Shown piece by piece: positions 1-64,000 of a stretch of DNA of 64,000 nucleotides. Source of the stretch: Pseudonocardiaceae bacterium (GTDB lineage: Bacteria; Actinomycetota; Actinomycetes; Mycobacteriales; Pseudonocardiaceae). The position numbers and the translations under genes are program-made. The DNA lies in contig DASYAZ010000016.1 in the NCBI GenBank assembly GCA_036501085.1, forward strand, positions 8,954-72,953. The letters are read 5' to 3'. Under the pieces are notes generated by a model. The model was not told where the DNA came from, did not search any database, and saw only the letters and a program-made list of their open reading frames with translations. Within the stretch, counting starts at the first letter, position 1, and the number at the start of each line of letters is the position of its first letter.

Positions 1-565
1 CGTCCTCCAGGTCCCCCGTCGCATCCCATGCGGCCCGGGCGGTGCGGAACGCGAAGTCTGCCTGCCAGTCCGGGCTTCCCCATTCGGGCTGCCACACGGT
101 GTCCACCAACAGCAGCATTCCTCCCTCTGCGACCAGACGGCGGAGATGCTTCAACAACAGCCCGGGCGGGCCGACGTGCATGACGCAGCTGAGCACGAGT
201 ACCAGATCGAAATACCCATCCTGTTCGGGCGTCATATCCAGAATGTCACGAATCTCATAACGAATATTCGGCCGTGAACGATCCCGCTCAGCGATCTCGA
301 TCATTGCAGGTGCGAGATCGACTCCGACAACCTCGTCGAAACGATCCGCCAGCATGACTGAGTACCGGCCGGCGCCACAACCGACGTCGAGCGCCCGGCG
401 GCCGGACTCCAGACGCTGCGCAAGCCAACGATTGATCGGATGCTCAGGGGCGTCGAGGCCGCGGGTGAACCGATCGTACAACTCGGCGAAGTCGTTGAAG
501 AACGTCGCAGTATCCCGCGGAGGATCTGTTGTCGTACTACCAGATCCATCTGCCGTCATCGGCAT
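1..565 (-). CDS. Class I SAM-dependent methyltransferase, 3' end cut by window edge; paralog of 4026..4784
   Basis: Absent from the ORF track because it runs off the edge. Manual reverse translation from ATG 565-563 gives MPMTADGSGSTTTD...GRRALDVGCGAGRYSVMLADRFDEVVGVDLAPAMIEIAERDRSRPNIRYEIRD...WQPEWGSPDWQADFAFRTA. This is collinear with the 4026..4784 product, including the DxGCGxG SAM motif. GGAGG lies about 6 nt upstream. Confidence 0.75.
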   Translation of the reverse strand, partial: MPMTADGSGSTTTDPPRDTATFFNDFAELYDRFTRGLDAPEHPINRWLAQRLESGRRALDVGCGAGRYSVMLADRFDEVVGVDLAPAMIEIAERDRSRPNIRYEIRDILDMTPEQDGYFDLVLVLSCVMHVGPPGLLLKHLRRLVAEGGMLLLVDTVWQPEWGSPDWQADFAFRTARAAWDATGDLED

Positions 566-863
566 CAGAACCTCCATTTACCTGAACGCGCAGTATGGTT
601 GAGGAATCATCACACATCGCGCATCATCCGGTCGAGTGGCCAGGTCGGCGTTCCCCAACATCTACCGATTCGCGCGGGCTGGTACAGGGCCACTGCAGGC
701 ATTTCCGTCCGGCCGTGGGGTATTTTATCCCGAAACCGCCAATGGTCCGCAATGTCGGATTCAACCAGGAGTGAACCGGCTCGCCGGTGAACCGATGCTA
801 GGCAATTCCTGCGACCGCCGTTAGAATAATTCGGGGTATTAAGCCGATCGGGACGGAGGAGCT

Positions 864-1907
864 GTGAACAAAATGTGGTCGCCGGAGAGGCGGGGCGAGA
901 ACCAGGTGACCCCAGATCCTATCATTGCGCTCGGAACAGCGTTCTGCGGCGCCAAGACCTTACTGAGCGCCGTCGAGCTGGGAGTTTTCTCCGAGCTCGC
1001 CGAGGCGGGCCCACTCAGCGGGGAAGAATTGCGCGCCCGGTTGAAACTGCACCCACGTGGGGCGAGAGATTTCTTCGACGCCATGGTCGCCCTGGACCTG
1101 CTCGTTCGCGACAACGGGAATTATTCCAACACGCCGGCGAGCGAGCTTTTTCTTGACAAATCAAAATTATCGTACGCGGGTGGCCTGCTGGAGATGGCCA
1201 ACGCGCAGATGTACCGAACCTGGGGATCGTTGACAGCCGGACTGCGAACAGGACGCGCGCAGCATGAGGTGAAAAGCGGTGAAGATCTTTTCCAGGAATT
1301 CTATACCGACCCGGTGCGGACATCTCAGTTCGTCCGGGCGATGACCGCGATCAGCGCCGACGCGGCACGGGCGATAGCGACCAAATTTCCCTGGCATGAT
1401 CACTCTAGTGTGATCGATATAGGTTGCGCTGAGGGCGCCCTTCCGGTCCGGATTGCAATGGCCCACGAGCACATCACTGGTGGCGGTCTCGATCTCCCCA
1501 CCCTCGGGCCACTTTTCACCGGCTATGTCGAGCGCTTCGGACTCGGTGAACGGCTGAGCTTCATCGCCGGTGACTTCTTCGTCGACGCGCTGCCGCAGGC
1601 GGATGTGCTCGTCATGGGACATATCCTGCACGGTGCAGACATCGACCAGAAACGTCTTCTGCTGCGCAAGGCCTACGAGAGCCTGCCCCGGGGCGGCGCG
1701 CTCATCGTCTATGACACGATCATCGACGACGAGCGCCGTCACAATGTGTACGGACTGCTGATGAGCTTGCACATGTTGCTTGATTCACCGGGCGGATTCG
1801 AGTACACCGGCATGGATTGCCGTGCCTGGATGCGGGAAGCAGGATTCCGCAAGAGCTACGTCGAACACCTGGCCGGACCTAGATCGATGGTTGTCGGAAT
1901 TAAGTAG
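864..1907 (+). CDS. Family-2 (PF00891-like) O-/N-methyltransferase with N-terminal dimerisation region; bisindole tailoring candidate
   Basis: 347 aa. Has VIDIGCAEGA (SAM motif I), GDFF and VLVMGHILH motifs typical of plant/bacterial-type OMTs. GTG start lies behind GGAGGAG. Gap-free paralog of 15668..16711. Confidence 0.85.
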   Translation: MNKMWSPERRGENQVTPDPIIALGTAFCGAKTLLSAVELGVFSELAEAGPLSGEELRARLKLHPRGARDFFDAMVALDLLVRDNGNYSNTPASELFLDKSKLSYAGGLLEMANAQMYRTWGSLTAGLRTGRAQHEVKSGEDLFQEFYTDPVRTSQFVRAMTAISADAARAIATKFPWHDHSSVIDIGCAEGALPVRIAMAHEHITGGGLDLPTLGPLFTGYVERFGLGERLSFIAGDFFVDALPQADVLVMGHILHGADIDQKRLLLRKAYESLPRGGALIVYDTIIDDERRHNVYGLLMSLHMLLDSPGGFEYTGMDCRAWMREAGFRKSYVEHLAGPRSMVVGIK

Positions 1908-1919
1908 GCTGCCATCAGC

Positions 1920-2702
1920 TCACGCCTGTTCCAGCATGAGACCCGCATCCGCGGTGAGAATCATTCCGGTGAGGTAGTCCGATTCAGCGAGATGAACATA
2001 GCTGCCGGCCAGCCCGACGGGGTCGATGGCCCGACGCAAGGGGATGTGACTCAGCCAGGACTGCTCGAGCTCGGCGCCTGCAGGAAGGCTGTCGGAGGTG
2101 GCGACGAAGCCAGGGGCCACCGCGTTGACCCGCACATGCGGGGCGAGGTGCTTGGCCATCGCCATCGTGAAATTGCTGACCGCGGCTTTGGCGGCCGAGT
2201 ACGCCATGACACCTTCCTGGCTTTTTTGGTCAAGACCTTTCGCCAAGTGCCATGAGACCGTTCCCCCGCTGGCCGCAGAGGAGGTGTTGATTATGGAGCC
2301 GCCACAATGGATCATTGTTCGGGCAGCGCGCATCGAGCAGGCCACCGTCGACAGTAGGTTGATCTGGAGAATGTGCAGCCAATGCTCCATCGTGGTCCCC
2401 GCCAGCGAAGCATCCGGGGTGAAGCCCCCCACGTTATTGACCAGGACGTCCACCGGGCCCAGGACGGAATCGGCTTCGCCGAACATCCGCTCGACCTGTT
2501 GCGGATCGCAGACATCAGCCTGGGCATAGTGTGCGGCACCCCCACTGTTGATGATCTCCGCTACCACGCTCCGGCCGCCGGCCACGTCCGTGGCGGAGTT
2601 AACCAGAACACGCGCTCCCCGCTCGGCGAAGGCGAACGCGACCGCGCGCCCGATGCCGCGGGAGGAACCGGTCACGATCGCGACCTTGCCCTGCAATATC
2701 AT
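1920..2702 (-). CDS. Short-chain dehydrogenase/reductase (SDR)
   Basis: MILQGKVAIVTGSSRGIGRA (TGxxxGIG), NNVG, YSAAK. Start trimmed to ATG 2702 behind a G-rich SD; the track ORF extends to 2804. About 13 extra residues lie between the catalytic Ser and the YxxxK. Confidence 0.85.
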   Translation of the reverse strand: MILQGKVAIVTGSSRGIGRAVAFAFAERGARVLVNSATDVAGGRSVVAEIINSGGAAHYAQADVCDPQQVERMFGEADSVLGPVDVLVNNVGGFTPDASLAGTTMEHWLHILQINLLSTVACSMRAARTMIHCGGSIINTSSAASGGTVSWHLAKGLDQKSQEGVMAYSAAKAAVSNFTMAMAKHLAPHVRVNAVAPGFVATSDSLPAGAELEQSWLSHIPLRRAIDPVGLAGSYVHLAESDYLTGMILTADAGLMLEQA

Positions 2703-2731
2703 GGACTCACCCCCGCGTTCACGACCCTCGC

Positions 2732-3988
2732 TCACGATCCTGTTGTGGGGCTGGCCGTCAGCGGAATCCTGACGTGCTCCGGTCGAAGCCCCACACCGAT
2801 CCACCGGCTGAACAGGGTCTGCAAAGCCGGGATCCGAGCGAGCAACTGCTCAGGATGGGGACCTCGCATCTGATCATTACGGAGAATCCTCTTGACCGCG
2901 ACCCGCTGAACGGCGCGCTGTACCTCCTGCGCCAACGCGGTCGACCACCACCGCCGCAACTGCACCGCCGCGAGATCCCTGTTCCGTACCGGCCGGCCAC
3001 TGCGTTGATACTCCAGCAGCGGAGCGCACAACCGGTTGGCTGCGGCAACGGCATCCTGCACGGCTAACGCGACACCGAAGCCACCCACCGGAGACATGGC
3101 GTGTGCGGCATCCCCGATCAGCAACAGGCCCCGCGCATACCATCGACGGAGCCGATCAACCCGCACTTCAAGCAGGTGGACATCGTCGAGCCCGGTTATC
3201 TCGTCGGTACGATCAGCAAGAAATGGAACGATCGCAGCCAGGTCGTGGCGGAGTGATTCGACACCCTCGGCTCGCAGTTTTTCGTATCCACCCTTCTCAG
3301 TCTCATACGACATCTGCCAGTAGGTGTTCCGATCGATGAGGTTGAAGATCCTCCCATTACTGATCCGGACACACAGTCCTTCGTCAGGATCGGTCTCGCG
3401 ACGGGAGATCCGGAACATCATCACGTCCATCGGAATCCCGAGATCCCGCGGCCGCATGCCCGCCGCATCCCGCAACGCCGAGTTCCTCCCGTCGGCGGCA
3501 ATCACGATCGCGGCCCGCACCGTTCGGCTTCCATCCGCGGTGCGCACGCGAATTCCGGCCGTACGGCCAGCCCGCTGTATCAGTTCCGACGCTTCGGTCC
3601 GCATCAGGAGACGGAACGTCGGATAACGTAGCGCCTCCTCGGTGATGAGATTGAGAAAATCCCACTGCGGCAGGAAAGCGACATAGGGAAACCGGACCTT
3701 GATCTTCCGGAAGTCTGCAACCTCGACACGCACACCATCGCGCATCAGGCCGAATGTCTCGATCTTCCGGTGTGGCAGCTCATGGAACTTCTCACCCAAT
3801 CCTATCTGGTCGAGGATATCGAGGGTGTACGGATGGACGGTGTCGCCTCGAAAGTCCCGGATGAAGTCCTTGTGCTTCTCGAGTAGGACAACGTCGATTC
3901 CAGCCCGGGCGAGCAGCAGACCCAGCGTCGCCCCTGCAGGCCCGGCGCCGACAATACACGCGGTAGTGACAATAGACGACGACTCCAT
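2732..3988 (-). CDS. FAD-dependent aromatic monooxygenase (UbiH/PHBH-like), extra tailoring oxygenase
   Basis: ACIVGAGPAGATLGLLLARAGIDVVLLEK (GxGxxG beta-alpha-beta fold), GDAAHAMSPVGGFG (FAD/DG motif region). An alternative GTG start at 4006 is possible. Confidence 0.85.
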   Translation of the reverse strand: MESSSIVTTACIVGAGPAGATLGLLLARAGIDVVLLEKHKDFIRDFRGDTVHPYTLDILDQIGLGEKFHELPHRKIETFGLMRDGVRVEVADFRKIKVRFPYVAFLPQWDFLNLITEEALRYPTFRLLMRTEASELIQRAGRTAGIRVRTADGSRTVRAAIVIAADGRNSALRDAAGMRPRDLGIPMDVMMFRISRRETDPDEGLCVRISNGRIFNLIDRNTYWQMSYETEKGGYEKLRAEGVESLRHDLAAIVPFLADRTDEITGLDDVHLLEVRVDRLRRWYARGLLLIGDAAHAMSPVGGFGVALAVQDAVAAANRLCAPLLEYQRSGRPVRNRDLAAVQLRRWWSTALAQEVQRAVQRVAVKRILRNDQMRGPHPEQLLARIPALQTLFSRWIGVGLRPEHVRIPLTASPTTGS

Positions 3989-4025
3989 CGATCCCCCGAA
4001 ATCCACCCGTGGCAGAACCCCGAGA

Positions 4026-4784
4026 CTACTCGCGCTCGACCGCGCGCCAGGAAACGGCGAAAACTCCGAGCCCGAGTCGCTTGCACTCTTCTTCTATCGT
4101 CGCACCCGGCAACGCCGCCGTGTACTCATGAATGAACGCCTCACGTTCCAGTGGAACGTCGATGGCAGCAATTTCGAGCCAAGTGGGATTCAGGATGACC
4201 TGCAGGACGGCGCTGACGTCGTCCAGATCACCCGTCGAGTCCCACACGGATCGCGCTGTACGAAATGCGAAATTCACCTGCCATTCACGAGTTCCCCAGC
4301 CGGGTTCCCACATCGACTCCATGATTAACAGCAACCCGTTCTTCGCGGTCAGCCTACGGAAATGATCGAGGACCACCTCGGGCGGCCCGACGTTGATGAC
4401 ACAACCGAGCGCCAGAACGAGATCGAACACACCGTCACGCTCGGGAGTCATGCTGAGCACGTCACGGACCTGGTAAGAGATATTCGGCCGCGACCGATCC
4501 CGCTCGGCAATCTCGATCATCGAAGGTGCCAGGTCGACGGCGACGACCTCGTCGTAACGATCAGCCAGCATGAGAGAGTAACGGCCAGTCCCACAGCCGA
4601 TATCCAGAGCACGGCGACCGGTCTCCAGATTCCTGTCCAGCCACCGGTTCATCGGCGCTTCCGGCGAGTCCAGGCTCCGGGCGAACCTGTTGTACAAGCT
4701 GATGAGATGCTTGTCGTTGTACAACTTCTCGGCAGCTCGCGGTGCCGGTACCGCACCACTCGGCCCGTCTGTTGTGGTCGGCAT
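4026..4784 (-). CDS. Class I SAM-dependent methyltransferase
   Basis: RRALDIGCGTGRYSLMLADRYDEVVAVDLAPSMIE. Start trimmed to MPTTTDG (ATG 4784, GGAGA SD), matching the N-terminus of the 1..565 paralog. Confidence 0.85.
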   Translation of the reverse strand: MPTTTDGPSGAVPAPRAAEKLYNDKHLISLYNRFARSLDSPEAPMNRWLDRNLETGRRALDIGCGTGRYSLMLADRYDEVVAVDLAPSMIEIAERDRSRPNISYQVRDVLSMTPERDGVFDLVLALGCVINVGPPEVVLDHFRRLTAKNGLLLIMESMWEPGWGTREWQVNFAFRTARSVWDSTGDLDDVSAVLQVILNPTWLEIAAIDVPLEREAFIHEYTAALPGATIEEECKRLGLGVFAVSWRAVERE

Positions 4785-4815
4785 CGAATCTCCGTTCTTC
4801 AGGGGCACGATTTCG

Positions 4816-6981
4816 TCAGGCCGGATCCGCTTGCCACACCGCGCCACTCAGATTCGGGATGACATTTTCCGTGATCCGCACACCCGGAAAGTGCCGATGG
4901 TAGTTCTGCCGGAATTCACTGAGAGTCGGCGGGATGTTCTCCTCGCTCATCTCTTTCCATCGTGGGTGAAGCATATAACGAAGTGCGTCGATCACCAGTT
5001 CGATGTCACTTGAGACCTGATAAATCGTGTGGGCGATCTCAAATGGTTGAAAACTCTGTGACATACCGGTTTCGCTTATAGACTTCCTCGGATCCTCATC
5101 GGGCCGAGTCATGTCAAGAACGACAAGCCTTCCTCCCGGAGCCAAGAGTTCCCGAAACTGGGGAAGAACGACGTCAGCCGGACCCATGAAGAATGCACTG
5201 TTGGTGGTGAACACCGTGTCGAACGTGCCGTCTTCCTCGGCCGAGAGATCCAGGACGTCGCGACACTCATACCGCACATTGGGCGGATTTGCTTTGGCCC
5301 GGGCGATCTCCAGGACTCGCGAGGACACATCGATCCCGAGGACCTCGTCGTAGCGGTCCGCGATCATCCGGCACGTGCGACCGTTACCACAACCAAGATC
5401 GATAGCCTTGCGACCTCCGGGCAACTCGGCCATGAGCCACACGCGTCCGGGGTTACCCGGAAGGTCCATCACACGGATGAAGCGGTCATAGAGCTCAGCG
5501 AGATCGTCCAGATATGGCCGGTCCGTGGCCCGATCGGTCTGACTCGTCTCAACCATGACGACCTTTCCACTGGTTGACGAAGCAGCGCTATCGCCACCGT
5601 AGATCGACGGGTGCGGCGGGTGGTAGGCATGGGGCCTCACAGGCGGCAAGACCTGCATGGCCGCGTAGGATGGGTTACACAACCGTAGTGCCCCGCTATC
5701 CGATATTGACAGAAAATCCAATACCGTAGCGGTGATCGCCAGTGCTGAGCGCAGATCACGATATGGCTTTCTGAGCAATACGAACACGATAGACGCCAGC
5801 GCGGAGGACAGGAGCAGGATCGGAACTGCCAGCCAGCGGGCAGTCAGCATCATCGCCGCGATCGCCGCCACCGGCGGGAGGCCAGTAGCGATCAGCGATC
5901 GCACGGAATGCACCGGGATTCCCGCTATGGCCACGACATCCCGGGTCGCCATGCGTGGAAGGCGATCCTCCCAGGTGGCCAGTACTGCCGGTGGCGCGCT
6001 CGTGATCCGGTCGATGATCCGGTGCGAGAGCTGCTGGAGGATGGCAACACCGGCGAGCTGCGCGCGGCTGCTCGCCCAGAGCGATGTCACCGCGTACATG
6101 ACCGCCACTACGAGCATGGAGTACAGCGGCCATCGCGCTCCATGCTGATCAGGTTGTGGCCAGATCACACTGAGGGCCAGGCCGAAGCTGACCCCGTACA
6201 GCACCCCGGCCACGACCGCCGCAACTGCTGCCTGAACTACTCCGCTGCGCGGCACGACAGACAGCAGTCGACGTGCTGCCGCCCGAACTCGGACCCCAGC
6301 ATCCAGCCGCGCGGGGGACGGCATGCTCGATGGCTGCTGGGTCAGCCTCCGGGCACAGCTACCGACGACGGGACCCAATAACACGAAGGTCAGCACATCG
6401 GCACGTGGGGTCGCCAGCACAGTGGTGACCGTGAGTACCGCAGCAAGGATGAGCACCGGTGAGTACGTGATCTCGGTCAAGGCCGCCGGCAACTGAACTT
6501 GCCGGGTTCGAGCAGCGAACCCGGCAAGAAAGCGATCGAGAGTTGCTCGATGGTGCAGAGTGTTCCTCGCACCGCAGCCAACAACGGAAACCAGCTGCGA
6601 GGTTCCGGCACTGAGGTGATCGTGCACGGTGGCAAGGGCCGCCATCCCGGATGCCCGGGCGGTGGCCGCCCACCTGCCCGCCACCGCCCCCATCGCTATC
6701 GGCACCACAAGAATTGCCGCCAGCACCGGATCCGCCCAGCCCAGAATGCCCAGCCCGGCCAAGCCGGCCAAGCCGGCCTCCGACCGGGTGGCCCGGATAG
6801 CCAGCAGGTCGGAGACCAGCAGGAACAGCAACACCGCTACCGGGTAGCCGGCGTCGCGCCACCCGCTCACGTGGTCCGGCGCGATAGGAACCGGGATAGC
6901 AACGACCAGGACGAGACCGGCCGGTATGCCGGCAAGGGCTACGGCCAGCACCAGTCTGGCAACGAGCACTGGTCGCGACAT
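4816..6981 (-). CDS. Fusion protein: polytopic membrane domain (about 530 aa, ABC-exporter-TMD-like, no ATPase) plus C-terminal class I SAM methyltransferase
   Basis: Single open frame. Start trimmed to MSRPVLVARLV (ATG 6981, GGAGG SD) just downstream of the flavin reductase stop. The N-terminal part is very hydrophobic with 10 or more predicted helices. The C-terminal 245 aa carry KAIDLGCGNGRTCRMIADRYDEVLGIDVS and are paralogous to the two neighbouring MTs. An internal ATG at 5555 (MVETSQ, GGAAAGG SD) could also give a stand-alone MT. Confidence 0.7.
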   Translation of the reverse strand: MSRPVLVARLVLAVALAGIPAGLVLVVAIPVPIAPDHVSGWRDAGYPVAVLLFLLVSDLLAIRATRSEAGLAGLAGLGILGWADPVLAAILVVPIAMGAVAGRWAATARASGMAALATVHDHLSAGTSQLVSVVGCGARNTLHHRATLDRFLAGFAARTRQVQLPAALTEITYSPVLILAAVLTVTTVLATPRADVLTFVLLGPVVGSCARRLTQQPSSMPSPARLDAGVRVRAAARRLLSVVPRSGVVQAAVAAVVAGVLYGVSFGLALSVIWPQPDQHGARWPLYSMLVVAVMYAVTSLWASSRAQLAGVAILQQLSHRIIDRITSAPPAVLATWEDRLPRMATRDVVAIAGIPVHSVRSLIATGLPPVAAIAAMMLTARWLAVPILLLSSALASIVFVLLRKPYRDLRSALAITATVLDFLSISDSGALRLCNPSYAAMQVLPPVRPHAYHPPHPSIYGGDSAASSTSGKVVMVETSQTDRATDRPYLDDLAELYDRFIRVMDLPGNPGRVWLMAELPGGRKAIDLGCGNGRTCRMIADRYDEVLGIDVSSRVLEIARAKANPPNVRYECRDVLDLSAEEDGTFDTVFTTNSAFFMGPADVVLPQFRELLAPGGRLVVLDMTRPDEDPRKSISETGMSQSFQPFEIAHTIYQVSSDIELVIDALRYMLHPRWKEMSEENIPPTLSEFRQNYHRHFPGVRITENVIPNLSGAVWQADPA

Positions 6982-7033
6982 AGTGGGTTGCACCTCCACC
7001 GATCCAGCCCAACACCTGGCCGATCTCCAGCCC

Positions 7034-7615
7034 TCAATGACGCATCGATGGGCGACCACCGGTCTCGTCTGGAACCGGCGGGATAGGCCAGGATGAGTAG
7101 CGCCGTAGCCCGTACAGCAACGGGACACCCGCAGACACCTGGATATCGAGCACACGACCCAGCACAACCCGGTGGTCCCCTACCTGAATCTCCCCAGCCA
7201 CCTCACAGGCGGCCGCTGCAAAAGCGTCGAGACGCAGGAAAGGCAGCTTCGAAGGACCCCATGACTCCCACGGGATCTCGGCAAATTTGTCAACGTGCAA
7301 CGAAGAAAATACTGACGCCGCGCGTTGCCCTTCGGCGTGCAGGAGATTGACAGCGAACCTTCTGCCCGCCAGCACGGCATGGAGGGTCCCTCCAAGCTCG
7401 CACAGGCACACCAGAAGGGTGGGAGGTGACAGCGTCACGCTCGACAGCGAGGAGCAGGTCGCTCCCTGCGGACGACCCGCGAGGTCCCTCGCGGTCACCA
7501 CCGAGACACCGGTGGGGAACGAGCTCATCAGGTCCCGGAAGTGACCCACGTCGGCGTGCTCATCCGGCGACCGGACGGTCAGGTGCAGGGCATCAGCCCG
7601 ATCGTATGAATTCAC
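7034..7615 (-). CDS. NAD(P)H:flavin reductase (RebF/HpaC-type) partner of the halogenase
   Basis: 193 aa. FPTGVSVVTA and GDHxVxxGxV-like motif (QVGDHRVVLGRV) of flavin reductase-like domain proteins. Sits directly downstream of the halogenase. Confidence 0.85.
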   Translation of the reverse strand: MNSYDRADALHLTVRSPDEHADVGHFRDLMSSFPTGVSVVTARDLAGRPQGATCSSLSSVTLSPPTLLVCLCELGGTLHAVLAGRRFAVNLLHAEGQRAASVFSSLHVDKFAEIPWESWGPSKLPFLRLDAFAAAACEVAGEIQVGDHRVVLGRVLDIQVSAGVPLLYGLRRYSSWPIPPVPDETGGRPSMRH

Positions 7616-7644
7616 CTCGTGCGCGCTTCCGTATGGAGTGGACG

Positions 7645-9231
7645 TTATTTCTTGTGTAGCAGGCGAAGGTACTCGACCGTCGTGGGGAGATTGAGTGTCA
7701 TAGCGCGTTGCTTCTGTTTGACATCACCCAGCAGACGTTTCGCATCCGCGATGGCGTGCGGCCGGTGCGACAGTGATGGCAGTGGACTATCGGGAAGCAC
7801 CCCAAGCCCGGTGAAAATACAGTAGTAGCTACCATTCGTCCAGAAGTTACGGAACTCCGCCTCGAAATTGTTATAGTAGGTCTTCACATCGACAGCAGGG
7901 GCGTTGATGGGCAGCCCCGCCTTGTACATGGCGATCTTTTCTTGAATGTCTGGAGTCAGGGTGAGTTTCTTGTTCGCCCGCCAGAACTCCGTGTCCGCGC
8001 GCGGCGACAGGTAAAAATGCGTTTGTATGAAGTCCCTGGTATCGTCGAACATCGTCTCGATCTCGTTATTGAACTGGTCGACCAGAACCGGATTGAACGA
8101 TTTGTCCGGAAAATGCTTGACCAGCTGGTAGATCGCGGCAGTGATGAAGTATATCCCGGTGGACTCCAATGGCTCGAGAAAACAAGACGACAGACCGACG
8201 CTCACACAATTCTTCACCCATGCCCTGCGGTTGCGTCCGACCCGGAAGCGGATCTGATTCAGTGGTGTGGACTCCGGGTCGAGATCCCATAGTTGGCAGA
8301 AATCCTCCGTCGCCTCGTCCTGGTCGGCGAACCTGCTGGAGTAGACGTAACCGGTGCCGAATCTGCCGAGCATCGGTATCTTCCAGGTCCACCCGGCCTT
8401 CATCGCGATCGCGGAGGTAAACGGTTCGACTCCGTACTCGTCGTCGTGCGGCACCGCGGTGGCCACTGCGCTGTCGCACAGCAACTGGTCACCCATGTCG
8501 ACGAACGGTTCGGCCATCGCCTTGTTGATCAGCAAGCCCCGGAACCCGGAGCAGTCGATGAACAGATCGGCATCATACCGAGCGCCGCTGGTCGTGATCA
8601 GTGCCTGCAGAAAACCCCGGTCGTCCTGCTCCACGGTGGCCATCTGGTCACACACGTGACGGACATTCATCTGCTCGGTGGCGAACCGGCGCAGGAAATC
8701 CGCCAAGAGATTGGCATCGAAGTGCCATGCATAGGAGGTGGCCGGCCGGCCGTCGGGCCAGCAGGGGGCCTTCATCGCCTGCATCACCGATGGCTCCCAA
8801 TAACAGGCATCGTCGAACCTGTCGTGAGTCTCACCACGCAGTCGCAGGTAGGCCCAGTAATGCGACAGCGGGAGACGATCAAGCTGCGGCAACAGACCGA
8901 ACGTATGATAATAGTAATCGAGATCGCTCCCTTTCGCCCGCGGGTGGGGCTGACCGACACCTTCGGTGCACCAGTTGATGAATTTTATTCCGATCTTGAA
9001 ACTGGCGTTGCACTCCGGCATCCAGTCTTTCTCGGCTAGGCCCAGAAAGTCAAAAAAAACCGTCTGAAGGTTCGGTATCGTTGCTTCGCCGACACCGATT
9101 TTCGGAATAGCGGGCGCTTCCAGAACTGTGATCGACGTGGTCTCACCGAGCGCTTTCGCCAGGTAGGATGCGGTCATCCAACCGGCGGTACCGCCACCCA
9201 GAACGAGAATCTTCTCAATCCGGTCGTTCAT
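7645..9231 (-). CDS. Flavin-dependent tryptophan halogenase (RebH/PrnA/Thal family)
   Basis: [24 protein letters not shown] (WxWxIP), [11 protein letters not shown]. Near-collinear by eye with the RebH sequence as I remember it. Start set to MNDRIEK (ATG 9231) behind GAGGAG. Confidence 0.95.
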
Positions 9232-9393
9232 CTCGATACTCCTCACGCGTCGAAGAAGCAGCTCGATTGCCGGCGAAATGATGACACATCGAGATTGTAA
9301 TACTAGAACACCGTTCGGCTACGCAGTTAGCTCGCGACAACCCAATCAGTGAAAACCGTTCACTCACGTAGGATGGCACCTCCCTGCGGGGAG

Positions 9394-10653
9394 TCAGGTT
9401 CGAACGAGCCGCAGCTCTTGCGGACCGTGGAAGATAAGGTCCTTGCCATAGCACACGGGATCGCTGGCCACGCGCAGCTCCGGAAGCAACGTCAGCATGG
9501 CATCAAGGCTTACTTCAGTCTCCACTCTGGCAAGGGCCGAGCCCAGACAGTAATGAATTCCCATGCCGAATCCACCGTGCTGACGGCGGGGACGGTCGAG
9601 CCGGAGGGTATCCGGCTCGCAGAATCGTGCGGGATCGCGATTGGCCGAACCGAGCACAATCGTGATCTTGTCACCACGACTGACATCGTGGCCGGCTATG
9701 CGTTCGTCGCGGTAGGCCCACCTGGTTACCATCTGCGCCGGCGGGTCGAGCCGGACCAGCTCGTCGATCACATCCGGCGCCAGGGCCGGCTCAATGAGCA
9801 AGATATTGAGTATCTCTTTATTTCGCAGCAGCAGAAGCACGATCTTGGACAACGCGTTTCGCATCGTTTCGTTTCCTGCCGCAAGAATGTGCACACACGT
9901 TCCAACCAGGAGGTCGTCGTCGACGGGGCAGTCACCCCACTCTGCGGCGAGAAGATCAGACATGAGATCTTCGCGCGGAATGCGGCGACGCTCGGACAGG
10001 GCAGCCCGAAAATACTCGTCCAGCGTTAGCGCCGCATCCTCAGCAGTGGCTAGTCGATTCTTCCGGTTACCAGGACGGAAACTACTCCCTTCCTGCAGCG
10101 CCGTCGTCCGTTCACACATCCATCTCCAATCGGCACGCGGCACCCCGAGCGTCTCGAGATTGACCAGCATGGGGACGACCGTAGCGAATTCACTGACGAA
10201 TTCGATACTCAACTGAGCCGAAATCCGCGCCACGAGATCTCGGACTATCTTCTCGGTTTTCTCGCGAAACCCTGCCCGCACTCGCTTCGCCAGACAATCA
10301 CTGACTATCGAGCGAACCATGGTATGCCGTGGCGGATCCATGAATACCAGCCAATTCTCGACGAGCGTACTGAGCACAGGGTGCTCTCGACCGACGATGG
10401 TCGCCGCGCCGGCCGCAGGAAGGGATCCGGGTACCGCGGCACGGCGACCGAAACCGCGCCCGGTCAGCACCGTTGCCGCCGCGTCATAGCGCATCACGAG
10501 CCACTCCGGCTCCCGGCCGGTGCCGGGTCGCATGATCCGGTGCAGGCCATCAGCATCACGGAATTGCCGGTAGGTAGGATAGGGATCGTCGATATTGTCC
10601 AGCACTAATTCGTAGAATTTCTCCGCGTTCAAACCCGGTGCACCAGCGAGCAT
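9394..10653 (-). CDS. Cytochrome P450 (StaP/RebP-like aryl-aryl coupling candidate by position)
   Basis: 419 aa. FGMGIHYCLGSALAR heme-Cys loop, AAGNETM I-helix-like motif, ExxR region. Lies immediately downstream of the chromopyrrolic-acid synthase gene. Confidence 0.9.
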   Translation of the reverse strand: MLAGAPGLNAEKFYELVLDNIDDPYPTYRQFRDADGLHRIMRPGTGREPEWLVMRYDAAATVLTGRGFGRRAAVPGSLPAAGAATIVGREHPVLSTLVENWLVFMDPPRHTMVRSIVSDCLAKRVRAGFREKTEKIVRDLVARISAQLSIEFVSEFATVVPMLVNLETLGVPRADWRWMCERTTALQEGSSFRPGNRKNRLATAEDAALTLDEYFRAALSERRRIPREDLMSDLLAAEWGDCPVDDDLLVGTCVHILAAGNETMRNALSKIVLLLLRNKEILNILLIEPALAPDVIDELVRLDPPAQMVTRWAYRDERIAGHDVSRGDKITIVLGSANRDPARFCEPDTLRLDRPRRQHGGFGMGIHYCLGSALARVETEVSLDAMLTLLPELRVASDPVCYGKDLIFHGPQELRLVRT

Positions 10654-10682
10654 GCCAGCTCCCCCTTTCCATCGATATACAA

Positions 10683-13600
10683 TTATCCGGATCTCATGCT
10701 CAAGAACTCGTCAGCGAAGAAACGTAGCAACTGCGATACAGTCTCGGTCAGCCCGGTCACCTTCGCAGCGTCCGCAGACAACTCGGCGAACCTCGCCGAG
10801 AACCACTTGGTCGCCACATCGCGGCGGGCGATGAGCGGAATCTCCCGATCCATCTCGAATGACGGCCCAGCGGTCCGGCCGGGACGCCCTGATGGCAACG
10901 TGACTATGTGCTCCCCGAGAGGCCGCAGGACACCGGTCATCAGGTCCATGGCTGCGTTCATGAGCCGGGATCGACGCAAGCTCTCATCCGGCGCATTACC
11001 GAAATGCTGCACAATGAGCTGCATAACGATTGCATACGAGCGATTGAACAGCTCCATCACCGCCCTGGCGTCCGGGTTGGTAACCAGGTCACTGGCCAGA
11101 TTTCCGGAACGCAACGTCGGATTGCGCATCACTGGATAGGCGGGATTCCAGGGTACCCGCCGACCACCGAGCCCGACGTACTCGGCGTTGAGCTGCTCCG
11201 AGATACGTAAAAACGTGTCAAAATGCGACTCCTCGCCCGGCGACAACGAGTCGATCATGTTTCCCTCTCCGTGCTCGGTGACGAAGTCGATCGCGAACAC
11301 GGCGCTGGGGACGTCGTCGACCTCCAATTGGTAGTCCGGGTGAGTCACGTTGAGCGAATCACGCATGAACAGATGATGCTCGCCGCCCCCCCGACCCGGC
11401 TCGACCGCGATGACGTCGGGGATTCGCTGGATAGCGTCACGAACAGCCGAGTACAGCTCGCTCAACGACCCGTACGGATAGGGTTTCACGGTCTCATGGA
11501 GAGAGGGATCAGCTCCCGAGATCTCGCGCACGAGCCCATACGGCTGTTCCAGCGCGACGAACCGCTGCAGGCTCCCCCTCCCGAACGCCTCCAGGCAGAA
11601 ATCCATGGGGACCGGTAACTGACTGTTCACCACTCCGAAGTCGATATTCGGCAAATGGAAGGGCTGGCCCGTGGCCATGATGATGTTGTTGATCACCAAG
11701 AAATGGATCATCTCTTCGCGTGCGACGCTCAGCAGATCGCCGCGCATCCCACCAGCCAACGAATGCGGGCCCTCACCGCATACCAGCCTCAGCTGCCGCG
11801 CGGTCCACTCCCCGCGCTCGACGTGGGTGACTCCGGCCGAGTGAGTCGGGAGGGACCACAATGCGTAGAGATACTGAAGCATCACTGCGAGCTCGATGGT
11901 GGCCGCCTGACGCAGCACCCGGCAGAGGTCCTCACGAGTCCTGATCGTGCCGGCCGCCACCGTGCCGGCTACCAGTGATGGAGGTACCTGCCGGGCCGCC
12001 TCGGTGACGTTCATAAACCGCAGCAGCAGATTGGTCTGCGGTATGGACATGTCCCGTGTCGAGGGCATATAGAAGGTCTTGTCTTTGTTTTTCGGGTCAC
12101 ACATCAACCAGATCAGCCGCGCATGCGTGGTGACCTTGGAGATGTCTGACAACCCCATGATCTCAGCCTTCATGAACGAGTACATCAGCTCGTAGTAAGC
12201 GAAAACGTCGCGGTAGACCCGGTCGAAAGTGACCTCCTCGAGCGGAACGTCGTCCAGGTACCAGGTGTCCGGCAGCACCCGGACGGACAGGAAACCGGCC
12301 GAGGACCAGTAGCGGAGCCGGTCGTCGTTGTCGTACGCCGACGCAGCCGAGCCGGCCGCGTCCAGATCGCTCGGCAGCGGGGTGCCCGCAGGCAGCAGCA
12401 GGACCTGCGTCGCCCCGGCTCGGCGTCCCCGGATGCTCAGCATCGCGTGCCCGGTGTCGTCGGTGGACAGCGTGGCCACGGTCCGGTATCGGGCCGGCGA
12501 ATCCTGCTGGGGAGCTGCGGCGAACTCAGCGATCGCAATGTCAGTGGACCGGGCCGTCGGTGCGCTGGCCTGCGGATCCAGTGGGAGCCCGCGGGGATTG
12601 AAGAACTGGTGGACCTCAATCCGGTCGACCCGCGCGGGGCGGCCGCGGACGAACGAGCGCACCGGGACCGTAACGGGGAAATCCTGCCCGGTTGCGGTGT
12701 TCGGATGCTCGAGGAACAGGCACACCTGGTCGGACTGGACGATCGTCTGCTCCTCGGTGAGCAGCACGACCCCCCCGGATGTCAGCAGTTGCAGGGGCTC
12801 ATCGGTGTCATCACCGCATCCGTCGAGTCGCGGCGCGACCAGCACACCCGCACTGTCCCGGAATCGCGGGCCCAGGTAGTGCGACCGCGGAAAGACCCCG
12901 AGCAGCCGGCCGGTGCTGGTGCGCAGTTCCAGGTCCCCCAGATCAAGCCGCGGACCCAACTGGTGGGTCGGCCCGGCCTGCCTGGTGGCCGCTCGGCTGA
13001 CGACAGGAATCGCTGTGATCATGTTGGCCGTCACGTACTCCGTGCCCACCGAAACCGTGAGGTTGTGCAGCGAGGTGCTCTGACCCCGGCGGTGCAGCTC
13101 CCGTCCGGTCAGCAGGCGCCCAGCGGGATACGTGCGCATCTCCAGCGCTCGCCACGGTGCAATGGTTCCGTGCAGATCCCATCGGTCCGGTGCATCGTTG
13201 CCAACCGGGTTCGCCATGTTGAACAGCGCGAACTGCACGAGCAGCCCGCTGAACTCCGCGGTGCCGACCAGCTCCCGAAGCCGGGATACCGCAGCCGAGG
13301 CGGTACTGCCATCCAGCCAGTCCAGCCGATCAGCCTTGTCCAGCACGAACTGATACACAACGGATCGGGCGAACTCCCGCCCCAGCGGGTGGGCATCGGC
13401 GTGCAGCACATGCCTCGGGTTCTGCCAGCGCGGCGGCGATATGCCGTACACGTCACCGGTGGCCAGGTATCCAGAATCGTGCGAACGACCGGAGCGACCG
13501 AGGCTGAGCTGGCCGACCATGACCGCAGTGGTCCAGTTCGAGGCAGGGTCCACGTCGAACACTCTGGCTCGGTTCGCTGTGGTCGCCAGGTGGTCGTTGT

Positions 13601-13961
13601 AGTGGCCCCACAGGTCCAGCTGCCGGCCGACGGCGTGATCGGTGGTGTCGATCTCACCGGGCGATCGTTCGCTGCCGACCACCACAGCATCGATCCAGAA
13701 GTGCCCGTTACCCCCGAAGTTCCAGCCCTTCCGCACGCCGAAGCGCCCGCCGGCCGTGATCGTGCCATCCGGTTCGAATCGCATGCTGCACCGGTCGAGA
13801 TAGTCGTGGTAATCCAGCGCGGGGCGCGTGACCGGAAACGGCCCGGAGTCGGTGAGTGCGCGGTGCGTGCCCAGGTCGAGTAGCCCGGACCGGGGTCCCG
13901 TGGGGAGCCGGGTGATGCCGGTACCAGCAAAATGCAGGCGTGGAAGGTCGAAGATGCTCAC
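10683..13961 (-). CDS. Chromopyrrolic acid synthase (RebD/StaD/VioB family)
   Basis: VSIFDLPRLHFAGT, LDLWGHYNDHLATTANRARVFD, YYELMYSFM, LIWLMCDP, FYMPSTRD, VMLQYLYALWS, REEMIHFLVINNIIMATG, GGGEHHLF and RSRLMNAAMDLMTGVLRPL all parallel VioB as I recall it. Start set to GTG 13961, which overlaps the upstream TGA (GTGA); the track ORF runs on to 14198 inside the oxidase gene. Confidence 0.92.
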   Translation of the reverse strand: MSIFDLPRLHFAGTGITRLPTGPRSGLLDLGTHRALTDSGPFPVTRPALDYHDYLDRCSMRFEPDGTITAGGRFGVRKGWNFGGNGHFWIDAVVVGSERSPGEIDTTDHAVGRQLDLWGHYNDHLATTANRARVFDVDPASNWTTAVMVGQLSLGRSGRSHDSGYLATGDVYGISPPRWQNPRHVLHADAHPLGREFARSVVYQFVLDKADRLDWLDGSTASAAVSRLRELVGTAEFSGLLVQFALFNMANPVGNDAPDRWDLHGTIAPWRALEMRTYPAGRLLTGRELHRRGQSTSLHNLTVSVGTEYVTANMITAIPVVSRAATRQAGPTHQLGPRLDLGDLELRTSTGRLLGVFPRSHYLGPRFRDSAGVLVAPRLDGCGDDTDEPLQLLTSGGVVLLTEEQTIVQSDQVCLFLEHPNTATGQDFPVTVPVRSFVRGRPARVDRIEVHQFFNPRGLPLDPQASAPTARSTDIAIAEFAAAPQQDSPARYRTVATLSTDDTGHAMLSIRGRRAGATQVLLLPAGTPLPSDLDAAGSAASAYDNDDRLRYWSSAGFLSVRVLPDTWYLDDVPLEEVTFDRVYRDVFAYYELMYSFMKAEIMGLSDISKVTTHARLIWLMCDPKNKDKTFYMPSTRDMSIPQTNLLLRFMNVTEAARQVPPSLVAGTVAAGTIRTREDLCRVLRQAATIELAVMLQYLYALWSLPTHSAGVTHVERGEWTARQLRLVCGEGPHSLAGGMRGDLLSVAREEMIHFLVINNIIMATGQPFHLPNIDFGVVNSQLPVPMDFCLEAFGRGSLQRFVALEQPYGLVREISGADPSLHETVKPYPYGSLSELYSAVRDAIQRIPDVIAVEPGRGGGEHHLFMRDSLNVTHPDYQLEVDDVPSAVFAIDFVTEHGEGNMIDSLSPGEESHFDTFLRISEQLNAEYVGLGGRRVPWNPAYPVMRNPTLRSGNLASDLVTNPDARAVMELFNRSYAIVMQLIVQHFGNAPDESLRRSRLMNAAMDLMTGVLRPLGEHIVTLPSGRPGRTAGPSFEMDREIPLIARRDVATKWFSARFAELSADAAKVTGLTETVSQLLRFFADEFLSMRSG

Positions 13962-15406
13962 GCTGATTCCTCGATGTGTCCTCGGCGCCCGCCCCCGGTG
14001 AGCCGGCGCGCGAACGAGTCGATCTGGGCCACCGCGTCGAGCGCCGACTCGATCCCTGCGTTGACCCACGCCGGGCTGGTCGAGCAATGCTCCCCGGCGA
14101 AGAACAGCCGGCCCTGCGGGGATGCGGCCCGCTTGGCCTCCTGGATCCGTTCCATGTCGGACACGCCCCACCGCCGTGCCGCGCATCCCTTGTTCCACCG
14201 CCGCTGGCCCCAGGCCACGCTCACCGTTTCCAGCACCGCCGCCGGATCCCGCAAGGGAGGATGCAGCGCCGACAGCTCATCGATAACCATCGCGTGCCGG
14301 GCCGATTCTGCGAGTCGGCCAACCAGGTCGGCATCCTCAGCGATCGTGTAGCTGCCCAGTAACACCGAACCCTGACCCGCGCCGGCATCCGGGTAGTAGG
14401 TCTGACGGCTGAGGCCCCCCGATGCAGATCCACCTCCGGTGATACCGTCCCGACGCCAGAAATCCTCCCGGCAGTGCAATGCCACCTTGGTCGCCGAGCC
14501 GTAGTCCAGCGTCGCGATGGCATCGCGCTTGTCAGCGCTGATTCCGGTCACGGGCAGCCCGCGGAGAACGGAGAACGGGATGGTGCACAGCACGATCGGG
14601 TAGCTCATTACCGACTGATCCGGCACACCGGCCAACCGGAGGCTCACCGCATCGCGCCGTACGTCGATACCGACTACTTCACGGCCAGTGCGGATAGCAC
14701 CGCGAATCCGGCCGGCGAACCCGTCCACCAGCTGTTCCATCCCCCCGACGAGGCTCAGCATACCGGTACCGGACTCCCGGATGAGGTCATCGAGAAAGCT
14801 CTCCAGCCGGCTGCTGCACGCACCTCTGAGCTGCGGGTACACCCTGAATGCCGCAGCAAGGTCAACCTGCTCATCCTGGTGGAAAGGGGCCATGCCCAAC
14901 TGGTCCGCCAGCGCCAGGATTCTCGGAAGGTCCCCGCGAACCAGCTTGCGTAGTTCCCGAGGAGCTAAAGCCCGCACCATCGCATGCAGCCATCCCACGA
15001 AAAGCAATGTGTCCCGCTGATAGACCTGCCCACCGGCGTATCTTGTGATGTCCTGCACCAGCGGCTCTGCCGCATCACGGACGCGGACCACACGCGTACC
15101 GATCCGCAGGAGGTTGTTGGGATCGCTCAAAATACTACGAAAGGGCCGTAGCTGGTGGCGAAACCCGAGTTCGGCCACGCAACGCAGAGTGAACTTATGA
15201 TCAGCAGGAATTCGCATGGCGCCGAGCTCGGCAATCGGACCCTCCGGACCACCGAAACGTCGGGTGAACACCCGCCCCCCAATCCGGGTGTCAGCTTCGA
15301 AAAGGACAACGTCGTAGCCGAGCTGCTCGAGCTCGTATCCTGCGACCACTCCAGAGATTCCGGCACCCAAGATAGCGATCGTGATCTGCTCGTCATATGG
15401 TGACAC
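13958..15406 (-). CDS. FAD-dependent L-tryptophan oxidase (RebO/StaO/VioA-type amine oxidase)
   Basis: ITIAILGAGISGVVAGYELEQLGYDVVLFEA dinucleotide fold, FFAGEHCS C-terminal amine-oxidase motif. First gene of the O-D-P run. Confidence 0.9.
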   Translation of the reverse strand: MSPYDEQITIAILGAGISGVVAGYELEQLGYDVVLFEADTRIGGRVFTRRFGGPEGPIAELGAMRIPADHKFTLRCVAELGFRHQLRPFRSILSDPNNLLRIGTRVVRVRDAAEPLVQDITRYAGGQVYQRDTLLFVGWLHAMVRALAPRELRKLVRGDLPRILALADQLGMAPFHQDEQVDLAAAFRVYPQLRGACSSRLESFLDDLIRESGTGMLSLVGGMEQLVDGFAGRIRGAIRTGREVVGIDVRRDAVSLRLAGVPDQSVMSYPIVLCTIPFSVLRGLPVTGISADKRDAIATLDYGSATKVALHCREDFWRRDGITGGGSASGGLSRQTYYPDAGAGQGSVLLGSYTIAEDADLVGRLAESARHAMVIDELSALHPPLRDPAAVLETVSVAWGQRRWNKGCAARRWGVSDMERIQEAKRAASPQGRLFFAGEHCSTSPAWVNAGIESALDAVAQIDSFARRLTGGGRRGHIEESA

Positions 15407-15667
15407 CCGTGCACCTCGCTTACACGCTCGACCGCACGCCTATTGTGGCCACCGATCGTCGGACACACATCCCCAATCGCCGTCGCGAGGCAACAGCCGG
15501 AGAACACCATCCTGCTATGGTGCCCCCCTGCGCTTGGCCTCCATCCCACGCGGGTAAGTAGATTCGTACGGCCAGACCGGTGGATCTACCACAAATTGGC
15601 TCGCGGCGACGGCCCTGTTCTGCATAGTTAACTCGCACTCGATTGTCGTTCGGAGAACAGGAGAGTT

Positions 15668-16711
15668 GTGAACGAGGCACAGCTGTCGACGAGCGTCCAA
15701 GAAAACCCATTGACACCCGATGCGATCATCGCCCTTGGGACCGCCTTCTGTGGCTCAAAAGCGTTACTGAGCGCTGTAGAGCTGGGAGTATTTTCCGAAC
15801 TGGCCGCGGCCGGCGCGCTCGATGGCGAGACGTTGCGCAAGCGATTGGACCTGCATCCACGCGGCGCGAGAGACTACTTCGACGCACTGGTGGCGCTCGG
15901 CATGCTGGAGCGCCATAACGGCCAGTACACCAACACCCCCGCGACCGGTCTCTTCCTCGATCGGTCGAAACAGTCCTATATGGGGGACGTGCTGGAGATG
16001 GCCAATTCGCATCTCTACGGTGCCTGGGGCCTGCTGACGGAAGGACTACGAAGCGGACTCCCACAAAATGAGGTTAACAGCGGAAAGAATCTATTCGAAG
16101 TGCTCTACACCAACCCGGTCACCACGGCACAGTTCGCCCGCACGATGACCGCGATCAGCATTAACACCGCCCGGGCGATCGCAGCTAAGTTTCCCTGGCA
16201 CGATCACCACAGGGTGATCGATATCGGCTGCGCCGAGGGCGCGCTCCCCGTGCAGATCGCACTGGCACACGAACATATCACCGGCGGCGGACTCGACCTT
16301 CCGAAAATCGAGCCGATTTTCACGGAATACGTCGAGAGATTCGGGCTCAGCGAACGGCTCCACTTCACTGTCGGCGATTTCTTCACCGATCCGTATCCAC
16401 CGGCGGACGTGCTGGTCATGGGGCATATTCTGCACGACTGGGACCTCGACCAGAAACGTCTGCTGCTGCGCAAGGCTTATGAAGCCCTGTCAGAGGGCGG
16501 TGCGCTCATTGTCTACGACCCGATCATCGACGACGAACGGCGACGCAACGCTTTCGACCTTCTCATGAGTCTCACCTTGTTACTCTCGACATCCGGAGGA
16601 TTCGAGTACACGAGCAGCGACTGCCGCGACTGGATGGAGGAAGCCGGATTCCGCGAAAGTTACGTAGAACATCTCGATGGTCCGCACTCGTTCATCGTCG
16701 GGCTCAAGTAG
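15668..16711 (+). CDS. Family-2 O-/N-methyltransferase, paralog of 864..1907
   Basis: 347 aa, same length as and gap-free against 864..1907 (roughly two-thirds identical by eye). VIDIGCAEGA, GDFF, VLVMGHILHDW. GTG start behind AGGAGAG. Confidence 0.85.
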   Translation: MNEAQLSTSVQENPLTPDAIIALGTAFCGSKALLSAVELGVFSELAAAGALDGETLRKRLDLHPRGARDYFDALVALGMLERHNGQYTNTPATGLFLDRSKQSYMGDVLEMANSHLYGAWGLLTEGLRSGLPQNEVNSGKNLFEVLYTNPVTTAQFARTMTAISINTARAIAAKFPWHDHHRVIDIGCAEGALPVQIALAHEHITGGGLDLPKIEPIFTEYVERFGLSERLHFTVGDFFTDPYPPADVLVMGHILHDWDLDQKRLLLRKAYEALSEGGALIVYDPIIDDERRRNAFDLLMSLTLLLSTSGGFEYTSSDCRDWMEEAGFRESYVEHLDGPHSFIVGLK

Positions 16712-16729
16712 CGGATTTCCACTCGATGA

Positions 16730-18358
16730 TCAACTGCTAACGAGATCGATCAAGAAATCAGGATCTTCAGGCAGGTTCATGCCACGCCAGGCAACGTGAC
16801 CGTCTGGTCTCACAAGCACCTGTGAACATCCATAGAGGCTGGCGAGATCATAGTTATTAATATTCTCTACAGCCAGCGGGACCGCGTGATCGGCAAAAAC
16901 CTTCCGCAGCCGCATAACATCGGGAGAGGGCAGGAAAGACAGCAAGACGAAACCCTCGCCGAACAAGTCCAGCATCGACTTTCCCGGACGCAACCAGCCA
17001 TGCGGCGCCCGGCCGCCGGGTAGCGCGCTGGTGACCCAGGATTCACCGGCGACCTCGCGCGGGTCAGCTGCGATGAGGTGTGATCGATAGCGGTAGCCGA
17101 AGTGAATGTCGGGAGCGTCGAACTCTCGCTCCACTCCCCCGGCTCGCAGGCGCTCGCCCAACATACGTCTGGCTTGAGCACCAGCCGCATTGTCGAACGC
17201 AATCTCTGGCGGCAGCTCACGGCGCAATGTCTTACCCAAATTCTGGTTGGACTGTTCAAGGCTTGCCTCGGCTACCGGCATCCGTTCACCTTCGTAGCTG
17301 TCCAGCAAACCTGGACCGGCCCATCCGGCTAATGCCGCGGCGAGCTTCCAACCGAGGTCGGCCGCATCGGCGATACCGGTGTTCATCCCGAAACCCCCTG
17401 AAGGAGACAACGTGTGCGCGGCGTCTCCCACAAAAAAAGCTCGATCATCCCGGTAATGATCCGCCACACGGTGGGTCAGATGCCACGGGACATCGGACAA
17501 CACCTCGATAGGAGTCTCCCACGCGATGGCGGTATGGATCAGCTCAGTCGGATCGCTCGTTACCGAACTGTCCTCCCCCGAGGCGGTGAGACGGTAGAGC
17601 TCGTTGCCGTCCATCGCCCGAAGCGGATAGCGCAGGACCGCCGGTGAAGTCAGAAAATAAACGAGCGCAGCGGCTTCGCCGAGCTGCGCTCGGAGACTCG
17701 GCGCACGGAAAAGTATGTTGCGGAAAACGCGGGGTTTGTAACGCGAATGGGCATTCACCCCGCAGGACTTCCGAATCCGGGAACCCGCGCCATCACACGC
17801 GGCGACATACACCGCTTCCACGGTGTGAACCTCCCCGGAGTCCAGGGCGGTCACCTCCGCCAGAAGACCGTCACTGCGCTGGATGATGCCATCCACCCGC
17901 CAGCGCAGCCGGATCGGCCCCTGTGGGTAGGTACCGAGCGCCTCGGTGAGCAGAGGGGCCAGCCAATGTTGCGGGCACACCTGCTCCGGTTCGGGCGTGA
18001 AGTGCGGCCGGGGGCGGGTACCGGTGGTACCGAAATCGATCCGGTAGATCTCGTGCCCGCCGACTGCCGTCACCCACGCGATATCAAGGGGGTGGTCCTC
18101 GGGCCAGCCCGCCTGGCGGATCCGGTCGGCGAGTCCCCAGCGGCGGAAGAGCTCCATCGAGCGTGGCCCGACCGTGCCCGCCTTAGGATGATCGACACGT
18201 CCGTCCGTCTCCTCGAGAAGTAAGAAGTCGACACCTCGGCTTCGCAGATCGAGACCCAATGCCATCCCAACCGGGCCCCCACCCACGATCAAGACATCTG
18301 TCTGATGATGCGTCTCATGCACGGTGTCATCTCTCTTCACGTCACGGACCGGCGACAC
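16730..18358 (-). CDS. RebC/StaC-type FAD-dependent monooxygenase (indolocarbazole C-7 oxidation state control)
   Basis: TDVLIVGGGPVGMALGLDL, GPRSMELFRRWG, WVTAVGGHEIYRI, ICPQHWLAPLL, VFRNILFRAP, WHLTHRVAD, GDAAHTLSPSGGFGMNTGI and REFDAPDIHFGYRY closely parallel RebC as I remember it. Confidence 0.9.
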   Translation of the reverse strand: MSPVRDVKRDDTVHETHHQTDVLIVGGGPVGMALGLDLRSRGVDFLLLEETDGRVDHPKAGTVGPRSMELFRRWGLADRIRQAGWPEDHPLDIAWVTAVGGHEIYRIDFGTTGTRPRPHFTPEPEQVCPQHWLAPLLTEALGTYPQGPIRLRWRVDGIIQRSDGLLAEVTALDSGEVHTVEAVYVAACDGAGSRIRKSCGVNAHSRYKPRVFRNILFRAPSLRAQLGEAAALVYFLTSPAVLRYPLRAMDGNELYRLTASGEDSSVTSDPTELIHTAIAWETPIEVLSDVPWHLTHRVADHYRDDRAFFVGDAAHTLSPSGGFGMNTGIADAADLGWKLAAALAGWAGPGLLDSYEGERMPVAEASLEQSNQNLGKTLRRELPPEIAFDNAAGAQARRMLGERLRAGGVEREFDAPDIHFGYRYRSHLIAADPREVAGESWVTSALPGGRAPHGWLRPGKSMLDLFGEGFVLLSFLPSPDVMRLRKVFADHAVPLAVENINNYDLASLYGCSQVLVRPDGHVAWRGMNLPEDPDFLIDLVSS

Positions 18359-19240
18359 GGTTCATTTGTGTTGTGACTGAGTGTGGTTCGTGGCCCGAGG
18401 TGTCGCATCCCGCGCAGTAGTGGGGTGAGGCAGGGCGGACCCTTCGAAGCAGGGAGCCATCCTGCGCACGCACGCAGATCCCATGGCGGGTTGGGCACCG
18501 CAAACCAGTCTGTGAAAGGAGCCGGACGGAGTTGCCGGCGGTGTCCACTCCCCCATCGGGCACGGCGGGCGGCCAGACCGAACGGGCGCAGGTTGCGCAT
18601 GACCGTTGATGTGACGATTGCAAGTCACCCACTCACGCTGAGTCTCAGGTGGGGGAACAAAGACTACACAAGTACGTAGGATACGGCCGGCCGGGACACC
18701 GGGTATCAAACAAAGCTTGATCAAACCTGTCCGGATAGATCTTTGGTGAGGGATGTACGCTAGAGAGAGGGTCACCATAATCAGCTTTATATCGGGCTCG
18801 GAGTTGCGTCCGAAGCCCGACAGCTGAAGGGGGAGACAGAGGTGCGCGGAGAAATTTCGGAGGCCAGCGCCGACGATTATTGCACGTCACGCCCGGGCCG
18901 GATATGAGCAGATTCAGCGAAGAATTCCGAGTCGGTTTCCCGTTCAGCCGCACACACGGGAGACGATGTACCGGACGTGACCACGTTCCGCGCAAGCGCG
19001 CTTTCGAACCGGGCAGACCGGGACTAGAGTGCCGGCCTACGCTCATGCACGTGCATATGCATGAACAACGGTCGACCTCATCCCCACCCAGCAGTTGTCA
19101 AGCACATTCCGAACTGCCGAGAACTCCACCGGTGTCGAAACCAGATTCGCGCCACGGGATCTATCCGAGACCGCCCGTCGTCAACCGGCCAATCAGCCAC
19201 GAAGGCGACGTCCACAAAGACCAGACAAGGTGGGAGCCGG

Positions 19241-27748: not shown

Positions 27749-28666
27749 ATGACTCGAACGGGGATTTTCGCAAGAATCGCTGCGCTTGGTTACGACTATG
27801 CGGCGCGAGCCACCCTGCGACCCGCGGAGTGCAACCTGTGCGGGGCGCGCGACCGTACCGTCGAAGTCGCCGAACGCGACCGCTACGGCTACCCCGCCAC
27901 CTTCGTGGTGTGCCGGCGGTGCGGGCTCGGTTACCTCTGCCCGCGGTTGAGCGCCACCCAATACGCGCACTTCTACTCCGAGATCTATCGCCCGCTGGTA
28001 TCGGCCTACCACGGTCGGCGCATCGACGCACAGACCATCCAGCTCGAGCAACGCAGCTACGCCACCGGGTTGGCGACGTTCCTGCTCCCGTTACTGCCCT
28101 CACCACCCCGCACAATCCTGGACGTGGGCGGCTCGACAGGAGTGGTCGCCAGGGTACTGGCCGCCCGGATGAACGCGCGCTCGACGGTGCTCGACCCGGC
28201 TCCGGAGGAGCTCGCAGTCGCGCAGGCCGCCGGGATGGAGACGATCGCCGGTTTCGCCGAGGATTTCGATCCGGGTGAGCGCAGGTGGGACCTGGTGCTG
28301 CTGTGCCAGACGATCGACCACCTGCTGGATCTGCGCGCCACGCTGGCGGCGCTGCGGGAGATGACGGCCCCCGGAGGCCGCGCGTTCGTCGACATCGTCG
28401 ACGTCGAGGTCCTGCTGCACCGGACCGGCAGCATCGAACGAGTGATCAAGATCGATCACCCCTATTACCTGACGCGTTCGACCGCGGTGGCCCTGTTCGC
28501 GCTCACCGGCTTCGCGATCATCGCCGAGCGGCTCACCGACGACGGTCATCGGGGTTTCGTCCTCGCCCCGGGACCGTGCACCGAGCCCGACTGGCCGACT
28601 CTGGAGGTCAGCGCGTCACAACTACTGAGCGGCGTGTGGACGCTCCGGGCGGGTGAGCTTGGCTAA
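27749..28666 (+). CDS. Class I SAM-dependent methyltransferase with N-terminal 4-Cys zinc-ribbon
   Basis: CNLCG...CRRCG, then ILDVGGSTGVVA (motif I). Divergent from the NeuB-like gene. Confidence 0.75.
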   Translation: MTRTGIFARIAALGYDYAARATLRPAECNLCGARDRTVEVAERDRYGYPATFVVCRRCGLGYLCPRLSATQYAHFYSEIYRPLVSAYHGRRIDAQTIQLEQRSYATGLATFLLPLLPSPPRTILDVGGSTGVVARVLAARMNARSTVLDPAPEELAVAQAAGMETIAGFAEDFDPGERRWDLVLLCQTIDHLLDLRATLAALREMTAPGGRAFVDIVDVEVLLHRTGSIERVIKIDHPYYLTRSTAVALFALTGFAIIAERLTDDGHRGFVLAPGPCTEPDWPTLEVSASQLLSGVWTLRAGELG

Positions 28667-28780
28667 ACATTTGCAATAACCGCCCCGAAACCCGCGACGA
28701 TCACTGTACGATCCGATATGCGCACGCCCTGTCGTCACTGATTCCTGCACTGCTGATTTCTGCGTTCAGGAGGCACCGAC

Positions 28781-29986
28781 GTGCCTGATCGTCGCAAGAA
28801 GATCTGCGTCGTCGTCGCCAACCGGGCCAATCTGGCGCGAATCACCACAGTGCTGGAAGCGGTGCGGGATCATCCCGCCCTCGAGCTCCAGGTGATCGCA
28901 GCCGCGTCGATGCTGCTGGAACGCTTCGGCAATGCCGTCACCATGCTCGAAGCCGCCGGTTTCATCCCCGATGCCAGGATCGCCTGCATTATCGAGGGGC
29001 AGACACCCGCGATAATGGCGAGATCCACCGGGCTGGGCCTGCTGGAGATATCGAGTGCGTTCGAGCGGCTCGAACCCGACATCGTGGTCACCGTCGCCGA
29101 TCGATTCGAGACGATCGCGACGGCCATCGCCGGCGCGTATATGAACATTCCGGTCGCCCACACCCAAGGCGGTGAGGTATCCGGATCGATCGACGAGAGC
29201 GTCCGGCACGCGATCACCAAGCTGTCGCACCTCCATTTCCCGGCCACCGAGCTCAGCGCGCGCCGCGTCATCGCGATGGGCGAGGACCCGCGACATGTGT
29301 TCGCCGTCGGCTGCCCGTCGATCGACCTGGCTGCTCGCGTCCCCCCGGGAACGCGCCGGGAAGCCTTGATCCCACACTGCGGCGCCGGATCACCGATCGA
29401 CCCGGATCAGCCTTTCCTGCTGGTGGTGCAGCACGGTGTCACGACCGAGTACGGCCGGGGCCTGGAACAGATGACGGCGACGTTGCAGGCGCTATCGTCG
29501 GTCGGGATGCAGGCGCTGGTGTTCTGGCCGAATGTGGATGCAGGCAGCACCGAGGTCGCCACCGGTATCCGGCAGTTCCGCGAGCAGGGGCTGGCCGAGC
29601 GCTGCCAGTTCTTCCGCAACCTGCATGCCGATGATTTCGTCCGGCTGATGAAGCATTGCTCCTGCATGATCGGCAACTCGTCGGCGGCGCTGCGCGAAGG
29701 GGCCCACCTCGGCACGCCCGCCGTCAGTATCGGTACCCGCCAGCTCAACCGCGAATGCGGCCCGAACGTGGTGTTCACCTCGCACGATCCGGCCGAGATC
29801 GGCGACGCGATCGCAGCCCAGCTTCAGCATGGCCGCTACGAGTCGAGCCCCCTGTTCGGATCCGGCACTGCCGGGCGCGATATCGCCGAGGTGCTGGCAA
29901 CGGTGAACCCCCCGGTACAGAAACGCCTGCACTACGACCCTGCCACGCTGCTCAGCACCATCGCTCATCCAGGGCTATCGGGTTGA
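28781..29986 (+). CDS. UDP-N-acetylglucosamine 2-epimerase (NeuC-like, hydrolysing type likely)
   Basis: 401 aa. KKICVVVANRANLARI, HTQGGEVSGSIDESVRHAITKLSHLHF (the epimerase_2 signature HxxGGE...D...RH). Confidence 0.8.
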   Translation: MPDRRKKICVVVANRANLARITTVLEAVRDHPALELQVIAAASMLLERFGNAVTMLEAAGFIPDARIACIIEGQTPAIMARSTGLGLLEISSAFERLEPDIVVTVADRFETIATAIAGAYMNIPVAHTQGGEVSGSIDESVRHAITKLSHLHFPATELSARRVIAMGEDPRHVFAVGCPSIDLAARVPPGTRREALIPHCGAGSPIDPDQPFLLVVQHGVTTEYGRGLEQMTATLQALSSVGMQALVFWPNVDAGSTEVATGIRQFREQGLAERCQFFRNLHADDFVRLMKHCSCMIGNSSAALREGAHLGTPAVSIGTRQLNRECGPNVVFTSHDPAEIGDAIAAQLQHGRYESSPLFGSGTAGRDIAEVLATVNPPVQKRLHYDPATLLSTIAHPGLSG

Positions 29987-30054
29987 TCCATGCGCGCTCG
30001 GTCGACGATATCGAGGGTTTCGTGGCGCGCCGGGGAAAACGCCACACCTGAACT

Positions 30055-30483
30055 ATGCTCGGCGTCGTGACTGTCCCCATCGATGCGGCGCGGCGGCTCC
30101 GTGCGGCCGCCGTCGACGGACGTCTGGAGGACTTGGCCGAGGCACATGGCCTTTCGCTCATCGTGATGTTCGGCAGCGCGGCACGTGGTCAGCCCGACGC
30201 GCGCGATCTCGATGTGGCAGTCGGTTCGCGGGCGCGCAGTGGGCTCGACGTGATCACAGTGATCTGCGCATTCATGGACCTGGTCGGTAGCGACCGCGTC
30301 GACCTACTCGATCTCGATCGGGCCGGTCCGGTGGCGCGTCAGCATGCCCTGGTGCCTGGCGACCCGTTGTACGAGTACGAACCGGGTGAGTTCGTTCGGC
30401 AGCAGATGAAGGCCAGCGGGCAGCGGCTGGGCACCGAGTGGATGCGACGGCTGGATCTGGAGCTGATGGCAGGCCACCTATGA
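30055..30483 (+). CDS. mntA: MntA-type minimal nucleotidyltransferase antitoxin
   Basis: MFGSAARGQPDARDLDVAV, i.e. the GSxxRG...DxD NTase motif. ATGA overlap with the downstream HepT gene. Confidence 0.8.
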   Translation: MLGVVTVPIDAARRLRAAAVDGRLEDLAEAHGLSLIVMFGSAARGQPDARDLDVAVGSRARSGLDVITVICAFMDLVGSDRVDLLDLDRAGPVARQHALVPGDPLYEYEPGEFVRQQMKASGQRLGTEWMRRLDLELMAGHL

Positions 30484-30917
30484 CGCCGCGGCGTCTCGAC
30501 CCATCGATCATCCAGGCCAGGCTGGCGGTCATGCGAGGACTCCTCGATGACCTCGCGGGTGTCGACGGGTCGGCGGAGCTGCCGCTGGCCCAGGATCGGA
30601 TGCTCCGGCACGGTATTGAGCGCATCCTCACCCAGCTCGTGGAGCTCGCCGCCGCCATCAACGAGCACATCGTCGGCGCCAACCTTCAGCGCGTCGCCAC
30701 CTCTTACCGGGAGTCCTTCGAGCTTGCTGAGGAATGCGGCCTGATCGACAAGCAGCTCCGCGACGATTTGCTTCCCTCCGTCGGCATGCGCAACGTCCTG
30801 GTGCACGAATACCTCGAGATCGACTTGCGAAAAGTCGCGATGGCCGTGCCGCTTGCCCTGAGCTGCTACCGCCGCTACGTGCAACAGATCGCTGAATTTG
30901 TCAGCCGCGCCGGCTGA
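30480..30917 (+). CDS. hepT: HepT (DUF86) toxin, HEPN RNase
   Basis: RNVLVHEY, i.e. the Rx4HxY HEPN motif near the C-terminal third. Start trimmed to the ATG at 30480 that overlaps the MntA stop. Confidence 0.8.
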   Translation: MTPRRLDPSIIQARLAVMRGLLDDLAGVDGSAELPLAQDRMLRHGIERILTQLVELAAAINEHIVGANLQRVATSYRESFELAEECGLIDKQLRDDLLPSVGMRNVLVHEYLEIDLRKVAMAVPLALSCYRRYVQQIAEFVSRAG

Positions 30918-31148
30918 TACCGGTAAGGGCACGAATGCGGTGCTGGCAGATGTCACCCCGAGGACGTGACCGTGCAGAGCAGCGGTGCTGACCGGTGCGG
31001 CCGCCCGCTTCCCCCAGCGCAGTAAATCCCACATCTCTCACTCGAATGAAGTAATGGCTGCTGCTGTGAGGAATTACGATATTCGCAGGATTCCCACGCG
31101 CCACCGGCCGAGATAACCCCCGCGACGCAAACGGGAGGGTGCACGGAC

Positions 31149-32120
31149 ATGGCAACGGTTGCCGTCAACCTGACTCGGCCGGAGGAGGAGCTGGGTGAGA
31201 TTCCCGCCAGGCTCCGGGCGTCCGGGCTGGAGCTGCGCTGCGGATCGGGACGGCGGGCCACGCCGCCGGCGGAAGTGATCGAAAGCCTGCGCGGCTGCGC
31301 GGCGGCCATCGCAGGTCAGGAGCTCTATACAGCCGAGGTGTTCGATGCCTGCCCCGAGCTGAGGCTGGTGGTGCGCTTCGGGGTTGGCTTCGACACCGTC
31401 GACGTCGACGCGGCCACCGATCGGGGTGTCCTGGTGGCGACCATTCCGGGCACCACTGACGGCGGTGTCGCCGACCACGCGCTCGGGCTGATGATCGACT
31501 TAGCGCACGGGATCTCCCGGCACGATCGGGCCATGCGACGCGGCGAGTGGCAGCCGCAACGCGGTGTCGACCTGTGGCACGCGACCTTGGGCATCGTCGG
31601 GCTGGGCCGGATCGGGCGGGCCGTCGCGCTACGCGGGCTCGGCTTCGCCATGCGGGTGATCGCCCACGAGCCGTACCCCGTCATGGAGTTCGTGGATGAG
31701 CATCGCATCGAGCTGATGCGGATGGACGAGGTATTCGCGCAGAGCGACTTCGTGACTCTGCACCTGCCGGCCATGCCGGAGACCGAGCGGATCGTCGATG
31801 CCGCGAAACTGGCTCTGATGAAACCGACCGCCTACTTGATCAATACCGGCCGCGGCAACCTGGTGGACGAGGATGCCCTCTACGCCGCGGTGAAATCCGG
31901 TCAGATCGCCGGTGCCGGCATCGACGCCTGGACCACCGAGCCGATGACCGATCCGCGATGGGCCGAGCTGGACAACGTCGTCCTCACCCCGCACAGCGCA
32001 GCGAACACCCACGGAGTCTGGACGACGAGCGCGGTGCTCGCCGCGAACATCGTGGTGCAGGTGATGCGCGGTGAGCAGCCCCCGCAACTGCTCAACCCGC
32101 AGGTGTGGGGCGGCTCGTGA
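31149..32120 (+). CDS. D-isomer-specific 2-hydroxyacid dehydrogenase (PGDH-like)
   Basis: [14 protein letters not shown] (NAD GxGxxG), TLHLP, NTGRG, and TPHSA with the catalytic His. Confidence 0.85.
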
Positions 32121-32160
32121 GTGGGAAACGGTGCCATGGCACCGTTTCCCACTCACGAGC
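32113..32160. terminator. Perfect 48-nt palindrome (23-nt arms) acting as a bidirectional terminator between convergent genes
   Basis: gctcgtgagtgggaaacggtgcc-at-ggcaccgtttcccactcacgagc. It contains the TGA of 31149..32120 and touches the stop of 32160..33440. Confidence 0.7.
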
Positions 32161-33440
32161 TACAACCGCGCGGCGGACGGTGAGCGCAGCCGGTTGCGGG
32201 TGTCCAGGACGCGGTCGGCGTGCTGCTCGAAAAGGTCCCAGTCGATCTCGTCGTGATCGGTCAGCACGATCACCAGATCGGCTTCGGTGATCTGGCTCAG
32301 CTCGCATCGCACCAGCCGGAGGAAAGCAGGGATGTCCTCGTCGGTGACCAACGGGTCGACGGCCCGGAGATCAGCGCCCAGGTCGGCGAGTTTCTTGGCG
32401 ACCGCGATTGCCGGCGATTGCCTGGTATCTCGCGAGTTCCGCTTGTAGGCCAACCCCACCAGCAGGATCCTGCTGCCGTTCACCGGCCTGGACTGCTGGT
32501 TGAGCTGCCTGATCACCCGGGAGACCACATAGTCCGGCATGTGGTCGTTGACATCGTTGGCGATCTCGACGAAACGGAAGGCGTGCCCCAGCGATCGCCG
32601 CGCCTGCCACGACAGGTACGAAGGGTCGATAGGCAGGCAGTGCCCGCCCACTCCGGGACCCGGAGTGAACTTCATGAATCCGAAGGGCTTCGTGGCAGCC
32701 GCCTCGATGACCGACCACACGTCGAGGCCGAGACCGTGACAATACATCGCGAGCTCGTTCACCAACGCGATATTGACATGACGGAACGTGTTTTCGAGCA
32801 GCTTGGCAAGTTCCGCCTCCCTGGTTCCATCCACCGGCACCGTCTGCTCGACGAGCCGGCCATAGAAATCCTGCAAGGCTTGCAACGAGTATCGATCCAC
32901 TCCCGAGATGATCTTCGGGGTGTTGCGGAAGTGCCAGGTCTTGTTGCCCGGGTCGATGCGCTCGGGGCTGTACCCGACACTGAACTGCTCCCCCGCGCGC
33001 AGGCCCGAACCCGACTCCAGGATCGGGATGAAGATCTCGTCGGTGGTTCCGGGGTAGCTCGTGGATTCCAGGATGACGCAGCAGCCGGGTGTGACGTGCG
33101 GCGCGATGGCCCGGGCCGCATTCTCGATGTAGCTCAGATCGGGTGCGCCGTCCGGCAGGGGAGTCGGTACGCAGACGACTGCCACGTCGAAGCCGGCCAG
33201 CGCCGCCGGATCATCGGTCGGCAGGTAGCGCCCGGTGCTCGCGGCCAGCGCGAGATCACCGTCATGGACGTCGTCGATGAACGTCTCGGCCTTGCGCAGG
33301 GCGTCGATACGGGTCTTGTCGACGTCGAAACCGACGACGTCGAAACCCACTTCAACCGCCCGGATCGCCAGCGGCAGGCCCACATAACCCTGACCCAACA
33401 CGGCGACCCGGCACGGCGAAACGTCGGAAATGTCGCGCAT
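32160..33440 (-). CDS. Nucleotide-sugar 6-dehydrogenase (UDP-Glc/GDP-Man/UDP-ManNAc dehydrogenase family)
   Basis: VAVLGQGYVGLPLA N-terminal Rossmann fold, FTPGPGVGGHCLPIDP catalytic-Cys motif. Confidence 0.88.
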   Translation of the reverse strand: MRDISDVSPCRVAVLGQGYVGLPLAIRAVEVGFDVVGFDVDKTRIDALRKAETFIDDVHDGDLALAASTGRYLPTDDPAALAGFDVAVVCVPTPLPDGAPDLSYIENAARAIAPHVTPGCCVILESTSYPGTTDEIFIPILESGSGLRAGEQFSVGYSPERIDPGNKTWHFRNTPKIISGVDRYSLQALQDFYGRLVEQTVPVDGTREAELAKLLENTFRHVNIALVNELAMYCHGLGLDVWSVIEAAATKPFGFMKFTPGPGVGGHCLPIDPSYLSWQARRSLGHAFRFVEIANDVNDHMPDYVVSRVIRQLNQQSRPVNGSRILLVGLAYKRNSRDTRQSPAIAVAKKLADLGADLRAVDPLVTDEDIPAFLRLVRCELSQITEADLVIVLTDHDEIDWDLFEQHADRVLDTRNRLRSPSAARL

Positions 33441-33564
33441 GGAGTCCCCCGAGGATCGTGTCGCCGTGAGCGACCACCCGAATACTAGCGGTGCCGCCGT
33501 CCACCGTCATCCGGCGCACTTTTGCGGGCCCGCTCGAAATAGCGCTACCGTCGCCGATGAGGTC

Positions 33565-36231
<2,667 letters not shown>

Positions 36232-36273
36232 ACGTATGTGGTCATCCGCCGTTACAAATGCTAAGAATGCAGG

Positions 36274-36669
36274 ATGATAGGCGGCCAGCATTTCCGCGGT
36301 TACGCCAAACGGCGCATCTCGACACTGATTGCAGTTATTTTTGCGCTTGTGCTCGCCGCCTGCGGGGTCACGGGCACGAGGAACGCGCCGGCCCAGGCGG
36401 TCGGCGTGATGCCCGCCTCCGACGTCACGGTGACGATCGAGAACTTCGCGTTCCTTCCGGCGCACGTGACGGTGCCTGCGGGAGCCACGGTGGCGGTGGT
36501 CAACAAGGACCAGGTGATCCACACCCTCACCGCCAACAACAGGGCGTTCAACACCGGCAACGTAAGCCGGGGTATCCCCACCACCTTCAAGGCACCCGAC
36601 CAGCCAGGCACCTATCCGTTCCACTGCTCGATACACCCCTACATGACGGGTGTACTCACGGTCTCCTAG
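36274..36669 (+). CDS. Cupredoxin-like (plastocyanin/amicyanin-type) copper-binding lipoprotein
   Basis: Lipobox LVLAACG. C-terminal FHCSIHPYMTG is a type-1 copper Cys-His-Met ligand pattern. Confidence 0.75.
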   Translation: MIGGQHFRGYAKRRISTLIAVIFALVLAACGVTGTRNAPAQAVGVMPASDVTVTIENFAFLPAHVTVPAGATVAVVNKDQVIHTLTANNRAFNTGNVSRGIPTTFKAPDQPGTYPFHCSIHPYMTGVLTVS

Positions 36670-36896
36670 CGCGATCCACGGTTGGGGCACGCGCTGGACG
36701 GCTGCGGTGGCGATCACCCGGTCATAGGGTGCCCGTGACGGGTAACCGAGCGCACCGTCCCGGTGACCACTATTACGTCGTAACCAGCCGCGCGGTGCGC
36801 CTGTCGCGCCCAGACCGCAAGCTGCGGATCATCTCAATGGTGGTGATGTTCGCGGCGCCGAATCGCACCGCGAGCAATCGCAATCGGCCCTCGTCG

Positions 36897-37262
36897 TCAA
36901 CCGCCCAGTGCTTCCAGCGCTGCCCGCAGCGCCGCCTTACCTGATGAATCAAGCTGGGCACCGGTTTCAGTGCAGGCGTGAAAGTACAGGCTGGTCCGGC
37001 TGTCCGCGTGTCCGATCACAAGCAGCGTGCAGGCACCCCCGCGGGGGCTCCGGGCCGGAATCGCCGACCGGCCACGAAGTGACAACGCGACCACCAGCAG
37101 CTCGACGACCTCCGGCGTGAGTTCCGCGACGGCAGTCTCGCCGCCCTCGTAGCGCAGCAGATGTTCACCGAGCGGATCACGCTGCACGGTCACCGTGCAC
37201 AACCGGCCTGATTCGGTCTTCGCCGCGACCGCCGTGCGGTCGGTCCCAGCGGGTAACCGCAT
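36897..37262 (-). CDS. Hypothetical protein (low confidence)
   Basis: ORF of about 121 aa with a plausible composition. Its start overlaps the stop of the upstream ORF. No motif recognised. Confidence 0.3.
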   Translation of the reverse strand: MRLPAGTDRTAVAAKTESGRLCTVTVQRDPLGEHLLRYEGGETAVAELTPEVVELLVVALSLRGRSAIPARSPRGGACTLLVIGHADSRTSLYFHACTETGAQLDSSGKAALRAALEALGG

Positions 37263-37747
37263 CAGCACCCTTCCTTATGGTGGCGACCAGACCGGGGATC
37301 CGGGGAGGGCTGCCGCCCACCTAGCTGGTGATAGCGATCGGTCCCGGTGCCCGTCAGCGCCGCCCGCCGCAGGCCCCACTCGTCCACCTCGGCCAACGCC
37401 ACCACACCGGCGTCGCACAACGCGGTGAGCGCATCGGCGACGTAGTCCGGTATCCGATACCCGTGTTCCAACCAGCGACCACTCATCTTGGCTATCCCAC
37501 CGCCACGGACGCGCCGCAGCGCCATCCAGTCGTACAGATCTGCTCCAGCCAACCGCGGGCCGGACAGCGCCGCTGGGGCGTCTTCGCTGGTCCGTCTGGG
37601 ATGACGACGGCTCTCGCCCGGGTGCGGGGGGAGGCGCGGTCGGGAGCCGTCGCCGCTCGTGGGAGCGGGGATGGAGCCGCAGGAACAGGGCGCGACCGAT
37701 CTCGGGCCGTCAGGGAGTGCTCGAAGTCCCGGCTGCGCTGCACTCAT
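37262..37747 (-). CDS. Hypothetical protein (low confidence; true start probably internal, near MALRRVRGG)
   Basis: The N-terminal half is Pro/Arg/Ser-rich and looks non-coding. The C-terminal roughly 90 aa (WLEHGYRIPDYVADALTALCDAGVVALAEVDEWGL) look protein-like. Confidence 0.3.
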   Translation of the reverse strand: MSAAQPGLRALPDGPRSVAPCSCGSIPAPTSGDGSRPRLPPHPGESRRHPRRTSEDAPAALSGPRLAGADLYDWMALRRVRGGGIAKMSGRWLEHGYRIPDYVADALTALCDAGVVALAEVDEWGLRRAALTGTGTDRYHQLGGRQPSPDPRSGRHHKEGC

Positions 37748-38014
37748 CGCGGTCCCCTTGTCGCTCGCCGTGGAATGGCCGGACCGGCGACTCGGCGTCG
37801 GGGCGGCATCGCCGGTCCGGCCATGACCCTTCGCGCCCGGCGGCGGCTGCGGCGGTCAGGGTTAGGCGGAGTCAAACATCGTGACACGCCGGAATGCAAG
37901 ATTTCAGATGAATCTTTCAGAATGACTACTCAACATGGTTAACTCATTTTGAAACGGGCCCGTGAATGCTTTCATTCCGGGTGTAGGATTCCCTCACGGT
38001 GAGAGAGGTGGACG

Positions 38015-38905
38015 ATGACCGAGGCCATCACGACGACGGGCTCGACCGTGCCCCGCCGGCAACTCGGCCGGTACCTGCGTGACCTGCGCAACCGATCGCG
38101 GCTCACCGTGCGTGCCGCGGGCGCGCAGTTGGAGTGGTCCGAGGCCAAGATCTGGCGGATCGAGACCGGGCAGACCTCGCTGCGCAGCCTCGACGTGGAG
38201 GCGATGTGCAAGGTCTACGGCGCACCGCAGGATATCACCGAGGCGCTGATGGGCCTGGCCAAGGAGACCAAGGCCCACGGCTGGTGGCACTCCTACGGCG
38301 ACGCCATCCCGGAGTACTTCGACGTCTACATCGGACTGGAGGAGGCCGCATCCCACTTCAGCTGGTACGAGTCCGAGCTGGTACCAGGCCTGTTCCAGAC
38401 TGAGGACTACGCCCGCGCGGTGATCCGCGCGGACAACCCGGGCGTGGACGACGCCGAGATCGAACGGCGGGTGCACGTCCGCCTCGCCCGCCAGGCACTG
38501 CTGACCAGGGTCACCCACCCCCCGGCGTTCGACGTGGTGCTCAACGAGGCCATCCTGCACCGCCCGGTGGGGGGCGAGCAGGCCGTACGCGGTCAGCTCG
38601 CGCGGCTGGTGGAAGTCAGCCAGCTGCCCACCGTGTCGCTCCGGGTGGTGCCCTTCGGCGCCGGGCTGCACCACGGCATCATGTCCGGGACGTTCGAGCT
38701 TCTTCGGTTCCCGCTCAACGGCAACGGCCAGGACACCGAGCCACCCACGGTCTACGTCGAAAGCTTCACCGGCGCACTCTACCTGGACAAACCCCACGAG
38801 GTCGCCCGGTACGAGACCGCGTTCAAGAACATCTGGGAGTCCTCGCTGGACGAGAAGGCCTCCCGGAAGCTGATCACTCAAGTGACAAGGGAGCTAGGAA
38901 AGTGA
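38015..38905 (+). CDS. XRE-family HTH regulator with DUF5753-type C-terminal domain (WhiJ/Scr1-like)
   Basis: LGRYLRDLRNRSRLTVRAAGAQLEWSEAKIWRIETGQ is an HTH_31-like motif. Paired with a downstream DUF397 gene, a classic actinomycete pair. Confidence 0.85.
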   Translation: MTEAITTTGSTVPRRQLGRYLRDLRNRSRLTVRAAGAQLEWSEAKIWRIETGQTSLRSLDVEAMCKVYGAPQDITEALMGLAKETKAHGWWHSYGDAIPEYFDVYIGLEEAASHFSWYESELVPGLFQTEDYARAVIRADNPGVDDAEIERRVHVRLARQALLTRVTHPPAFDVVLNEAILHRPVGGEQAVRGQLARLVEVSQLPTVSLRVVPFGAGLHHGIMSGTFELLRFPLNGNGQDTEPPTVYVESFTGALYLDKPHEVARYETAFKNIWESSLDEKASRKLITQVTRELGK

Positions 38906-39102
38906 GCACACCCGACCTGTCCAGCGCCACCTGGCGCAAGAGCAGCCGCAGCAACGGCCAAGCGAGCTGCGTGGAGATCGCCGATCTCGGCGGCGGGCAC
39001 CGCGCCGTCCGCGACTCCAAGAACCCCACCGGCCCTGCCCTGCTCATCCCACCCACCGCATGGGCCACCTTCACCAGCGCCCTGCGCACCGGCAACCTCT
39101 GA
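38902..39102 (+). CDS. DUF397 domain protein (BldB/AbaA-like small partner)
   Basis: WRKSSRSNGQASCVEIA...VRDSKNP is the DUF397 signature. GTGA overlap with the XRE gene. Confidence 0.85.
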   Translation: MSTPDLSSATWRKSSRSNGQASCVEIADLGGGHRAVRDSKNPTGPALLIPPTAWATFTSALRTGNL

Positions 39103-39110
39103 CCCACCCC

Positions 39111-39172
39111 GCATTCAGCGGGCTCAGCGGGGTAACCAGCACTCCAATAACCCCGCTGAGCCCGCTGAATGC
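39111..39172. terminator. Perfect hairpin, 23-nt arms and 16-nt loop, after the DUF397 gene
   Basis: gcattcagcgggctcagcggggt-aaccagcactccaata-accccgctgagcccgctgaatgc. No U-tract (I-shaped actinomycete-type terminator, or a REP-like element). Confidence 0.6.
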
Positions 39173-39355
39173 GCTTACCAGACGGGGCCGTGGCGCCGAG
39201 CGCGAGAACCCGCCGTTCAGCGGATCTACGGTGTGCAGGCGTCCAATCATGACCAAGACCATGCCCTACGGGGTCTGACACGACGTGCCCAGCTGCGCGT
39301 CGGGTGAGACCCCATAAGGTCCGCGGGGTCCGGACACCGACGGTGGAGGAACCCG

Positions 39356-40159
39356 ATGGTCTGGCGCGAACGCCTGCGCGACGTCGTCGACAGCAGCCGA
39401 TTCCAGCGGTTCATCGTCGCGGTGATCGTCCTCAACGCGGTGACCCTCGGGCTGGAGACCTCGGTGCGGATGAGCGCCCAGTGGGGCGACCTGCTCTACG
39501 TGGTGGACCATGCCGCGCTGGCCATTTTCGTGATCGAGCTGATGTTGCGGCTCGCCGCGCACGGGTGGCGCTTCTTCCGCGATCCCTGGAGCGTGTTCGA
39601 CCTGATCGTCGTCGGGATCGCCCTGGTGCCAGCCTCGGAGGCGTTCTCCGTGCTGCGCGCCTTGCGGATCCTGCGCGTGCTGCGGTTGGTCGCACTGGTG
39701 CCGAGCATGCGCGGAGTGGTCGCCGCGTTGCTCACCGCGGTGCCCGGCATGGCATCCATCGCGGCGCTGCTCGGGCTGCTGCTCTACGTCGCCGCGGTGA
39801 TGGGCACCCAGCTGTTCGGCCACGGGGTACCGGAGCACTTCGGGGATCTGGGAACGTCACTGTTCACCCTGTTCCAGGTGATGACCACCGATGACTGGGC
39901 GAGCATCGCGCGTTCAGCGATGAAGGTCCACCCCTCGGCCTGGATCTTCTTCGTGGTGTACCTGCTGGTATCCACCTTTGCGGTGCTGAACCTGTTCATC
40001 GCGGTGGTCGTGCGGGCGATGGAGGAACAGGTCGCCAGCGACGTGCGCGCCGACGTCGCCGAGCACCAGCGAGAGGACGCCGATGCCGCCACGGCCATCC
40101 TCGATGAGGTGCGCGCGCTGCGCGCGGAGCTGGCCGAGCTGCGGAGCCGGCGCCAGTAG
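39356..40159 (+). CDS. Single-domain voltage-gated cation channel (BacNav/NaChBac family) with acidic TTDDW filter
   Basis: 267 aa, 6TM. S4 is LRALRILRVLRLV (Arg every third residue). Pore is TLFQVMTTDDWASI versus NaChBac TLFQVVTLESWAS. C-terminal coiled-coil is EVRALRAELAELR. Confidence 0.88.
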   Translation: MVWRERLRDVVDSSRFQRFIVAVIVLNAVTLGLETSVRMSAQWGDLLYVVDHAALAIFVIELMLRLAAHGWRFFRDPWSVFDLIVVGIALVPASEAFSVLRALRILRVLRLVALVPSMRGVVAALLTAVPGMASIAALLGLLLYVAAVMGTQLFGHGVPEHFGDLGTSLFTLFQVMTTDDWASIARSAMKVHPSAWIFFVVYLLVSTFAVLNLFIAVVVRAMEEQVASDVRADVAEHQREDADAATAILDEVRALRAELAELRSRRQ

Positions 40160-40182
40160 GCCATCCCGGCCGGAAACCAGCG

Positions 40183-40659
40183 CTACTGCGCGCTCGGGCT
40201 CATTCCGGGCCCAGGGCGCATCTCCACGTCGGCGAATCCGACCGCCAGCCCGCATCGGTCGCAGCTCAGCTGGTCATCAAGCCGTCCTCCGCAGCCTCCG
40301 CCGTGGACGGCAACCCGCGGCGGTCCGGACGGGTTGGGGTAGTACCGATCGCCCCACTTCATGATCATCAATAGCACGGGGGCAAGGTCACGTCCCTTGC
40401 CCGTGAGCAGGTACTCGTGGCGTTCGGGACGGGTCTGGTAGGTACGGCGTTCCAGCAGACCCTCGCTGCACAGCCGGTCCAGGCGAGCGGCGAGCACGTT
40501 GCTGGCGATCCCGAGACTGGCCTTGAACTCGTCGAATCGCCGCAGCCCGAACAGCGCGTCGCGCAGCACCAGCAGGGTCCAGCGCTCGCCCACCACCTCG
40601 AGGGTGCGGGCGATCGAGCAGGTCTGATCCGGGTAGGTGCGCTGCAGCATCACCGCCAT
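40183..40659 (-). CDS. HxlR-family winged-helix transcriptional regulator
   Basis: CSIARTLEVVGERWTLLVLRDALFGLRRFDEFKASLGIASNVLAARLDRL is the HxlR signature. Start trimmed to ATG 40659, downstream of the palindrome that creates the artificial MTCFTQLT extension. Confidence 0.85.
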   Translation of the reverse strand: MAVMLQRTYPDQTCSIARTLEVVGERWTLLVLRDALFGLRRFDEFKASLGIASNVLAARLDRLCSEGLLERRTYQTRPERHEYLLTGKGRDLAPVLLMIMKWGDRYYPNPSGPPRVAVHGGGCGGRLDDQLSCDRCGLAVGFADVEMRPGPGMSPSAQ

Positions 40660-40670
40660 TGTACGAACAG

Positions 40671-40731
40671 TCAGTTGCGTGAAGCAAGTCACGCTGCTAC
40701 CTTCCCGGTGTGACTTGCTTCACGCAACTGA
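40671..40731. promoter_or_regulatory. Perfect 22-bp inverted repeat (17-bp spacer) in the divergent HxlR/hydrolase intergenic region; candidate operator
   Basis: tcagttgcgtgaagcaagtcac-N17-gtgacttgcttcacgcaactga, lying between the two trimmed start codons (40659 and 40749). Confidence 0.6.
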
Positions 40732-40748
40732 CTTCGGAGGGTCCCATC

Positions 40749-41642
40749 ATGAGCCAGCAACCGATCACCTTCACCGAACTCTGGGCCGATCGCGGCCCGC
40801 ACCGGATCCGGGTCCGGGACTACCCCGGTGACGGTCCGGCGATCGTGCTGATGCACGGTTTCCCGGACGACAAGCACCTTTACGACCGGGCGCTGCCCTA
40901 CCTGACCGGCAAGAGGCGTGTCGTCACGTTCGACTTCCTCGGCTGGGGGGAGTCGGACAAGCCCGCCGGCTACCCGTACACCGCGACCAACCAGACCGGC
41001 GACCTCGACGCCGTGATCACCCGGCTCGGGCTGGACGAGGTCGTCCTGGTTGCGCATGACGCGTCCGGCCCACCCGCGATCGACTGGGCGCTCGCGCACC
41101 CCGAGCGGGTGGCCGCCCTCGTGCTGCTCAACACCTACTACGGCTGGATGCCGAGGCTGCGCGCCCCCGAGGCGATCTTCCTGTACTCCTCGCCGATCCT
41201 GCGGAACCTCGCCCGACCCGTGATGCGCCGGCTCGCCGGCCTGGACCGTCGGCTGTATTTCTGGCAGGTCGGGAGGTTCATCCGGGACGACGCGGTGCGC
41301 CACGAGCTACTTCCGCAGTACTACGCCCGGTTCCGTGCCGCGCGCCCGGCGTTCCTGCGGCTGAATGCCGACCTGCCGCGCACCCTGATCTCGCGGGCCA
41401 GGCGCACGTCGCAGCTGCGCGCCTTCGAACGGCCGGTCCGGATCGTGTTCGGCTGTGACGATCCCTACCTCAACACCCGCGTGGCCCGCCGGTTCGCACG
41501 GCTGTTCCCGGCCTCGGAGCTCGAGCTCATCGAGGGTGCGCGGCACTATGTCCAGGTCGACGAACCAGAAGTGGTCGCCGCCGCCATCCTGAACTCGGAC
41601 CACAACAGTTCGACCTCGACCATCCGGCGCCTCAGCGCATGA
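40749..41642 (+). CDS. Alpha/beta-fold hydrolase
   Basis: PAIVLMHGFPD, VLVAHDASGP (GxSxG variant: HDASG nucleophile elbow), C-terminal ARHYVQVDEP with the catalytic His. Start set to ATG 40749 behind GGAGG. Confidence 0.8.
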   Translation: MSQQPITFTELWADRGPHRIRVRDYPGDGPAIVLMHGFPDDKHLYDRALPYLTGKRRVVTFDFLGWGESDKPAGYPYTATNQTGDLDAVITRLGLDEVVLVAHDASGPPAIDWALAHPERVAALVLLNTYYGWMPRLRAPEAIFLYSSPILRNLARPVMRRLAGLDRRLYFWQVGRFIRDDAVRHELLPQYYARFRAARPAFLRLNADLPRTLISRARRTSQLRAFERPVRIVFGCDDPYLNTRVARRFARLFPASELELIEGARHYVQVDEPEVVAAAILNSDHNSSTSTIRRLSA

Positions 41643-41673
41643 TCGGATCCGCGCCGGCGCCTGCCCTGCATGC

Positions 41674-41733
41674 GCCGAGTTTCACCGGAGGGCTGCCCCA
41701 GTTGGCACCGGCAGCCCTCCGGTGAAACTCGGC
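41674..41733. terminator. Perfect hairpin, 24-nt arms and 12-nt loop, between convergent genes
   Basis: gccgagtttcaccggagggctgcc-ccagttggcacc-ggcagccctccggtgaaactcggc. Confidence 0.6.
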
Positions 41734-41761
41734 AACGTCAGAGCGGGCGGGGATGTGCGGC

Positions 41762-42760
41762 TTACCCATCCGGAGCGGGGACGGTGACCGGCGCCGGGAC
41801 CGGTTCGCCGAACAGGAGGGCCACCACGTCGCTGACGGCGTGCACCCCACCGGCCAGCGTTCCGCTCGGATCCACCTGGTACATGACCGAGATGAGGTAC
41901 CGCTCGTCCGGCCCGGCGAAGCCGGCGGTGTTGGTCACCCAGTGCTTGCCGTAGGTATCGCTCTCGAACGACCAGCCGTCCTTGTTCCCGGGCTGCTGGG
42001 CGCGACCGGCCGCCCAGACCCCCCACTGCTGGTTGGGCGCGACCCCGCGCAGCGCGCCGACCAGATAACCCCGATCGTCCGGATTGACCTGGGCGAAGAG
42101 GTAGCGCAACAAGGCAGCCATGTCATCGGCGGTGCACTTGACGAAACCCCAGTACGTGGCGCGGGTGAATCCTGGGACGAAATGCAGGCCGGTCATGCCG
42201 TACTGGGTGCGGAACCGGGCCAGCATGCTCTCACCGCCGAACTTGGCCCACAGCCGGTCGGTCGCCGGGTTGTCCGAGGAATGGAGCATGGCAGCCAGGT
42301 CCGTGCGGTCCGCAGCACTCAGCGCGATCTGGTGGGCACGCTGGCGGCGCAGCAGGTCAGTGGCGATCGCGAGCTTGATGGTGGAGGCCGTCCACCCCTC
42401 GTGCTGCGTCGGGCCGTACCGCCAGACCCGGCCAGTCTGCCGGTCGGTGAACACCACGCTCAGGTAGCCGTGGCCGCCGGCATGGCGGTTGATGTAGGCA
42501 CCGGCCCTGGCGAAGCGCTGCTGCTGGAGGCAGCTCCACCCGGTGTCGCTGGGGCAACCAGCAGGCGGCGGCGCTGGTCGGGCCGGCGGCGCTGCCTGAG
42601 CCGGCACGCGGCTGTCGGGCTGGACGCCGGCCACCGGCTGGGACAGGGCCGCCGGGGCCGGGGCTTTCTGTACGGGGGCTTCCTGGACTGGCGGTGGATC
42701 TGCCGCGAGGTGCCCGCAACCAGCCACGGCTAGCGCGGCGCAGGTGAGTACCAGCGTCAC
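41762..42760 (-). CDS. Class A beta-lactamase-family serine hydrolase, lipoprotein
   Basis: Lipobox LAVAGCG. ASTIKLA (SxxK), HSSDNPA (SDN), NKDGW (KxG). Confidence 0.7.
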   Translation of the reverse strand: MTLVLTCAALAVAGCGHLAADPPPVQEAPVQKAPAPAALSQPVAGVQPDSRVPAQAAPPARPAPPPAGCPSDTGWSCLQQQRFARAGAYINRHAGGHGYLSVVFTDRQTGRVWRYGPTQHEGWTASTIKLAIATDLLRRQRAHQIALSAADRTDLAAMLHSSDNPATDRLWAKFGGESMLARFRTQYGMTGLHFVPGFTRATYWGFVKCTADDMAALLRYLFAQVNPDDRGYLVGALRGVAPNQQWGVWAAGRAQQPGNKDGWSFESDTYGKHWVTNTAGFAGPDERYLISVMYQVDPSGTLAGGVHAVSDVVALLFGEPVPAPVTVPAPDG

Positions 42761-42841
42761 GAGTCGCAGGCGGCGGGACAGGGCGGCGATGGCGGGAGGC
42801 TACCCGCCGCTGCCCCCAGCCCGGCCTGAGCCCGCACGCTC

Positions 42842-45784
<2,943 letters not shown>

Positions 45785-45792
45785 AGCTCATC

Positions 45793-45888
45793 ACGCTCCC
45801 TGCGCCGGCATGACCCGGATCAGGTTCGACGGTCGGGGTCGCTTCGACCCCCTCTCAGCCCGGTGCAGCCCGGGCTCCCGTGCGGACC
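45793..45888 (-). promoter_or_regulatory. TPP (THI-box) riboswitch upstream of thiO-thiS-thiG
   Basis: The minus strand reads cacgggagcccgg...gggCUGAGAggg...GAACCUGAUCCGGGUCAUGCCGGCGCAGGGAGCG, ending about 9 nt before the thiO GTG. Confidence 0.85.
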
Positions 45889-45919
45889 ACCTCTCACCGT
45901 ACCTCGATACGGTCCCTCC

Positions 45920-46579
45920 ATGGAGGGCGAGCGGATCCGGGCCCGGCTTGCCGATGCGTGGTTGTACCTGTGCACAGACGCCAGAACCGGACGCGGGGAT
46001 CTCGCCGAGTTCGCGGATGCGGCGCTGGCCGGTGGCGTGGACATCATCCAGCTGCGGGACAAGGCCCTGGAAGCGCGCCCCGAGCTCGCCGCCCTGGAGG
46101 TGCTCGGGGCGGCGTGCAGGCGCCACGGCGCCCTGCTGGCGGTGAACGACCGCGCCGACATCGCGCTGGCCGCCGGCGCCCAGGTACTCCACCTGGGTCA
46201 GGACGACCTGCCGGTGAGCTGGGCCCGCCGGGTGGTCGGCGAGGAGATGGTGATCGGGCGCTCCACGCGAGATCCCGCGCAGGCGGCCGCGGCCGCGCGC
46301 GAACCCGGCGTGGACTATTTCTGCACCGGTCCGTGCTGGGCCACCCCGACCAAACCCGGCCGGCCCGCGGCCGGGCTGGAGCTGGTGCGCAGCACCCGAG
46401 CCGACCCCGGGATCACCCGTCCCTGGTTCGCGATCGGGGGGATCGAGAACCCGCACCGGTTGGAGGAGGTGCTCCAGGCCGGCGCGCAGCGCGTGGTCGT
46501 GGTGCGGGCGATCACGGAAGCCGCGGACCCCCGCGAGGCCGCCGGCGCCTTTGCCACCCGGCTGCGCTCAGCGCGCTAG
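45920..46579 (+). CDS. thiE: Thiamine-phosphate synthase ThiE
   Basis: [36 protein letters not shown]. Start trimmed to ATG 45920. Confidence 0.9.
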
Positions 46580-47541
46580 CGCGGATCGGTGGAGGCTTGA
46601 CCGGTGATGAGGGTGAGCCCGTAGGTGGACAGCACCTGCCCGATCGGCTGGAAGTAGGACTGGCCGCCGAGCAGGCATCCGCCGGTCCCGCCGGAGAGAG
46701 TGCCCTGCGCCTGGTTGCCGCTCATGAACGGGCCGCCGGAGTCACCTTCCTCGGCGCAGACGCTGGTCTTGGTGAGCCCGCGGACGACAGCGCCGTCGCC
46801 GTAGTTCACCGTCTCACCGAAAGCCTGTATCTGGCCACAGTGGTGACCGCTGGTGGATCCGGACAGGCACACCGCGTCGCCCACCGCGGCGGGGGCGGTG
46901 CCGGACACCGCGACGGTGCCGCTGTCACCGTCGACATCGTGGGTCTGTTCCCACGCGGGGGACGCCACCTCGACCAGCCCGAAGTCGTGACCGGGGAACG
47001 TCGTCTTGGCGACCGGTCCGATGGCGTTACCGTCCGGTCCCGACCAGGTCCCGCCCAACTTGGTGCAGTGCCCGGCGGTGATCACGTACCGGGTACCGCC
47101 GGAGACGGCGTTGAAGCCGGCCGAGCAGCGCCCACCCTCGGTGCTGGTGATCGTGTCACCGCCGCGCAGGGCGGAGAGCAGCCTGGGTCGGGATGTCACG
47201 TGCTCGATGCGTACCGCCCGCAGGCCCGTGGCGAAGGTCCTGGCTGCGGCCACGTCGGTAGCCGAGATCACGACGGAGCGGGTGGCCGGGTCGACGTGCC
47301 AGCCGGTCACCGAGTTCGGGACCCGGACCGCGCGGGAATCCAGCACCGCCATCACGGTCTGCAGCGCCGGCAGGTCCGGGATCGCGCTGACCGGCGCCGT
47401 AGCGGCCGAGGCCGGCAACGCGGTTCCGACCTGGAGGATGCCGCTGAGCAGCAGCCCCAGCACGACGCCAGCGACGCCGCCGACGCCGGCCGCCGAGGAG
47501 AAACGACGAGTTCGGGAGCGCACGAATCGGGGTCCTCTCAT
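46576..47541 (-). CDS. Secreted S1 (chymotrypsin/streptogrisin-alpha-lytic type) serine protease
   Basis: Signal peptide, TAGHCT (His), GDSGGP (Ser), and the multiple Cys pairs typical of S1E proteases. Confidence 0.85.
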
Positions 47542-47708
47542 CCGTAGCCAATCCGCGTAACTGCCCGACCGTTGCTTTACGCTACGGCTCAGTCACGCAG
47601 CGGTGAAGTCATCATTCGGATGGATCTTGTAACCCATACGGTGAGTGTTGGACTCACTACTCGTAGTGGCAAGCTGAACTCATGCAGGCGGCCCAGCCCG
47701 TACCAGGA

Positions 47709-48431
47709 TCAAGAACGGCGAACCGAGCGCAATCCGGGATGATCGGCGGGCAGCACCCGAACGAGGACCGCACCGCTCACCGCGACGCAGATCGCCACCA
47801 GTGGCCAGCTCAACGCCACCCGAGCCGCGCCCAATGCCACCACCGCCCCGGCCGCCCAGAGCGGGGTGAACACCGCGATCCGAACCAGGTACTGCGCCAC
47901 CCACACCCAGGACGCCAGCGAATACGCCCGGAGCAGGGCCGGGTCCTGGCGCCAGGTGGTGCGCTGGCCCAGTATCCCGCCGACAATCACCCCGAGCAGC
48001 GGCCAGCGGATCACGATGCTGACCGTCCAGACCAGGGTACTGACCACATTGGACAGCAGTTGGGCGAGAAAGAAATCAGCCGCGCGGCCGGTGTAGAGCG
48101 CGATCAGTGCGGCGGCGCAGACCCCGAGCAGGCCCAGCAGCGCGGCGAGCGGGCGATCCCCCCGGCGCCAGCGCAGGGCAGCTACCGCGATCCCAGTAAC
48201 CATCGCGGCACCCGCGCCCCAGCCCAGGGACTGGCCCGAGATCAGCCAGGTCAGCACGAACGCGACTGCCGGAGCGGTGGCATCCAGCGCTGCCCGCCGG
48301 CCACCGAGAAGTTCGGGCAGCGAGTCAGGGCGATCCGGGCCGGGCACGCCCTCCAGGGTGCCCGATGGCTCAGATCCCGGGGAGGATCCCCCGGATGCAC
48401 TCCCGAGTGCCCTCCGGGTGCCGAGTTCCAC
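47709..48431 (-). CDS. Integral membrane protein (DUF3159-like)
   Basis: 240 aa. Disordered N-terminus followed by about 6 hydrophobic helices. Confidence 0.6.
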   Translation of the reverse strand: MELGTRRALGSASGGSSPGSEPSGTLEGVPGPDRPDSLPELLGGRRAALDATAPAVAFVLTWLISGQSLGWGAGAAMVTGIAVAALRWRRGDRPLAALLGLLGVCAAALIALYTGRAADFFLAQLLSNVVSTLVWTVSIVIRWPLLGVIVGGILGQRTTWRQDPALLRAYSLASWVWVAQYLVRIAVFTPLWAAGAVVALGAARVALSWPLVAICVAVSGAVLVRVLPADHPGLRSVRRS

Positions 48432-48587
48432 TGGAGAGCTGGCGAATCCGGGCCGGACCGCTTTCTCATGGAACTCGGGGCACCAGAGCAGGGCGGACTC
48501 CGAGCACGGTGGAAGCGGGCTCCGAATGACCCGCTGTGAACGCTACTGTGTGGTAGGTACGCCTGTCCTACCCAGTTGAGGACCTCG

Positions 48588-49529
48588 ATGACGACGACCT
48601 CCGAGACCGCCGAGACCACCCGACTGCTGCATGAGCTCGAGCCGGTGGTCACCGAGAACCTCGACCGCCACCTGGCCACTGCCAAGGAGTGGATGCCGCA
48701 CGAGTATGTGCCGTGGAGCCTGGGGCGCGATTACGCCGATCTCGGCGGCGAGCCGTGGGATCCCGAGCAGTCCCGGCTCTCACCGATCGCCCGGACCGCA
48801 CTGGAGGTCAACCTTCTCACCGAGGACAACCTGCCCAGCTATCACCGGGAGATCGGGCGCACGTTCGGCCGGGACGGCGCGTGGGGTACCTGGGTGCACC
48901 GCTGGACCGCTGAGGAGGGCCGGCACGCGTACTGCATCCGGGACTACCTGCTGGTGACCCGTGGGGTCGATCCGGAGGAGCTGGAGCGGGCCCGGATGCA
49001 GGTGATGCAGACCGGCTACGACACCCAGGAAGCGCCGCTGCTGCGCGTCCTGGCCTACGTCTCCTTCCAGGAACTCGCCACCCGCATCTCGCACCGCAAC
49101 ACCGGACGCCATGCCGGGGACCCCGTCGCCGAACGCCTGCTCACCAGGGTCTCCACCGACGAGAACCTGCACATGGTCTTCTACCGCAACCTCGTCAAGG
49201 CCGCTCTCGAAGTCGCCCCCGGCCCCGCCATGCGCGCCATCACCGACGAGGTCATCAGCTTCAACATGCCTGGCATCGTGATCCCCGGTTTCGCCCGCAA
49301 GGCAGCGCAGATCGCCAAAGCCGGTATCTACGATTTGCGGATCCACCACGACGAGGTGATCCTGCCGCTGATCCGGCACTGGGCAGTGTTCGACCTGGAG
49401 GGTCTCGACGCCGAGGGCGAGAAGGCCCGGATCGAACTGGCCGAGTTCCTCAGCCAACTGGACCGGCAGGCCAGCCGGTTCGAGGAGCGACGCGCCCAGG
49501 CACAGGCGCGGGCCGAAGCGTCGGGGTAG
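48588..49529 (+). CDS. Soluble acyl-ACP desaturase (DesA-type di-iron)
   Basis: NLLTEDNLPSYH, WTAEEGRHA (ExxH), DENLHM (ExxH). Start set to ATG 48588 behind GAGGA; the track starts at TTG 48576. Confidence 0.88.
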   Translation: MTTTSETAETTRLLHELEPVVTENLDRHLATAKEWMPHEYVPWSLGRDYADLGGEPWDPEQSRLSPIARTALEVNLLTEDNLPSYHREIGRTFGRDGAWGTWVHRWTAEEGRHAYCIRDYLLVTRGVDPEELERARMQVMQTGYDTQEAPLLRVLAYVSFQELATRISHRNTGRHAGDPVAERLLTRVSTDENLHMVFYRNLVKAALEVAPGPAMRAITDEVISFNMPGIVIPGFARKAAQIAKAGIYDLRIHHDEVILPLIRHWAVFDLEGLDAEGEKARIELAEFLSQLDRQASRFEERRAQAQARAEASG

Positions 49530-49551
49530 CGCCGGTCATCAACGGGGGCAA

Positions 49552-50304
49552 TCAGCCGGCCTTGCGGCGGGCCCGCTCCCACTGCTCCAGCGCATCCAGC
49601 TCGGCAGCCTGTTCCGGCGTCGGCGCGGTACCCCCGAGGTGCGCGGGCACCCACCACGGGTCATACTCAGGCGAGTCCGGGTAGCGCGCACGGGTGGCGT
49701 CGAGCAACGTGTTCATCACCGCGACCAGCGCGGCGTCGGCCGCGGCGCCGCGAGTGGGCGTCAGCGGTTCCCCGATGGTGATGCTGATCGGGATGTGCCG
49801 GGCCTCGCGGAGGGTGGGCCGGCGATCCTTGGTCCACACCCGCTGGCTGCCCCACAGCGTCACTGGGATCAGTGGGACGCCGGCCAGCCGCGCCATCCGG
49901 GTGGCACCCGACTTGAACTCCTTGAGGCAGAAGCTGCGGCTGATCGTGGCTTCCGGGAAGATCCCCACCAGCTCACCGGCCCGTAGCGCCTCCACCGCGT
50001 GCCGGAACGACGCCGCCCCCGCCGCGCGGTCGACCGGGATGTGGTGCATGGCCCGCATCAGGGGGCCCATCACCGGGTGGGTGAACACCTCCTGCTTGGC
50101 CATGAACCGCACCAGCCGCCCCTGCTCGCGCCAGAACGGGGTGGCCGACAGCGCGAAGTCCAGAAAGCCGGTGTGGTTCACCACCACGACACCGCCACCC
50201 GTGGCCGGGACATGGTCCTGACCGGCGACGTCCAGCCGGAGATCCAGTGCCCGGAACAGGCCCGTGGCCACCCGGGCGACGCACCGATAGGGCCGATCAG
50301 TCAC
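49552..50304 (-). CDS. 1-acyl-sn-glycerol-3-phosphate acyltransferase (PlsC family)
   Basis: VVVNHTGFLD (Hx4D), FPEATISR (FPEGT-like block). Confidence 0.85.
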   Translation of the reverse strand: MTDRPYRCVARVATGLFRALDLRLDVAGQDHVPATGGGVVVVNHTGFLDFALSATPFWREQGRLVRFMAKQEVFTHPVMGPLMRAMHHIPVDRAAGAASFRHAVEALRAGELVGIFPEATISRSFCLKEFKSGATRMARLAGVPLIPVTLWGSQRVWTKDRRPTLREARHIPISITIGEPLTPTRGAAADAALVAVMNTLLDATRARYPDSPEYDPWWVPAHLGGTAPTPEQAAELDALEQWERARRKAG

Positions 50305-50376
50305 CCGCCCACGCTATCGGGCGCAGAGGGCCCGCACCTCGGCGACCGCGGAGGGCTGACCGGGCTCGCACCGGTC

Positions 50377-50841
50377 CTACCGGTCGTCCTGAGACACGAG
50401 GAATTGCGGCGTCACGAACCAGAGCAGTATGAATCCCAATCCGGCGATGCCGCCGAGTACTAGCGCCCACCTATCGTCAAGGACGACGTCTACGATTAGC
50501 GTGAGTGTCGCGGTCATGGAACCTGCAAGGCAGGCAAGTCCGCCCAGTGCCATCCGACTGGAGGCCTGGATGATGGTGACTCGCCGCTGTTGACGAAAGA
50601 GAATACGGTGCCACGCAGCAGTGGCGGTGAGTAACCCGGTTGCGGCCACAGCAAGCAGGACTGCCGTCAGGTGCAGTCCGTGGACCAGCCTGCCTGCCGA
50701 TTGATAGCGGTCAGTGAAGACCACCGTGAGAAGGAACCCGAAAAGTATTTGTATGCCCCCTTGAGCCACCCGTAATTCTTGTAGCAGTTCAGCGAAGTTA
50801 CGAGTCAACCGGGCCGATTCGGATTCCTGTGGTGCACTCAT
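50377..50841 (-). CDS. Small integral membrane protein (DUF6328-like)
   Basis: Start trimmed to MSAPQESE (ATG 50841, GAGGAGGAG SD). NFAELLQELRVAQGGIQILFGFLL plus 3-4 helices. The upstream 220 codons of the track ORF are antisense to the neighbouring MT gene. Confidence 0.65.
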   Translation of the reverse strand: MSAPQESESARLTRNFAELLQELRVAQGGIQILFGFLLTVVFTDRYQSAGRLVHGLHLTAVLLAVAATGLLTATAAWHRILFRQQRRVTIIQASSRMALGGLACLAGSMTATLTLIVDVVLDDRWALVLGGIAGLGFILLWFVTPQFLVSQDDR

Positions 50842-50946
50842 TGTCTCCTCCTCGGCTGAGCGCTCGGGCAGTTCGGGCACGCCGTCGCGTTCCATCTTGC
50901 TGCCGAGGGGTCTACGGCCGGCGGAGATATTTGGCAAGCTGGCCGG

Positions 50947-51756
50947 GTGCCGGATCAGCGAGACACCTACACCCACGGTCATCACGACAGCGTATTGCGA
51001 TCGCACCGGTGGCGGACGGTGTCCAACTCCGCAGCGTACCTGGTCCCACACCTGCACCCGGACCAGCGGATTCTGGATGTGGGCTGCGGCCCCGGCACCA
51101 TCACCATGGACCTGGCCCGGACAGTCGCGCCCGGCCAGGTGGTGGGCATCGACAACGAGCCGGCGCCACTGGAATGGGCGCGCACCGAGGCCGCCGCGCA
51201 GGATGTGGCCAACGTGTCCTTCGTGACAGGTGAGATCTACCGGCTGGAGTTCCCGGATGGCGCGTTCGACGTCGTCCACGCGCATCAGGTATTGCAGCAT
51301 CTGACCCAGCCGGTCGCCGCTTTCCGCGAGATGCGCCGGGTGTGCAGGCCGGGCGGGATCGTGGCCGCCCGGGACGCCGACTACGCGGCGATGGCCTGGT
51401 ACCCAGGCGACGCGCGGCTGGACCGCTGGCTGGAGCTGTACCGGCGTATCGCGCGCAGCAACCGGGCCGAACCCGACGCCGGGCGGCGGTTGCTGGCCTG
51501 GGCGCAAGCCGCCGGTTTCGCCGAGATCACCAGCTCAGCCGGCGTCTGGTGTTACGCCACACCGGAGGAACACGCCTGGTGGGGTGGCCTGTGGGCGGAC
51601 CGGATCACCCACTCCGCCCTCGCCACCCAAGCCCTGGACCGCCACCTGGCCACCCGAGAGGACCTGAACGACATGGCGCAGGCCTGGCACCACTGGTCCA
51701 ACCAGGACGACGGATGGTTCGCCGTCCTCCACGGCGAGGTCCTGTGCCACACCTGA
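50947..51756 (+). CDS. Class I SAM-dependent methyltransferase (UbiE/COQ5-like)
   Basis: ILDVGCGPGTITMDLA motif I, VVHAHQVLQHL, GGIVAARD. Confidence 0.85.
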   Translation: MPDQRDTYTHGHHDSVLRSHRWRTVSNSAAYLVPHLHPDQRILDVGCGPGTITMDLARTVAPGQVVGIDNEPAPLEWARTEAAAQDVANVSFVTGEIYRLEFPDGAFDVVHAHQVLQHLTQPVAAFREMRRVCRPGGIVAARDADYAAMAWYPGDARLDRWLELYRRIARSNRAEPDAGRRLLAWAQAAGFAEITSSAGVWCYATPEEHAWWGGLWADRITHSALATQALDRHLATREDLNDMAQAWHHWSNQDDGWFAVLHGEVLCHT

Positions 51757-52069
51757 ATCCCTCCGCACACAGCACCTCGACACGCCCGCCTGGATGAGGG
51801 CTCCCGCCGACCAAAACTTCCAGCAGCTCACTGAGCGAGGGACCGCGGCTGCTACAGCCCGACCCCAAAGACAAGTCCTATCGCTAACACTACACACTGA
51901 ATCAACCATCTAGGCATGAGCGGATAGCGGCACTCCAGTGTCCAGAACGGGTTGCTCCCGCGCTACTTTGGTTGACGCCGCCGGGGTCACCAGTAACGCA
52001 ACAAACAATACTCCGCGCCTAGTTTACGATATGCTAGAATAAATCATCTACCCAGTATTCGGAGCACGC

Positions 52070-52687
52070 ATGTCACGACAGTCAGTAGTTGTTCAAATAG
52101 TCGAGCATATCTCGAAACAGATTGAGTCGGGGGGTTCACATCTGAGAGCGTGCCTGTCGGCCTTTTGCGAAGCAAAACCGAATCCCCGGGCGGTGTTAGA
52201 TCACTTAACGGGTCTCAACGCCAGCGACCAACAGGCCCTCTTCGACGGATCACATGAGACTACAACTCATTATAAATGGCTTCTCTATCGACAGTATTCA
52301 CCTTGGTTCACCCTATGGCTGCACGAGTACAAGCCGCGCCATTTGCAGCGGCTCGGGTACGCGCAAGTTCCACATAATCACCGGTACGACATTTCGTCAG
52401 TCATCCTAGCTGGCGGCTATGTCGCCAGCGCTTGGCAGCTCCTCGAGGACAACACAGTAGCGGCTACTCACGCGACACAGTTCCGCTTCGGCGACGTCAT
52501 ACAACTAAAGCATAATGAAATTCACAGCCTGGACAAGATCACGGAAGGCACGATAACATTAGTCGCGGAAGGCCATCGTATCAAGGGTGTCAGCCAGGCG
52601 TACTATCCAGGCCAGTCGCAGCCGCGACAATTCCCGGACTTCCCCCAACGGTGGCCGGAACTTGTCAGCCAGCTTGATCGTCACTAG
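52070..52687 (+). CDS. Cupin-like (double-stranded beta-helix, CDO/COG5553-like) protein in the low-GC island
   Basis: 205 aa. WFTLWLHEYKP...VPHNHRYDISSVILAGGY...EIHSL resembles the metal-binding HxH...H cupin pattern. GGAG SD. Assignment is tentative. Confidence 0.5.
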   Translation: MSRQSVVVQIVEHISKQIESGGSHLRACLSAFCEAKPNPRAVLDHLTGLNASDQQALFDGSHETTTHYKWLLYRQYSPWFTLWLHEYKPRHLQRLGYAQVPHNHRYDISSVILAGGYVASAWQLLEDNTVAATHATQFRFGDVIQLKHNEIHSLDKITEGTITLVAEGHRIKGVSQAYYPGQSQPRQFPDFPQRWPELVSQLDRH

Positions 52688-53396
52688 ACTCAAGGGTCCT
52701 CACCAGAGCCTGCACTTCTGGCGAAGCAAGCGAGACATTAATACATTCCCATAGGTGTAGGTTGGCATTTGCCCACTCCTCGTATCGACGTCGCGTCTCT
52801 TCGTCATAGAAGTAGATGCCTCTATCACGAAGTCGCACCTGGTCACGAAGGATCCGATCACACAATTCACGAATACTCTGACCTGTCTCCTCCATGTACT
52901 TATGTGCGAGAAGTACGGGAGTTATCGGCAGAGCCTTGAACAAGGTATCGGCATCGCTTAGCGCCTGCGCCTCTAGGCACGCGTGTTCGTCACGCGACTC
53001 TGTCTCCGCCTCAGAGATGACTTGCTCAATGCGGTCAACTAGCCATTCGCTTATACCAAGATCACCCAAGAGCTGTGCGCGCATCTGGCAAGCGACAGTA
53101 GCGCGCGAATTCCGCTGCAGCATGTAGTTCAGATCATGCAACAGTGCAGCTGCCTCGACAATCGTTACGTCAGCATTGTTCTTCAGCGCGAGGCTTACCG
53201 CCTTTGTCCGAACAAACTCGACGTGATGCCAACCATGAAAGGGCAATCCGGAAGCGAATTCCTGATACTGCCGCCGAACGGCGTGTTCGATCCGGCGAAG
53301 GGTCGCGGCCGTCAGCCCAATGCTGTCTCCAGAGAAGTCCACGTCGTCAATATCCGAGCGTTCGTAGGAACTCGCGGAGGCTTTTGCCGTATACAT
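52665..53396 (-). CDS. HD-domain phosphohydrolase in the low-GC island
   Basis: FHGWHHVEFV ... AALLHDLNY ... LSDADTLFK gives the H..HD..D pattern. An alternative GTG start at 53342 would remove the 50-nt overlap with the upstream gene. Confidence 0.7.
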   Translation of the reverse strand: MYTAKASASSYERSDIDDVDFSGDSIGLTAATLRRIEHAVRRQYQEFASGLPFHGWHHVEFVRTKAVSLALKNNADVTIVEAAALLHDLNYMLQRNSRATVACQMRAQLLGDLGISEWLVDRIEQVISEAETESRDEHACLEAQALSDADTLFKALPITPVLLAHKYMEETGQSIRELCDRILRDQVRLRDRGIYFYDEETRRRYEEWANANLHLWECINVSLASPEVQALVRTLESSDDQAG

Positions 53397-53745
53397 CGTA
53401 GCTGGCCCTCATCTTGGTCAGGTCACCGGCGTCAAACCTCTTGCCTGTGAGTGTTGTTAGATGCGCAAGCAGGTCGACATCTGCGTGCCGAGACTCGAAG
53501 CTTACCTTCCTCTCTGAAACCTCAAATCTCCGGGTCATCTCCTCCCGTAGTACCAGATAACACATCGACTCGCTACTAAATTGGACAGACTCTGGCATCT
53601 CCTTGCCAGCAGATTGCGGGCCATGGTACCAGGAAAGGAACACGGCATTGTCGGTTAGCTCCATCCGGTAAACGACCGTGTCGTTGGTGTAGACGATGTG
53701 AACCGGACACGACGTTCTGAAATCAAACAGAGAAACGATGGTCAT
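53347..53745 (-). CDS. Hypothetical protein (132 aa) in the low-GC island
   Basis: Protein-like composition, no motif recognised. Starts 2 nt after an upstream stop (TAG AG ATG). Confidence 0.5.
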   Translation of the reverse strand: MTIVSLFDFRTSCPVHIVYTNDTVVYRMELTDNAVFLSWYHGPQSAGKEMPESVQFSSESMCYLVLREEMTRRFEVSERKVSFESRHADVDLLAHLTTLTGKRFDAGDLTKMRASYDVYGKSLREFLRTLGY

Positions 53746-53880
53746 CTCTACTCTTTTCGGAAACGCTCATCAATTTGAGCCAACGTCAATCCTGACGAGC
53801 TTGCCCACTTTTCACGATCTGCCGCGCGTCGTATAATCGAAGAATCCAAGCCTGGATCGATCATGCTTACTCGGACCGCA

Positions 53881-54378
53881 CTAGGGCATCTGGGCACCAT
53901 TCGTAGTCGTGCTGCCACATACCTGGCACTGGGGACCATAAAAGTCATAGACTGGGCTGCCGTTGAGGCTCTCCATGAGCGCCTGATTGAATGCCACGCC
54001 GAAGGTCTGCGATGCTGGATACTCTGCAACCGGCAGATAACGCGGATGCAATTCCCCGATCCTCTTGAAAACCTCTTCCCCTTGGCGCTGCAATGTTTCA
54101 TCAAGTGCATCGCGCTGGTTGCGGTCGAGTACCCAAGTGGCGAAAGCGGCAAATACGAGGGCGAAAAGCGCGGACGCGATCAAGTTGAGACCGAGAGCAA
54201 AACGCGCCTCAGAGGATCCGATGTCGCCGTTGCCGATGACGAGCACAAGTCCGATCAATAAAGCGACAACGACGGCGAATGCTGTCGCGTAGAGTGATAG
54301 CCAGCGGCGAGCCCACACTGCGGGGGCTTCGCTGCGATCGCTGTTCGGTCGCGACGTTTTCCTCCTCATCGGCACCAC
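53881..54378 (-). CDS. Membrane-anchored hypothetical protein in the low-GC island (possible frameshift into 53748..53880)
   Basis: Basic N-terminus, two hydrophobic helices (WLSLYATAFAVVVALLIGLVLVI; ALGLNLIASALFALVFAAFATWVL), then a soluble part. A different frame stays open down to 53748 and ends exactly at the next gene. Confidence 0.5.
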   Translation of the reverse strand: MVPMRRKTSRPNSDRSEAPAVWARRWLSLYATAFAVVVALLIGLVLVIGNGDIGSSEARFALGLNLIASALFALVFAAFATWVLDRNQRDALDETLQRQGEEVFKRIGELHPRYLPVAEYPASQTFGVAFNQALMESLNGSPVYDFYGPQCQVCGSTTTNGAQMP

Positions 54379-54561
54379 CTTGTCCTTGTCAGGCTTGCAA
54401 TGCTATCGACGACGGCCGCAGAGGTCGTTCCGGCTCTTGTGGACGTTCGGAGTGGGTCCACTGAGTTCTGCCGGGACGGGCACGTGGGCGGTCCGCCAAG
54501 AGCACCACGTACCGTCCGAGACTGCGCTCGGGATGGGGCGGCCCCGACCGGCCGCCCCCAT

Positions 54562-54625
54562 CCCGACATGGAGACATATCGGGGTATACGAGGGCCGTTT
54601 GACCCCGATATGTCTCCATGTCGGG
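54562..54625. repeat. Palindromic repeat element, copy 2 (perfect 24-nt arms, 16-nt loop)
   Basis: cccgacatggagacatatcggggt-atacgagggccgtttg-accccgatatgtctccatgtcggg. It lies between the low-GC island and the histidine kinase stop. Confidence 0.85.
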
Positions 54626-54633
54626 GAAAGGGG

Positions 54634-55653
54634 TTAGTCGGGGGCGAGGGGGAGGAGGACTTCGAAGCGGCAGCCGGGGCCGTGGTTGGTGGCTGCGACC
54701 CGGCCGCAGTGGGCTTCGACCAGGCCTTTCGTGATGGCTAGGCCCAGGCCGGCACCGGATTCACCGGCAGGCACCGGAGTGCGTGCGGCGTTGCCGCGGT
54801 AGCCGATGTCGAAGACCCGGTCCAGGTCGGTCTCCGGAATGCCACCACACCCGTCATCGACCCGCAGCCAGGCCTGCCCGTCGCGAGCTCCCGCCGCAAC
54901 CACCACGGTGCCATCCGGCGGCGTGTGCCGGATGGCGTTGGACAGCAGGTTGCGCACCACCCGGGCCAGCTCGGGGTCGCTACCCTGGACCACCGGCCAG
55001 TCGCTGCCGGCATCGGCCTGCAGCCGGACACCCTTATGCGCGGCGGTGGCCGCTTCGGCGGCCACCGCCTCGGAGACGACCTCGCCCAGCGGGATTGCGG
55101 ACAGCGTCAGTTGCAGCGCCCCGGAGCTGATCCGGGAGAGCTGGAACAGATCGTCGACCATGCCGCTGAGCCGCTGGGTCTGCTGCCCGATGCGGTGCGC
55201 GTAGGTAGCCACCTCGGCCGGGTCGGTCACGACGCGGTCAGCCAGCGCCTCGGTCATCGCGCGGATCCCGGCCAGCGGGGTGCGCAGGTCGTGGCTGATC
55301 CAGGCGACCAGCTCGCGCCGGGCCGCTTCGGCCGCCCGATCCCGGGCGTGGGCTTCCCGCTGCCAGGTCACCTCCTGCGCGATGGCGCGCCCCAGCAACA
55401 GCCCGGCCGGCACGGTCACCGCGGCGACCGCGGCGGCCACCGCGAGCTCGGTGGTCAGCACCGGTCCGAACATCCACCCGTTGACCCCGAGCACCCCGGC
55501 CAGGGTCGCGACCACCGGCACGAGCACCAGCACGGTCACCGCCGCAGTGATCGAGTACCGGCGCATGCGGTGCAGCAGCAGCGCGCCGAGCAGCGCCACC
55601 GGCAGGGTGCACAGCAGCGCGACCAGGCCGACGTGGCGCAGTTCGTCGAGCAC
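54634..55653 (-). CDS. Sensor histidine kinase (HisKA plus HATPase_c), two TM helices
   Basis: H-box [14 protein letters not shown]-box [15 protein letters not shown]-boxes VDDGCGGIP and GAGLGLAI. Start set to GTG 55653, 8 nt after GAGGAG; GTG 55662 is also possible. Confidence 0.85.
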
Positions 55654-55666
55654 CGCGCTCACTCCT

Positions 55667-56407
55667 CTATCTGATTGCCGGCTCAGCCGGCGGCATCTGA
55701 TTTGCCGGCTCAGCCGGCGCGCGGTCGTAGCGGTAGCCCACTCCCCACACCGTGGCGATCCGCCGGGGTGCGGTGGCGTCGACCTCCACCTTCTCCCGTA
55801 ACCGCCGCACATGCACGGTCACCGTGGAGTGGTCTCCGAAGGTCCAGCCCCACACCTGCTCCAGCAGTTCGCTGCGGGTGAAGGCCCGGTCCGGGTGCTG
55901 GATGAGGAAGGCCAGCAGGTCGAACTCCCGCACGGTGAGCGCCAGCTCCCGGCCGCCCCACACGGCGCGACGGCCGGCGATATCGACTACCAGATCACCG
56001 TCGATGACCGGCGGTACCTGGATCACCGGCTGCGCAGACCGGGCCCGGCGGAGCACCGATCCCACCCGCAGCACCAGCTCCCGGGGGCTGAACGGTTTGG
56101 TGATGTAGTCATCGGCACCCATTTCCAGCCCGAGGATGCGGTCCTCCTCCTCGCCCAGCGCGGTGAGCATCACCACCGGTACCGGGCCCGCGGCCCGTAA
56201 CTGCCGGCACACCTCCAGCCCGGGCAGCCCGGGCAGCATGAGATCGAGTACCACCAGGTCGGGCGGGGTCGCCTCAGCCGCGCGCAGCGCCTGCTCACCG
56301 TCGCCGGCCACCGTGACCCGGTAACCGGCACGGCCGAGGTACCGACTGACCACGTCGCGCACCAGCACGTCGTCGTCGACGACCAGCACCGCCCCGGCCG
56401 CGCTCAC
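55667..56407 (-). CDS. OmpR-family response regulator
   Basis: VLVVDDD...[11 protein letters not shown]...ITKPF receiver, and a winged-helix C-terminus ([19 protein letters not shown]). GTG 56407 overlaps the upstream TGA. The C-terminus carries a 27-nt tandem duplication. Confidence 0.88.
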
Positions 56408-56871
56408 CGGGCACCGCGCGGAGCGGAACTGGCGTGCGCCATGGTCGCCCGCACCGTCAGGATGACAGCGGAGATCACGAAGAGCGTCGCGGTCACGGCC
56501 AGCCAGCGGGGCAGGAACGGTTGCGCCGACAAGCCGGAGGCCGTGTGGTACGAGGCCGAGGACAGTTGCAGGATCAGCGGGGACCAGACCAGCAACAGCA
56601 ATCCGGAGATCACCGCGGGCACCCGCAGGTAGTTCAGCCACGGCACGCCGGCCACGGTAGCCAGCTCGGGGTGGCGGCGCAGCAGCAGCACCAGCGCGGC
56701 GTCCACCCCGGCGTACAGCGGGAAGAGCACGAGGTCGTGGACGACAGCACTGCCGACGAACCAGGCACCGGTCCCGATCGGGTGGCCGGCCAGCAACCGG
56801 AATCCGGCGTAGCCGGCGAGGAGGAAACTGGCCAGCAGCGCGAGCAGTTGGGTGATCTCGCGGCGGGTCAC
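56404..56871 (-). CDS. Integral membrane protein, translationally coupled between the Mo-oxidoreductase and the response regulator
   Basis: 155 aa from GTG 56871 (GTGA overlap with the upstream stop). 4-5 hydrophobic helices. Confidence 0.6.
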   Translation of the reverse strand: MTRREITQLLALLASFLLAGYAGFRLLAGHPIGTGAWFVGSAVVHDLVLFPLYAGVDAALVLLLRRHPELATVAGVPWLNYLRVPAVISGLLLLVWSPLILQLSSASYHTASGLSAQPFLPRWLAVTATLFVISAVILTVRATMAHASSAPRGAR

Positions 56872-58184
56872 TGCTGCCCCGCCGGAGGCTGGAACGTCAT
56901 CCGGGAGACCCACTTGGTGTTGTGCACGCCGGGCAGGGCCGGCACCACCACCCGGGCCGGGAAGCCGTGATCGGCGCTCAGGTCCGCGCCGTTGACCCGC
57001 AGAGCAAGCAACGCATCGGAAGCCCGCACCTGCCCCGCGGATAGCGTCGCCGAGCCGAAACCACCCCCGCGCTGCAAGGACTCGACGAACAAGGCGGCAT
57101 CCGGCCCGGCGCCGGCCAGGTCCGCGAGGTCAGCCAGCCGCACCCCGGTCCAGGTCTGCACGCCGGTGGACCAGCCCTCCACGCAGGCGATCGGCAACCG
57201 GGCGGTGTGCTGCGGCAGGGCGAGCAGCTGCGCGCGGGACAGCGCCACGCGCTGGGCGCCGGTGAGCTCCAACCGCCAGCTGGTATCGACCGATCCCACA
57301 CCCGCGTCGACGGCGGTCTTGTTCACCTGGAAATCAACCGGGCCCGCGCCGGTGCCCTGACCGCGGGGGGCCAGCAAGGCACTCGAGCGCGCCGCGCCGC
57401 CGATGCTCTGCCCCACGCTGAGCCCGAACAGGGCCAGCGAGCCGGCGGCCACCATTCCCAGCGCGCCGCGCCGGGAGATGGTCGGCGGGGCGGGATCGTC
57501 GGAGACCAGATGATCGGGATCAGCCTGCCCTGAGGCCTCGGCGACGGTCTGGCTCACCGGGGTGCGCAATTCCTGGCGCAGGCTGCGGGCCCGCAGCGCG
57601 CTGACCATCCGGGGCAACCGGAATGCCACATGCACGACGAACGCGGCGATGAACACCCAGGCCCCGTAGTAGTGCGCCTGGTAGAAACCGAACGGCCATG
57701 CGTAGTAGTACTGGATGTTCATCACCCCAGTGACCAGCTCGAACACCGCACCACCGACGAGCAGCAGCAGCGAAGCGCGCTCGACGAGGTGGGTGAGCGA
57801 GCGGGCCGGCGGCCACTCGAACAGCTTGGGCAGCACCGACCACAGCTTGGCCAGCACGATCGGGATGAGCACCAGCCCGAGTGTCACGTGCACGCCCTGG
57901 GTCACCCAGTACAGCCAGGACGGTCCGGCCGGCCAGCCCGGCAGCCAGGAACCGAGCAGCCCCTTGTCGGGGGTGGTGTCGTTGCCCGGCGCCAGGTTGG
58001 GGTTATAGGCGGCGTAGGAGGCCAGGCCGGTAAGGAACATCAGCGTGATACCGGGGAGCAGCGCCGCGCTGAGCACCGCGGTGAACCACGGGCCACGCAG
58101 CGGGCTGCGCCAGAACCCGGGCCGGAACGGACCCGGCGGGCGATGCTCGGTGGCGCGATGAACCCACCGATCCAGCACGGTCAT
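56868..58184 (-). CDS. Membrane-anchored molybdopterin-dependent oxidoreductase (sulfite-oxidase/YedY-fold C-terminal domain)
   Basis: 438 aa. The N-terminal roughly 200 aa have 4-5 TM helices (cytochrome b/ferric-reductase-like) and the C-terminal part is a soluble oxidoreductase_molyb-like domain (CVEGWS motif). Confidence 0.7.
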   Translation of the reverse strand: MTVLDRWVHRATEHRPPGPFRPGFWRSPLRGPWFTAVLSAALLPGITLMFLTGLASYAAYNPNLAPGNDTTPDKGLLGSWLPGWPAGPSWLYWVTQGVHVTLGLVLIPIVLAKLWSVLPKLFEWPPARSLTHLVERASLLLLVGGAVFELVTGVMNIQYYYAWPFGFYQAHYYGAWVFIAAFVVHVAFRLPRMVSALRARSLRQELRTPVSQTVAEASGQADPDHLVSDDPAPPTISRRGALGMVAAGSLALFGLSVGQSIGGAARSSALLAPRGQGTGAGPVDFQVNKTAVDAGVGSVDTSWRLELTGAQRVALSRAQLLALPQHTARLPIACVEGWSTGVQTWTGVRLADLADLAGAGPDAALFVESLQRGGGFGSATLSAGQVRASDALLALRVNGADLSADHGFPARVVVPALPGVHNTKWVSRMTFQPPAGQQ

Positions 58185-58219
58185 GCCACTACGCTAGCGT
58201 TATTGCAGGTGAGGAGGGC

Positions 58220-58861
58220 TTACCGTCCGCTTACGTGAAGCAGCTCGATGAAGCAGCGGCCCGCGCGGTAGCGCTCCCCGGCCTGCAGACCGGCCACCCC
58301 GGCGATGGCGGCCAGCGCGGGTAGCCCGGCCACCGCCCACGGGAACCAGGGTCCCGCGGCGCTGCCGGAAATCTGAAGCCTGGCCGCCCCCCGCCACAAC
58401 CCGGCAACCGGATGTTCCGCCGCCTCGACCAGCATGGTCCCCCCGCGCCGGAGCAAGGCAGCGCAGCGGCGCAGCAGCCGCACCGGGTCACCGCCGATGC
58501 CGATGTTGCCATCGGCCAGCAGGACGTGGTGCCACCGTCCCTCACCGGGCAACGTGGCGAACACGTCGCGGTGCAGCACTGCGGCACCCCGGGAGTGGCA
58601 TTGTCGGACCGCCCACGGCGAGCAGTCCACCCCCAGCGCCGGGACGCCGCGCCCGGTGAGCTCGGCGACCAACCGACCCGGGCCGCACCCCAGGTCCACC
58701 GTCGGTCCGGTGCAGCGGTTCAGCAGCCAGCTGTCCTCCCCCGCGGCCGGAGCCAGCCATCGCTGGGGAGCCACCGGCAGCACCCGCCCGTCATCGCCGA
58801 TGAGCTGGGCGGACCGGCTGACCAGGGCCGGATCGAAGACCGCGGTGTGCCCGGCGATCAC
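58220..58861 (-). CDS. Class I SAM-dependent methyltransferase
   Basis: TVDLGCGPGRLVAEL motif I. GTGA overlap with the upstream gene. Confidence 0.8.
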   Translation of the reverse strand: MIAGHTAVFDPALVSRSAQLIGDDGRVLPVAPQRWLAPAAGEDSWLLNRCTGPTVDLGCGPGRLVAELTGRGVPALGVDCSPWAVRQCHSRGAAVLHRDVFATLPGEGRWHHVLLADGNIGIGGDPVRLLRRCAALLRRGGTMLVEAAEHPVAGLWRGAARLQISGSAAGPWFPWAVAGLPALAAIAGVAGLQAGERYRAGRCFIELLHVSGR

Positions 58862-59637
58862 CGGTGGATCTCCAACGCGGCCACCGCGGCGGCGAAGCGG
58901 CCACCGGGCGCACCGGCTGCCACCATGGCAGCGTCCGCCCAGGTGTCCACATCGGAGAGTTCAGGCAGATCGGCCACCCGGCATCCGGAGGCCCGCAGCG
59001 CGGCCAGGGTCTGCTCCCCGGTGTCCGGGCAGGACGTCGGAACTCCGGCGATCAGCTCCGCGAGCTCGGGATGCCGTACCCCGAGAATCCACCACCCGCC
59101 ATCACAGGCCGGCCCGAGCGCGGCATCCACGCCATCCCCGTCGAGCACGTCGAGGCAGTGGTTCAACAGCGCCGCATCGACCTGCGGGGTGTCCATGCCG
59201 ATCTGCAGCACCGGGCGGTGGCCGGCCACCGCGGCGGTGTCGGCGTAGGCGGCGGCGATCCGCTGGCCCAGCGTCACACCACGCTGCGGCAACACCGTGG
59301 TGTTGCGCAGTTGCTCGGCCAATGCGGCACCGTCCACCGCGCGAGCCAGATCGCCGGTGAGCGCCACCACCGGCGCCACGTCCGGCACCGCCAGCACCGC
59401 ATCCAGGGTGTCCCGAAAGGCCGCTGCGGCGATCCGGGCGGCCTGCTCAGCGGTGGCCGGGGGACACATCCGGGTCTTGACCTCCCCCGGTACCGGTGCC
59501 TTGGCGAGCACCAGCAGCACCGCGCGCGGGGCGGTCAGCGCCGCGCTCCGATTCCTTCGTGCCGCGGTGCGGTTCCCTCCTGCCAGGGCAGTACCACCTG
59601 GACACGCTGCATGACGATCACCCCTCGCCTCCCACAT
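58858..59637 (-). CDS. DUF2064 (TIGR04282-like, nucleotidyl/glycosyltransferase-fold) protein; true start probably GTG about 59520
   Basis: VLLVLAKAPVPGEVKTRMCPP is the canonical DUF2064 N-terminus. The 39 upstream codons of the track ORF look non-coding. Confidence 0.7.
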   Translation of the reverse strand: MWEARGDRHAACPGGTALAGGNRTAARRNRSAALTAPRAVLLVLAKAPVPGEVKTRMCPPATAEQAARIAAAAFRDTLDAVLAVPDVAPVVALTGDLARAVDGAALAEQLRNTTVLPQRGVTLGQRIAAAYADTAAVAGHRPVLQIGMDTPQVDAALLNHCLDVLDGDGVDAALGPACDGGWWILGVRHPELAELIAGVPTSCPDTGEQTLAALRASGCRVADLPELSDVDTWADAAMVAAGAPGGRFAAAVAALEIHR

Positions 59638-59907
59638 TGCGGGATATTGTCCCCCATCGCCAGCGTCGCTGACCCTTGCCTCTCGGTGACATTCGGCGAG
59701 CGACCAGCGCAGAGTTCACCGCGGCTCACTTCCCCCTGCTTCTCCTCCCGGAGGGAGGTGCGCGCCGGCGCCCGCTCGTAGCGTGCTAGGGCGGCTCAGA
59801 TGATCACGAAATCAGGCACGGCGCAGGTGACCAACCCGAGTACCAGCTCCAGCCGGACCGCAACCTAGCACTGGATCTGTTTGCGGGACACCGGGGCAGC
59901 CGGGAGA

Positions 59908-61752
59908 TTATTGCTTCCTCAGCTTTGCGGCTAACGCGGGTGAGACGCCCTTCAGCAATAGCTGCTGGCGCACCTCCTCTATGTTCTGGCTAGCCGGAGC
60001 GGACGTATCGAATGCGGCGACGCCCTCGGCTTGAGAAGGTCCTGAGCCATGTGGCGAAACCGCTTCGGCGAAGCGCCTGTAGAGAATCGGATCGGTGGCC
60101 AGATAGAATGCCAATTCTTGCCCAACCTGTCCCAGATCGGCAGGCAACGCGCCCTCTGTGGTGTTCATCAAAGTCGAAAGGGTGGCGTTCAGCCTGGCCC
60201 TCGAATCAATCGGCTCATCGGCAGTGGGCATGTTGCGAACGCCGAGGTCGGCTCGCATGGCTTCGTCGAAGAGATGCGAAAACGTGATTATGCCGCCGCG
60301 GCTCACTGGTGCATGGCCTTCGGGAGCGGCCACCATGATCGGCTCTGTTGTTCCGTCGGGCAGGGGAGCGGCCAGCAGCCTGTCTGCATTTACCAGTCCG
60401 CCGCCGAACTGCCCCGGTGGCCAGCCGGGCATCGGAGTGGCGGTAGCACGGAGCAGTTGTATGAAGGTGGAAGCGATTTTCTCTTTCCCACCGCAAGCCT
60501 GGATTATCTTGTTGCGTCCGTGCTTTGCCAGCCACAGGGCCGCGATACCCGCGACGGTGGCTACGGCAAACGAAGTACCTGACCCCTGCGCCACGTTATC
60601 CAGATCGTCGTCGGGGTTGGCTACAGCGCGCCACACGCGGTCTCCGGGCGCGGTGACGTCCACGGCGGCTCCGCGGGAAGATCCTCTCCATACGCTCTTC
60701 TCTGCGTCGCAGGCCGCCACGGCGACAACCTCTTCGTACGCAGCCGGAAAGACCACGAAGCCAACGCAGTTACCCGCAGCTGCGAGCACTATCACACCTT
60801 TGTTCTTGGCGTAGACAACTGCGTCGTGCAAACGTTCGCTACCAAGGCCTCCCATACTGATAGATATGACGTGCACGTCGGCGTCCGCAGCTTTCTCGAT
60901 GGCCCGCGCCAGGTTCAGGCCGTCCAAAATAACCACACTATTTGACACCCGGAAGGGAATCAGTTTGGCGGCCGGGGCCGCGCCCGAGACGAAGTTGGGC
61001 GGGGTTCCCGAGGGCGGACCTTTCGGGCTTACGATCACACTTGCGGTGCCAGTGCCGTGCCCCGGGTTCCTTCCGAAGCCTCCTTCAAGTTCATCGGTCG
61101 GATCGTTATCGTTGTCGAACAAGTCGAAGCCCTTGTCGACAAGTAGATTGCCTGTGATCTCGGGGTGTTTGCGGTAACCGGTGTCCGGATGTCCGATGAT
61201 TACTCCCTCCCCCTCCTTGTTGTTCCCGCCGGGGAAGTGATTTGCCCACGCTTGCTTGACACCGGCTATGTCCAGGCTCCATTCTCTTTCCTTAGCCTTC
61301 TGAAAGTCGTCGCCCTGGCCGCATGGCCACTCTAATACACCCTCGAATACGGCGGCATCGGGTCGCGGTGCAGCTTCCGCCGCCCCAAGGTTGATAGCCC
61401 AGTCCATCCGGTCCGTAACCCACGCCTTGAACACCGGCTCGGCGCTGATGACACCTCGGTGCGCCCGAAGTTGATAGACAAGCTCCCAGGCTTCCGGAGG
61501 CGTCAGTTCGCCCTCTTCTTTGTAAATCTCGAAATTGCGCCCCCTACCGCCGTAATTTTCGACCTGCCACCCCGGACCAAGGACGTCCGTCACCGCGTTA
61601 CCAGCCTTCTGCCGTGCGCGACCGCTGGTAGTCTTGATCGTAAACGCCTGGAAGACGGGCTCCGGGTAACCGTTCGCGACCGGCGCAGACGTATCGCGAT
61701 TGCTCCCCATGGCACCCTCCTGATGACTAATGCCTACTGTCGCATGATTCAA
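59908..61752 (-). CDS. S8 (subtilisin-family) serine peptidase without signal peptide, with a long C-terminal extension
   Basis: Catalytic triad contexts IIGHPDTGY (Asp), NPGHGTGTASV (His), GSGTSFAVATVAG (Ser). N-terminal I9-propeptide-like segment (GVISAEPVF). GC is lower than the surroundings. Confidence 0.85.
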   Translation of the reverse strand: MNHATVGISHQEGAMGSNRDTSAPVANGYPEPVFQAFTIKTTSGRARQKAGNAVTDVLGPGWQVENYGGRGRNFEIYKEEGELTPPEAWELVYQLRAHRGVISAEPVFKAWVTDRMDWAINLGAAEAAPRPDAAVFEGVLEWPCGQGDDFQKAKEREWSLDIAGVKQAWANHFPGGNNKEGEGVIIGHPDTGYRKHPEITGNLLVDKGFDLFDNDNDPTDELEGGFGRNPGHGTGTASVIVSPKGPPSGTPPNFVSGAAPAAKLIPFRVSNSVVILDGLNLARAIEKAADADVHVISISMGGLGSERLHDAVVYAKNKGVIVLAAAGNCVGFVVFPAAYEEVVAVAACDAEKSVWRGSSRGAAVDVTAPGDRVWRAVANPDDDLDNVAQGSGTSFAVATVAGIAALWLAKHGRNKIIQACGGKEKIASTFIQLLRATATPMPGWPPGQFGGGLVNADRLLAAPLPDGTTEPIMVAAPEGHAPVSRGGIITFSHLFDEAMRADLGVRNMPTADEPIDSRARLNATLSTLMNTTEGALPADLGQVGQELAFYLATDPILYRRFAEAVSPHGSGPSQAEGVAAFDTSAPASQNIEEVRQQLLLKGVSPALAAKLRKQ

Positions 61753-61799
61753 CTATCCCGGAACCACAACCGGGCCGCGATGCCGAGCTCGCTGTCGGG

Positions 61800-64000
61800 T
61801 TATTCGATGCCGATCCAGTTCACTCGCCACTGGCCCGCGTTGGCCTCGGCCGGTGCGAGCGGCGTGCCGTCTGACCAGCGCAGGTAGACGCGGAAGCCGT
61901 TCGGGGTCGGGTTGGACACGCAGTTGCCTCCTGTCGTGGCCCAGTGAGACGAGCTGCCGCTCAACGAGGTGACGTAGACGGGTGTCGTCCGGAACATTCC
62001 CTCGCTGGTATCGACATCGAGGTAGATACCGATCGGCGAGTGGACCAGCCACCCATCCCCGGCACGGGTTGTGCCCCCAACAACTCGCGCTGTGCTCACC
62101 GCGCCGGCCCCTGCTGTTGATGAGACGAGACGTTGTGCGAGGTTGTTGTCGAATGGCACCAATTGCCAGTGCGGGATCGGACCGTTGACGGTGTCCGCGT
62201 TGCTGAGGTCACCCGGCACACCTGACACATCTGGTGCTGACACGCTGGCGAGGAGAGATTCCCGGCCGGAAACCTGAGGCGTCCACTCGAACGGGCCCAC
62301 CACCATCTGACCTCCGGGGGAAAGCGGACCGGCGGCGGAAAGCTGTGGCGTCGTGACCGCATGCCACCCGGTAGGCCACACAAGTCCGCCAGCCGGATCG
62401 CCTTGGAGGACCTTTACCACGACGTTGTCGGCCGGTTGCGTTCCCCGATTCTTCACGCGCACATAGACATAGTTCGTCTGGCCCAGCTGGGAGTCCTCGT
62501 GGGTCCCAATCCCATCGGCCGCCTGCCTGTTCCAAATATCGACCGTGGCCGCAGAATCGGGCAGGTAGGGCAGGTACCCACCATCCCTGCCGTCGTCGAT
62601 GTAGACATCGATCGGTGGCGGTGCACCTGGTCGGGTTACCGGGGTAGGCGCTCCGGCCGGCTGGTAGAGACCCTGCTGCTCGAAACTCCACCGGATGACC
62701 TTGTGCCAGGTGCCCCCGGAGTGGCCCTCGAAGACGGTGGTGCTGTCGTCAGCGTCCATCAATGCCGTGGCGAACACCCTGGGATCGCGGGTCGTCACCG
62801 TGAGCGTACCGATTGCTTTGCAAATCAGAAACGCAAGGTAACGGGCCGCGGAACGTTGGACTGCGATGTCGGCGTCGTCTCCCCCCGTCGCGCGATAGAC
62901 GCGGAAAAGCAGCGTCGACAAAATCTGCTCGCTGCCGTACTGCCTGTCGTCGCGCGACCCTCCCCAGGCCCATCCGGCAGCCACGTCTCGATCGTGGCGT
63001 CGATCGAGACCCGGAAATGGGAAGGTCTGGAACCGGTCGGGTGCCTTGGATCCGGGATCGTGCAAGATCGCGGCCAGTGTGTCGCCCGCACTATGGCAGA
63101 AGCCGAAGTTCGGCGAGTTCACATGGTCCCACAGCAGGGCGTGCCCGAACTCATGGAGCACCACTCTTGGATCAGTTGCGATCCCTACCGGGCACCCCGC
63201 CCGGACGACCCCGTTCCGGTACCTTCCCATTCCATTGCCCGCCGCGTTGCCGTGAGCAGCAGCATTGACCTGGTTGGCGAACCCTTGATGGTCGACTGGG
63301 ACGGGAAAGCTCGTACCGTCAAAGTAAGTGGCGATGTTGAAACCCATGCCCTCGACCAGACGGTAGGCACCGTCGTAGTGCACGTAGGCGTTGGCAGCTG
63401 CGAAGTCGTTGGAGATAGCGGAATAGCAGAACGAGAAAGGGGTGGTTGTCGTCGGGGCCGCGACCACGGGAGCGTCGGTATCCATCAACTGCACGAAGTT
63501 TCCGCGCAGCTCCTGTATGCCGCCCGCAGGAGGAACCAGTCCCAGTAGCGTCACATCCGTCCGGGCCACGTTCAGGTCCGCCTCGGCGGAACAGCCGGTG
63601 GAGACCGTTCCCGTCAAGGTGACGGGGTCGGCCACGAAGACACATGCCGTGGCGGACGCCACCTGGGCGATCAGGCGGAGGACCGACAGGGTCTCCGGCT
63701 CTATCAATGCGAGCCAGTTCACGCTGCCCCACTGCGGGTGCGGGGCCTCGAAGTTCACCTGGCGAACGACATAATCGCGCCCCTCCCTGATGCTGGTGGA
63801 GACATCCGGGACCGGCAGGATCGGCGGCCCCCCCTGCAGGGCTCCGCCTTCTCCGACCCCGGTGTTCTCATCGAAGCGCTCGCTGGCGAGGTACTCGTAG
63901 ATGACCATGTCTGTCGCGTGAATCGCGAAACCCTGGGTGCCAGCCGGATCAAGACCCAGCGCCGCCCTCACCTGAGCTGGGTCATCGCCAGTGAACCCGG
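61800..64000 (-). CDS. HExxH zinc-metallopeptidase-like multidomain protein, 5' end outside the window
   Basis: VVLHEFGHALLWDH zincin motif. A CARDB-like segment (NYVYVRVKNRGTQPADNVVVKV). The frame stays open upstream of the first in-window start (GTG 63971) up to position 64000. GC is lower than the surroundings. Confidence 0.7.
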   Translation of the reverse strand, partial: GFTGDDPAQVRAALGLDPAGTQGFAIHATDMVIYEYLASERFDENTGVGEGGALQGGPPILPVPDVSTSIREGRDYVVRQVNFEAPHPQWGSVNWLALIEPETLSVLRLIAQVASATACVFVADPVTLTGTVSTGCSAEADLNVARTDVTLLGLVPPAGGIQELRGNFVQLMDTDAPVVAAPTTTTPFSFCYSAISNDFAAANAYVHYDGAYRLVEGMGFNIATYFDGTSFPVPVDHQGFANQVNAAAHGNAAGNGMGRYRNGVVRAGCPVGIATDPRVVLHEFGHALLWDHVNSPNFGFCHSAGDTLAAILHDPGSKAPDRFQTFPFPGLDRRHDRDVAAGWAWGGSRDDRQYGSEQILSTLLFRVYRATGGDDADIAVQRSAARYLAFLICKAIGTLTVTTRDPRVFATALMDADDSTTVFEGHSGGTWHKVIRWSFEQQGLYQPAGAPTPVTRPGAPPPIDVYIDDGRDGGYLPYLPDSAATVDIWNRQAADGIGTHEDSQLGQTNYVYVRVKNRGTQPADNVVVKVLQGDPAGGLVWPTGWHAVTTPQLSAAGPLSPGGQMVVGPFEWTPQVSGRESLLASVSAPDVSGVPGDLSNADTVNGPIPHWQLVPFDNNLAQRLVSSTAGAGAVSTARVVGGTTRAGDGWLVHSPIGIYLDVDTSEGMFRTTPVYVTSLSGSSSHWATTGGNCVSNPTPNGFRVYLRWSDGTPLAPAEANAGQWRVNWIGIE

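What the first reader, a model, noticed from the sequence alone, without database searches (positions are those of the whole stretch)
4816..6981. Polytopic membrane domain fused in frame to a SAM methyltransferase inside the bisindole cluster
Seen: one uninterrupted frame of 721 codons. The first roughly 530 aa are extremely hydrophobic, with many helices. Segments such as AQLAGVAILQQLSHRIIDRITSAPPAVLATWEDRLPRMATRDVVAIAG resemble the TM2-TM3 loop region of ABC-exporter transmembrane domains. There is no Walker A/B or ABC signature anywhere. The last roughly 245 aa are a complete class I methyltransferase, paralogous to its two neighbours.

Inference, with three options:
- A membrane-tethered methyltransferase that couples modification to export or self-resistance. 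That would replace the RebT/RebU-type transporters, which are missing here.
- A decayed ABC exporter whose ATPase was deleted, fusing it to the next gene.
- An MT that is additionally translated on its own from the internal ATG at 5555, which has its own GGAAAGG SD.
Basis: partly seen in the sequence, partly recalled or inferred. Interest (0 to 1): 0.6.

Follow-up and report, generated by a model that had tools for sequence, protein, structure and literature searches.

The report
ATPase-less ABC exporter relic fused to methyltransferase
In a cladoniamide-like bisindole gene cluster, the membrane part of an ABC exporter that has lost both ATP motors has been joined in frame to the next gene, a methyltransferase; the join is real but confined to this lineage, whereas the motor-less membrane protein is a rare conserved family of unknown function.

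Summary
The 721-codon frame (4816-6981, minus strand) is real and codes.

**What the ORF contains**
- Residues 1-435 are a reduced double membrane domain of a type IV ABC exporter (TMD1 and TMD2). Both ATPase domains are gone.
- Residues 436-475 are a disordered tether that corresponds to the former intergenic spacer.
- Residues 476-721 are a complete class I SAM methyltransferase. It keeps its ancestral Shine-Dalgarno site and ATG.

**Comparison with relatives**
- In two syntenic Pseudonocardiaceae MAG loci the membrane gene and the methyltransferase gene are separate, with stop codons and a spacer about 120-200 nt longer than the window's.
- All other relatives of the membrane part are stand-alone proteins of 402-537 aa.
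- All methyltransferase orthologues are stand-alone proteins of 245-266 aa.
- The fusion is therefore specific to this lineage.

**Is the fusion an artefact?** No. The same 721-aa product is called on a separate JGI contig. A third contig carries a variant with one substitution that spans the junction without a gap.

**The membrane protein**
- It evolves fast: 46% identity against 67-82% for its neighbours, and dN/dS 0.34-0.45.
- Its frame nevertheless stays open in relatives down to about 25-30% identity.
- No other transporter or ABC ATPase lies in the cluster or on the contig.

**Verdict.** Option 1 is unproven. This is a new variant of a known kind, of moderate interest.

The parts
4816..6981 (-). 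Whole fused ORF, 721 aa plus stop (P0001)
   Evidence: Open frame. Coding-type codon-position GC. The exact product is also called on a second JGI contig, and a junction-spanning variant on a third.
6993..6997 (-). GGAGG Shine-Dalgarno site, 11 nt upstream of the ATG at 6981-6979
   Evidence: Read from the sequence. The start agrees with the 'MSR' N-termini of orthologues.
6337..6981 (-). Residues 1-215: shrunken first membrane domain (TMD1-derived). It has short N-terminal helices, an ICL2-like cytoplasmic loop (about residues 102-166) and a TM5-TM6-like pair.
   Evidence: Profile positions 105-206 match YbtQ 194-291. Profile 39-217 matches TMD1 of fused ~1200-aa or paired ~600-aa ABC exporters, about 850 nt upstream of the TMD2 match. 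AF2 helices.
6250..6336 (-). Residues 216-244: Pro/Ser/Arg-rich junction where NBD1 would sit in the ancestor, followed by an elbow helix
   Evidence: Low pLDDT at about residues 220-230. This is the least conserved region. The TMD1 and TMD2 matches in full ABC exporters are separated by a gap the size of an NBD.
5677..6249 (-). Residues 245-435: second membrane domain (TMD2-derived). It has TM1-TM4 with an ICL1-like loop (about residues 305-361) and a basic cytoplasmic tail helix. Relative to distant family members it lacks a ~55-aa TM5/6-like segment.
   Evidence: PF00664 in P0003, residues 249-402 onto profile positions 8-163. YbtQ 11-184. hhalign probability 98.3% to TMD2 of a 1201-aa ABC exporter. 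The insertion in P0006-P0009.
5557..5676 (-). Residues 436-475: tether, the former intergenic spacer, shortened and without a stop codon
   Evidence: pLDDT below 50. Orthologues end 0-20 residues after residue ~432 and have spacers about 120-200 nt longer, with stops. The other two frames of the window spacer contain stops.
5609..5628 (-). 20-nt GCCTACCACCCGCCGCACCC inside a ~63-nt conserved spacer block. The block is in frame with the methyltransferase in all three loci (peptide AYHPPHP, or AYHPPRT in L002).
   Evidence: Identical in the window and L003, with a near-match in L002. Unique in the window. No Rfam match.
5656..5658 (-). ATG of Met442, a conserved in-frame ATG at the head of the spacer block; no SD before it
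   Evidence: 'CC ATG C(A/G)G' is aligned in all three loci.
5562..5568 (-). GGAAAGG Shine-Dalgarno site for the ancestral methyltransferase start
   Evidence: L003 and L002 carry AAGGACAGGA at the same place.
4816..5556 (-). Residues 476-721: class I SAM-dependent methyltransferase (MT_A), 246 aa, from the ATG at 5556-5554
   Evidence: Methyltransf_25 at 64.7 bits and related families. It is 76-83% identical to stand-alone orthologues of 245-266 aa. Six of the seven whose sequences were read begin at this MV/MA residue; the seventh starts one residue later. dN/dS is 0.06.

Best explanation
The ORF is a lineage-specific in-frame fusion of two adjacent, co-transcribed cluster genes.

**Gene 1.** It encodes an NBD-less relic of a TMD1-NBD1-TMD2-NBD2 (or paired half-transporter) type IV ABC exporter.
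- NBD1 was excised in frame and NBD2 was truncated away.
- Both membrane domains shrank, to about 215 and about 190 aa.
- What remains includes the ICL2-like loop of TMD1 and the ICL1-like loop of TMD2.
- This relic is a rare stand-alone protein family. Every member whose neighbourhood could be read lies in a tryptophan-dimer cluster.

**Gene 2.** It encodes a 246-aa class I SAM methyltransferase of the cluster, probably an N-methyltransferase acting on the bisindole scaffold (inferred).

**The fusion event.** In this population a deletion of roughly 120-200 nt removed the stop codon(s) of the relic gene and most of the spacer. The rest stayed open and in frame.

**Expected products (inferred).**
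- Ribosomes starting at 6981 make a membrane-anchored methyltransferase on a ~40-aa flexible tether. The predicted topology places it in the cytoplasm.
- The conserved SD and ATG at Met476 should still yield free methyltransferase.

**Role of the relic (inferred, not shown).** It fills the cluster's otherwise empty transporter slot. It would act as an ATP-independent exit path or self-protection protein for the hydrophobic product.
For: **Relic identity**
- PF00664 in orthologue P0003, 29.9 bits against a cut-off of 28.
- PDB profile hit to YbtQ, E 4.8e-6, with two stretches mapping as described.
- The N- and C-terminal parts hit TMD1 and TMD2 of ~1200-aa fused or adjacent ~600-aa ABC exporters, about 850 nt apart.
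- hhalign probability 98.3%.
- AF2 model with pLDDT 72 and pTM 0.69.
- Foldseek top hits are full-length ABCC/ABCB transporters.
- VIA Z about 25, rmsd about 4 A over 360-400 residues, spanning TMD1 to TMD2 of SUR1 and MRP4.

**No ATPase**
- No ABC_tran domain or Walker/signature motifs.
- No PF00005 match on the 74.5-kb contig.
- No NBD remnant in the spacers.

**Family under constraint**
- Frames stay open in about 10 lineages down to 25-30% identity, all of 402-537 aa.
- dN/dS 0.34-0.45.

**Separate genes in orthologues**
- L002 and L003 show the order TMD, MT, MT, with halogenase and flavin reductase before them in L003 (L002's contig ends just upstream); TMD and MT are separated by stops.
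- The methyltransferase start is conserved.

**Fusion is unique**
- No other protein of 432 aa or more carries this methyltransferase.
- No fused member was found in the two searches with the membrane part.

**Fusion is real**
- The exact 721-aa product occurs on a second contig, and an S393P variant spans the junction on a third.

**Topology**
- K+R-rich loops at residues 102-166, 216-244, 305-361 and 403-435.

**Empty transporter slot**
- No other transporter lies between C16:7050 and window position 22099.
- The cla and abe clusters carry a Na+/H+-antiporter-type ClaT/AbeT between their H and F genes (PMC3158105).
Against: - The relic evolves much faster than every neighbour: 46% identity against 67-82%. 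Its C-terminal end differs in every lineage. L002 has a local frameshift, and the close clade has a 55-aa deletion. All of this is also compatible with slow decay.
- No experiment or expression data exist. Which start codons are used is unknown.
- Nothing here shows transport.
- Only three loci with readable context were available.
- The assemblies that reproduce the fusion may come from related samples.
Confidence: 0.6

Rival explanations
1. The membrane gene is a slowly decaying pseudogene-like remnant with no function. Loss of its stop in this lineage is one more step of decay. Only the free methyltransferase, made from Met476, matters.
For: - It is the fastest-evolving gene of the operon, and its dN/dS is 2-6 times that of its neighbours.
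- Helices have been lost stepwise: a 55-aa deletion relative to P0006-P0009.
- The C-terminal ends vary, and L002 has a frameshift.
- The methyltransferase start and SD are intact.
- The family is rare: present in 1 of 301 and 1 of 401 genomes sampled.
Against: - A dead gene would not keep a ~430-codon frame open in about 10 lineages down to 25-30% identity.
- dN/dS 0.34 at an unsaturated dS of 0.43 indicates purifying selection.
- Hydrophobic helices and several polar positions (T159, E170, D348, H358) stay conserved.
Confidence: 0.2
2. The fusion is adaptive. The relic is a membrane dock that holds the methyltransferase at the exit site, possibly on the vestigial NBD2-docking loops. The last methylation is thereby coupled to release of the product.
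For: - The relic and methyltransferase genes are adjacent in all three readable loci.
- The retained loops are the ICL2-like loop of TMD1 and the ICL1-like loop of TMD2. In type IV exporters these two jointly contact NBD2; this rests on established structural knowledge, not on a test here.
- The C-terminus is cytoplasmic.
- The fusion persists in a natural population with variants.
Against: - The fusion was found in one population only, among billions of proteins searched.
- In Streptomyces sp. NBC_01803 the two genes are about 11 accession numbers apart.
- The tether is leftover spacer, not a designed linker.
- The methyltransferase keeps its own start.
- No interface could be modelled, because alignment A5 was unusable.
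Confidence: 0.13
3. The fusion is a sequencing or assembly artefact. The organism really has two genes.
For: - The orthologous loci have two genes with stops.
- The source is a MAG of 180 contigs.
Against: - The difference from the orthologues is a deletion of about 120-200 nt, not a one-base error.
- The identical 721-aa product is called on a separate JGI contig of 35.9 kb.
- A 2.1-kb contig with an S393P variant spans the junction without a gap.
Confidence: 0.05

Closest known systems
Fused or paired type IV (exporter-fold) ABC transporters of actinomycetes; among solved structures YbtPQ, CydDC, IrtAB, MsbA, and full-length ABCC/ABCB proteins
   Same: The membrane helices are homologous in sequence profile and predicted fold. 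The order TMD1 then TMD2 is kept. ICL-like long cytoplasmic helices are present.
   Different: There is no NBD and no Walker or signature motif. Each membrane domain is cut to about two thirds of normal size. The ICL1 extension of TMD1 is absent, as are the TM5/6 helices of TMD2. No ATPase is encoded on the contig.
ClaT/AbeT (cladoniamide and BE-54017 clusters) and RebT (rebeccamycin cluster): cluster-encoded Na+/H+-antiporter-type membrane transporters
   Same: Each is a polytopic membrane protein of similar size (422/412 aa) encoded next to the halogenase and flavin reductase genes of a bisindole cluster (PMC3158105). Each is presumed to handle export.
   Different: They belong to an unrelated protein family. 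The relic gives no antiporter Pfam hit and derives from an ABC exporter. Its position is after the F gene rather than between H and F.
ClaM1/AbeM1 and AbeM2 N-methyltransferases of indenotryptoline pathways
   Same: They are small class I SAM methyltransferases (243/231 aa) in the same type of cluster. The methyltransferase part here is 246 aa and carries the same Pfam domains.
   Different: Orthology was not tested, because no reference sequences were on hand. The enzyme here is fused to a membrane domain, and the cluster holds three such paralogues.
ATPase-less ABC membrane-domain proteins noted earlier in this scan (C39 peptidase-TMD; TMD::HlyD fusions)
   Same: An ABC exporter membrane domain is kept and conserved after loss of the ATPase (notes e1-3251126, e1-1382692, e1-908888, e1-697629). 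These notes were not checked here.
   Different: Those are single TMDs with other partners, in Bacilli and Bacteroidota. This one is a double TMD from a full-length or paired exporter, sits in actinomycete natural-product clusters, and is here joined to a methyltransferase.

Membership tests
Type IV ABC exporter (PF00664 membrane domain plus PF00005 ATPase) | Sequence homology to the ABC_membrane domain | tested here: met
   The window protein alone gives no Pfam hit at E up to 10. Orthologue P0003 scores 29.9 bits against a cut-off of 28. The family profile hits YbtQ at E 4.8e-6. hhalign gives 98.3% to TMD2 of a 1201-aa ABC exporter.
Type IV ABC exporter (PF00664 membrane domain plus PF00005 ATPase) | Exporter-type helix arrangement in three dimensions | tested here: met
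   AF2 model with pLDDT 72. VIA Z about 25, rmsd about 4 A over 360-400 residues to SUR1, MRP4 and ABCC1, well above the background of about 13 for helical bundles. This is a predicted model, not a solved structure.
Type IV ABC exporter (PF00664 membrane domain plus PF00005 ATPase) | Nucleotide-binding domain with Walker A, Walker B and LSGGQ signature | tested here: not met
   No ABC_tran hit. No motif by regular expression. No PF00005 on contig C16. No NBD remnant in the spacers.
Type IV ABC exporter (PF00664 membrane domain plus PF00005 ATPase) | Six full transmembrane helices with two long intracellular loops per membrane domain | tested here: not met
   The halves are about 215 and about 190 aa, against about 320 aa normally. 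Only one long loop remains per half. TM5/6 of the second half are absent in this clade.
Class I SAM-dependent methyltransferase | Rossmann-type methyltransferase domain above the Pfam threshold, with the glycine-rich SAM motif | tested here: met
   Methyltransf_25 at 64.7 bits (cut-off 27), Methyltransf_11 at 57.1 bits. The motif IDLGCGNG is visible in the translation.
ClaM1/AbeM1-type bisindole N-methyltransferase | Orthology to the characterised enzymes, and N-methylation of the imide or indole nitrogen | not tested
   No reference sequences were available in the tools. Only size and cluster context agree.
RebT/ClaT-type Na+/H+ antiporter-like cluster transporter | Homology to the Na+/H+ exchanger family | tested here: not met
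   Residues 1-475 give no Pfam hit at E up to 10. All profile and fold matches are to ABC exporters.

The most novel reading that the evidence does not exclude
The ATPase-less double membrane domain is not just an exit pore. It is a repurposed docking platform. Its two surviving cytoplasmic loops, which clasp NBD2 in ABC exporters, would now hold a Rossmann-fold tailoring enzyme (the adjacent methyltransferase). The final methylation and membrane release of a toxic bisindole would then be coupled without ATP. On this reading the window's fusion is a natural 'hard-wired' version of that complex.
Probability: 0.1. Interest if true: 0.75.

Novelty: new variant of a known kind. Interest (0 to 1): 0.45.

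Why it matters
- It would show that an ABC exporter scaffold can outlive both of its motors and be retained, under weak purifying selection, in natural-product clusters. That raises the question of what such a membrane domain does without ATP: passive exit path, self-protection, or enzyme dock.
- For bisindole pathway engineering, it marks a conserved accessory gene that standard annotation calls 'hypothetical'. It may affect titre or toxicity in heterologous hosts.
- The natural fused and unfused pairs (the window against L003-type loci) provide a ready-made comparison for testing whether tethering a tailoring enzyme to the membrane changes the product profile.
- For annotation, gene callers disagree on this ORF (609 against 721 aa), and the methyltransferase start inside it would be missed.

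Tried and rejected
- **The look-up of encoding contigs.** It was closed. The contexts of P0003, P0004 and P0006-P0010 could therefore not be read.
- **Metagenome scans.** Two scans of metagenome contigs found nothing. One alignment was too diverse to scan at all.
- **Streptomyces carriers of the relic.** I tried to reach them by guessing genera in the genome search. Both guesses hit small non-target genera and gave nothing.
- **Spacer RNA.** An Rfam search of the spacer gave no match.
- **Promoters.** The sigma-70 consensus scan of 4700-7300 found no site. My by-eye TTGCCG-18-TACCAC candidate is therefore unsupported.
- **NBD remnants.** tblastn of ABC exporters against the three spacers gave only E above 0.5.
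- **Operator hypothesis.** The 20-mer occurs only once in the window, so it is not a repeated operator.
- **Full-length AF2.** MAFFT misaligned the membrane-only rows onto the methyltransferase, so the job was not run.
- **Literature.** Searches for NBD-less ABC membrane proteins or ABC relics in tryptophan-dimer clusters gave nothing usable. The MP131-18 paper and its supplement do not identify its 'putative transporter' SBA_07019 well enough to equate it with ONK16169.
- **Conservation by region.** It showed no striking concentration in the cytoplasmic loops. I do not claim a conserved docking surface.
Full report
**Observation**

On the minus strand an open frame runs from 7167 (TTG) to 4816. 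The biologically sensible start is the ATG at 6981, which gives 721 aa.
- A GGAGG lies 11 nt upstream of that ATG.
- The N-terminus 'MSRP...' matches the N-termini of orthologues P0003 and P0005/L002.
- Codon-position GC is coding-like along the whole frame and similar to eight neighbouring genes.
- Pfam finds only class I methyltransferase domains, at residues 517-632.
- Residues 1-475 alone give no Pfam hit even at E 10.
- Hydropathy shows about nine hydrophobic helices up to residue ~402.
- There is no Walker A, Walker B or signature motif.

The membrane part is residues 1-435, a linker is 436-475, and the methyltransferase is 476-721.

**Identity of the membrane part**

Relatives are extremely rare.
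- Three were found among 5.8 billion clustered proteins. One of these is the window's own protein, called as 609 aa.
- Ten were found among 1.84 billion representatives.
- All are stand-alone proteins of 402-537 aa, apart from fragments and one low-complexity hit.

Several lines of evidence tie the family to ABC exporters.
- Orthologue P0003 passes the Pfam threshold for ABC_membrane (29.9 bits against 28). Its residues 249-402 match profile positions 8-163.
- A profile of the family hits the solved exporter-fold protein YbtQ at E 4.8e-6 in two pieces. Profile 233-401 maps to YbtQ 11-184 (TM1-TM4). Profile 105-206 maps to YbtQ 194-291 (second intracellular loop, TM5, TM6).
- In a sample of 401 genomes of the class, the two parts of the profile repeatedly hit the same locus about 850 nt apart. 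These loci are either single ~1200-aa frames or two adjacent ~600-aa frames.
- NCBIfam names these proteins MsbA/CydDC-like permease-ATPase proteins.
- hhalign gives 98.3% probability for the second half against TMD2 of one such 1201-aa protein.
- An AlphaFold2 model (pLDDT 72, pTM 0.69) has the long helices typical of the fold.
- Foldseek ranks full-length ABCC/ABCB transporters first.
- VIA-align gives Z about 25 and rmsd about 4 A over 360-400 residues. The alignments run from TMD1 into TMD2 of SUR1, MRP4 and ABCC1.

I conclude that the protein descends from a TMD1-NBD1-TMD2-NBD2 exporter, or from a fused pair of half-transporters. NBD1 was excised in frame and NBD2 was cut off. Both membrane domains are shortened.

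More distant family members (P0006-P0009) still carry a ~55-aa TM5/6-like segment that the window's clade has lost. No ABC ATPase domain is encoded anywhere on the 74.5-kb contig. The spacers downstream of the gene hold no NBD remnant.

**Genomic context**

The window lies in a 3.34-Mb MAG. The minus-strand operon runs in this order:
- tryptophan halogenase
- flavin reductase
- this ORF
- a second class I methyltransferase
- a ClaX2-sized FAD monooxygenase
- an SDR

The StaP/RebP-like P450, the StaD/RebD-like protein and the RebO-like oxidase lie upstream. Also nearby are two O-methyltransferases, two large FAD monooxygenases, a third class I methyltransferase and a LAL regulator.

This inventory resembles the cladoniamide and BE-54017 clusters (PMC3158105). 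In those clusters a Na+/H+-antiporter-type ClaT/AbeT sits between the halogenase and the flavin reductase. No such transporter, and no other transporter, was found between contig position 7050 and window position 22099.

**Orthologous loci**

Two Pseudonocardiaceae MAG contigs carry syntenic gene orders (L002 from G420, L003 from G421). L003 reads halogenase, flavin reductase, relic, MT, MT, SDR. L002, whose contig ends just upstream of the relic, reads relic, MT, MT, FAD monooxygenase, SDR.
- In both loci the relic and the methyltransferase are separate genes. They are divided by stop codons and a spacer that is about 120-200 nt longer than in the window.
- The methyltransferase start 'ATG GTT GAG/AAG ACG' is conserved in all three loci. 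So is a purine-rich SD: GGAAAGG in the window and AAGGACAGGA in the others.
- Database orthologues of the methyltransferase (76-83% identity) are 245-266 aa. Six of the seven whose sequences were read begin at that MV/MA residue; the seventh, P0021, starts one residue later.
- No other protein of 432 aa or more contains this methyltransferase.

The fusion is therefore specific to this lineage. It arose through loss of the relic's stop and part of the spacer. The remaining 40 codons are open only in the fused frame and are predicted to be disordered.

G420, the source of L002, is flagged as unpublished. The claims that rest partly on it are:
- the second example of synteny;
- the three-way spacer alignment;
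- the L002-L003 dN/dS values.

The first two also hold with L003 alone. The unsaturated L002-L003 comparison has no L003-only equivalent; only the window-L003 values remain.

**Is the fusion an artefact?**

No.
- The exact 721-aa sequence is also on record from a JGI/IMG contig of 35,905 bp. That contig is distinct from the 74,493-bp NCBI contig.
- A 351-aa product from a 2,104-bp JGI contig covers residues 371-721 without a gap. It differs only by S393P.
- A variant carrying the same junction argues for a real allele in a natural population.

**Selection**

| Comparison | Relic | Neighbouring genes |
|---|---|---|
| Window vs L003, protein identity | 46% | 67-82% |
| dN/dS, all three pairwise comparisons | 0.34-0.45 | 0.06-0.25 |

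The unsaturated L002-L003 pair gives dS 0.43 and dN/dS 0.34 for the relic. Constraint is therefore relaxed but not absent. The frame has stayed open in about ten lineages down to 25-30% identity, which a dead gene would not do. Conservation by region is fairly even.

**Mechanism: shown and inferred**

Shown:
- domain ancestry;
- absence of an ATPase;
- separate genes in relatives;
- conserved internal start signals;
- reproducibility of the fusion.

Inferred:
- The distribution of basic residues places residues 102-166, 216-244, 305-361 and the tail 403-435 in the cytoplasm. The methyltransferase would then be tethered on the cytoplasmic face, where SAM is available, so the fusion is tolerable.
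- Both a fused ~77-kDa form and a free ~27-kDa form are expected.
- The relic fills the cluster's empty transporter slot and acts without its own ATPase, as an exit path or protective binder for a flat hydrophobic product.

One further reading rests on established structural knowledge of exporter-fold ABC proteins and was not tested here. The two long loops that survive (ICL2-like of the first half, ICL1-like of the second) are the pair that together contact NBD2. This leaves room for the idea that they now dock another protein.

**Wider distribution**

- Distant members of the relic family come from Streptomyces johnsoniae, Streptomyces sp. MP131-18 and Streptomyces sp. NBC_01803.
- MP131-18 is a producer of lynamicin and spiroindimicin bisindoles (PMC5301196).
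- In NBC_01803 an MT_A-like methyltransferase is 11 accession numbers away from the relic.
- I could not confirm that these lie in bisindole clusters.
- The relic was found in only 1 of 301 sampled genomes of G421's family, and only in the window's own genome among the 401 genomes of the class sample.

**Verdict**

'Coupled modification and export' remains a minority possibility.

The fusion itself is a local event. The more general finding is a rare, conserved ABC exporter relic that lacks both ATPase domains and whose readable loci lie in tryptophan-dimer clusters. Earlier notes of this scan report other ATPase-less ABC membrane-domain families on other DNA (not checked here), so the theme is not unique.

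Rating: a new variant of a known kind, interest 0.45.

Noticed in passing
window 5590-5665 (minus strand); L003:11215-11290; L002:1722-1800: A ~63-nt block of the spacer between the relic and the methyltransferase is conserved across loci whose flanking relic gene is only 46% identical. It contains a perfect 20-mer shared by the window and L003. In all three loci it starts with a conserved ATG (Met442 in the window) that has no SD. It is in frame with the methyltransferase and open, although the connectors differ in length (34, 44 and 57 codons, all multiples of three). It could be an N-terminal extension or isoform of the methyltransferase, a leader, or a DNA/RNA control element. It remains unexplained.
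   Followed up: partly
window 1-22099 plus G000:C16:7050-8953 (L019): The cluster resembles the cladoniamide and BE-54017 clusters. It differs in having three class I methyltransferases, two O-methyltransferases, an SDR and a further P450 at 22219-23424, and it has no alpha/beta hydrolase (ClaY) in the genes scanned. It probably makes an undescribed, heavily methylated chlorinated tryptophan dimer.
   Followed up: partly
L002:1560-1600: In L002 the relic gene ends early ('FLVR*'). The peptide 'SLPGVE', which ends P0003 and P0004, is readable just downstream in another frame. This indicates a local frameshift at the 3' end of the gene in that MAG (from the unpublished genome G420).
   Followed up: no
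window 4816-6645 against 4816-6981: Gene callers disagree on the start. The NCBI record aa from Met113, while JGI aa. Orthologue alignment supports the longer form.
   Followed up: yes
P0008/P0016 (not in the window): A 537-aa member of the relic family is annotated 'ABC transporter ATP-binding protein' in Streptomyces sp. MP131-18, although it has no ATPase domain. That strain makes lynamicins and spiroindimicins, and its lyn cluster lists an uncharacterised 'putative transporter' SBA_07019. Whether the two are the same gene could not be checked.
   Followed up: partly
window 4784-4847: The listed GTG start of the downstream methyltransferase (4847) overlaps the stop of the fused ORF. Alignment with its orthologues (252 aa) and with MT_A suggests that the ATG at 4784 is the real start.
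   Followed up: partly

Follow-up and report, generated by a model that had tools for sequence, protein, structure and literature searches.

The described proteins closest to those of the locus considered here belong to several systems. Among HD-domain proteins these are the YpgQ/YedJ-like proteins (5DQV, 3DJB, 3GW7; PF01966), of which YpgQ is a Mn-dependent (d)NTP pyrophosphohydrolase (PMC8177086), and the diiron HD oxygenases, which carry a six-ligand H..HD..H..H..D motif (PMC8177086). In PhnY/PhnZ and TmpA/TmpB, which act in phosphonate breakdown, a non-haem iron oxygenase is paired with an HD-domain oxygenase. The thiol dioxygenases of cysteine, 3-mercaptopropionate, mercaptosuccinate and ergothioneine combine N-terminal helices and a cupin barrel with an HxH...H set. 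PLD-like domains occur as nucleases (Nuc, NucT, Zucchini) and in non-catalytic form (MITD1, FAM83 DUF1669, the C-terminal domain of TrmBL2). Here we describe a previously undescribed, conserved actinobacterial operon of three genes, A, B and C. One copy lies in a low-GC island of the window, that is, the whole stretch of 64,000 nucleotides analysed, from a MAG of a Pseudonocardiaceae bacterium. The reading that we prefer, with a probability of roughly one half, is that the island is an acquired copy of this operon, in which A would sense a ligand and B and C would be metalloenzymes acting on a nucleotide-like molecule.

The island (51860..54450) comprises the three-gene module and two promoter-side spacers. 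Its GC content is 0.545, compared with 0.70-0.73 in the immediate flanks and 0.66 in the rest of the window, and it is the lowest-GC stretch of 2.6 kb in the window. The original prediction described an abrupt fall in GC with loss of the third-position bias, and both are present, the GC3 of the island ORFs being 0.57-0.66, whereas that of the response regulator is 0.79 and that of the methyltransferase and histidine-kinase genes 0.87; its estimate of a GC of around 50% was too low, the value being nearer 54%, with local 150-nt minima of 0.45-0.52. The spacer located 5' of C (51757..52069, plus strand) includes the left composition boundary at about 51860-51880; it is kept with small indels in a relative 94.8% identical in DNA (L172), and no similarity was seen between it and the sequences flanking the other convergent copies of the module described below. 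The spacer located 5' of A (54379..54561, minus strand) includes the right boundary at about 54400-54450. C is read from the plus strand and A and B from the minus strand, and the two transcription units have 23 nt in common at their 3' ends (52665-52687); this overlap and the coordinates of the ORFs had been given correctly. The number of genes had not: instead of four or five genes with two orphans, the island holds three genes, one of them disrupted, and no orphans.

Gene A (53347..54378, minus strand) is a pseudogene of what in relatives is one protein of 321-357 residues, formed by an N-terminal membrane hairpin of two helices, a PLD-like domain devoid of the HKD motif and, at the C-terminus, a helical bundle. 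In tblastn, a homologue of 350 aa aligns over 54315..53350, and the ORFs of 165, 134 and 132 aa that had been counted as separate genes tile the homologue P0158 at 61%, 78% and 75% identity, respectively. A is a single intact ORF in 15 of 15 homologues, and in P0194, whose identity to the window exceeds 90%, the frame runs uninterrupted across both breaks. The orphan status of the pieces is likewise lost, as family A includes 388 clusters at 50% identity. Comparison of the reading frames indicates that a one-base insertion and a one-base deletion broke the gene into three short ORFs. The N-terminal piece (165-aa ORF, 53881..54378, minus strand) contains two hydrophobic helices, WLSLYATAFAVVVALLIGLVLVIG and ALGLNLIASALFALVFAAFATWVL (both taken straight from the sequence), and after approximately 149 homologous residues it runs out of frame for 16 residues to a stop. 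At frameshift 1 (53931..53934, minus strand) the coding strand has a run of four C where the intact frame requires three (GGT CCC AGT, encoding G-P-S); the homologues and P0194 read YDFYGP-SARYV at this point. The middle piece (53751..53939, minus strand) consists of about 60 codons conserved in the other frame only, and makes up the C-terminal portion of the 134-aa ORF (54152..53748); the 78% identity to P0158 is found in this alternate frame, which matches the family A HMM with E = 2e-28. At frameshift 2 (53748..53751, minus strand) one base is lost, leaving GAG-TA-GAG-ATG versus GAG-NTA-GAG-NTG, which makes a TAG stop and restores the first frame; P0194 reads RFRKE-LE-VTIV here. The C-terminal piece (132-aa ORF, 53347..53745, minus strand) spans the latter half of the PLD-like domain plus the helices at the end of the protein, and appears in the NCBI MAG record as the hypothetical protein HEY3894093.1. 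There are ATG codons ahead of the middle and last pieces, and separate translation of the three pieces is possible in principle.

The window comes from a MAG and frameshift 1 lies in a short homopolymer run, as would be expected if the island were a chimeric join or if the frameshifts were indel errors of the assembly. We regard such an artefact as extremely improbable, given that the island junctions recur in the separate assemblies L001, L002, L003 and L171 (99.4-100% identity) and in L172; the left junction in particular is also found in L171 and L172. Contigs of separate assemblies (JGI, Logan and NCBI) carry both these junctions and the frameshifted sequence without gaps, and frameshift 2 is outside any homopolymer.

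The fold of the soluble domain of A was approached with a model of P0158 (pLDDT 84, built on 15 sequences only). Foldseek retrieved TrmBL2, Nuc (1BYR), NucT, Zucchini, PLD3/4, F13, MITD1 and FAM83B, so that non-catalytic PLD-like domains and PLD nucleases are its best structural matches in the PDB; the scores are modest (E from 5e-4 to 6e-2, target-normalised TM around 0.5 and up to 0.54). The top matches in a viral library were again PLD-domain proteins. These matches offer modest support for a PLD-like fold without the catalytic HKD motif. In contrast to the PLD-like domains and nucleases that it resembles, A lacks HxK(x)4D and adds the two-helix membrane hairpin and the C-terminal helical bundle. 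Across 149 family representatives there is no conserved His or Lys, and only G146 and R236 reach 90%; H250 is present in the close clade and lost in the wider family. There is no model for A in Pfam or NCBIfam.

Gene B (52665..53396, minus strand, with an alternative GTG start at 53342) is intact and encodes a predicted YpgQ/YedJ-like HD-domain phosphohydrolase of 243 residues; the original prediction had rightly called it an HD-domain protein. Its match to PF01966 is a marginal pass (22.8 bits, with a gathering cut-off of 22), and the family profile matches 3DJB with E = 3.9e-9 and YpgQ (5DQV) with E = 4.2e-8. In 188 sequences, 68 columns are conserved at 95% or more and there is no variation in FHGWHH, H87-D88 and S147-D-A-D150; the metal-binding residues of the H...HD...D type (H57/H58, H87-D88 and D148/D150) are thus all present. 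B has no conserved His between H87-D88 and D148, and so does not show the six-ligand motif H...HD...H...H...D of the diiron enzymes. From these residues, B is predicted to be an HD phosphohydrolase of the mononuclear type (H..HD..D) related to the nucleotide pyrophosphohydrolase YpgQ. The H..HD..D set is shared with 5DQV, 3DJB and 3GW7, which the family profile matches over the first 120 residues with E values between 3.9e-9 and 0.07; however, only the N-terminal half of B aligns, and its strongly conserved C-terminal 90 residues (TLFKALP..YFY..W..NL.LW) are unmatched among those structures. B is also always encoded together with A and C, a linkage that has not been reported for YpgQ. As in PhnY/PhnZ and TmpA/TmpB, an iron enzyme and an HD protein would be brought together, here by one operon that includes a cupin-type enzyme; nevertheless, B is devoid of the diiron motif, and the site of C is formed by three His instead of the 2-His-1-carboxylate of the 2-oxoglutarate enzymes.

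Gene C (52070..52687, plus strand) is intact, has a GGAG 6 nt ahead of the ATG, and encodes a 205-aa protein that had been called cupin-like. The AlphaFold2 model (pLDDT 95.4) bears out this call and refines it to a 3-His cupin with a thiol-dioxygenase-like fold: the cupin barrel (a double-stranded beta-helix) has 374 PDB matches at E ≤ 1e-3 with cupins on top, and thiol dioxygenases come first in Foldseek (8VNI, 3USS, 6XB9 and rat CDO; E from 4e-8, TM 0.6-0.69), with which C shares the N-terminal helices, the barrel and the HxH...H set. Across 119 sequences, H67, H85, H102, H104 and H152 show little or no variation, and the invariant H102, H104 and H152 align with HNH and IHS of the mercaptosuccinate dioxygenase 8VNI (E = 0.11), forming the putative 3-His site. 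In contrast with this structural likeness, the identity to thiol dioxygenases is 9-18%, with no significant match to the Pfam cupin, CDO or ADO models. The window protein has no Pfam match at E ≤ 1, which places it outside the CDO_I and PCO_ADO models, and no NCBIfam model; among the 37 members of the C family, three touch Cupin_2, at E ≥ 0.024. The invariant motifs of C (THYKW, WLHxYK and PHNHRY) differ from CDO, and the strand that follows H152 reads TxTLVxE, with T161 invariant. Since a Ser-His-Tyr triad like that of cysteine dioxygenase is not recognisable in the sequence by eye, the chemistry of C may not involve thiols. Both B and C are intact and have been under purifying selection, with dN/dS values against L172 of 0.131 for B (161 shared codons) and 0.107 for C.

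A word-indexed search gave more than 825 homologues of B and 37 of C. Relatives of B were found in 325 species genomes, mostly of Pseudonocardiaceae, and the best 80 of these 325 are nearly all from this family. All 139 loci whose sequence is long enough for a judgement have the three genes side by side; 134 follow the order A>C>B> and five the order A>B>C<. The A>C>B> loci form the main family, which has a GC close to that of the host (median difference -0.03) and often lies in a conserved core region, its neighbours being UbiA/ctaB, transketolase (tkt), transaldolase (tal), PGI, G6PD (zwf) and CtaA in up to 38 of 80 species loci. The copy in the window is placed within a clade of 14 members, separate from the main family, in a neighbour-joining tree without bootstrap. 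The convergent order A>B>C< is found in four of the clade members whose context is known (the window, L004, L005 and L087) and in L033 from Glycomyces. These five copies are all below the GC of their flanks, by 0.045 to 0.17; their neighbours are all different and their contexts unrelated. The convergent copies differ by about 35% in DNA, and the similarity ends at the limits of the coding regions.

The claim of a horizontally acquired accessory module is therefore supported by the distinct clade, the low GC and the unrelated contexts, which together suggest acquisition. Synteny and conservation in relatives with similar composition, which the original prediction had held to speak against acquisition, were seen for the main family and not for the clade of the window. 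The island is found in every relative with a contig reaching the site (L171 and L172), and the contigs of the remaining relatives, of approximately 94.5% identity, stop within the kinase gene. Because no island-less state was seen among the close relatives that reach the site, the case for acquisition is drawn from composition, tree position and context, and not from presence and absence. As had been noted, no integrase or transposase families occur among the called genes within approximately 10 kb of the island and no tRNA anywhere in the window; there are also no convincing flanking repeats. This lack of mobility genes, tRNA and repeats would fit a module that is old in its genome and keeps a low GC throughout the clade, for instance through a silencer of the Lsr2 type acting on AT-rich DNA, instead of one that arrived recently. 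Such maintenance would also account for a GC below that of the host in all five convergent copies in spite of their mutual divergence, and for an island common to lineages 94.8-99.4% identical. However, the copies reside in different hosts and unrelated contexts, the main family occupies another, conserved site with near-host GC, and a GC3 of 0.57-0.66 versus 0.87 is a very large departure for selection to hold; for these reasons we consider maintenance quite unlikely, and acquisition remains our preferred reading.

The architectures of family A provide an indication of what the acquired module may do. In about nine of the 149 representatives, a rare condition, the N-terminal part is not the standard one: four carry SARP (Trans_reg_C and BTAD), and one each an XRE HTH, a cytidine/dCMP deaminase, DUF4062, a CD20-like membrane domain and AAA_16. 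DUF4062 has been described as a TIR-like NADase defence effector (2026 preprints). Given that the soluble domain recurs with other N-terminal parts, A may be a sensor with an exchangeable output. One-component signal transducers and the sensor-effectors of nucleotide immunity likewise join one soluble domain to interchangeable outputs, and the gene for A neighbours those of enzymes that could produce a ligand or clear it; unlike nucleotide-based immune systems, the module has no nucleotide cyclase or other known signal-generating enzyme, and it matches no PADLOC model. In one locus, L175, genes for a NUDIX hydrolase and a homologue of C (E = 4.8e-53) come after a SARP-A fusion, with overlaps of 4 nt. 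This arrangement suggests that, at this single locus, a second kind of pyrophosphohydrolase replaces the HD protein. This replacement, together with the hydrolysis of (d)NTPs by YpgQ (PMC8177086), points to a nucleotide-like substrate for B and C.

Under the preferred reading, B and C would act on one small molecule, probably with a nucleoside-(di)phosphate group, and the soluble domain of A would bind this molecule or its product and signal to the N-terminal part. The output would be the membrane hairpin in most members, and a DNA-binding or enzyme domain in a few. With A broken, the module would be unable to work as a triad in the lineage of the window. Its physiological role could be stress or metabolite signalling, or defence.

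A different possibility is an ordinary metabolic or detoxification operon, in which oxidation of a thiol (e.g., mycothiol, ergothioneine or a mercapto-acid) would be coupled with hydrolysis of a phosphate ester and A would be only an anchor or scaffold. The mercaptosuccinate, 3-mercaptopropionate, cysteine and ergothioneine dioxygenases that are the best structural matches of C favour it, as do the phosphohydrolase type of B, the core chromosomal location and strong conservation of the main family, with its 68 highly conserved columns in B, and the purifying selection on B and C. Nevertheless, no transporter, regulator or pathway enzyme is consistently linked to the operon and there is no conserved fourth gene beside it, C is outside the CDO and ADO families at the sequence level, and the fusions of the soluble domain of A to SARP, XRE, deaminase and DUF4062 domains suggest sensing over scaffolding. 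We therefore view a purely metabolic operon as a rather doubtful alternative.

The original prediction also saw a resemblance to small anti-phage or nucleotide-signalling modules. In a defence system of the abortive-infection type, A would be effector and sensor in one, and B and C would generate a nucleotide signal, degrade it or imitate it, or else drain a nucleotide pool. The module is compact, of low GC and apparently horizontally moved; the gene inactivated here is the putative effector, and in one member each DUF4062 or a deaminase takes the place of the membrane hairpin. The copy in L087 adjoins a candidate defence gene, PDC-S06 (E = 1.8e-160), a restriction-modification gene whose Pfam domains are MmeI-like and an IS110 fragment, and L175 adjoins an HTH/Peptidase_M78 gene and Mu/IS21-type genes. 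On the other hand, the models of PADLOC-DB 2.0 matched none of the five ORFs of the window and none of six proteins related to A, B and C. Scans with B found nothing in viral contigs, PLSDB plasmids had no match for B or C, and INPHARED phages none for C. A defence-like context is seen at one of the five loci of the clade of the window, and in many genera the main family is passed on in conserved synteny next to genes of core metabolism, whereas defence systems are patchily distributed. A role of the operon as an anti-phage system thus seems unlikely. About equally speculative is an extension of the preferred reading in which the triad would be an undescribed small-molecule signalling module, with the HKD-less PLD-like domain as a new ligand sensor and the 3-His cupin oxygenase and the pyrophosphohydrolase (HD, or NUDIX in one variant) making or erasing its ligand. 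If this were true, the outputs driven by a new sensor domain would range from a membrane hairpin to DNA-binding domains (SARP or XRE) and enzyme domains (deaminase or DUF4062 NADase); the low-GC mobile clade would take part in conflict or in defence against phages, and the clade resident in Pseudonocardiaceae chromosomes would have been co-opted for a housekeeping response.

Outside the right edge of the island there is a palindrome with arms of 24 nt (54562-54625), the repeat noted in the original prediction; a second copy of it is located at 35346-35408.

The island at positions 51860-54450 is the 2.6-kb stretch with the lowest GC content anywhere in the window (0.54-0.545, against 0.66 in the rest of the window and 0.70-0.73 in the immediate flanks), and its compositional borders lie at approx. 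51860-51880 on the left and 54400-54450 on the right. As anticipated in the original prediction, the GC3 bias is lost, with values of 0.57-0.66 in the island ORFs versus 0.87 in the methyltransferase gene at 50947-51756 and the histidine-kinase gene at 54634-55812, which flank the island; likewise, the ORF coordinates proposed for the island were correct, the convergent transcription units overlap by 23 nt at their 3' ends (52665-52687), no tRNA was found across the window, and neither integrase nor transposase families are present among the neighbouring genes. The source organism is a Pseudonocardiaceae metagenome-assembled genome (MAG). An assembly artefact was ruled out as the origin of the island by the contigs of JGI, Logan and NCBI, which were assembled separately and are gap-free and 99.4-100% identical over the island, as well as by the left junction beside the methyltransferase gene, which is also present in a relative that is 94.8% identical in DNA. 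A search for direct or inverted repeats marking an insertion at the island flanks revealed only short matches at chance level, the promoter and terminator scan gave nothing exceeding shuffle expectation, and the sole Rfam match in the island scan was a spurious, sub-threshold plant-miRNA match on a palindrome. This palindrome, already described beyond the right edge of the island, is present at 54562-54625 and again at 35346-35408. Its 24-nt arms (CCCGACATGGAGACATATCGGGGT ... ACCCCGATATGTCTCCATGTCGGG) form a perfect inverted repeat around a loop of 15-16 nt, and they are conserved between the two copies in the window while the loops and flanks are not. The copy at 54562-54625 is located directly past the stop codon of the histidine-kinase gene (54634), ahead of the promoter side of gene A, and the palindrome may serve as a terminator or protein-binding site, or be a repeat element.

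For the window, the outcome is mainly corrective: the island had been parsed into four or five genes, two of them orphans, and its actual content is three genes, including a dead one, with no orphans. In other contigs, the homologues of its HD-domain protein (gene B, 53396..52665) are accompanied by a single gene of 328-350 codons upstream and by a gene of approx. 205 codons alongside, and tblastn showed that a 350-aa homologue spans positions 54315..53350 of the window. Together with the multiple alignment and the intact homologues, this search identified the "membrane-anchored protein" and the "orphans" as fragments of one gene, A (54378..53347, minus strand). Three minus-strand ORFs tile this gene, i.e., a 165-aa ORF, the C-terminal 60 codons of a 134-aa ORF, and a 132-aa ORF, with 61%, 78% and 75% identity, respectively, to P0158, the most similar of the intact homologues; the middle piece lies in a different frame from the other two, which are in frame with each other. 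The reading is first broken at 53931-53934, where the coding strand has four C residues in a row instead of three, and again by the loss of one base at approx. 53749-53751, which creates a TAG stop codon. All the homologues of A that were found (15/15, of 321-357 aa) are uninterrupted, and P0194, a partial protein from another metagenome that clusters with the 132-aa piece at 90% identity, reads across both breaks (YDFYGP-SARYV and RFRKE-LE-VTIV); therefore, A is a recently disrupted gene in the window. The NCBI record contains two fragments of A entered as hypothetical proteins. Compared with P0194, the pieces of A show two changes at otherwise conserved positions, F to L in VFFSWYHGP and Q to L in YYQVL, which would be weak evidence of relaxed constraint. 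Given that A is broken, the triad as such cannot function in the lineage of the window. Separate translation of the pieces is possible, since ATG codons precede the middle and last ones; nevertheless, a PLD-like sheet such as the one predicted for A would probably not fold if cut into three chains. In sum, the island exists and is foreign, its gene number was mis-parsed, and it is a decaying copy of a three-gene operon.

Beyond the pseudogene, the window adds little; what deserves attention is the conserved triad, along with the portable domain of A. With one genome considered per species, relatives of B were found in at least 325 species genomes, and nearly all of the best 80 of these belong to the Pseudonocardiaceae (Amycolatopsis, Actinokineospora, Saccharothrix, Actinosynnema, Lentzea, Kibdelosporangium, Actinophytocola and others); relatives also occur in Jatrophihabitantaceae, Glycomyces and one Rhodococcus. 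Among antibiotic producers, the triad is common in the genera Amycolatopsis, Saccharothrix, Actinokineospora, Lentzea and Kibdelosporangium. HMM scans of the 80 best genome loci and 80 metagenome loci revealed that A, B and C, the latter encoding a cupin (52070-52687), lie side by side wherever a locus offered enough sequence. Of these loci, 134 are arranged A>C>B>, and five, i.e., the window, L004, L005, L033 from Glycomyces, and L087, are arranged A>B>C<, with 3' ends that overlap. No conserved fourth gene was found beside the triad, nor a second, native-type copy of it elsewhere in the window. The main family has as neighbours, in up to 38 of 80 genomes, ctaB (UbiA), ctaA, and the genes for transketolase, transaldolase, phosphoglucose isomerase and glucose-6-phosphate dehydrogenase; this location in a conserved core region points to vertical inheritance. 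The GC content of these copies is near that of their flanks, with a median difference of -0.03. Neither Pfam nor NCBIfam has a model for two of the three protein families, the literature search returned no paper combining cupin, HD domain, anti-phage and transmembrane, and no function was reported in it for the A-B-C unit. A-B-C is an undescribed but widespread and strictly linked three-gene operon.

Protein B passes the Pfam HD cut-off only narrowly; the profile of its family matches HD hydrolases of known structure from the YpgQ/YedJ group (3DJB, E = 3.9e-9; 5DQV, E = 4.2e-8). In 188 sequences, conservation reaches 95% or more in 68 columns, including those of FHGWHH, H87-D88 and S147-D-A-D150, and no conserved histidine was found between the HD and the last aspartate. 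In these residues, B has the pattern of a mononuclear hydrolase. This is in contrast with the diiron HD oxygenases, which have a six-ligand pattern (PMC8177086) that B lacks, and an oxygenase pair similar to PhnY/PhnZ was rejected because the diiron ligand set is absent from B. The start of B is ambiguous: the ATG at 53396 gives an overlap of 50 nt with the end of A and N-terminal residues that resemble those of the closest homologue (P0002), and the GTG at 53342 lies 4 nt past the stop codon of A, the same spacing as in L004 and L005. Protein C has no match in Pfam or NCBIfam. Its AlphaFold2 model is confident (pLDDT 95.4) and its best PDB matches are thiol dioxygenases (E from 4e-8, TM 0.6-0.69), i.e., those acting on mercaptosuccinate, 3-mercaptopropionate, cysteine and ergothioneine. 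The invariant residues H102, H104 and H152 align with the metal ligands of mercaptosuccinate dioxygenase, whereas the invariant T66, H67, W70, W83, H85, Y87 and R105 are peculiar to the C family. In the NCBI record of the MAG, C seems to have no protein entry, the methyltransferase (HEY3894091) being directly followed by the HD protein (HEY3894092); the 205-aa product was recorded only by Logan, and a shorter call of 164 aa only by JGI.

The model of A, built from P0158 (pLDDT 84), has a long helical hairpin, two segments of which are hydrophobic, followed by an alpha/beta domain, and ends in a bundle of helices; the soluble domain corresponds to residues approx. 115-340 of P0158. The alpha/beta domain matches proteins with the PLD fold (E from 5e-4 to 6e-2), both catalytic (Nuc, NucT, Zucchini, PLD3/4 and F13) and non-catalytic (MITD1, FAM83B and the C-terminal domain of TrmBL2), and PLD-type matches were also obtained in a viral library. 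The family conserves several arginines but no His or Lys, hence it has no HKD motif, and for this reason the identification of A as a PLD nuclease or phospholipase was rejected. NCBIfam gave only weak sub-threshold matches, such as an acyl-carrier-protein-like one in the last 60 residues (E = 0.005), echoed by a PDB profile match (E = 0.28); both matches were treated as unreliable. Taken as a whole, the structural findings can be held with high confidence.

A full HMMER run over 1.84 billion representative proteins grouped family A into 388 clusters, mostly of a membrane form of 320-360 aa. Among the best 149 of these 388 clusters, the soluble domain is located behind a SARP-type DNA-binding part (Trans_reg_C and BTAD) in four, and in one each behind an XRE helix-turn-helix, a cytidine/dCMP deaminase, DUF4062, a CD20-like membrane domain and AAA_16. 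A variant operon at L175:1035-3552 encodes a fusion of the SARP part with the soluble domain of A, then a NUDIX hydrolase and then a clear C homologue (E = 4.8e-53), with overlaps of 4 nt, and adjoins an HTH/Peptidase_M78 gene and transposition genes of the Mu/IS21 type. In this variant, NUDIX, a different pyrophosphohydrolase, occupies the place that HD has in the triad. In L005, a 110-aa ORF directly downstream of C (3398-3730) has an A-like motif (DFRGQSGKHLADRL) and a weak match to the A profile (E = 1.5e-5), and is possibly the remnant of a second A-type gene. Since the domain of A keeps its enzyme partners and exchanges the hairpin for DNA-binding or enzymatic parts, it would be comparable to the domain that receives the input in a one-component system. 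These swaps and the replacement of HD by NUDIX lead to the testable hypothesis of a sensor with ligand-processing enzymes, to which we assign a probability of roughly 0.35: in its simplest form, B and C would act on a small molecule that bears a nucleoside-(di)phosphate, this molecule or its product would be bound by the PLD-like domain of A, and the N-terminal part of A would deliver the output. That the substrate class is nucleotide-like is more tentative still. An ordinary role in thiol or phosphate-ester metabolism agrees with the enzyme folds but leaves the fusions of A unexplained, and seems rather doubtful. If the hypothesis of a sensor with its enzymes is true, bacterial signalling or immunity would gain a sensor domain and an enzyme pairing, both of them new; if not, the triad still offers a clearly delimited target for finding out what three conserved actinobacterial proteins do.

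A neighbour-joining tree of B, built without bootstrap, places the window in a clade of 14 members, all from metagenomes, whose sister (L088) is a copy at the ctaB-tkt site; the contig of L088 carries a C homologue ahead of B, in the same orientation. The convergent order is shared by all clade members of known context, and each of these has a lower GC content than its flanks: 0.54 vs 0.70 in the window, and 0.57 vs 0.74, 0.63 vs 0.68 and 0.51 vs 0.63 in the others. The neighbours differ: the copy in the window lies beside a methyltransferase and a two-component system, L004 beside acyl-CoA dehydrogenase and FAD oxidases, L005 beside NUDIX and AraC genes, and L087 (3336-10403) beside a PDC-S06 candidate defence gene, an HTH gene, a fragment of an IS110 transposase and a restriction-modification gene whose Pfam domains are MmeI-like. 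DNA similarity between the copies (64-68%) is limited to the coding regions, and no non-coding DNA common to the island and the other convergent copies was found. Unrelated neighbours and coding-only similarity form the pattern of a module moved between genomes; together with the foreign composition, they make the horizontal origin predicted for this copy very probable. As to the vehicle, no match was obtained in viral contigs (B), PLSDB plasmids (B and C) or INPHARED phages (C). The island is older than the split of approx. 5% in DNA within the lineage of the window, and since then dN/dS has been 0.107 for C and 0.131 for B. No state free of the island was found among relatives, of which the contigs at approx. 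94.5% identity end within the kinase gene, short of the island site. A metagenome scan with the A alignment confirmed no locus, and the one with B did not enlarge the clade, since among the matches listed all are at most 54% identical.

The L087 context includes a full-length match to PDC-S06, a PADLOC candidate system (859-aa ATPase, E = 1.8e-160), and DUF4062 has been described in 2026 preprints as a TIR-like NADase in phage defence; the Evangelion DUF4062 preprint makes no mention of PLD, cupin or HD. This one defence-island context and the rare effector-type fusions of A suggest a role of the triad in defence; however, such a role seems unlikely, being weakened by the setting of the main family in the core genome and by PADLOC, which gave zero matches on the island ORFs and on relatives of A, B and C. 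The module is no member of any catalogued defence system.

Other irregularities were observed in the window. At positions 1-22000 the GC content is 0.54-0.62 in most 500-nt windows, against approx. 0.70 in the rest, an anomaly much larger than that of the island. Two contigs approx. 94.5% identical (L169 and L170) are collinear with the window from 54866 to 59902 and continue with different genes (FBPase glpX and CtaG), while the organism of the window has a peptidase S8 gene, as in L001; position ~59902 marks another rearrangement or insertion boundary. Finally, the 3' part of the methyltransferase gene (51357-51756, compared with L172:2-400 of the 94.8% identical relative) shows a dN/dS of 1.29 over approx. 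130 codons, versus approx. 0.1 for the island genes, which may reflect a local frameshift, an alignment problem or a real relaxation of constraint.
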